Of a stretch of DNA of 32,482 nt, positions 1-32,482 are shown in pieces; the first letter of the stretch is position 1; every line of letters begins with the position of its first letter. The position numbers and the translations under genes are program-made. This DNA comes from a virus. Taxonomy: Duplodnaviria; Caudoviricetes. The stretch covers positions 1 through 32,482 of the IMG/VR virus record IMGVR_UViG_3300025035_000070; one strand, given 5' to 3'. The notes beneath the pieces were generated by a model. That model did no database searches, had not been told where the DNA came from, and saw only the letters and a program-made list of their open reading frames with translations.

Positions 1-14
1 GTCGCGAATTACCT
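1..14. repeat. Left copy of terminal direct repeat GTCGCGAATTACCT (candidate cos)
   Basis: Identical to 32468..32481. Confidence 0.85.
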
Positions 15-38
15 CACGTTGCGGGGCACGGGAAGAAC

Positions 39-659
39 CTAACGCCGGGCGGTGGCGATGGCGTCTGACAGCGCGCGCTCAAAGGCCGGGGCCGCCGCGC
101 GGGCGGCGGCGCGGCGGGCGGTGCGCAGGAACTCCAGCCGGGGGCGATAGCTGGCGCGCGCCGCCCACGCCACTTGCATCGACAGCTGGAAACCGGCCTT
201 GCGGCTGGCCGTCGCGCCAAGCCGCTTATATATACCCGGCGCGCCGCCGCCCTTGGGCCTGCCCGAGAACGTATGCGCGCCCGCCGCGATCTTGGCGACG
301 CCCCCGCGCGGCAGGTTGCCGAACCTGTTCAGCCGCGCCTTGACAGGCACCGGGATTGCGCGGCCCTTGGGCCGCCGCGTCCCGCCTGTATCCTGTAGCG
401 CCAGATACGCGGCCTGACGGTCGCGCACCAGCACCGCGCCCGCCAGCGTCCGCTTGCTGGCGCGCAGCACCATCAGCCCGCGCAGCGTGAACGGCGTTGG
501 GCGATCCAGCACGGCGCGAAACCGCCGCTCCTCAGCCGCCGCAACGTCCGCCGCAATGGCGTTGATGGCGCGCGACGCGGCGAAGGGCACCTGTTCGCGG
601 GCGAAGTTTGAAAGCCCCCGCTCCACTTCGGCGATGTTGTGGCGCAATTCGAACTGCAT
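39..659 (-). CDS. Phage neck/tail-completion-like protein (gpZ/HK97 gp10-like), immediately upstream of cos
   Basis: Basic protein with 'QVPFAASRAIN...LDRPTPFTLR...LNRFGN' motifs, typical of the gene preceding cos in GpA-terminase phages. Start taken at ATG 659. Confidence 0.6.
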   Translation of the reverse strand: MQFELRHNIAEVERGLSNFAREQVPFAASRAINAIAADVAAAEERRFRAVLDRPTPFTLRGLMVLRASKRTLAGAVLVRDRQAAYLALQDTGGTRRPKGRAIPVPVKARLNRFGNLPRGGVAKIAAGAHTFSGRPKGGGAPGIYKRLGATASRKAGFQLSMQVAWAARASYRPRLEFLRTARRAAARAAAPAFERALSDAIATARR

Positions 660-773
660 TCGCTGCGCCTTCGCGACGGTGAAGCGGGGGGGGTGGAGCA
701 AGCCTTGGATCAACCCGCCAACTCGCCACCATGCGCAAAGCGATAGTCTAAGCGTGCTGGCGCGTGTAATCCC

Positions 774-1382
774 CTATGCGTCCGATTTCGCACGCTGGCG
801 GGGCGGCGGCGTCTCAAGCCCAAGCGCCACGGCGGCGCGGCCCAGCGCGGCGTCCAGCCCATCGACAAGCGCGCGCTGGCGGCCTCGTGACCGCTTGAGG
901 CCGAGGCCCGCCAGGATCGCGGCGGGCATGGCGTCGCGTATGCACGCCGCGCGCACCAGATCGATGGCGGCGACGCGCCCGCCCATGGCGTCCAGGCGCA
1001 CCACGTCCGCGCCGATGGCGCCCGCGATCCGGCGCAGCTCGGTCAACGCCCACGCCACCCGCGCTTGCGGCCCCTCGCACGCCGCGCCGCCCGCGCCGCC
1101 GCCCGCCGACAGGAAATCCACGCCGCGCGCGCCGCCCGCCGCCGTCAGCTCGGCAAGCTGGGCGATCTGCCGGGCGGCGTCGCGGCGCGCCTCGGCCATG
1201 TGCGCCGTAGCGCGGGGCGCGGGGCCTGCGCGCAGGGCGGGCGCATCATCGGCCTGCGGGTCGCGCGCGGCGGCGTCGGCGCGGATCATCGCGCCTATCT
1301 GGCGCGGCGACAGGGGCGCGGCCTTGGCGCGGCGTGTCGCGACATGGCGGGGCGCGGCGGGTTTTGTGGCAAGGCTGGACAT
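774..1382 (-). CDS. Hypothetical protein, possible late-gene regulator
   Basis: AAGGA RBS before ATG 1382; lies between the replication genes and the late operon. Function inferred from position only. Confidence 0.45.
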   Translation of the reverse strand: MSSLATKPAAPRHVATRRAKAAPLSPRQIGAMIRADAAARDPQADDAPALRAGPAPRATAHMAEARRDAARQIAQLAELTAAGGARGVDFLSAGGGAGGAACEGPQARVAWALTELRRIAGAIGADVVRLDAMGGRVAAIDLVRAACIRDAMPAAILAGLGLKRSRGRQRALVDGLDAALGRAAVALGLETPPPRQRAKSDA

Positions 1383-1410
1383 GGGCGTTTTCCTTTCGCT
1401 GGCGGGTGTC

Positions 1411-1709
1411 TGTAGGGCTTTGGTGGCCTTGTAGGGCTTTTCAGGGTTTCGCACCGGGCCTATGCGCGGTGTGCATTTTTGATGATTTCTAATCTCTCTC
1501 TCTCAAAGGGCCTAAAGCCCTACAACTCCCCTACAACCTGCGCCAAGCGCCTCTTAATCAACGCAAAAAGCCTGTAGGGCTTTTTTCCGCATACCCTACA
1601 GCCTGTAGGGCGATTGTAGGGGTTTCCCCTCGGCCATCATGGGGGCGCGGGGGCGACAAGGCGTGAAACCCCTACAACACCCCTACAGGGCGCGGGCGCG
1701 GCTGTAGGG
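1411..1709. repeat. Iteron array (11 x TGTAGGG/CCCTACA in both orientations), putative replication origin
   Basis: Copies start at 1411, 1430, 1518, 1529, 1573, 1594, 1604, 1615, 1670, 1681 and 1703, around an AT-rich patch at ~1474-1508, downstream of the D5 helicase gene. Confidence 0.75.
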
Positions 1710-2407
1710 GTTTCGGCGGCGACACAGGCGGCATCTCCCCATTGCCGCGCGGCGGCGGCGGCCATGCCCGGAAAGCTGCGGCTGCGCAGGCGGGCGCGAT
1801 CCGTGCCGGGGCTGGCGCGATGCACCGCCGACCATGCCTTGTGATCCGCCGCCCCCGCCTTGGGCGGCGTCAACCGATCGGTGGCGACAAGCGGGGGCAG
1901 GCCGCGCAGATACCACCCAGTCGCCTTGAACGCAGGATCTCCGAACCACCACGGTTGCACTGTGTGCGGTCTGATCAGGCCGGGAATGCGCGCGCGGGCG
2001 TGGCGGTGCATGACGGGGTTCTCCACCGCCACACGCGGCACCGGCGCGGCCCAGCACGCGGCGAAGAAATCGCAGCCCATGGCCAGCAGCCGCCACATGA
2101 TCGCCAGCCGCGCGTCGCGCGACAGGCCCGGCCACGCCGCGCGCTCACCCGGCGCGGCGTCGGCGGGCGGGTTGCGCGGCGGATCGATCAGCCACCGCAC
2201 GCCGCTGTTGCACAACCGCGTGCACGGCGGATGCAGCACCGCCAGCAAATCCCAGCCATCGGCCAGATGGTCGCGCAGGACGCCGGTTATATGGCGGTTG
2301 CTGCGATCCTCGGCGGGCAGGATATCGCAGGACCATACGTCATGACCAAGCGCGGCGAAGGCGCGGCGGAAAACGCCCGAGGTTTCGCAGCCGATCAGGA
2401 CGCGCAA
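1637..2407 (-). CDS. Short phage C5-cytosine DNA methyltransferase-like protein
   Basis: VLIGCETSG (motif I variant), SCD, HPPC (motif IV), VENP (motif VI) and C-terminal RSRSFPGMA..QWG. Confidence 0.75.
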   Translation of the reverse strand: MRVLIGCETSGVFRRAFAALGHDVWSCDILPAEDRSNRHITGVLRDHLADGWDLLAVLHPPCTRLCNSGVRWLIDPPRNPPADAAPGERAAWPGLSRDARLAIMWRLLAMGCDFFAACWAAPVPRVAVENPVMHRHARARIPGLIRPHTVQPWWFGDPAFKATGWYLRGLPPLVATDRLTPPKAGAADHKAWSAVHRASPGTDRARLRSRSFPGMAAAAARQWGDAACVAAETPTAAPAPCRGVVGVSRLVAPAPP

Positions 2408-2619
2408 GAAAGCGTGACCGGATCAAGCGAAAACCAGTCGTTTTCGTGATCGCCTTCGCGCGCATCCCAGCAATCTTCGCAGATCGGCGCGGGCGCGGCG
2501 TCCGGGGTCGCGCGCGACCATCGCATTTCCTCGGCTGGATGACAGTTGTATTCTTCGTCGCACGTCTCGCACCGCACCAGCAGCCACGGCGTCACGTCCA
2601 GCGGCCTTTCAGTGTTCAT
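2395..2619 (-). CDS. Small acidic protein with two CxxC motifs (zinc-ribbon-like)
   Basis: CETC and CEDC motifs; ATGA overlap with the helicase stop. Confidence 0.6.
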   Translation of the reverse strand: MNTERPLDVTPWLLVRCETCDEEYNCHPAEEMRWSRATPDAAPAPICEDCWDAREGDHENDWFSLDPVTLSCAS

Positions 2620-4265
2620 CGTGTATCCTCCTCAGGATCAAGCAACGGCGCTTCAACCGTCAGCAGCGTTTCAAGGTAATAGGTGCGCCCGCCGCTCACG
2701 GTCTTTTTCCAGCCCTTTTCGGCCAGCAGCTTCGCCACGGTGTGCGGCGTGAACGCCTTCGCGCCGCATTGCTCGCACCAGGCGGCATAGGCGGCGAACA
2801 GCTCTTTGGCCTGCGTCCGCGCGCCCTCGGCGCGTTCGGTGCAGGCGCGCATGAACTCGCCAACCGGATCGCTTGCGCCGCGCAGCTCGGCTTTCATGGC
2901 GGTTGCGGCTGGAGGCGGCGCAAGGCCGATGGCGCGCACGTCGCCGAACGCGCGCAGCAGCAGATTAAGGATGCCCGCGCCCTCGGCTTTAAGCTCGGCC
3001 TCCACCGCCTCAGGCTCGCGCCGCAGATGCTCGGGCAGGGCGCGCAAATCCACGTCGAACGGGATGAACACCAGCCGCCGCCATGTCCCTTCGTCTTCGC
3101 CTTTCACCTCAGGCGTTCGGTTGAAACTGATGATCGGAACGGCTGTTGGCGTATAGATGAACTGCGGCATGTTCAGCGCCCGCGCCGGGCGCGGATCGCC
3201 CCCGGTAAGGCTCTTGATTTTCTTGGCGCTCAAAACGTCCGTCGGGTCCGGTTCGCTCATGATCATGGCGCGGGCGCCGGGAAGGCTCACCTCCTCGGGC
3301 GTCGCCTGCCCTGCGGATTGCTTGTCGCCCGCCAGAACCATTTCGATCTTGCACGGCGCGGCATAGCCGCCCAGCACATGGCGGATCACGTTCACCAGCG
3401 TTGATTTGCCATTGCCGCCGCCGCCGCGAAACAGCAGCGCGACTTGCGCAAAGTTGCGCCCAAAAACCGTCAGGCTCAGACAGCGCAGCAGAAAGCCTAT
3501 CATTTCCGGGCGCGGGCGCACGGTCCCGTCCGCCAGTTGCTCGCCGGTGATCAGCTCCAGGAACCGCATGAAGGCGGGGCAGGCGGCGGCGGCGTCATAG
3601 TCCACGCCCAGCACGCGCGTATTGCGCATAGCGCGATCCGGCGCGGCCAGCCATCGCGTGCGCCGCGCGGTGTTTTCCTCGGGTTCCTCGGCTTCCGGGG
3701 CCTCGGCGCAGGCGGCGCGCAGATCAATCACGCCATTTGGCGCGCACAACCGCCACGGCTCGGCGTCCAGCGTGTCCAGCGCCACCAGAAGGCGCGGCTC
3801 CAGCATCTCCAGCGCGGCGTTGATCTTGTCGCGGTTGCCGCACTTGGTGGCGTGTTTCCGCAGCGCGTCGCGGTGCGTTCGGCGCAGATAGTCAAGCGCC
3901 CCGGCCTCATCGCTGAAGCGGCGCGGATCGCGCGGCGTAGGCTTGCGCTCCAGCTCGCGCTTGACCGCGCGCGCCAGCGTCAGCTCATCGATGGAGCGGC
4001 GCCCGGCGGCGTCGGCCTCAGCCTTCACCAGCGCGCGCAGCCGCGCGCCGATGCCGCGCGCCAACAACTTTCCATCGTCAAAATCGAACCGGGCGCCGGT
4101 CCACACCCCCCAGCCGCGCCCGGTTACATAAAGCATATCGCGGCCATAGGCGTGCGCCAGCCGGGCGGCGTTGTCGTCGTCGCACTCCTCAAGGCCAAGA
4201 CGCTCCAGCGGGTCCGCGCGCCAGTCGCCTGTCGCGCGGTCAAAGGCTTCAAGGGCGGCGCTCAT
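2616..4265 (-). CDS. P4-family/D5-like SF3 helicase (primase C-terminal type)
   Basis: D5_N-like region (NAARL...GRGWGVWTG, CAPNGVIDL), Walker A GGGGNGKST, KSLTGGD, WRRLVFIPF and a C-terminal winged helix. Start at ATG 4265 overlaps the upstream stop. Confidence 0.92.
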   Translation of the reverse strand: MSAALEAFDRATGDWRADPLERLGLEECDDDNAARLAHAYGRDMLYVTGRGWGVWTGARFDFDDGKLLARGIGARLRALVKAEADAAGRRSIDELTLARAVKRELERKPTPRDPRRFSDEAGALDYLRRTHRDALRKHATKCGNRDKINAALEMLEPRLLVALDTLDAEPWRLCAPNGVIDLRAACAEAPEAEEPEENTARRTRWLAAPDRAMRNTRVLGVDYDAAAACPAFMRFLELITGEQLADGTVRPRPEMIGFLLRCLSLTVFGRNFAQVALLFRGGGGNGKSTLVNVIRHVLGGYAAPCKIEMVLAGDKQSAGQATPEEVSLPGARAMIMSEPDPTDVLSAKKIKSLTGGDPRPARALNMPQFIYTPTAVPIISFNRTPEVKGEDEGTWRRLVFIPFDVDLRALPEHLRREPEAVEAELKAEGAGILNLLLRAFGDVRAIGLAPPPAATAMKAELRGASDPVGEFMRACTERAEGARTQAKELFAAYAAWCEQCGAKAFTPHTVAKLLAEKGWKKTVSGGRTYYLETLLTVEAPLLDPEEDTR

Positions 4266-4705
4266 GGGGCGCGCCCGCGCTTGGCGGCCTCGGCGCGGCG
4301 CGCGGTGGCGGCGGCGCGGGCGGCGATATCGAACATTTCGCCGTCGCCAACAATCGGCTTTCCTTCCACGCCAGCGATCAGCATCACCATGGCGGCGCAT
4401 GTCGCCGGGTCCGGCTTTTCGCCGGTGATCGGTAAAAGCCGCCGCAGCGCCAGATGCACGTCGCCCAGCGCGGCAGCGTCAAGCGCCTCTTGATCCAGCC
4501 ATGCGGGCGGGCGCGCCTCGGCTGCGCGCGCCATAGGATCGCCGCGCCGCGCGGCAAGGCGGGCGCGGGCGGCGGCAAGGCGCGTCTTGCGCACGTCGCG
4601 CAGCATCGCCGCACAGGCGGCGGCGCTGGCGCGCTGGCGGATCAGCGCGGCCAGCAGCGCCATTGCGGCGGCCATCGTGGCGCCATCGATCAGCGCCCCT
4701 ATCAT
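4262..4705 (-). CDS. Hypothetical protein with an N-terminal hydrophobic helix
   Basis: ATGA-coupled to neighbours on both sides. Confidence 0.55.
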   Translation of the reverse strand: MIGALIDGATMAAAMALLAALIRQRASAAACAAMLRDVRKTRLAAARARLAARRGDPMARAAEARPPAWLDQEALDAAALGDVHLALRRLLPITGEKPDPATCAAMVMLIAGVEGKPIVGDGEMFDIAARAAATARRAEAAKRGRAP

Positions 4706-4905
4706 GGCCGCCCCTCCAGCGCCGCGCGCGCCTCATGCGCCAGCGCCTCGGCCAGCATTTGCGCCGCGTCCAGCGCCAACGGGATGGCGTGGCGCGCGCC
4801 GTCTCTGGCGGTGTGCAACAGCCACACGCGCCGCGCGTCGCGCTGATCAGGCGCAACACATACCATTCTGGGCGCAGGCCATGGCATGGCGGCGGGGGGC
4901 GTCAT
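4702..4905 (-). CDS. Hypothetical protein
   Basis: ATGA overlaps at both ends (MTPPAAMPWP...). Confidence 0.5.
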   Translation of the reverse strand: MTPPAAMPWPAPRMVCVAPDQRDARRVWLLHTARDGARHAIPLALDAAQMLAEALAHEARAALEGRP

Positions 4906-5186
4906 GAGACTTTCCCCAGCAGCGGGCGGCAGCGCCGCGTCCGCTTGGTGTCCTCTATTATCGTCACCAGATTGCGGCCCGCGAAAATTGCCACCACCCT
5001 CAGATCGCGCAGCCTCACCGACCACGTTGTGTGAGGGGCGGCGATGCACAGTCCGGTGGCGATGGCCGCCGACGCCTCCAGCGCCGTGCGCAGGGCGTCG
5101 GCGTCGCCGGTAAACCCTGATCGCTCGACGGCACGCGCCACGGCGTGGCGCGTGATCCACAAGCCACTCTTGACGGGTTGCGGCAT
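4902..5186 (-). CDS. Small protein, possible BECR-fold (DUF4258-like) RNase
   Basis: ITRHAVARAVER near the N-terminus and LVTII near the C-terminus. Confidence 0.45.
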   Translation of the reverse strand: MPQPVKSGLWITRHAVARAVERSGFTGDADALRTALEASAAIATGLCIAAPHTTWSVRLRDLRVVAIFAGRNLVTIIEDTKRTRRCRPLLGKVS

Positions 5187-5187
5187 G

Positions 5188-6426
5188 TCATGCGCCCCCC
5201 TTCGCGTTGGCCAGCTCTAGCAAAACGTCCGCATGGCAAGACGCCACCCGCCCGCCAGCGGCGGCAATGTCGGCGAAATCGCGCCCGTCGCCCCAGCCGT
5301 CGCCCGGCATGGCCAGCCGCACGTCCAGCCCGCGCGCCGCGATCTTGGCCGCCGCGCGGCGGCCATGGCGGGCGGCGGCCTCGGGGTCTTTCTCCGAACC
5401 TTCGGCCAGCACCACCACCCGGCGCACGCCATCGGGGGGCAGCCATCCGGGGCGCATGTTGCCAATGTCCGGCTGCGCGCTGGGCAACATCAGCCCGGTG
5501 GCGGCGCTTATGGGTCCGCGCCCCGCCTCGGTCTGCGGCCCGGCCAGCGCCCCGAGGCTTAACGCGGCCTCCACCGCCCAGCCTTCGCGCCCGGCGGCGA
5601 CAAGCGCGGCGAACATCGCCAGCGCGGTTTCGATCCCTTCGCCCACCACCAGATCGGGCGCGGCCTTTGACAGCCTCACCGGCTGGCCATACAGCCCGCC
5701 CGTCATGCCAAGCCATTTTTTTTCAATCTTGCTCTTGTCAGGCCATCGGGCGCGGCCATCGGGCGAAATCCACGTCTGATGAACCCCCATAAACGCGCCA
5801 CGTCCGATGAAACCCAGCATGGCGGGGCCAACATGCGCCGGGGCGCGCTGGCCGGGCGCATAGAAAGGATGCTCGGGCGCATAGCGCAGCGACGGCGGAA
5901 CGCCGCGATCATACAACCGCGCCAGCGCGTCCACGTTCACCCCGCGCGCGGCAAGATAGTCGCGCACCGGCGCGGCGTGCGGCTGCGCGGCGCGCCAGAA
6001 CGCTTTCGCCCGGCGCGCGCGGCGTTCAGCCTCGGCGCGCTCCTCGGCCTGCGTTCGCACCCGCCGTTGATCCTGCGCCGCCCGGCGCGCGGCGGTGGCG
6101 GCGGGGTCTTCGTCGCGGGCGATCCCCGCCGCGTCCGCCAGCCGCCGGATTGCGCCGGTGGCGTCCAGGTTGTCGCGCAACATCACATAATCGATAATCG
6201 ATCCGCGCGCATCGCAGGCGAAACACTTAAAAAAGCCGCCGACGCCAGAAGGCTCGACAACGTGAAAGCTCGGCGTCCGCTCACCATGAAAGGGGCATGG
6301 GCGCCACCAGTCGCCGCGCGACACGCTGGATTTCGCCATGTCCCACGCGCCGCCGTCGCGCTCCACTTCCGCGCGCAGGCTGGTTTCCTGTTTGATCCGC
6401 TCGGCCATACCCATGGCGCACTCCAT
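5188..6426 (-). CDS. DNA primase with CHC2 zinc finger and Toprim domain
   Basis: CPFHGERTPSF..FKCFAC, YLAARG, VVGEGIETAL and DFAD. An alternative start at ATG 6414 follows GGAG. Confidence 0.9.
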   Translation of the reverse strand: MECAMGMAERIKQETSLRAEVERDGGAWDMAKSSVSRGDWWRPCPFHGERTPSFHVVEPSGVGGFFKCFACDARGSIIDYVMLRDNLDATGAIRRLADAAGIARDEDPAATAARRAAQDQRRVRTQAEERAEAERRARRAKAFWRAAQPHAAPVRDYLAARGVNVDALARLYDRGVPPSLRYAPEHPFYAPGQRAPAHVGPAMLGFIGRGAFMGVHQTWISPDGRARWPDKSKIEKKWLGMTGGLYGQPVRLSKAAPDLVVGEGIETALAMFAALVAAGREGWAVEAALSLGALAGPQTEAGRGPISAATGLMLPSAQPDIGNMRPGWLPPDGVRRVVVLAEGSEKDPEAAARHGRRAAAKIAARGLDVRLAMPGDGWGDGRDFADIAAAGGRVASCHADVLLELANAKGGA

Positions 6427-6487
6427 CCTTGCGCTGGCGCGGGATGCGCGCAGCGTCTCCGTCCCGTCCCGTGGCGGTCAGCAGCGT

Positions 6488-6757
6488 TCAGCCGGGCGGC
6501 GCCTCGGCGGGCAGATCAAGCCACATGGCGAACAGCGTCTGAATACGCGTATCCCGCGCCACCCGCTCGGCGTTCATGTGCTCGCGCAGCATCGCGGCGG
6601 CCTCGGTGAAGCGGTGCGCAAGCGCCGCCTGCGCAACCGCAGCAGCCACCGCGATGGCGCGGGGCGATGCGTCGGCGGGCGCGCCGTCATGCAACGCCGT
6701 CGCATTTGCGCAGGCGGCGGCGCATGGGTTCGCCGCATAGACGGGGCGCGGGGTCAT
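6488..6757 (-). CDS. Hypothetical protein
   Basis: ATGA-coupled within the leftward operon. Confidence 0.5.
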   Translation of the reverse strand: MTPRPVYAANPCAAACANATALHDGAPADASPRAIAVAAAVAQAALAHRFTEAAAMLREHMNAERVARDTRIQTLFAMWLDLPAEAPPG

Positions 6758-7056
6758 GCGCAGGCCCTCACGCCCGCGCTATGCAGCGGCGCCAGCGGGC
6801 GCGCCAGATCAGACAGCGCGGCGGCGGCGGCGCGGCTGATCCGCCATTCCGCCCGGTTGCCCGCCAGCGCCAGCTCGATCAGCCCCGCCGACAGTAGCCT
6901 CGCCAGCGCCGCCTCGGCTTCGCCGTCGCGCCATTGCAGCGTGCTGTTCAGGTGCGACGGGTCCATGGGCGTGAAGGCGCGGTGACAGCCGCAATCAACC
7001 GCCAGCGCGGCGACGCGCAGGGCGCGCCAGTCCAGAATGTCGCGCGCCATGATCAT
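6754..7056 (-). CDS. Hypothetical protein, winged-helix-like
   Basis: ALARLLSAGLIE...EWRIS pattern; coupled ORF. Confidence 0.5.
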   Translation of the reverse strand: MIMARDILDWRALRVAALAVDCGCHRAFTPMDPSHLNSTLQWRDGEAEAALARLLSAGLIELALAGNRAEWRISRAAAAALSDLARPLAPLHSAGVRACA

Positions 7057-7430
7057 GACGCGCCACCCGCAGCTTTCACGGCCAGCGCCGCCGCGCGCTC
7101 GGCGATGCTCGCCAGCTCGGCGCGCCCCGCTGCGCTCACGCGATATATGGCGGGCGACGCCTGCCCGGCGGGCGCGACAAGATCAAGCCATCCGATTGAA
7201 ACGGCGGCGCTCAGCTCATTGCGAATGCGCGTCCAGCCCCGGCCCGTCTCGGCGCGGGCGACATAGCCCTTGAGCGCGCCGCCGTCGCAGGGCCGCGCCA
7301 GCATTTCCGCCGCCAGCATCAGCCCCGCGCGCGCCATGTCGCGGTTCAGCGGCGCCCCGCGCCCGGCTCTCATTCGCTGCGCCCCAGCACGCGGCGCAGC
7401 GCAGATCGCCACGCTGGCGGTTCGGCCCAT
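7053..7430 (-). CDS. Hypothetical protein, winged-helix-like
   Basis: RIRNELSAAVSIGWL...IYRVSAAGRAEL pattern; start uncertain. Confidence 0.5.
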   Translation of the reverse strand: MGRTASVAICAAPRAGAQRMRAGRGAPLNRDMARAGLMLAAEMLARPCDGGALKGYVARAETGRGWTRIRNELSAAVSIGWLDLVAPAGQASPAIYRVSAAGRAELASIAERAAALAVKAAGGAS

Positions 7431-7855
7431 GGCCTGTGTCCAACGTCCGGCCCTTGCGGCAGCGCCGCCGCCTTGTATGCCGCCACCTTCAGGGCGACGC
7501 AGGGCCGCGCCAGCAGCGCCGCCACGTCCGCCCTATGATCCATAGCCGCGATCAGCGCGGGCGACGGATAATCGGCGATCACGGCCAGCTCGGCGTCGCT
7601 GGCGGCGCGGATCGTCTCCAGCCCATATTCGGAGATGCGCACATGCACCGCCGACGCCTGCACCCGCGCCGCGCGCACGCCGTCCAGCGCCGCCGCCACG
7701 TCTGGCGCATCACGCATCGCCCGCAGCGCGGCGATCATGCGCGGTCGCACGCTATCCGCGCCCGCGTCCGGCCAAGGCGGCGGCGTATCGGCGCGGGCGG
7801 CGTGATAATCCTCCAGATCGCGCAGCGCGCGCGACAGGTTTTTGGGCAATTTCAT
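7370..7855 (-). CDS. Hypothetical protein
   Basis: ATGA overlap with the upstream HTH gene. Confidence 0.5.
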   Translation of the reverse strand: MKLPKNLSRALRDLEDYHAARADTPPPWPDAGADSVRPRMIAALRAMRDAPDVAAALDGVRAARVQASAVHVRISEYGLETIRAASDAELAVIADYPSPALIAAMDHRADVAALLARPCVALKVAAYKAAALPQGPDVGHRPWAEPPAWRSALRRVLGRSE

Positions 7856-8079
7856 GCGGCGCGCTCCTGATCGATCGATAGCAAGGCGAATACAACGCGG
7901 CCCGGCGGGCTGGCGTGACCATCCAACCAGCGCCGCACGGTCGCGTGATGCACGCCCAGCGCTCGGGCGGCGGCGGTGGCGGTGGCGTGTTGCGACGCGC
8001 CGGGCCAGCGCCGCCGGATGATGGCGGCGGTTTCGCGGTCGGCGATGCGTTGCAAATGCGTTAACTTTTTAGCAGACAT
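7852..8079 (-). CDS. HTH protein at the CII-like position
   Basis: AAARALGVHHATVRRWLDGHASP helix-turn-helix; second gene of the leftward operon. Confidence 0.65.
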   Translation of the reverse strand: MSAKKLTHLQRIADRETAAIIRRRWPGASQHATATAAARALGVHHATVRRWLDGHASPPGRVVFALLSIDQERAA

Positions 8080-8155
8080 GCACAGCGCAGGCGCGCACCC
8101 TGTAGCCGGTGGACAACCGCACAAAGGACCCGACAATGCGCCGCGCCCCGCCATG

Positions 8156-8449
8156 TCAGGCCGCCTTTTCCGCGCCGCCAGCGCAATAAGCACCGTTCGC
8201 GACGTGCTGCGCAGGCGCCCAAAGCATGGCCAGTGCGCGGGCGCGGCGGCCCTCGGGCGTGTCTGGCGCGTTGCGGCGGATCGCGGCCAGCAGGGCGTCG
8301 GCGCTTTCAACCGTGATCCCGCACCCGGCCAGGCGGCGCGCGACAATCGACTGGCCCAGCCCCGCCTCCACCGACAGGCGGCGCGGCGACCACTTGGCGG
8401 CGGCCAGAAAAGCCACGATGGCGGCGTCTATGCGTTCTGAAACTGTCAT
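8156..8449 (-). CDS. Cro-like HTH repressor
   Basis: Divergent from the cI-like gene; AFLAAAKWSPRRLSVEAGLGQSIVARRLAG helix-turn-helix. Confidence 0.65.
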   Translation of the reverse strand: MTVSERIDAAIVAFLAAAKWSPRRLSVEAGLGQSIVARRLAGCGITVESADALLAAIRRNAPDTPEGRRARALAMLWAPAQHVANGAYCAGGAEKAA

Positions 8450-8457
8450 GGCGGCGA

Positions 8458-8500
8458 CGATCAACCGAAAACGGTTGGAATGTCAACCGTATTTAGCCGG
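8458..8500 (-). promoter_or_regulatory. Leftward early promoter with operator CAACCG-N4-CGGTTG
   Basis: TTGACA on the minus strand at 8486-8481; palindrome at 8462-8477; a further CAACCG half-site at 8484. Confidence 0.7.
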
Positions 8501-8549
8501 TAGCGCCGCAACCCTTGCGGGCATAACCTTAGGTAAAGGGGTTTTAATA

Positions 8550-9113
8550 ATGACAATCGCGGAAAACCTGAAACGGTTGCGGGCGGCGCGGGGCTGGTCG
8601 CAAGATCGCCTCGCCACGCTGGCGGGCATGACGCAAAGCCGCGTGCGCGCCATCGAAATCGGCGAAACCGCCAACCCGCGAACCGATACGGTGGCCAAGC
8701 TGGCGCAGGCGCTGGGCGTCACAGCGGCGGAACTTGTCGGCGACGCGGGCGGCGGCATGGCCGAGGCCGAGGCCGCGCCATGGGCGGGGCTGGAGGCGCG
8801 CGATTTGGTGTTTCGCCTGTCGCCATCGGCGCGCCACCCGACAGCCTATCGCGTCGCGTCCGATATGGCGGCGTTCGGCATGATGGCGGGCGACGTGGCG
8901 GTGATCGATCTCAACGGCGTTGCGGCGGCTGGCGACGTTGTGGTGGCCACAATCGCCGATCCCGAAACCGGCGCGGCGCGCACGGTGGTGCGCCGCTATC
9001 TCCCGCCGGTGCTGGTTGACAGCGCGGCGCGCGACGCGCTGCGCGCCGACGGTAACGCCGTCGCGATCATGGGGCCGGTGGTCGCGGTGTTCCGGTCGCG
9101 CGATTTCGATTAG
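8550..9113 (+). CDS. CI-like repressor (XRE HTH plus degenerate S24-like domain)
   Basis: LKRLRAARGWSQDRLATLAGMTQSRVRAIEIG..NPR HTH; C-terminal GDVAVID..AGDVVVA..IMGPVV pattern. Start at ATG 8550. Confidence 0.85.
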   Translation: MTIAENLKRLRAARGWSQDRLATLAGMTQSRVRAIEIGETANPRTDTVAKLAQALGVTAAELVGDAGGGMAEAEAAPWAGLEARDLVFRLSPSARHPTAYRVASDMAAFGMMAGDVAVIDLNGVAAAGDVVVATIADPETGAARTVVRRYLPPVLVDSAARDALRADGNAVAIMGPVVAVFRSRDFD

Positions 9114-9120
9114 ACACGCG

Positions 9121-9163
9121 GTCAACCTTTTTAGGTTGACAATTCACCTATAAACGGTTGAAT
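9121..9163 (+). promoter_or_regulatory. Rightward early promoter with operators
   Basis: Perfect 8-4-8 palindrome GTCAACCT-TTTT-AGGTTGAC at 9121-9140 overlapping TTGACA (9136-9141); a second imperfect site ends in CGGTTG at 9160. Confidence 0.75.
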
Positions 9164-9189
9164 GGGGCGCACCAGAACAGGGGCGCACC

Positions 9190-9705
9190 ATGCAAGACAA
9201 ATCATGCGACGGCATTCCGGGCGCGGTTGACGCGCTGGAGGCCGCATTCCTGAAGATCGATCGCCTTACGTCCGCCGAAAAGGCGTGCGCGGCGGCGGAA
9301 ATCGCCTATCGGCTGGCCGCCGAGGCGCAGCGCGACGTGATCCCGCCGCTTGAACATATCCTGATCCGCGACAGTTTGTGCTGCGCGCTGGCGTCGCTTG
9401 GCTATGCGCCGCAGGCCCACGCCATCGCATCGCACCCGATGCCCGGCGAACCCGGCGCGGCGGCGCAGGGGCCGCGCTGCGCGCTGCGCCTTGTCGGCGA
9501 CGCGCCGGAAATCGTGGTGTGCGCCAAGGGCGAAACCGTGGTCGCCAATGACGAAAAAGGCCGCACCGTGCGGGGCGTTGTCGCGTGGGCGGCCAACGGA
9601 TGCGTAGCCATCCGGCGGTTCGATACAAACGAAACCGCCATCGCCAGTGCGGCGGGCGTGGTGCGCAACGTCTCGCGCAGTGGCGGGGCGGGGGGCGCGG
9701 CGTGA
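9190..9705 (+). CDS. Hypothetical early protein
   Basis: First ORF after the promoter, with an AGGGG RBS. Confidence 0.6.
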   Translation: MQDKSCDGIPGAVDALEAAFLKIDRLTSAEKACAAAEIAYRLAAEAQRDVIPPLEHILIRDSLCCALASLGYAPQAHAIASHPMPGEPGAAAQGPRCALRLVGDAPEIVVCAKGETVVANDEKGRTVRGVVAWAANGCVAIRRFDTNETAIASAAGVVRNVSRSGGAGGAA

Positions 9706-9929
9706 TCACGCCAGCGCAGCTCGCCGAGGCGCTGGAGGCGGCGGCGCTGGCCGTCGCGCTTCACGGCGCGGCCTATGCGCCGATCTTTGCGCGGCTGGAG
9801 CATGAGGCGGCGCAGGCCGAGGCCCGCCGCGCCGACGCGCGGGGCCTTCACGCCCGCGCCGCCGCCATCGCCGCGACTGTCGCCGCGCGCCAGCAGAAAG
9901 GGGGGCGCCATGGCCGGGCCGGGATTTGA
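9702..9929 (+). CDS. Small phage protein
   Basis: GTGA overlap; HGAAYAPIFARLEHE motif resembles small alphaproteobacterial phage proteins. Confidence 0.55.
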   Translation: MITPAQLAEALEAAALAVALHGAAYAPIFARLEHEAAQAEARRADARGLHARAAAIAATVAARQQKGGRHGRAGI

Positions 9930-10311
9930 AATCGAACCATGGGAAATTTTCTGCGACTTTGAAGAACAAATCAGGCCGCATGACGGCTTGTGCGCCTTCC
10001 CAGACTGTCGCGCGCCGTTCCGGGCCGTGAAGGCGTGGCAACGCTATTGCTGCGCGGAATGTCGCCGCGCCGATCAGGCCGAGGCCCGCCGCGTTGGCCA
10101 CATGATCGCGCGTCCGGTGCTGATCATGCGTGAGACGAAACACGCCAAGCCGCGCACCGGCGGCGCGCTCCTGAACAGCAGCGCGCGCCGTTATGTCGAT
10201 CAGGTGGCCAGCCGCTGGCGCGAAGCCCGCACGGTGCGCGCCCGCGAAGCCGAGGCGCGCACGCTCATGGCGCCGAAACTTTCAACCGCCGCCGCAGGGG
10301 AGCGACCATGA
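9910..10311 (+). CDS. Zinc-finger protein
   Basis: CAFPDC...WQRYCCAECR; purine-rich RBS before ATG 9910. Confidence 0.65.
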   Translation: MAGPGFEIEPWEIFCDFEEQIRPHDGLCAFPDCRAPFRAVKAWQRYCCAECRRADQAEARRVGHMIARPVLIMRETKHAKPRTGGALLNSSARRYVDQVASRWREARTVRAREAEARTLMAPKLSTAAAGERP

Positions 10312-10595
10312 CCGCTTATGAAGACCGCCCGCTGGTGCAGCTCTCTCCCGCCGATATGGCGTTGGTGCACGCCGTGCTGATCGCTCACGCGGCGGCTGTC
10401 GCCAAGCTCGAAGCCACCTATCGACAAGACGCCAGCAGGATTGCGGCGGTGAAAGCGCCGCCGGGCGAAGTAGCGGAGCGCGCGGCGGGCCGCCAGCGCG
10501 CGCGCGGCGCGCGCATCAGGCGCGCCGACTTGATGAAGGCCGAGGCCGAGGCGCTGGCGCGCATCGCAACCTATTTCTCACCTGTTGGAGCCTGA
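10308..10595 (+). CDS. Hypothetical protein
   Basis: GGGGAG RBS and ATGA overlap. Confidence 0.6.
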   Translation: MTAYEDRPLVQLSPADMALVHAVLIAHAAAVAKLEATYRQDASRIAAVKAPPGEVAERAAGRQRARGARIRRADLMKAEAEALARIATYFSPVGA

Positions 10596-10596
10596 C

Positions 10597-10857
10597 ATGG
10601 AAAAGACAACCACGCCGACGCACAAGACGCTTGAGGTGGAGCTTCGCGAAATCGCGGCGGCGCGCCCGCCCTACAGCGCAGATACGCCGGTTCGCGATCT
10701 CTATCTCACGCTGGTTCTTGAGGCGGCGGCGCGCGATATTGAGGCGCTGAAAGCCACCAACATGCAATTGCGCGCGGGCCTTCATCAGCTTCTGGCGCTT
10801 TCCGCGCCTGACGCCAGCCGCAGGGCGGGCGCGGGCCGCAAGGACCGCGCATCATGA
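10597..10857 (+). CDS. Hypothetical coiled-coil protein
   Basis: GGAG RBS; heptad-like segment DIEALKATNMQLRAGL. Confidence 0.6.
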   Translation: MEKTTTPTHKTLEVELREIAAARPPYSADTPVRDLYLTLVLEAAARDIEALKATNMQLRAGLHQLLALSAPDASRRAGAGRKDRAS

Positions 10858-11054
10858 TTTGGGTTCTTCTAGTGCTGGCGGGCGGCGAAGGCGTCGCCAG
10901 CGTGCAACCGTCGCTGGCGGCGTGTCAGGCCAGCGCGGTGGAGGTGGTCGCGGACGCGCCGCTGTTCGCGCCGGATGGCGCGGCGGTGGTGGCGTGGTGC
11001 GTCGAACTGCCCGCCGACGATCCGCAGGAACTTCAGCAGGGGGCGGCGTCATGA
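10854..11054 (+). CDS. Small protein with a hydrophobic N-terminus and two Cys
   Basis: MIWVLLVL...SLAAC...AWC; ATGA overlaps. Confidence 0.55.
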   Translation: MIWVLLVLAGGEGVASVQPSLAACQASAVEVVADAPLFAPDGAAVVAWCVELPADDPQELQQGAAS

Positions 11055-11472
11055 GGCCCCGGCTTGTGTTGGTGCGCAGCGGCGTTGCGCTCGCGCCGCC
11101 GCTGCGCGACGCTGGCGCGCCCGTCATGACGCGGGCGGCGGCGCAGGGGGCGGGCGATGGTGGCGGCGGCGGTGATCGCGATGGCGCTGGCGGCGCGGCT
11201 GGCGGCGCGACGGTGGCGCGGCCCAGCGCCGGGGCGGGCGGCGCTTTGGGCGGCGCTTGGCGGCGGTGGCATGGTCGCGCTGATGCTCCCCGCCGAACCG
11301 GGGGCGGCGGCGGCGGCGGCGCGCGCGATCATGGCCGCACTGGGCGGCGGCGCGGCGGCGATCTTCGCGGCGTGGTCCACGCCCTCGGCGCGGCGCTGAT
11401 CGTTAGCGCAGGCTGGGCGGCGCTGGCCGTCATGTGCTGGCACGCGGTGGAAATGGTGCGGGAATGGGTTTT

Positions 11473-11772
11473 ATGATTAATTGCGAATATAACAGTGTTT
11501 TTATTGTTCCTAATACTTCTGGAACAAAAGCAATAGAATTTGAAATAGGCAGCACAGAGTATTCAATCTTGGATATTCTAGCATGGCGCATAGAAATTAA
11601 GAAAAACGGTAATGCAAGTTTCTCCCCTCTTGTTGTCGGAATTTTCGATGGAATTGATCCGCAAGGTCTGATGCACGCATCTGGAATTATAGAGACAATG
11701 GATAATTTTTTTTCAAACACCTCTGAATTTGAGGCATTCCTTCGCCTTGCATCATCGGGGAAAAAATCATGA
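11473..11772 (+). CDS. Hypothetical protein in the AT-rich insert
   Basis: Open frame in AT-rich DNA, coupled by ATGA at both ends. Confidence 0.7.
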   Translation: MINCEYNSVFIVPNTSGTKAIEFEIGSTEYSILDILAWRIEIKKNGNASFSPLVVGIFDGIDPQGLMHASGIIETMDNFFSNTSEFEAFLRLASSGKKS

Positions 11773-12635
11773 CACCTAACGCAATCGATGTTCTCAAGCG
11801 CAGCAACGGCCCCCTGCGCGACATGCTTTTGCAAGCGCAATATTTTTCTATTTCAGAACGGTTATATAATGACTGTTTTTCGATTATGAGAGATAAGCAT
11901 AAGCGGTTTTATGAGGAAAGCAGCAACGAACAATTTAGCTTTCCTTTGCCGAGTAAAACCACAGTCATTAGCTATTCTCAGTATTTCGACATACTTATAA
12001 TAGATAATTATTCTGCAAGTATTGATATTTTAGTGATTAGAAACGGGTCTATACATCATATATGGAACTCAGAAAACGTAAACATAAACCATAAACTTAA
12101 AATTGATCAAACAGAAAGTGATTTTCTTGCTGCTATTTTTCAGCAGCTACTTATGATTGAGATTATTCTAAATGCGATTGCGGAGCCGCGCTTGATAGCA
12201 AAGCGCCCGCCATGTCGGCAATTCAGGAAAAACGTGCAACGCGCGATAGGCGCCGCGCCGCTTCCTGCATGGAGTTTCATTAGCTGGAGCGTCGGCGACA
12301 CGACGCATCCGAAGCAGGATGATGGTAGTGATACTTGGCGGGCACCGCTGCACTTCTCGCGCGCGCACTGGCGGCGGGCGAAGGGGACAGAACCAAGCGC
12401 AAGGCCGCGCGACGGCAAAAAGGGGCTTTGGATATGGGTTGCAAGCTCATGGAAAGGGCACCCGGATTTCGGTATAAAGCTCCATCACTATATCCCGCGC
12501 GCCAAGGGCGAAGCGTTCAACGCCGCACGATTGCCCGACCGACCAGCGGCTGGCCTTGAAATCTCAGACGCCGCAGCGAGCTGCGCAGTCCGCGCATGGC
12601 GGGCGCAGCGCGCCGCGCGCGGGTTGCTGTCATGA
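11769..12635 (+). CDS. Hypothetical phage protein with a C-terminal 'H..RAHWRR...W' motif
   Basis: 288-aa ORF with an AT-rich 5' half and GC-richer 3' half; LHFSRAHWRR...WIWV..WKG. Confidence 0.75.
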   Translation: MTPNAIDVLKRSNGPLRDMLLQAQYFSISERLYNDCFSIMRDKHKRFYEESSNEQFSFPLPSKTTVISYSQYFDILIIDNYSASIDILVIRNGSIHHIWNSENVNINHKLKIDQTESDFLAAIFQQLLMIEIILNAIAEPRLIAKRPPCRQFRKNVQRAIGAAPLPAWSFISWSVGDTTHPKQDDGSDTWRAPLHFSRAHWRRAKGTEPSARPRDGKKGLWIWVASSWKGHPDFGIKLHHYIPRAKGEAFNAARLPDRPAAGLEISDAAASCAVRAWRAQRAARGLLS

Positions 12636-12711
12636 ACGCGCGCGACACTCAGCAGCCGCAGAAAGCGCGCGCGGCGTGTTGGTGCGACGCATCGCGCACT
12701 GACGCACTCCG

Positions 12712-13407
12712 CTAAAGCGCCACCTTCGCCAGCCATTCCGCCAGATGCGCCAGCGTCGGCCCCGCCCCATAGCGGGGCCGCGCCAGCTTGTGGCCCATCA
12801 AGTGCGCTTGCAGCCGCTCGGGAACCTCGGCGGCGATCATCCGATCTTGAAACGAATGGCGCAGCGAATAGGCGGTGTGTTTAGGCGTCGGCTTGAGGCC
12901 GTTTTCGCGCAGAAACTTGTTGACCACCGCCGACAGCGCGTCGGGCGCGGCGCCATAGCGCGGGAACCCGCCCGCCTGCGCCCGCCTGCGCGCCGCCTCC
13001 AGGCTCACGCCCAGCAGCGGAATGGCGCGGCCCCGGTGGCCGGTCTTCAGGCGGCGGCCCGCGTGCGCCTCGATCACGATATGCGGCGTGACGGCGCTGG
13101 CGGCGATATCCTCGGGGCGCGCGCCGCTCACCTCGGCCAGCCCCGCGCCGGTATTGATCATGATCAGGAACACGTCGCGCGCCTCGGCGTTCAGGCCGTC
13201 CAGCGCGCCCGGCGCAAGGATCTTGGCGCGCAGCCATTCGGTGGAGAATGAAGGCCGCTGCGCCTGCCCTTGCTCGCGCAGGCGCAGGCCCGCAAACGGG
13301 TTCGCCAGCTCCAGCGCGCGCAGCTCGGCGACGGTGCGGAACACGTCTGAAAGGGGAATTAAGGCGCGGCGGCGGGGCGTGTCTGTTGCGCGCCAAGTAT
13401 ATGCCAT
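12712..13407 (-). pseudogene. int: Tyrosine integrase catalytic domain, N-terminally truncated
   Basis: LKT, YSLRHSF, LMGH and RYG motifs are present, but NTGAGLAE lacks the first catalytic Arg. The frame is bounded upstream by a terminator, giving about 230 aa. Confidence 0.75.
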
Positions 13408-13447
13408 AAAACAGAAAACGCCCGCCCCGACTGAACGGGGCGGGCGT
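13408..13447 (-). terminator. Rho-independent terminator ending the late operon
   Basis: 12-bp perfect stem (13418-13447) with a 6-nt loop, followed by TTTCTGTTTT on the minus strand. Confidence 0.85.
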
Positions 13448-13479
13448 GGTATGTAGAACAAAACGTAGCACTTATTCGA

Positions 13480-13532
13480 CGGCGCTCAAGGCGCTCTGTC
13501 ATGCGCAAGGCGGCGCTCAAGGCGCTCTGTCA
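13480..13532. repeat. 22-bp direct repeat CGGCGCTCAAGGCGCTCTGTCA, two copies
   Basis: Copies at 13480-13501 and 13511-13532. Confidence 0.9.
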
Positions 13533-13809
13533 CACGGCGCAGCCGCGCGCGGCGGGCGCGGCATTCTATGGCCTCCAGCACGGCGGCGGCGATGGCGCGC
13601 ACCATCAACACCACCACGGTTAGCAGGGCGATGGCGTGCGGCGGCGTCACGAACCATGCGCCGTTCGCGGTGCTGATAGTTAATAGGTGCACGTCGAACA
13701 GTGAAACGGCGGTTTGCATGGCGGCGGGCGCGGGCGTGCGCAGGTATTCCACCGATATCGTGGCCAGCGGGATGCCGCCCAGCGCCCAATCGGTGCGCCC
13801 GAACATCAT
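13486..13809 (-). CDS. Membrane protein, holin-like
   Basis: Hydrophobic helix AIALLTVVVLMVRAIAAAVL followed by an Arg-rich tail; Met-Met start; last late gene. Confidence 0.5.
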   Translation of the reverse strand: MMFGRTDWALGGIPLATISVEYLRTPAPAAMQTAVSLFDVHLLTISTANGAWFVTPPHAIALLTVVVLMVRAIAAAVLEAIECRARRARLRRVTERLERRLAHDRAP

Positions 13810-14333
13810 GGATACCCGGCCCCCTCGAACGCCGATTGCAGCTCCAGCGCGCCGCCGCCGTGATAGATGGCGAGCTGCGCGACGGCGTGCGCGGCCAGGA
13901 ACCGCTCCAGATCGATGTTGCCGCCCATGGTTTCGGCGTAAAGCCGGGCGAAGGCGCGGGCGACGCGCTCGGGGTCCGTCTCGCACAAGGCGGCCACGTC
14001 ATTGTCGGAAAGCGGCGCGGCGGGCGGCGGCGCAAGCTCGGCGTCGCCGATGCCCAGCCCAAGGCCCGGCCACATCATCCCCGCCGCCGCGTCGGCGGCG
14101 CGCTGGCGGGCAACCTCGGCGGCCAGCGTCAGCAGCCGCCCCGCGTGATCGGGGCCGAGGCGCAGCGCGGCCAGGCTCACAAGAAACGCCATGGGCGGGG
14201 GCAGGGCGTCGCACCCCGCCGCCGTCCATGCGGCGCGGGCCTCCTCGGGCGTCACGCCATCGTCGCCCGCCTCCAAAGGCGTCGCCCACGCCTGCGCAAA
14301 CGCCAGCGCAGCGTCGAATGTCGAATGGTGCAT
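13806..14333 (-). CDS. Degenerate glycoside hydrolase family 108-like protein at the endolysin position
   Basis: FDAALAF...EEA..W.AAGCDALPP...AA...GP..AGRLL resembles GH108, but no EGG motif is present. GAGGA RBS. Confidence 0.55.
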   Translation of the reverse strand: MHHSTFDAALAFAQAWATPLEAGDDGVTPEEARAAWTAAGCDALPPPMAFLVSLAALRLGPDHAGRLLTLAAEVARQRAADAAAGMMWPGLGLGIGDAELAPPPAAPLSDNDVAALCETDPERVARAFARLYAETMGGNIDLERFLAAHAVAQLAIYHGGGALELQSAFEGAGYP

Positions 14334-14345
14334 GTGCGGGTTTCC

Positions 14346-14762
14346 TCAGATGAAATAGGCGATATCGAAAACCACCTCTGCGCGCCCGGCGCGTTGTTCG
14401 CCGGCCTCAAGCACCACGTCCGCCCCGGCGGGCGACACGTCGAACGCCAGCCCGGCCAAGTCGCGCGGGGCGGCGGTCACGGCGTCGCCAATGGCTTGCG
14501 CGGCGGTGTCCAGCGATGCCCGCAGCTCGGGGCCGCCAACCGCCCACCAGCTCACGGTGACGCGATCCCCAACCTGTTGCAGCGCACTGCCCATGGCGAC
14601 GGTGGAGGCCGCGACGCGCTGGGCCGTCACGGCGTAGGCTGGCAGGCGCGCGGGCGACAGGGCGGCGGCGTCCGCAGTGGCGTCATGCGCTGCAGGAAAC
14701 GCCACCGCGACGCGCGCGGCGACGGCGGCGCGGATCGCGGCGGCGGTGGTGGCGGTGATCAT
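14346..14762 (-). CDS. Tail terminator-like protein
   Basis: 138 aa with IR.A, LPAYAV, LD..A.AI..A, LAGLA and terminal F.I.Y pattern. Confidence 0.6.
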   Translation of the reverse strand: MITATTAAAIRAAVAARVAVAFPAAHDATADAAALSPARLPAYAVTAQRVAASTVAMGSALQQVGDRVTVSWWAVGGPELRASLDTAAQAIGDAVTAAPRDLAGLAFDVSPAGADVVLEAGEQRAGRAEVVFDIAYFI

Positions 14763-14772
14763 GGCGCGGCCC

Positions 14773-15483
14773 TCACGGCATGGCGGGCGGCGTGGCCGCG
14801 ATGTAGTGCACCGCCACACGCACCGCGCCGCCGGTGAACGCGCCGCCCTGCGCGGTCAGCACCACGGGGGCGGGGGCGTAATAGGCCAGCGGGCCGATCA
14901 CGCCAACGTTATTCGATCCAGCGGCCACGCCCAGCGATGCGCCGAACCGATCGATCACCACGCCGTCGCCAACCTGATATCCGGTCGCGCCGGTGATCGT
15001 CTCACTGGTGCGCGTGCTGACGGCCACCACCACGGCGCGCTCAGGAATAAGGCCCGCCAGCGTGACGCTTGCGCCGCTCAGATCGACGGCGACGGCCTCG
15101 GCGACGGCGAAGCCGAACGCCGCGCCGCCCGCCCGGCCAACAGCCGCGCCGCGCAGCCACCCATGGGCGGCGATGAAAACCGCGTCGCGGCCTTCGTCAA
15201 GGATGAACGCCCGCGCGCCGTCCGGCGGCGTGAAAAACGCCCACGCGGCCAGATGACGGCGCGCCAGCTTGCCGCCATGCCCGGCCCAAGCGCCGGTCGC
15301 GGCGGCGGGCACGGCGTAAAGCGCCAGCTCGGGCGGGTCCGGCGGCGGGTCCGTAAGGCTGGCCGAGGCCAGCACCGCCCCCGGCGCGCCAGCGCCGATC
15401 ACGTCAAGCGCGCGGTTGAACGTCGCCTCTGGGCTGGCCGGGTTGCTGGCCATGGGCGTGAAGCCCCATGCTTCAATGGTCAT
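14773..15483 (-). CDS. DUF2793 protein (RcGTA head-spike fibre Rcc01080-like)
   Basis: TFNRALD..., LTDPPPDP, GAWAGH.G.LA, WAF.TP..G, and C-terminal IP.RAVV...ITGAT...FTGGAVRVAVH. Confidence 0.8.
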   Translation of the reverse strand: MTIEAWGFTPMASNPASPEATFNRALDVIGAGAPGAVLASASLTDPPPDPPELALYAVPAAATGAWAGHGGKLARRHLAAWAFFTPPDGARAFILDEGRDAVFIAAHGWLRGAAVGRAGGAAFGFAVAEAVAVDLSGASVTLAGLIPERAVVVAVSTRTSETITGATGYQVGDGVVIDRFGASLGVAAGSNNVGVIGPLAYYAPAPVVLTAQGGAFTGGAVRVAVHYIAATPPAMP

Positions 15484-15689
15484 CGCTTACCCGCCTTTAG
15501 CGCCCAGTCGCTCCCTCTTGGCGCGGCCTCATGCGTCTTGGTCACAAAGGCGTCAAACACCTTTTGCGCTGCGTTCAAGGCGTTCAGCGCACGCCGCTGG
15601 CGGCAATAAGCGGCGTCTTGCTCATCGCTTGCGCTTTGATATTCCGCCATCGCATCCTTAAGCGCACTCAACACTTGGTTCGGGCCCAT
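15480..15689 (-). CDS. Small helical hypothetical protein inserted in the tail module
   Basis: GAGGTG RBS, lower GC than the flanks, ATGA overlap with the DUF2793 gene. Confidence 0.65.
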   Translation of the reverse strand: MGPNQVLSALKDAMAEYQSASDEQDAAYCRQRRALNALNAAQKVFDAFVTKTHEAAPRGSDWALKAGKR

Positions 15690-15697
15690 TCCACACC

Positions 15698-18600
15698 TCA
15701 CACCGTTACCACGGCGCGCGCCCAGCCGCCGGGGCCGAACGTCGCCGAAATCTGCGCCACCTCCACCATGAAGGACGCGCCCAGCGCATCGGCGGCGCGA
15801 TCCGCCGCCGGATAGGTCCAGGCCGGGGCCGTAGCCTCGGCCTCGCGCACCGCCGCGCCGCCGCCTTCGGGGCGGATGCGCACCAGGTATCGCTCGGCCT
15901 CCTCGGCCAGCGGCGGCGTGCGCCACGGCTGGCCCGGCTCACGCGAACGGCGCAGCCACGCCACCAGCGCACCGCCGTCAGGCTGCGCCTCGGCGCGCAC
16001 GGCATAGGGCGCGAAGGGCCGCAGCCCCACGCCCTGAAAGGCGTGCACGCGCTCCACCGCCAGATCGCCCGCCACGTCCGCGCCCACCGGGGCGGATCGC
16101 CACCACCACGCGCGGCCAATGTCCGCCGCCGTCATGGCGGGTTGCGCCACCGAAAGGCCAAGCGCCACCACGCGGGCGCCCGCGTCCGCGCCAAGCGCCG
16201 CCGCCGCCTCGGTTCCAAGTCGCCCGCGCAGCAGTTGGCGCAGCGTCCAGGTGCGCGGGCCGGTCAGCTCGGCGCGGGCGAATTGCAGCACTTCCCACAC
16301 GCCCGGCGCGGCCTCCACCGCCAGCGCGTTCGCCCCGGCCAGAACGTCCGCCTCGGTCGCGGTCAGCAGCTCGCCCGCGAACAGGCGCACCACCGCCGGG
16401 CCGGGCGTCCAGCGATCCGCCGGGGCGGCGGCCAGCGGCGCGTCCAGGCGGCCCAGCGGCGTGCGCGCGCCCAGCGTCAGGCGCGGGGCGTATGGCCCCG
16501 ATTGCTCGGGGGCGCGCCACACCGTCACGCCCAGCCACGGCTCGGCGTGCGCGGCGACATAGCCCGCCGCCGGGTCCGCCGCAGCGGAAAGCCGGGGCAG
16601 GTCCATGAACGCCACCAACGGCGGCGCGGCGGCGGCGTTGACCACGCGCACAGGCGGGCGATCCGGCCCCGTCAGGCCGCCGCGCAAGGCCACCTGATCG
16701 AAGCTGCGCGCCGTCACCTTGCGCGCCGCGCCGCGCGTGACGCTTTCCACCATGAAGGCGCGCGGGCGCTGGCCGGGGGCGGTGAACAGAAAAGGCCGCC
16801 CGGCCTCCAGATCGGCCCAGCTCGGCGGCGCGGTGAACTCCAGCCCTTCGCGGCTTTCGGTCACGTCGCGCAGCCATGCGCCTGCGATGGCGTCGGCGCG
16901 CTCAAGGTCCATGCCCAGGCCCAGCGACGCCTCGGCCAAGCCGTCCTCGGCGCCACTCTGGATCGTCGCGCGCGCCGCGCCGGTTTGCCAGTCCGCGCCG
17001 CTGTCAACAAACCTTATCACGGCTTCGCGCGGCGGGTCTTGAATGCTGGAGCGCGTCAACGTGTAGGGGCTGGCGTCGCCCGCCTCCACAAGATCGCCAG
17101 GCGTGACCGCGCCCCATGCTGGCGCGGCGGCGCGCGACTGAAACGCCAACTTGCCGAACGTCTCGAAGGCGTCCACGCGCAACGCGGCTTCCCATGGCGT
17201 CAGGAACTCGCGAAAGCTCATGGCGCGATCCGTCGCCACGCCGTCCACCTGCCCATGCGCCAGCGCAAGCTCCAGATCGGCGGGCGACACGCCATCGCGC
17301 GCCAGCCATGCGCGCAGCGTCTCGGCCAGCGGCGCGCGGCCAAGCCGCACCCAATGGCCTGCGCGATAGGCGGAATAATCCGCCCACAATGCGGCCCGGT
17401 CTGGATATTCCGGCCACGGTCGCGTGTCCGCCGTCCATACCGCCGTGCGCGCCGTGTCGATCATGCGCCCGCCATAGACGGCGGAAATCGGGTTGTGCGC
17501 CGGGTCTTCCCAATAGCCCAGCTTGGCCTCCAGAAAACGCCGTTGCATGAAATCATCGCGCCGCCCGTCGCTGAAATACGGCGCTGCGCTTTCCGACGAT
17601 TTATCGTCAATGAAGACGTTCGGCTGGTTGGCGCCCTTGTCCACCGCGGGGCAGCCGACCTCGGTGAACCAGATCGGTTTCGACTGCGGAACCCATGCGG
17701 TGGCGGCGGCGTCGCGCACCCCGCCGGGGCGGTTGTGGTGCGGGTTGCTCCACCAGGCGCGAATATCCTTGTATCGGAAAACCCACGGCTCGGCGTGCGC
17801 GCCATCGGTGATCGGCGTTCGCGCCTGCGCGGCGCGATCCGCCGCGCTCGCATAGAACCACTCGAAGCCCTCGCCACCCTCGACATTGCCGCGCAGGTAA
17901 TCCAGCGAATGGATCGAACCCGCCGCCGCGTCCAGATGCTCCACGCCGTCGCGCCAGTCGGCCAACGGCATGTAATCGTCTATGCCGACGAAATCGATGT
18001 TTTCATCAGCCCAAAGCGGGTCAAGATGAAAGAACACGTCGCCGGAACCGTCGCCCGGCTGATGGCCGAAATACTCGCTCCAATCCGCCGCATAGCCGAT
18101 CTTTACGCCGGGGCCGAGGATGGCGCGCACCTCAGCCGCCAGCGCCCGCAGCCGCGCCACTGTCACATAAGCGCCGCCGCCGTCGCGCAACCACGTCAGG
18201 CCGCGCAGCTCGGAACCGATGCAGAAACCAGCCGCGCCGCCCGCCTGCGCCGCCAGCCGCGCCATGTGCAGAATGAAGCGGCGATACCCATTTGGCCGGT
18301 TGAAAAATGCCTCTACGTCCGCAGCGGCGGCGGCGGTTCCGTCGCCGGTGGAGGTGATCCGCCCGCGCCACGCAAACGCAGCCTGTTCCGGCGCGCCGTA
18401 GGGGTCTGGCAAGCCGTTGCCCGGCGCCACGTCCATTTGAATGAACGGATACCAGATCACGCCGAGGCCCTTGGCCTGAAGCGCGGCGGCGCCCTCCAGA
18501 ATGGCGGCGTCCGCCGGGGTCGATCCGAACGCGGGCCGCCCGTCCACCAGCGAAACCGCCTGCGCCGCGCCGCGTGTGACGCCATCGACAACCCACGACA

Positions 18601-19519
18601 ATGGCGACGTTTTCTTGTCGATGATCTCCACTTTCGGCAGAATTTCGCATTCGCCCGCGCGCAAATCGGTTCCAAACCACGTCAGCACCAGCGTTGCGGT
18701 TTCCAGGTTCTCGCACAGCTCGGTTATCTGGCGCGCCGCCACAGTGAAATCGGTTTCCGCCTCGGAACGGTTGCTGTTCTCGACGGTGGCGCGCACCACG
18801 TCGCCGCTGGCGTCCACCACCTCTTGACGAATGGGCGTGGTGGCCAGCCCCCATTCGTTGCCCGGAATAAGCGTAAGCCCCCTTATCATCGGCTCCATGT
18901 CGCCGACAGGATTGCACACCTCGACATGCACATTCGGCCAGCGGTCGCCATAGGGGCCGAGGGGCAGGCGCTCCACCATCATCAGCGCCACATCGCGATA
19001 AGCGGGCGTCGCGCCGATGCCCTCAAGCGCCTCAATGCACGCATCGGGCATTTGCGCAACGTCGCCGCGATAGAACCGCACGCCATGCTTTGCGGCGTCG
19101 AAGGGGCGCGCATCCGCCCACACACGACCGAAATGCAGGCGCGGGCCGCCTTCGCACAAGGCGAACAGGGCGTTGCCGAAATAGCTGAAGCTGGTGGCTT
19201 CTGCGCGCGGCGCTGGCGCGCCCTTGCCGCCGCTGCGCTGCGTGGTGGCGACTTCCTCCAGCGGCGTGCGCCATATCATCTTTGCGGGCAGGCGCGCCCA
19301 ACCCGCCACCCATGGCAAATGTGCGCCCTCGGCGGGCAACGCCACGTCCAGCGACGAAAGGCGCGGCCCTTGCACGCGCTGGACGGGGCCGGGAAACAAC
19401 GCGGCGTCGATCATGCCGCCAACGGCGTTTCCGATGGCGCCGCCGACAGCCGCGCCAATCGGCCCGCCGATGGCCGCGCCTGCGACGTTGCCGCCCACGG
19501 TCAACAGCAGTTGCGCCAT
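15698..19519 (-). CDS. RcGTA g15-like baseplate 'megatron' (GTA TIM-barrel / host-specificity protein)
   Basis: 1273 aa; GPRL, WFGTDLRAGEC, FCIGSELRGLT, YAADWSEYFGH, FHLDPLWAD..IDFVGID.YMPL.DWRDG, KPIWFTE.GCPAVDKGANQPNVF. Confidence 0.95.
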   Translation of the reverse strand: MAQLLLTVGGNVAGAAIGGPIGAAVGGAIGNAVGGMIDAALFPGPVQRVQGPRLSSLDVALPAEGAHLPWVAGWARLPAKMIWRTPLEEVATTQRSGGKGAPAPRAEATSFSYFGNALFALCEGGPRLHFGRVWADARPFDAAKHGVRFYRGDVAQMPDACIEALEGIGATPAYRDVALMMVERLPLGPYGDRWPNVHVEVCNPVGDMEPMIRGLTLIPGNEWGLATTPIRQEVVDASGDVVRATVENSNRSEAETDFTVAARQITELCENLETATLVLTWFGTDLRAGECEILPKVEIIDKKTSPLSWVVDGVTRGAAQAVSLVDGRPAFGSTPADAAILEGAAALQAKGLGVIWYPFIQMDVAPGNGLPDPYGAPEQAAFAWRGRITSTGDGTAAAAADVEAFFNRPNGYRRFILHMARLAAQAGGAAGFCIGSELRGLTWLRDGGGAYVTVARLRALAAEVRAILGPGVKIGYAADWSEYFGHQPGDGSGDVFFHLDPLWADENIDFVGIDDYMPLADWRDGVEHLDAAAGSIHSLDYLRGNVEGGEGFEWFYASAADRAAQARTPITDGAHAEPWVFRYKDIRAWWSNPHHNRPGGVRDAAATAWVPQSKPIWFTEVGCPAVDKGANQPNVFIDDKSSESAAPYFSDGRRDDFMQRRFLEAKLGYWEDPAHNPISAVYGGRMIDTARTAVWTADTRPWPEYPDRAALWADYSAYRAGHWVRLGRAPLAETLRAWLARDGVSPADLELALAHGQVDGVATDRAMSFREFLTPWEAALRVDAFETFGKLAFQSRAAAPAWGAVTPGDLVEAGDASPYTLTRSSIQDPPREAVIRFVDSGADWQTGAARATIQSGAEDGLAEASLGLGMDLERADAIAGAWLRDVTESREGLEFTAPPSWADLEAGRPFLFTAPGQRPRAFMVESVTRGAARKVTARSFDQVALRGGLTGPDRPPVRVVNAAAAPPLVAFMDLPRLSAAADPAAGYVAAHAEPWLGVTVWRAPEQSGPYAPRLTLGARTPLGRLDAPLAAAPADRWTPGPAVVRLFAGELLTATEADVLAGANALAVEAAPGVWEVLQFARAELTGPRTWTLRQLLRGRLGTEAAAALGADAGARVVALGLSVAQPAMTAADIGRAWWWRSAPVGADVAGDLAVERVHAFQGVGLRPFAPYAVRAEAQPDGGALVAWLRRSREPGQPWRTPPLAEEAERYLVRIRPEGGGAAVREAEATAPAWTYPAADRAADALGASFMVEVAQISATFGPGGWARAVVTV

Positions 19520-19525
19520 GCGTGA

Positions 19526-19957
19526 TCACTCCAGGGGAAAAGCCGCCGCCAGCGATATGCGCTGCGCAAGGCTGGATAGGTGCACCTCCACCACGCCCGC
19601 GCCCTCGACGGCGTGCACGATGGTGGCGGCGCTGGCCAGGATCGCCAGATGGTGCGGCGGCGCGCCGCGCGTCAGGCGCAGCGCCACCACGTCTCCCGGC
19701 TGGACGGCGGCGGGGTCCAGAATGGCGAACCCCGCCGAGGCGGCGACGGCGGCCAGATCGGTGATCCGCGCCCAATCCGCGCGCCATGGCGGGCGCTCGG
19801 GGCGGGGCTGGCCGCTCAGCTCGGCGGCCACGCCCTCGATAAGCCCGATACAGTCCGCGCCCGCGCCGCGCAGCGCCGCGCCGGTCACATATGGGGTTCC
19901 GATCCAGCCGCGCGCCAATGCGACGGCGTTGGATCGGCGCAGGGCGGCGGGGTTCAC
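19526..19957 (-). CDS. NlpC/P60 phage cell-wall peptidase (RcGTA g14-like)
   Basis: ARGWIGTPY, GADCIGLI, PGDVV, HLAI and IVHA; GTG start overlaps the upstream stop. Confidence 0.88.
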   Translation of the reverse strand: MNPAALRRSNAVALARGWIGTPYVTGAALRGAGADCIGLIEGVAAELSGQPRPERPPWRADWARITDLAAVAASAGFAILDPAAVQPGDVVALRLTRGAPPHHLAILASAATIVHAVEGAGVVEVHLSSLAQRISLAAAFPLE

Positions 19958-20160
19958 TTGTCGCGCGCAGGGGCCTGGGCGGGCATGTCGGCGCAATGCC
20001 GCCAGCCGAGGGAAAGCGGCGGCGCGGCGTCGCGCGGATCACCTTGCGGGCGCATGGTGCGGATTTCCGCCAGCAGCGCCTCCAGCAGCCCGATGGCGTG
20101 GGCCGCGCGGTCATGATCCGTGATCGGTCTGTTGTCGATCATGGCGGGGCGTCTCCTCAT
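19954..20160 (-). CDS. Small hypothetical protein
   Basis: Fills the gap between DUF2163 and NlpC/P60, with 4-nt overlaps at both ends. Confidence 0.45.
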   Translation of the reverse strand: MRRRPAMIDNRPITDHDRAAHAIGLLEALLAEIRTMRPQGDPRDAAPPLSLGWRHCADMPAQAPARDK

Positions 20161-21029
20161 GATTGATCGCTGGCCACCGCATAGGCCAGCGCGGCGTCTT
20201 CGCGCGGCATATGCGGAAATCCGCGAAAGTTGATGACATTGGCGAAGCGGTCGCGACAGGTCGCTAGGCTCTTGTCACAGCCGGCCACGATGGCGAAGGC
20301 GTCGCCCGGCTGCGGCGTCTCATGCGGCGGGCGCCAAAGCTCGACCAATGCCGCCGCGCCGCTGGCGCGATGCGCGCGCACGTCCGCCCGCGCGTCGCCT
20401 GCGCCCGCGTTCGCGCCGGTGGTCCATGTCAGCACGCCGCGCGCAAACAGGCCCGCCGCGAACGCGCCGAGGCCGCTGGCGGTGATCGTGCGCCCGTCGC
20501 CGGAAACCGACGCCACCACGCCCGCGCCGGTGAACGGCGCAAGCGCCACGCCGCAGCGCGCATCGCCCAGCTCGGCGTCGCACGTCGCCAGCAGATGGCG
20601 GCCCCGCTTGCGGGTCAGCAGCGCCGCGCGGCTGCGCAGCTCGGCGGTGAAGCCGAGGCCGCCGCGCGACACTTCGCCGAGGTGATAGACGCCAACCAGC
20701 GCGCGCACCTCGGGGGCCGCCCAATTCACATCGAACACGCGCACCTCGGCGGCGTCATAGCGGCCCGCCGCCAGATCGGCCTCAGTGATCGCAGCGGATG
20801 AAAGCGCACCCGCAATGTCCAGATCGTCGGCGCCAAGGCCCAGCGCCTGCGCCGCCTCGGATGCGCCCAGGCCCTGCGCGGCGCGATAGGTCACGCCGTC
20901 GAACACGATATCGGCATCATGATCGGTGAAGCCGAACACCACGCCGTCACGCCGCTCCAGCCGCCAGCACGTCGCGCGCGTCGTGTCGCCGGTGGCAAGA
21001 TGCGCCAACCACGGGGCAGGGGCGCTCAT
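20157..21029 (-). CDS. DUF2163/BR0599 baseplate hub protein (RcGTA g13-like)
   Basis: CWRLERRDG..FGFTDHD, CDAELGDARC and AGCDK...CRDRF.N..NFRGFPH. Confidence 0.93.
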   Translation of the reverse strand: MSAPAPWLAHLATGDTTRATCWRLERRDGVVFGFTDHDADIVFDGVTYRAAQGLGASEAAQALGLGADDLDIAGALSSAAITEADLAAGRYDAAEVRVFDVNWAAPEVRALVGVYHLGEVSRGGLGFTAELRSRAALLTRKRGRHLLATCDAELGDARCGVALAPFTGAGVVASVSGDGRTITASGLGAFAAGLFARGVLTWTTGANAGAGDARADVRAHRASGAAALVELWRPPHETPQPGDAFAIVAGCDKSLATCRDRFANVINFRGFPHMPREDAALAYAVASDQS

Positions 21030-21090
21030 GGCGCCACCCGTGGCGCGGCGTCCAGCTCGGCGGCGCGATCCTCGGCGAGCGCGCGCGCCA

Positions 21091-21366
21091 TCAGTAAAGC
21101 GCCAGAATGTTGGTTGCGGTGGTCCCGGTGGCCAGAACGCGCAGCACACGCAGGGGATGATACTGCGCCGCGCCGCTGATCACCACCGATGCGTTGCCGA
21201 ACCGATCGATAATCGACACTGCGCCCTCCACGCCCACATACAGCGCGCGCGTCACTCCCATGGGAAGGTCGGCTACATCGTTCGGCGTGATCGCAATTAT
21301 TTCCTCTCCGGAGCCATTTCCCCGCAAGATGATGTTTTGTTCGCGCTTTTCTTCTGGCGTCGCCAT
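21091..21366 (-). CDS. Rcc01079-like head-spike base protein
   Basis: AITPNDVADLP..TRALYVG..G.V...PLRV.RVLATGTTAT.I.ALY; AAGGA RBS. Confidence 0.8.
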   Translation of the reverse strand: MATPEEKREQNIILRGNGSGEEIIAITPNDVADLPMGVTRALYVGVEGAVSIIDRFGNASVVISGAAQYHPLRVLRVLATGTTATNILALY

Positions 21367-21380
21367 CGTAATTTCCTTTG

Positions 21381-22334
21381 TTAATACAAAGCGAGAATGC
21401 CGGTTGCGGTTGTTCCGGTGGCCAGCACGCGGCGGATGCGCAGAGGGTGATACTGGTTGTCGCCGCTCACCAGCTCGCGCGCTTGGCCGAGGTGATCGTG
21501 AAACATCACCACCCCGGCGCCGGTGACATAGAAGCTGCGCGCAGGCCCTTGGGGAAGGTCCGCCGCGTCGGATGGCGTGACCGGCTCCACACGCCCAGCC
21601 GGGCCGCTGGTTTCCGCCGAGGCCGCCACAATCGCCGACTGTATCGCCGCTGTAAGGTCCGCCATATCGGCGGTGATCGTGCTCATGGCGTTCAAATCCT
21701 CAATCAGCGGAACGTCCGCGATTTCACCCAGCGCGCGGCCCGTCTCCGTGTCAAACATCGCCGCGTCGATCAGCAGCGTATCGGTGTCGAACCGAGCTGG
21801 CGCATCGAACGCGAACCCGGCTGAAAGCGCGGCGCCGGGGGCGGGCGCGGCGTCGAACGTCACCACGCCGTTTGTGGGGTTCACGCTCCAGCCGCCGCCG
21901 ATCTCGACGCCATCAACAGCGATGCGCACCGTTTCGGCCACCGGCTTGATGATTGATCGGCGCCATGTGCGGAACCCCGCCACACCGTAGCGTTTGCCAA
22001 GCTGAAACTGCGTCGCCGCGCCGTCGCCGTCGCCAAGCCACTGATCAAGCGCCGTCGGCGTTTTTTGCGGCTGGCACGATTTCCAGTCAGTCCAATCGCG
22101 CACGCGAAACCCGTGCATCCGCCCGGCGGCCATCTCGAAGAAATCCAGCACCGCGTGCAACTGATCCAGGCGGCGCACACCATAGGCCGCATTCCACGCG
22201 CGCCGCGATCCCGCCCAGCGCTGGTTGCGCTCCTCACGCCCGGAGGCCAGCGCAATAACCTCCGTGCGCCGCTGCGGCCCGCCGCTGAAGCCCAGCGACA
22301 CGTCCACCGGCAATCGCACCTCAAAGAACGCCAT
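21381..22334 (-). CDS. DUF2460 distal tail protein (RcGTA g12-like) fused to an Rcc01079-like domain
   Basis: GGP.RRTEV..LASGREERN.RW, GFR.RDW.D, FQL.KRY and AGF.FD.PARFDTD, then a C-terminal VTPSDAADLP...RVLATGTTATGILALY. Confidence 0.9.
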   Translation of the reverse strand: MAFFEVRLPVDVSLGFSGGPQRRTEVIALASGREERNQRWAGSRRAWNAAYGVRRLDQLHAVLDFFEMAAGRMHGFRVRDWTDWKSCQPQKTPTALDQWLGDGDGAATQFQLGKRYGVAGFRTWRRSIIKPVAETVRIAVDGVEIGGGWSVNPTNGVVTFDAAPAPGAALSAGFAFDAPARFDTDTLLIDAAMFDTETGRALGEIADVPLIEDLNAMSTITADMADLTAAIQSAIVAASAETSGPAGRVEPVTPSDAADLPQGPARSFYVTGAGVVMFHDHLGQARELVSGDNQYHPLRIRRVLATGTTATGILALY

Positions 22335-22346
22335 GGGCCGCCCCGA

Positions 22347-24161
22347 TCATGTGTTGCGCCCGCCGCGCCCCACGGCGCGCGCCAGCGTGGCGGCGACTTG
22401 GCCGCGCGACGCATGGAACGCCTCGGGGCTGGGCGTGCTGATGGTGACATTCACCACCGGCGCGCGCGCCCCGTCGCCTCGGGGCGTCACCGTCACGCGC
22501 TCGCCTTGCGTCGCCATGAACTGCACAAGATTGCGGTCGATCCCGCCGCGCCCGCCCACGGTGAAATCGGCGCCCTCGTTGAACTGCGGCAACTTGAACG
22601 CGCTGGCGCTGGCGGGCGTGAACCCGGCGGGGGCGTTGGTGACGCCACCGCTAAAGAACGAACTCGCGGCCCCGGCCAGCGCGCTGGCGGCGCTCGATGC
22701 AAGCGCGCTGATCCCCGCGCTGGCGAAGGAACCCGCCACATTCGCGCCGATGCTCAGCGCGCTGCGGCCCAGCGTCTTTAGGCTGAAATCGCCGGTGCGC
22801 ACCATATCGTCAAAGGTGCTGGCCACTTGCGCGCCAAGATCATCGAACACGCCAGCGATGGTTTGCGCGGTATCCGTCGCGCTCGGGATGGCGCCGCTGG
22901 CCAGCCGGTCGAACTCGCCCAGCACGCCGTCCACCAGATCGGGCACGCTGGAATTTCCGACAACCTGAATATACAGCCAGTCGAACGCCTCGGCGATCTT
23001 GCCCACGGTCTTGTCAACATAGCCTAGCACGCGATCAAAGCCGCTGGTGATCACGCGCCACACTTGCGCGGCCATGTCGGAAACCGACGCCACCACGTCC
23101 GCCGCGAAACCATTTATCGCCTCCAGCACCTGCGCAACGCCGTCGCGCACCGCTTCATAGGCGGCGGTTATCTGCGGCCAGAACGCCACCAGCCCCGCCG
23201 CCAGCGCCGCCACGCCAGCCGCTGCGGCGACAAACGCGGCGGGCAAGGCGGCCAGCCCAAGCGCCAGCAAGCCCAGCACGCCAAGAACTGGGCCGATGGC
23301 GGCGGCGATGGCGGCCCCGGCCACGATGAACCGGCGCATGGGTTCCGGCATTTCCTGAAGCGCTGCGATCACGCCACGCAGGCCCGCGATGATCGGGGGC
23401 AGGAAATCGGCGATGATCGCGCCGAACTGTTCCTGAAGATCGCCCCACGCATTGCCAAGCGCGGTCAACTGGCCCGTCAGGGTCTGCGCGCTGGTGGCGG
23501 CCTGCCCGCCGTAGAACTGCGCGATTTCGTCCAGGATAAGCCCTTGCGCCTCGGCGACGCGCCCCGTCTCCACCAGGCTTTTGATCACGCTCTTTTGCTG
23601 TTCGCTGAACTGGATACCCGCTTTGCCCAGCGCCGAAATCCCCTTGACAGGATCGTTCAAGGATTTGCCTAGCTGGATCGTCTGGCCTTTAAGGTCGCTA
23701 CCCAGCACCGCCGACAGATCAAGCGCCGCAATCTGCGCACGCTTGAAAATATCGCGCGAGACGTTGCCGAACGTCAGAAGCTGCGCCGTCACGTCCGCCA
23801 GTATCTTTTCATCGCCGACGGCGCTCAATTCCTGAAGCGCCGACGCCTCTTTGAAAAGCTGTTCGGCGCTGAACCCCGCCGCCGCGCCGGTCTGGCGGAT
23901 CGCCTGCGCAACTTGCGCCTCGGCCTTTTCCTGTATCTGATACAGGCCGACCATGTTGCGCGCCGCCAGCGCAAGCGGCGCGGTGACAGCCGCCGACAGG
24001 CCCGCGCCGATATTGCGCATGGATTTGCCCGCACTGTTGATGCGGTCGCGCAACGTGCGCGCCGCGCCCTCGACGCCTTGCATGTTCTTGCGCACGGCGG
24101 CGAAGGCCGAGGCGGTATCATCCTTCGCGCCGATACGAAAGAACAGATCGCGCACGCTCAT
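22347..24161 (-). CDS. Tail tape measure protein
   Basis: 604 aa, Ala-rich and helical; QLGKSLNDP..G..AL...GI.F and VGNS.VPDLV; follows the chaperones. Confidence 0.92.
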   Translation of the reverse strand: MSVRDLFFRIGAKDDTASAFAAVRKNMQGVEGAARTLRDRINSAGKSMRNIGAGLSAAVTAPLALAARNMVGLYQIQEKAEAQVAQAIRQTGAAAGFSAEQLFKEASALQELSAVGDEKILADVTAQLLTFGNVSRDIFKRAQIAALDLSAVLGSDLKGQTIQLGKSLNDPVKGISALGKAGIQFSEQQKSVIKSLVETGRVAEAQGLILDEIAQFYGGQAATSAQTLTGQLTALGNAWGDLQEQFGAIIADFLPPIIAGLRGVIAALQEMPEPMRRFIVAGAAIAAAIGPVLGVLGLLALGLAALPAAFVAAAAGVAALAAGLVAFWPQITAAYEAVRDGVAQVLEAINGFAADVVASVSDMAAQVWRVITSGFDRVLGYVDKTVGKIAEAFDWLYIQVVGNSSVPDLVDGVLGEFDRLASGAIPSATDTAQTIAGVFDDLGAQVASTFDDMVRTGDFSLKTLGRSALSIGANVAGSFASAGISALASSAASALAGAASSFFSGGVTNAPAGFTPASASAFKLPQFNEGADFTVGGRGGIDRNLVQFMATQGERVTVTPRGDGARAPVVNVTISTPSPEAFHASRGQVAATLARAVGRGGRNT

Positions 24162-24162
24162 T

Positions 24163-24332
24163 TCATCCCCCTGCCCGGCCTCGCCTGCGCGTCCGCCTCA
24201 CGGCGCATATCCCACCAGGCGCGCCACAGGCGCACCTCCTCGAATGTCAGGGCGTCAACCTCGGCCAGCGACTTCCCCAGGCGTTCGGCCAGCGCCATGA
24301 AGAATTGCAGATCGGCGTCGGCCCTCAGCCGT
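24163..24332 (-). CDS. gpT-like chaperone extension in the -1 frame
   Basis: After GGGAAAC the -1 frame reads KRLRADADLQFFMALAERLGKSLAEVDALTFEEVRLWRAWW...*. Confidence 0.8.
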
Positions 24333-24657
24333 TTCCCACTTCGTCCGCGCTTTCGCCCGCGATGGCCTTGGCCAGCCGCCCGAGGATCACCGGGCGCACG
24401 TTGTCCAGCAGGAATTTCAGCCCTTCATCGGTGCGCGGCACAATCGGCGCGCCGCTTTCGTCTCGGGCGTGGTCACGCACCACCAGCGCCGAGGCTTTCA
24501 GATCGTCGCCCTTGGCGCAGTCGCGCATGATCCGGCGCAACGCCCCGGCGGTCGGAACGTCGAAAAAGATGGTCATGTCCAGCTCGGGCACATGCACCGA
24601 CTGGCCATTGGCGGCGGCCAGGTCTTCCGCCGCCGCCTTCATGAACGCGGTGGTCAT
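24325..24657 (-). CDS. Tail assembly chaperone (gpG-like)
   Basis: Between tail tube and tape measure; ends in the slippery site G-GGA-AAC. Confidence 0.8.
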   Translation of the reverse strand: MTTAFMKAAAEDLAAANGQSVHVPELDMTIFFDVPTAGALRRIMRDCAKGDDLKASALVVRDHARDESGAPIVPRTDEGLKFLLDNVRPVILGRLAKAIAGESADEVGNG

Positions 24658-25058
24658 ACGTCCGCCCCTTCCACCAGCGCGCCGCGCGACTGGAACGTGA
24701 AGGACAGCGCGACAAGCGCATCCTTGTCGGCGCCGCGCGTGCGCCCGTTGATGGTGCATTCGCCGGAAATCTTGGTTTTTCCGGCGCCGCGCCCCTCGGG
24801 ATAGATCGCGATCACGCCTTCAGCGCCGCCGGTCACGGCGAGCTGGCCAGTGTCGGCCTTGTCCCACCAGGCGGCGACGTTGCCGCTCCAGTTGTTAAAC
24901 ATGGCGACGTTCACGCGGAACGCGGAACCCATAACGGTTCCATCGGTAGTGTCGATGTCCTCGGAAACCTCATAGGACGTGATTTGCCCAACTGCGGTTT
25001 CGGTTCCGGCGGCGGGCGTGAACGTCACCACGCCTTCGCGGCCCTTGTATAGCGCCAT
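24654..25058 (-). CDS. Major tail tube protein
   Basis: G.EGVV...VGQITSY...D.T.MG...WSG...SFTFQ..GAL; GGGAG RBS. Confidence 0.85.
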   Translation of the reverse strand: MALYKGREGVVTFTPAAGTETAVGQITSYEVSEDIDTTDGTVMGSAFRVNVAMFNNWSGNVAAWWDKADTGQLAVTGGAEGVIAIYPEGRGAGKTKISGECTINGRTRGADKDALVALSFTFQSRGALVEGADV

Positions 25059-25071
25059 GGCGCAAGCTCCC

Positions 25072-25395
25072 TTAGATGCGCTCCAGATCGATGCGCACCA
25101 AGCCGGAACCGTCCGGCTCCAGCCCGCGCACCCTGTAGCTGATTGCGTTTATGGTCACGGCGTCGCCCTGCGCCGCCGCCTGCGGCATGTCGGCGGCGAA
25201 CACCACCAGCGACGGCGCCACCGTGGCGACGCCGGGGCCGTCGCCCTGCGCGCGAACCGCGTGCGGCGCGGTGAAAACACCGGTGATCGGCTGCGGCTGG
25301 CCGCCCGCTGGCGTGTAGCTGGCAGCCAGCCCGAATGCGCCCGCGTCCATGATCGCGGCGCGCGTGGCCTCATCCTCCAGCATTGCGGGCGGCAT
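25072..25395 (-). CDS. Head closure / head-tail joining protein (gpFII-like)
   Basis: FG..A.YTP.GG, GD.VTI....Y.V...EPDG.G...I.L; start at 25395 or 25383. Confidence 0.75.
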   Translation of the reverse strand: MPPAMLEDEATRAAIMDAGAFGLAASYTPAGGQPQPITGVFTAPHAVRAQGDGPGVATVAPSLVVFAADMPQAAAQGDAVTINAISYRVRGLEPDGSGLVRIDLERI

Positions 25396-25624
25396 CGTCA
25401 GGGCGCGCGGGCGCGGGCTTGGGGGGCGGCGGCGTCCGGTTCGGCGGCGCATCCTTGGCGCGGCCAATGGCCAGCGCCAGCCATTCGATCACGCGATACA
25501 CCTTACCGACGAAAACATCATCGCGCGGCGTGGGCGTGATCGCCACCACCGCCGACGCAACAGCGACAACGGCGAATAGCGCATCAAGGATCGTCGGAAC
25601 AAGATTGAACAAAGCGTCCAGCAT
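25370..25624 (-). CDS. Small membrane protein of the TPTPxDD holin-like type
   Basis: Transmembrane helix followed by ITPTPRDD..VGKVYRVIEWLAL.IGRAK; GGAGA RBS. Confidence 0.65.
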   Translation of the reverse strand: MLDALFNLVPTILDALFAVVAVASAVVAITPTPRDDVFVGKVYRVIEWLALAIGRAKDAPPNRTPPPPKPAPARPDDAARNAGG

Positions 25625-25649
25625 GACGTTCTCCAGCGGTGGAACAGGG

Positions 25650-25676
25650 GCGCCCGCCCCATCACGGGGCGGGCGC
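25650..25676 (-). terminator. GC hairpin downstream of the capsid gene (attenuator or mRNA stabiliser)
   Basis: 11-bp perfect stem with a 5-nt loop and a weak U-tract. Confidence 0.55.
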
Positions 25677-25696
25677 GGCGGCGTCATGGCGACGGA

Positions 25697-27616
25697 TCAG
25701 GGAATGTGAACGCCGCGCGCAAAGCTGGCGGCGTGGCGCACCGCGTTGTCAGTGTCCTGAAACGCCGTCACTCGCACGGCGCCCGAGGTGGACAGCGAAT
25801 AGGGGTCCGCCATCAGGTCCAGACCGCTCCAGAAGCCTTGCACGAAATCGGCCCAGTTGCCGAACCACAGGTTGCCCGGAGCGATCTGCGTGGAAAGCTC
25901 GGCGCGCCATCCGGCCAGCGTGGCGCGGTCGATCATCATCATGGCGCTGTCGCCGGCCACCTTGGGCGTTGACATGAGATAGCCCGCCATCGCCGGGTTC
26001 ATGACATAGGCCAGCGATCCCGCGTCGGCGTTCTCGATGGCGATTTGCGCCCAGCAGTCGATCACTTCCGCCCAAGTCGGCTTTCCCAGCGTCACGAAAT
26101 CGACGCTTCCAACGCCCGCCGTGTCGGCCAGCCCGTCAGGCGCATCGGCGTCGGCGTCGCCCATGATCGCCGTCTTGTCGATGGCCAGCGCCAGAACCCG
26201 CGCCAGATCGCCCCTGATCAGGGCTTCAACCGAAAGCGAAGACTGCAACAGCAGCCGCCGCGAATAGGGCGTCCAGCCCGCAATGGTGTGCGGCGTCAGC
26301 GGCACTTGATCGACGGTGAACGCGGTGCTGGGGGGGGCGGTGTTTTCGCCAACCCAGCTTGCCGTCCCGCCGCCACTCTGGCGCGGAATGGCGACGTTAC
26401 CCTGCAGGCCGTCCAGGCGGGTCGCGCCGAGGCGCGCCAGCACGCTGTTGGCGCGCAGCAGCTCGATAAACGATCCAGCCTGCAGATCGGTGGCGACAAG
26501 GTTTCCGCCCGCCGTGGGCGTCCCCACGGTCTGGTCGCGCTGGCCATAGACGTGGCCCGGCTCCAGCACGTCCGCCGGAACCGCGAAGCCTTTCCAGCCG
26601 CGTTTCGGCTGCGCCGCCTTGGTGGCGTCGGAAACCTCACGCTCGAAGGCTGCGGCGGCCTGCGCGGCGTGATCGCCGGGGTTCGCCATCGCGTGCAGCG
26701 CGCGGGCGAAGCTGAAGCGCCGCGCCTCGGCCTCGGCCATGCCGATGGCGCTGGCCGCGTTCATGCGCGCCGGGGCGTTGTCGCCCAGATGCTCCAGCAC
26801 CACGCCGCGAAACTCGGCGATGGTGACGCCGCGCGCCTTGGCGCGCTCGCGCACCTCGGCGGCGATGTTGAACTGGGCGCCGATCTTGTCAATTTCTGCG
26901 CACCGCTCGCGCTCGGTCTTGCGGGCCTCGGCCAGCATGGCGTCCACGTCGCGGGCGGCGTCGCTGCGCGGCGCGGGGGCCGGGGTCGCGGCAGGCGCGG
27001 GGGTCGCGGCGGGCGCGGGCGTCGCCGCGCGCTGATCGTTGTTCTCGGGCATTGCGCCCTCCTCAATGTTGATGGTGATGAATGACAGGCCGTCCAGTCC
27101 GGTAGGATCGGAGCGGCCTATGCCTACGCTGGTGTCGGCTGGCGCCGCCACCAGGCTGATCTCGCGCGGGGTCCAGTGTGTCAGGCGAAACACGTCTTCG
27201 CCGTCCCGTTCGCCCACGCGCTGATACCGTTCGACGGAATAACGAACGCTGATGTTGCCTAACATCCCCGCCCGCACCTTTGCGAGCGCGTCCTGCGCTT
27301 CAGCGTGATCGCCGAACCGCGCCACCGCGCGGCCTTTTCCGTCCACGATGCTGGCGCTTTCAATCACGCCCAGCACCGAACCGATGCTGTTGTGATGATC
27401 GGCCAGCAGCGGGGCGCGCCCGGAATTGACCCACGCCAAATCCGCCTCACCCGGCTTGTGGCCAAGCACCTCCCAGCCAAAGACCCGCAAAACCGGTTCT
27501 TCGGATGAAAACGACAGCGTGACACGGTTTGCGTCCGCCTCGTCGCCCTCCATGCGCGCCAGCGCCGCCGTGACGCGCTGTTGGCTAGCAGGAACCCTGA
27601 TTGTTCTTTTCGGCAT
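25697..27616 (-). CDS. Fused HK97-type prohead protease and major capsid protein
   Basis: Protease motifs (LSFSSE.PV, PLLADH, ISV.Y, EISLV..PAD..VG.GR) followed by capsid motifs (GGNLVATD, FIELLR, IPRQ, FGNW, W.GLDL..DPY). GAGGAGG RBS before ATG 27616. Confidence 0.93.
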   Translation of the reverse strand: MPKRTIRVPASQQRVTAALARMEGDEADANRVTLSFSSEEPVLRVFGWEVLGHKPGEADLAWVNSGRAPLLADHHNSIGSVLGVIESASIVDGKGRAVARFGDHAEAQDALAKVRAGMLGNISVRYSVERYQRVGERDGEDVFRLTHWTPREISLVAAPADTSVGIGRSDPTGLDGLSFITINIEEGAMPENNDQRAATPAPAATPAPAATPAPAPRSDAARDVDAMLAEARKTERERCAEIDKIGAQFNIAAEVRERAKARGVTIAEFRGVVLEHLGDNAPARMNAASAIGMAEAEARRFSFARALHAMANPGDHAAQAAAAFEREVSDATKAAQPKRGWKGFAVPADVLEPGHVYGQRDQTVGTPTAGGNLVATDLQAGSFIELLRANSVLARLGATRLDGLQGNVAIPRQSGGGTASWVGENTAPPSTAFTVDQVPLTPHTIAGWTPYSRRLLLQSSLSVEALIRGDLARVLALAIDKTAIMGDADADAPDGLADTAGVGSVDFVTLGKPTWAEVIDCWAQIAIENADAGSLAYVMNPAMAGYLMSTPKVAGDSAMMMIDRATLAGWRAELSTQIAPGNLWFGNWADFVQGFWSGLDLMADPYSLSTSGAVRVTAFQDTDNAVRHAASFARGVHIP

Positions 27617-27626
27617 GTCGCCCTCC

Positions 27627-29150
27627 TCAGCCCGCGCTTGGCGGCGCGTCAGTCTCCAGCGGCGCGGCGGCGTCCGCCTCCACCGCCGTGGGCAGGTGCA
27701 GCCCCGCCGCCGCAAGCGTGCGCATGTCGGCGGCGTAGCGGCTCACCAGCTCCTCGAAATCCTGCCCGCGCTCGGCGGCCAGATCGCTCGGCGCGGCCAG
27801 CTTGTTGCGCAACAGCGTTTCGGCGGTGGTGGCCTCCTCGCGCGGCGTGATCGATTGCCAGCCCCGCGCCCGCCACACCGCCGGGCGATACCGCTCAAGG
27901 CTCTCCAGCCGCAGCGGCGCCAGCGCCTCGTTCACCAGTGCGGCGTCCAGCCACCTGTTGAACACCCGGCCATGAAACGCGGCGCTGAACCACGCATGAA
28001 GCGCGCGCCATTCGTCTCTCTCCTCGGAAAGCCCGGCGCGCAGGCTGGCGAAATTGGCTTGGCTCAGATCGCCGGTGGCGCTGGCGTAGCTTGTGCGCAT
28101 CCCCACGGTGGCCCCGCGCAGCATGTGCGCCACGAATGGCGCAAGCTCGGCGCTTGGATAATTCGGATCGAATGGCGCGATATCCCAGCCTGGGGGCAAA
28201 ACGCCGGTTTCCCCCGCCGCCACCTCCTCAATCGGCGATTGATCCCCGCCATCGGCGGCGGGCGTCGGCGCGTCATCGTCAGGCCGCTTGAAAAACACCA
28301 TCTTTGAAGCGCCGTAGCGCGCCGCCGCCAGCGCCGCCTCCTCGAACTTTTCGATCATGTTCAGGCGGCGCAATGCGGTGTGCAGCCATGGCCGCCCGAT
28401 GGTCTGCAATGGCTCCTCAGGCAGAAACAGGTGGATCACGTTCGCGGCCGGAATGCGTTCGCGCGCGCCGCGCCGGTGTGTCGCCTCGGCGTCGCCGCGC
28501 GGCGCGGGAAACATATGATAGGCCACGGCGCGGTCGCTGGCGTCGCACTCCACCCCGTTGCGGATATAGCCGCCACCGCGCAGGGCGCTGGCGTTCATCC
28601 CGATATCCAGGTGATCGATCGATAGCACCTGAAGCCGAAAGCCGAACCGGCCCATGGCGCGGCTAGTGACGATCCGCGCCAGAAAGTTTCCCTCGCTCGC
28701 CACCGCCTTGATCGCCAGCGCCTGAACGTCGCGCCAGCTCAGCCGCCCGCACAGCGTCGGCTCCCCCCACGCGCCCCATTGCGCCCAGCCCCGTTCGATC
28801 ACGCCGCGCGCCAGCGCGTCGGGCGCGGCCCCGTCCCTGAACGTCACTTGGCTTTGCAGCGCGATACCGCGCGGCCCGACAACCTGTCGCGCCACCATCC
28901 CAAGATAGCCGCGCACATAGTCGTTATTACGCGCCGCCTCGCGCGAATGCGCGATCAGGCCGGGAAGGTCGCGCGCCAGCACGCTGGCGGGCGCGTGATC
29001 CGCCATAAGGAACGGCGCCAGCCGGTCGGGGCGGGCGGCCCTGTAGGTGCGCGCGCCCGCCTGCGGCGCATCCTCTGGCGCTCGGCCCGCCGCCTCGGCG
29101 CGGCCTGCGCGCACGCGGATGCGCGGCTTTCCGGGCGTGGTCTGCGTCAT
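27627..29150 (-). CDS. Portal protein, lambda family
   Basis: SRE..RNNDY, VVG..GI.LQ, NGVE.D...R.VAYH and TGDLS.ANFAS.RAG. Confidence 0.93.
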   Translation of the reverse strand: MTQTTPGKPRIRVRAGRAEAAGRAPEDAPQAGARTYRAARPDRLAPFLMADHAPASVLARDLPGLIAHSREAARNNDYVRGYLGMVARQVVGPRGIALQSQVTFRDGAAPDALARGVIERGWAQWGAWGEPTLCGRLSWRDVQALAIKAVASEGNFLARIVTSRAMGRFGFRLQVLSIDHLDIGMNASALRGGGYIRNGVECDASDRAVAYHMFPAPRGDAEATHRRGARERIPAANVIHLFLPEEPLQTIGRPWLHTALRRLNMIEKFEEAALAAARYGASKMVFFKRPDDDAPTPAADGGDQSPIEEVAAGETGVLPPGWDIAPFDPNYPSAELAPFVAHMLRGATVGMRTSYASATGDLSQANFASLRAGLSEERDEWRALHAWFSAAFHGRVFNRWLDAALVNEALAPLRLESLERYRPAVWRARGWQSITPREEATTAETLLRNKLAAPSDLAAERGQDFEELVSRYAADMRTLAAAGLHLPTAVEADAAAPLETDAPPSAG

Positions 29151-29683
29151 GTGAATTGCACCCTTGTGGTCGCGATGGTCGCGCCGCCGCGCTCGCGGCG
29201 CACCAGCTCTGCGAAGAGGGCGCGCGCCTTCAGCAGCACGTCCATGGGCGTGCGGCTGATGCTGCGGCCCTCAATGGTGAAGGCGTCGGCGTCGGCGGTG
29301 GCGCGCTTATCAAGCGTGGCGTCGATTGCCGCCAGAATGCGGGCGTTCACGCTGCGCCCGTCCGCCGCCGTGGCGCTGGCCGGGTCTGGCCTGATCTCCA
29401 GATATCCCGCGCCGACGCTATGGCGCGACGAACCGTCGCCCACGGTCGCGGCCCATGCCCAGCGGCCCGGCGCGAACAGCGAAGATTGCGCTGGCGCAAC
29501 CGTGACCGCGAAGGCCGTGGCGGCGATGGTCTGCACCGAACCGCCCGCCTCGGGCGACAGGTGATAGGACAGGCTCCACCCGTCCGCTTGCGGCCACGCC
29601 TGCGCCAAATCTGGCCGCGACCATGCCCATGTGTCGCCCGCCGTCAGGGTTTGCGGCTCGCATTCTGTCGTATCGCCAGCCAT
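29147..29683 (-). CDS. Head completion/adaptor protein (gpW-like C-terminus)
   Basis: EP...TAGDTW.W, L.AI.A.L and FTIEGRSISR; lies between terL and portal. Confidence 0.7.
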   Translation of the reverse strand: MAGDTTECEPQTLTAGDTWAWSRPDLAQAWPQADGWSLSYHLSPEAGGSVQTIAATAFAVTVAPAQSSLFAPGRWAWAATVGDGSSRHSVGAGYLEIRPDPASATAADGRSVNARILAAIDATLDKRATADADAFTIEGRSISRTPMDVLLKARALFAELVRRERGGATIATTRVQFT

Positions 29684-29705
29684 GGCGCGCCCCTTGCTTT
29701 GATGA

Positions 29706-31865
29706 TCAGCGGCGCGCCCTGCGGCGCGCGGCCAGAAGCGATTTCATCGCCGCGACGTGCGACGGGTCCGCATTGGATGGCGGCGCGGGCGCTGGCGCTT
29801 GCGGCGGCGTCGCATTGCTGCGCGCGGCTGGCGGCGGCGTTTGCGCGCCACCGTCGCCCGGCGCGCTCCAGGCGTTCAGCGGCCCGGACAGCGCCCACGC
29901 CGGGGGGCGCTCCCAATCGATCCGCTCCCCGCCCAGCGTGATAGCCAACGCCAGTTGATACACGGCCAAGTCCAGCGCCTCGTTGCGGCGCTGGCCCGGC
30001 TTGGGCGCCCAGCCATCATCGCCGCGCGCCTCGGCGCAGAACTCGGCGAACACCTCGTCAGGCGCGGCGCGCGGGATGCGATAGGCGCGCGGGCCGTCAT
30101 CCTCACGCAACAGGCTGGCCAGCATTTCGTCCTTCAGGCGATCCGCGCCCACGTTGATCACCAGCACGTCGCGCGCCACGGCGCGGCGCTGGCGCCCCGG
30201 CTTCTGGTGCGCCGTCTCCGGGGCCTTCTCATAGGCGCGCTGGCGGTTGAACCCGCCCCAGCCCTTGGCCAGCCGGAACCGCCGCCCATGCGTCAGGCGC
30301 GCGGCGCGGTAATAGGCGAAAGCGCGATCCGTCGCGCCCGCCGGGCCTGCGCTGTCGCAGATGATCGCGGCGGCGCGCAGCGAATGCGATCCGCCAGCAA
30401 CCGGCCATGATCGTGAAAACAGCCCGTCCAGCGCCGCCCAATCCTCGAGATACTTGCTCGGATCAAGCGCCCGCTGGCCTGCGCGCGGCGCGCTGGGCGG
30501 CGGCGTGGCAATATCGAAGCGATCCACCATCGTGCGCGCAAGGCCGGGCCGCCACGCCTCCACCTGAACCGCGAAGCGCGCCGCCTGAATATCAACGCCG
30601 ATGGACAGAAACGCCGTGTCGGCGGGGCATACGCCCCACGGGTCCGCCGTTGCCAGCGCCTTCAGCGCGCCGACGCTCAGCCCCTCGGCCTTGGCGCGCG
30701 CGCGGGGCAGGTAGGACAAGCCCAGGTCAACGTTGGTGACACGCTGGAGCGCGCTTTCGTCGCCGGTGTCATCCGCCCTGCGGCGCGCCGTCTCATACCG
30801 CTGCACAAGCTCGGCATAGGTTGTCAGGGCGGCGGCGGGGCCGGGCAGCCACCATGACGCCATGCCGCCGGTGCGCACCGCGCCGGAAAGATCGGTCAGG
30901 CCGCCGCCGCGCGCCTCATGCAGCCACTGGCCGCCCCGGTTCATTTCCGCCTTGTGGCGCGCCTCGGTGAACCCTCCGCACTGCGGGCACACCATGACGG
31001 CGGCCTCACCGGCTTCGCCGGGGTCCGCGCTGGCGTCATAGCGCAGCCGCTCGAATGTCGGCTGAAACGGCGTGTCGCAATCGCGGCATGTCCAGTAAAG
31101 CCGCCCGCGCGATCCCTCGTTGAACAGCGCCGCGATGCCATCGGCGGGCGGCGCTTCATGCGGTGTCGCGGGCGTCCATTCCGCATCGGTGATCGGCTTT
31201 GACGGCGAACTCTCCGCCACCGCCATACCTGCGCTTCCCAGCGTCTGGCCGCGCTTGGCGGCCAGCCCGAAGGCGTCGCCCTCACCGTCCACGTTGGCGG
31301 GCATGGCGTCGTAATCCGTCAGGATCACCAGCGGGATGGTGCGCCCGCGAAACTGCGCCGCCACCGGCCAGCCGATGGTGACGCGCGCGCCGCCTGCGAA
31401 CGTCTTGGTCAGCAGGTTGTCCAGCCGCAGCCGCGCCGCCAACTCGGGCGAATTGGCGATGGTCGGGCCTAACTCCTCCTCACTGAACCGCTGCGCCGAG
31501 GTTTGCGTGGCGTGCACCACATGCACCAGGCGCGGCGACGCCAGCACCGCGTGCGCAATCGGGTTCATCACCAGCCCCTGCGTTTTCAGCGCGCGCGCTG
31601 GGCCGACGAAAACCGCCGCCGTGAACCGGCGCGACGTGGTGGCGTCCGCCGGTTCGCGCATGTAGGGCGCGGCGGCGTTATCCCATGGCCGCCAGAACGC
31701 GCCCACGGCGACGTTGCGCCTATTCGCGCAGTCCGAAACCGCAACGCGCTCTGGCGGGGCGATGGCGTCCAGCGCGGCGCGCAGGCATTCCCATGCGTCG
31801 CCGAACGCGGGCAACACGCCACCGGCCTGCCCGTAATCTGGAAAACTGCGGTCAATCCTCGCCAT
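29706..31865 (-). CDS. terL: Terminase large subunit, lambda GpA family
   Basis: APYMREP, Walker A-like GPARALKT, Walker B ILTDYD, ESSP, CxxC pairs, GVDIQ and RNEALDL. Confidence 0.95.
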   Translation of the reverse strand: MARIDRSFPDYGQAGGVLPAFGDAWECLRAALDAIAPPERVAVSDCANRRNVAVGAFWRPWDNAAAPYMREPADATTSRRFTAAVFVGPARALKTQGLVMNPIAHAVLASPRLVHVVHATQTSAQRFSEEELGPTIANSPELAARLRLDNLLTKTFAGGARVTIGWPVAAQFRGRTIPLVILTDYDAMPANVDGEGDAFGLAAKRGQTLGSAGMAVAESSPSKPITDAEWTPATPHEAPPADGIAALFNEGSRGRLYWTCRDCDTPFQPTFERLRYDASADPGEAGEAAVMVCPQCGGFTEARHKAEMNRGGQWLHEARGGGLTDLSGAVRTGGMASWWLPGPAAALTTYAELVQRYETARRRADDTGDESALQRVTNVDLGLSYLPRARAKAEGLSVGALKALATADPWGVCPADTAFLSIGVDIQAARFAVQVEAWRPGLARTMVDRFDIATPPPSAPRAGQRALDPSKYLEDWAALDGLFSRSWPVAGGSHSLRAAAIICDSAGPAGATDRAFAYYRAARLTHGRRFRLAKGWGGFNRQRAYEKAPETAHQKPGRQRRAVARDVLVINVGADRLKDEMLASLLREDDGPRAYRIPRAAPDEVFAEFCAEARGDDGWAPKPGQRRNEALDLAVYQLALAITLGGERIDWERPPAWALSGPLNAWSAPGDGGAQTPPPAARSNATPPQAPAPAPPSNADPSHVAAMKSLLAARRRARR

Positions 31866-32406
31866 CGATCAGCGCCGCCAGCTTGACGCGCGACGCTGAA
31901 AGCACGCCGTCGCAATACTTCACAACCATTTCCGTTTGTTCGCCGGTCAAGCCAAGCTCGCGCGCCAGATGATCGGGCAGCGCGTCCAGCGCATCGCGCA
32001 GCGATGCAAAGGACGCCTCCAGCATCGCCACCACCTGATCGGCCTCCACCAGCTCGCGCCGCTGGCGGGCTACAGCCATGTATCGCGCGGCGGCCTCATA
32101 GACTTCGCGCTGTTCGGCGGGCGATAGCGTTTCGCGCCGCGCCTGCGCCACCGGGTCCAACGCCAGCCGCAGTTGCGCAACCGTCTCCTCGGCGCGTTCC
32201 TGTTCCTCTTGGCGGCGGGCGTCACGATCCGCCCTCCACTTCAGGCAGGCTTGCGGATCGAACGCATAAGCGCGCCCGTTGGTCCCTTCCGAGACAACCG
32301 GCATTCCGGCCTTTCGCCACTGGTCAATCGTGTTCGGCGACACGCCCAGCGCGTCCGCAAGCTGATGTTTGTTCAGATGCGACAGGCCGTCCGCTGGCGC
32401 AGCCAT
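31852..32406 (-). CDS. terS: Terminase small subunit (Nu1/DUF1441-like)
   Basis: LNKHQLADALGVSPNTIDQWRKAGMP winged HTH and LDALPD; GAGG before ATG 32406 (the ORF is open to 32454). Confidence 0.88.
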   Translation of the reverse strand: MAAPADGLSHLNKHQLADALGVSPNTIDQWRKAGMPVVSEGTNGRAYAFDPQACLKWRADRDARRQEEQERAEETVAQLRLALDPVAQARRETLSPAEQREVYEAAARYMAVARQRRELVEADQVVAMLEASFASLRDALDALPDHLARELGLTGEQTEMVVKYCDGVLSASRVKLAALIDGED

Positions 32407-32467
32407 ATCAACAACCTCAACAATTTCCGCAACTTGCCTAAAACCCCACTCCATTCATTCAAACGGG

Positions 32468-32481
32468 GTCGCGAATTACCT
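32468..32481. repeat. Right copy of terminal direct repeat (candidate cos)
   Basis: Identical to 1..14 and directly upstream of the small terminase gene on the minus strand. Confidence 0.85.
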
Positions 32482-32482
32482 A

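Follow-up and report, generated by a model that had tools for sequence, protein, structure and literature searches.

A distal tail protein gene continuous with a head spike-base domain in one siphophage population

The late operon and its fused gene

The window analysed here, a 32,482-nucleotide stretch of viral DNA (Caudoviricetes), carries a late operon on its minus strand that runs from terS, terL, portal, protease-capsid, head closure, tail tube and tape measure to the distal tail protein (Dit), hub, NlpC/P60, megatron and DUF2793 protein. Judged by these genes, it is a siphophage genome with a lambda-type head and an RcGTA-type tail. Bases 1-14 of the window recur as a direct repeat at 32468-32481, immediately upstream of terS, and the closest other phage found, L082 (record G001), is continuous across the sequence corresponding to the window's ends. 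This 14-nt terminal repeat fits a filled-in 5' cos overhang, which suggests that the contig derives from packaged linear genomes, and the genome is apparently complete, the contig having been opened at what would be a cos-like site; the putative cos assignment follows from the position and from lambda biology. The Dit gene lies between those for the tape measure and the hub, with a two-gene insert before the hub. The features of the region and of the tail fibre are as follows, X22 being a sister strain.

22347..24161, minus strand: tape measure protein, upstream of Dit
21381..22334, minus strand: fused open reading frame of 317 aa, Dit (1-216) and spike base A with an N-terminal extension (217-317); from the reading frame, profiles and a model
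21687..22334, minus strand: distal tail part of 216 aa (DUF2460/TIGR02217, Rcc01695 family), with the same EDLNA end as L082; from profiles and Foldseek
21683..21701, minus strand: junction, GAGGA (21701-21697) and then GCC-ATG, where relatives read GCA-TGA, one base fewer
21612..21695, minus strand: segment in the helix region after Dit, pLDDT 54-75 in the model; from the model and alignment
21381..21686, minus strand: spike base A, 101 aa from an internal ATG, with a predicted jelly-roll at fusion residues 239-317; from NF048002 and Foldseek
21491..21681, minus strand: two 10-nt direct repeats (21681-21672 and 21500-21491), the 181 bp between which are absent in X22, breaking spike base A
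21030..21686, minus strand: cassette of 657 bp between Dit and hub, with two spike-base genes, absent from the collinear G001/L082
21091..21366, minus strand: spike base B, a free paralogue of 91 aa with its own ribosome-binding site; NF048002 67.8 bits against a cut-off of 28
21026..21091, minus strand: mini-ORF of 21 codons sharing bases with the stop codon of spike base B and with the start of the hub, open under the listed X22 changes
20157..21029, minus strand: baseplate hub (PF09931 and PF09356), by profile match
15698..19519, minus strand: megatron (GTA_TIM, Phage-tail_3, Rcc01698_C), the expected partner of the DUF2793 fibre
14773..15483, minus strand: DUF2793 baseplate tail fibre of the R4C/Rcc00171 type, matching 8gtc_S with E=2.5e-39

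The fusion of Dit and spike base A is present in the DNA. The original prediction, made from the letters alone, held that the DUF2460 frame runs on without its usual stop, through a helical linker of about 30 residues, into a homologue of the RcGTA spike base Rcc01079, and our analysis bears it out on each point. A single frame of 317 aa is open from 22334 to 21381. DUF2460 (PF09343) covers its residues 5-212 at 244.4 bits (cut-off 30.4), and TIGR02217 scores 216.2 bits on the fused ORF (cut-off 136.65). Residues 239-317 are the spike base, with NF048002 scores of 65.7 bits in the fusion and 68.9 for A alone, against a cut-off of 28; phmmer aligns this part to 6tb9_E3 (E=7.6e-6), and a profile of the fused ORF's relatives matches 6tb9_E3 (E=8.8e-19) and the Carin1 spike base (2.7e-9). 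An alignment-based AlphaFold2 model of the fusion has a mean pLDDT of 91.8 and two confident domains; a single-sequence prediction reached a pLDDT of only 31.5. In the model the linker (214-241) is helical at lower confidence, pLDDT being 54-75 in ten-residue blocks over 201-250, and its geometry is uncertain, the model having been built on a mixed alignment with misplaced ends. With this model as query, Foldseek returned three matches at E<=0.001, namely 8gtc_G, 6tb9_A1 and 8cjz_h. The predicted Dit part aligns to 8gtc_G with E=2.4e-16 (TM 0.83 by target), and the predicted model of spike base A (the fold search covered A, not B) superposes on 6tb9_A1 with an rmsd of 2.0 A over 73 columns (TM 0.76 by target). 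The domain matches 6tb9 by sequence, profile and predicted fold. In Pfam, NCBIfam and Foldseek the appended domain matched the spike-base family only, with no match to a carbohydrate-binding module of evolved Dits, and an ESM Atlas query with the fusion returned DUF2460 clusters only. Exact look-ups of free spike base A and of the 216-aa Dit found no match, and there were no RNA data sets among the listed runs holding the phage.

The next gene, at 21091-21366, is a free paralogue, as had been proposed: spike base B shares 53% of its residues with the fused domain across 75 aa, both copies carry QYHPLR, and their C-termini read as originally given. In a quick tree (89 columns; the careful search was unfinished) A and B fall in one QYHP subfamily (SH-aLRT 94) and are not resolved as sisters. 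Third-position GC is 0.755 in A and 0.696 in B, compared with 0.79-0.86 in 12 other genes. A possible internal start had also been pointed out, and it is there: GAGGA at 21701-21697 stands 10 nt before an in-frame ATG at 21686. The GAGGA duplex has a calculated energy of -6.0 kcal/mol with the anti-Shine-Dalgarno motif. With ribosome-binding site and ATG both kept, it is plausible from the sequence that free and tethered spike base are made from one gene.

When one A and four B chains were modelled together, the predicted complex scored 0.78 against 0.00 for the best control, although a similar complex has been solved and the score may reflect likeness to, or memory of, the Rcc01079 pentamer. 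Of 157 solved complexes, 116 came up to the score mark, as did 2 of 215 mismatched pairs, counts that hold only roughly for the 1A:4B prediction. Runs of this prediction agreed in at least 70% of contacts with a partner pLDDT of at least 80, and the predicted interface comprises residues 28-100 of A, leaving the linker free and outside it.

Elsewhere in the genome, an integrase remnant of 249 aa (12712-13461, minus strand) scores 22.9 bits against a Pfam cut-off of 27.1, and Gly occupies its putative first catalytic Arg position; no homologue was found in the examined parts of G001. Two plus-strand ORFs of 112 and 288 aa (11434-12635) adjoin the remnant on the opposite strand, are unlike the remaining genome in sequence and look like acquired accessory genes. 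At the lysis position, an ORF of 175 aa (13806-14333, minus strand) had no good match in Pfam, PHROG or NCBIfam and no usable one in the ESM Atlas; by eye, we take it to be like a GH108-type lysin without the catalytic motif. An internal ATG pair in this ORF (14078/14075) would give a 90-aa product with an N-terminal Gly-Leu repeat like those of head fibres, a likeness that is probably due to chance.

The junction in sister strains and in the closest relative

The late genes of L082 are collinear with those of the window at 69-76% nucleotide identity, and its Dit is 65% identical. That Dit ends EDLNA-stop, with the TGA overlapping the hub ATG; the Glu-Asp codons contain a GAGGA positioned to serve as ribosome-binding site of the hub. 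In a pairwise alignment of the window with L082, a single-base gap falls at the last codon of Dit and is followed by the 657 bp that L082 is without; no spike base was found in the L082 record, which is 86% complete. The Dit genes of L082 and X22 both end in GCA-TGA, the stop overlapping the next ATG, and the window has one extra base there, giving GCC-ATG. A 10-nt repeat flanking the cassette was considered as a target-site duplication and rejected, as four copies occur on that strand.

We searched for this junction in sequencing runs listed as holding the phage, at least half of whose words were found in 20 of the 24 listed runs, 5 of these being possible sources of the window. Eight of the 24, none marked as a possible source, were examined as assembled contigs rather than raw reads. 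The junction was bridged in frame and without a gap in contigs of seven of the eight (X6, X7, X8, X9, X10, X21 and X23, the last at a depth of only 2). Most of the examined runs are from groundwater or aquifers in 2017 and may come from one campaign. All four members of the fusion's 90% protein cluster, drawn from JGI, Logan and ENA assemblies, are fused, and three of the members differ from the window's protein. It is true that the difference is a single base and that contigs rather than raw reads were compared, yet the bridged junction in seven non-source runs and the composition of the protein cluster make it exceedingly improbable that the fusion arose in the assembly or sequencing of this contig.

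The remaining run, X22, holds the sole unfused strain, in one 6,211-nt contig at depth 11.8 that differs from the window at 46 positions over about 1,410 aligned nt. Its contig skips 21501-21687, with five letters between. By its sequence, the skip reads as a stop-bearing junction with the start of spike base A, followed by a 181-bp deletion between the 10-nt repeats: the cassette start is present, the Dit stop is kept and 181 bp of spike base A are lost. The free copy A is dispensable in X22, since spike base A is broken there. Spike base B is intact, with five synonymous and two non-synonymous changes (from the 38 of the 46 differences that were used). At the 3' end of Dit (21729-21822), 16 listed differences between X22 and the window are densely packed, and there are few elsewhere.

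The fused strains X6 and X7 differ at 5-10 sites in 1.6 kb and each has its own blocks in common with X22, a pattern that suggests recombination among these strains; X22 may have its stop through recombination rather than straight descent. Two codons, GCC and GAC, occur at the junction in fused strains, with GAC in X6. All X6 changes but one are shared with X22, and the exception falls in this codon, a coincidence of 3/1601 (about 0.2%) as computed after the fact; GAC could have come from a single later substitution or from another, separate insertion. In the examined fused strains spike base A has no inactivating change. The changes in A number two synonymous and one non-synonymous, too small a count to bear on neutrality. 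The sole unfused strain is the one with copy A deleted; the fused strains retain it intact.

Dit ends, spike bases and fibres elsewhere

To place the fusion among its relatives we surveyed 136 Dit loci, 12 of which were dropped since the C-terminus was not reached. The stop falls within 10 residues of E212 in 122 of the other 124, and the two fused ones are the window's own phage. At 78 of 100 distinct unfused Dit junctions the stop lies in an ATGA, GTGA or TTGA context, and such a -4 overlap is the commonest gene coupling in prokaryotes according to PMC10666635. Among 149 Dit representatives (the best 150 of 4,929 matches, from 1.84 billion proteins with one per 50% cluster) none carried a spike base, and 42 had a C-terminal extension of at least 40 aa.

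In 22 Dits of 313-332 aa (P0262, P0264, P0269, P0277, P0282, P0309 and 16 more) we observed a shared C-terminal beta domain of about 110 aa, which had no NCBIfam name in the two proteins tested. As a candidate spike base this extension was rejected (best hmmsearch E=0.058; profile-profile probability 1.2%). The family is a decorated Dit, much more widespread than the fusion studied here. The window's fused protein belongs with P0213, P0264, P0309 and others in Dit family and in extension point, theirs often being about 110 aa long, but their extensions do not match the spike base.

From the other side, 69 of 74 longer spike-base proteins have the spike base at their C-terminus. None of the 74 had a Dit match, a weak result in that the word-index search (8,000 candidates scored) missed the window's own fusion; the blank of another word-index search is equally weak, as it returned none of these long proteins. 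Among 117 named phage records matching the fused protein, none covers 80% of it. In 802 genomes of two alphaproteobacterial orders, 214 with a spike base, there were six open frames of at least 280 aa among the matches listed, none of them a Dit fusion; 27 further matches of that scan lie outside the listed set. A tblastn search of named phages with spike base A gave no match, which is uninformative given that such genes are reported in print. We found no description of a Dit-spike-base fusion in the literature covered, most subscription papers being outside it. The fusion was found in this one population only, and both of its parts are known families.

A free spike-base gene occurs in the tail region of 16 of 134 other Dit loci, some of them duplicates, and stands directly after NlpC/P60 in 14 (L099, L109, L111, L133, L142, L145, L172, L174, L175, L187, L188, L193, L210 and L214). 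In several of these GTA-like loci a conserved 141-aa gene comes next and then, where seen, a multi-kb gap before the megatron. In L160 (15069-15287), L222 and L223 the tail cluster closes with the DUF2793 fibre and, directly after it, the spike base; in L160 a 425-aa gene with a head-fibre-like N-terminus comes next. L070 has three spike-base genes, and P0015, P0016 and P0052 each have two spike-base domains in one chain.

Residues 1-212 of the fusion match the Dits of RcGTA (Rcc01695) and R4C (PDB 6tba, 8gtc) both in sequence (E=7.5e-53 and 2.7e-47) and in predicted fold, and the gene order TMP-Dit-hub-NlpC/P60-megatron-fibre is the same; the window's Dit differs from theirs in having no stop after E212, 101 more residues and two extra genes before the hub. 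Both spike bases resemble Rcc01079 (NF048002; PDB 6tb9) in scoring above the family cut-off, a pentamer is predicted for them too, though possibly through likeness to the solved one, and the model of A is as close to the Carin1 spike base (PDB 8cjz chain h, named from the database title) as to 6tb9, with an rmsd of 2.0 A. Unlike Rcc01079, one copy stands behind Dit, both lie between Dit and hub, and no Rcc01080-type fibre was recognised. The N-terminal arm by which Rcc01079 is anchored to axial domains of the capsid has a cation-binding Glu12; spike base A keeps the S/G-P-A segment of this arm with Ser at the Glu12 position, and the arm of B has diverged, with Asn there by ungapped extension. 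The evolved Dits of Gram-positive siphophages also bear an extra beta-rich module on a tail-tip Dit; theirs are widespread carbohydrate-binding modules inserted in loops, with host binding shown (PMC7291167). In the window, by contrast, a capsid-vertex domain without a known ligand stands at the C-terminus of Dit in one population. The fusion resembles a decorated Dit, yet it is outside the evolved-Dit class, whose modules bind carbohydrate.

The DUF2793 gene lies where the original prediction had placed it, but its equation with the RcGTA head fibre Rcc01080 was wrong. DUF2793 belongs to Rcc00171, a likely tailspike, and not to Rcc01080 (PMC5026251), and the R4C fibre that the ORF matches has a rod that binds the megatron (PMC10276861). 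On these grounds a head fibre of the Rcc01080 kind is ruled out for ORF 14773-15483, which by sequence is a baseplate tail fibre. The same evidence tells against the suggestion that a spike-base socket displays DUF2793 fibres at both ends of the virion. In its favour, the tethered domain is truly homologous to Rcc01079, its operon includes a DUF2793 gene and three other loci have the two genes side by side; yet L082 has the fibre (78% identical to the window's) with no spike base found in its incomplete record, and with the family and megatron evidence added we regard such a socket as very improbable.

In RcGTA the Ile/Leu-Gly repeat at residues 2-10 of Rcc01080 is held in the Rcc01079 pentamer (PMC7296036). 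No Rcc01080-type gene with an alternating hydrophobic N-terminus was recognised in the window by a search that could miss a divergent fibre. A loose version of the fibre motif fitted 22 start codons in the window, none of which begins a partner gene downstream; the one that looks fibre-like sits within ORF 13806-14333. Of 95 related places, 28 had a gene after the spike base that was positive in a near-identical motif test, one of these being false by eye. The absence of a fibre neighbour is not itself a sign of decay, because most related spike bases are also without one.

Origin and possible effects of the fusion

The frame, the domain identities, the one-base difference and the absence of the cassette from the relative are direct results, and from them we infer a direction and order of events together with the expression, incorporation and neutrality of the product. 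The distribution of Dit ends suggests that the stop is ancestral and the fusion derived, and the fusion looks recent from its sequence. A 657-bp cassette with two spike-base genes would have entered the Dit-hub junction and taken over the ribosome-binding site built into the last codons of Dit; a one-base insertion would then have turned GCA-TGA into GCC-ATG, erasing the Dit stop at the ATGA overlap. Each of six Dit subunits would carry a helix of roughly 28 residues and a jelly-roll domain, free spike base A would likely still be made from the internal ATG, its GAGGA and ATG being kept, and head vertices would be capped by pentamers of free B, and probably of free A, with no recognised fibre on them.

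That one inserted base erased the Dit stop at a stop/start overlap, and that the added domain is a tolerated, near-neutral passenger on the tail tip, is what we consider probable, with some reserve. In favour of tolerance, extensions of DUF2460 proteins are common and the spike base is C-terminal in nearly all of the longer proteins examined that contain it. The end of L082 without the cassette, the stop kept in X22, the usual Dit stop near E212 and the lack of a second fusion in the searches speak for a passenger; the fused state across strains, the two junction alleles, the absence of inactivating changes in A and the predicted 1A:4B complex speak against it, as does the fact that X22 is one contig with dense changes at the 3' end of Dit. 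It is unlikely, in our judgement, that a head-vertex protein was redeployed to the tail tip by a one-base insertion, possibly twice, and kept by selection. In such a case tethered A would recruit free A or B into pentamers, up to six of them mixed and ringing the tip, as an adhesion or decoration module without the DUF2793 fibre. The in-frame junction in most runs, the mosaic strains and the loss of A in the unfused strain alone are in keeping with selection, the GCC and GAC alleles could be two independent insertions and hence argue for it, both domains fold in the model, the 1A:4B score far exceeds its controls (with the reservation about memory of the solved pentamer), and decorated Dits are functional in other siphophages (PMC7291167). 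Set against this, the searches run found no second lineage with the fusion, there is no known ligand or fibre and no head-fibre gene was recognised in the window, six monomers on a six-fold ring mismatch a pentamer unless free subunits join, a one-base change is explicable without selection, and most runs possibly belong to one sampling campaign. A selected fusion would let one see a decorated Dit just as it arises, its ancestral, fused and decayed alleles still side by side; at the most speculative, tail-tip pentamers could dock on the head vertices of other virions, linking particles tail to head.

The fusion might instead be mildly harmful or bypassed, the extension disturbing the joint between Dit and baseplate, with an unextended Dit supplied by frameshift or linker cleavage, or with the phage a partly defective element; this we hold to be quite improbable. 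Arg209 at the C-terminus of the RcGTA Dit contacts hub and megatron (PMC7296036), the X22 Dit is unfused, a +1 shift at the junction meets TGA at once when read from the sequence, and the sub-cut-off integrase remnant and the lysin-position ORF without a family match are possible signs of decay. Nevertheless, C-terminal extensions of DUF2460 proteins are frequent among the representatives, inspection of the junction by eye gave no canonical slippery heptamer, and the phage, whose contig ends are cos-like, is present in many runs.

What is new here is the combination of Dit and spike base, whereas both families and coupling by stop/start overlap are known, and an easy annotation error is corrected in that DUF2793 marks a baseplate fibre. 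As an event in one population without a known ligand, the fusion opens no long-standing question by itself. If it is indeed a tolerated passenger, it is a natural example of domain gain in phage structural proteins with the before and after states in sister strains, in which coupling became fusion through one base after an accessory gene had entered a stop/start overlap. Were the tethered domain functional, a five-fold head module would work on a six-fold tail ring, and the C-terminus of DUF2460 would suggest itself as a display site. On the far side of the cassette, the mini-ORF at 21026..21091 may be a bridge that kept hub translation coupled after the insertion, or a gene remnant.
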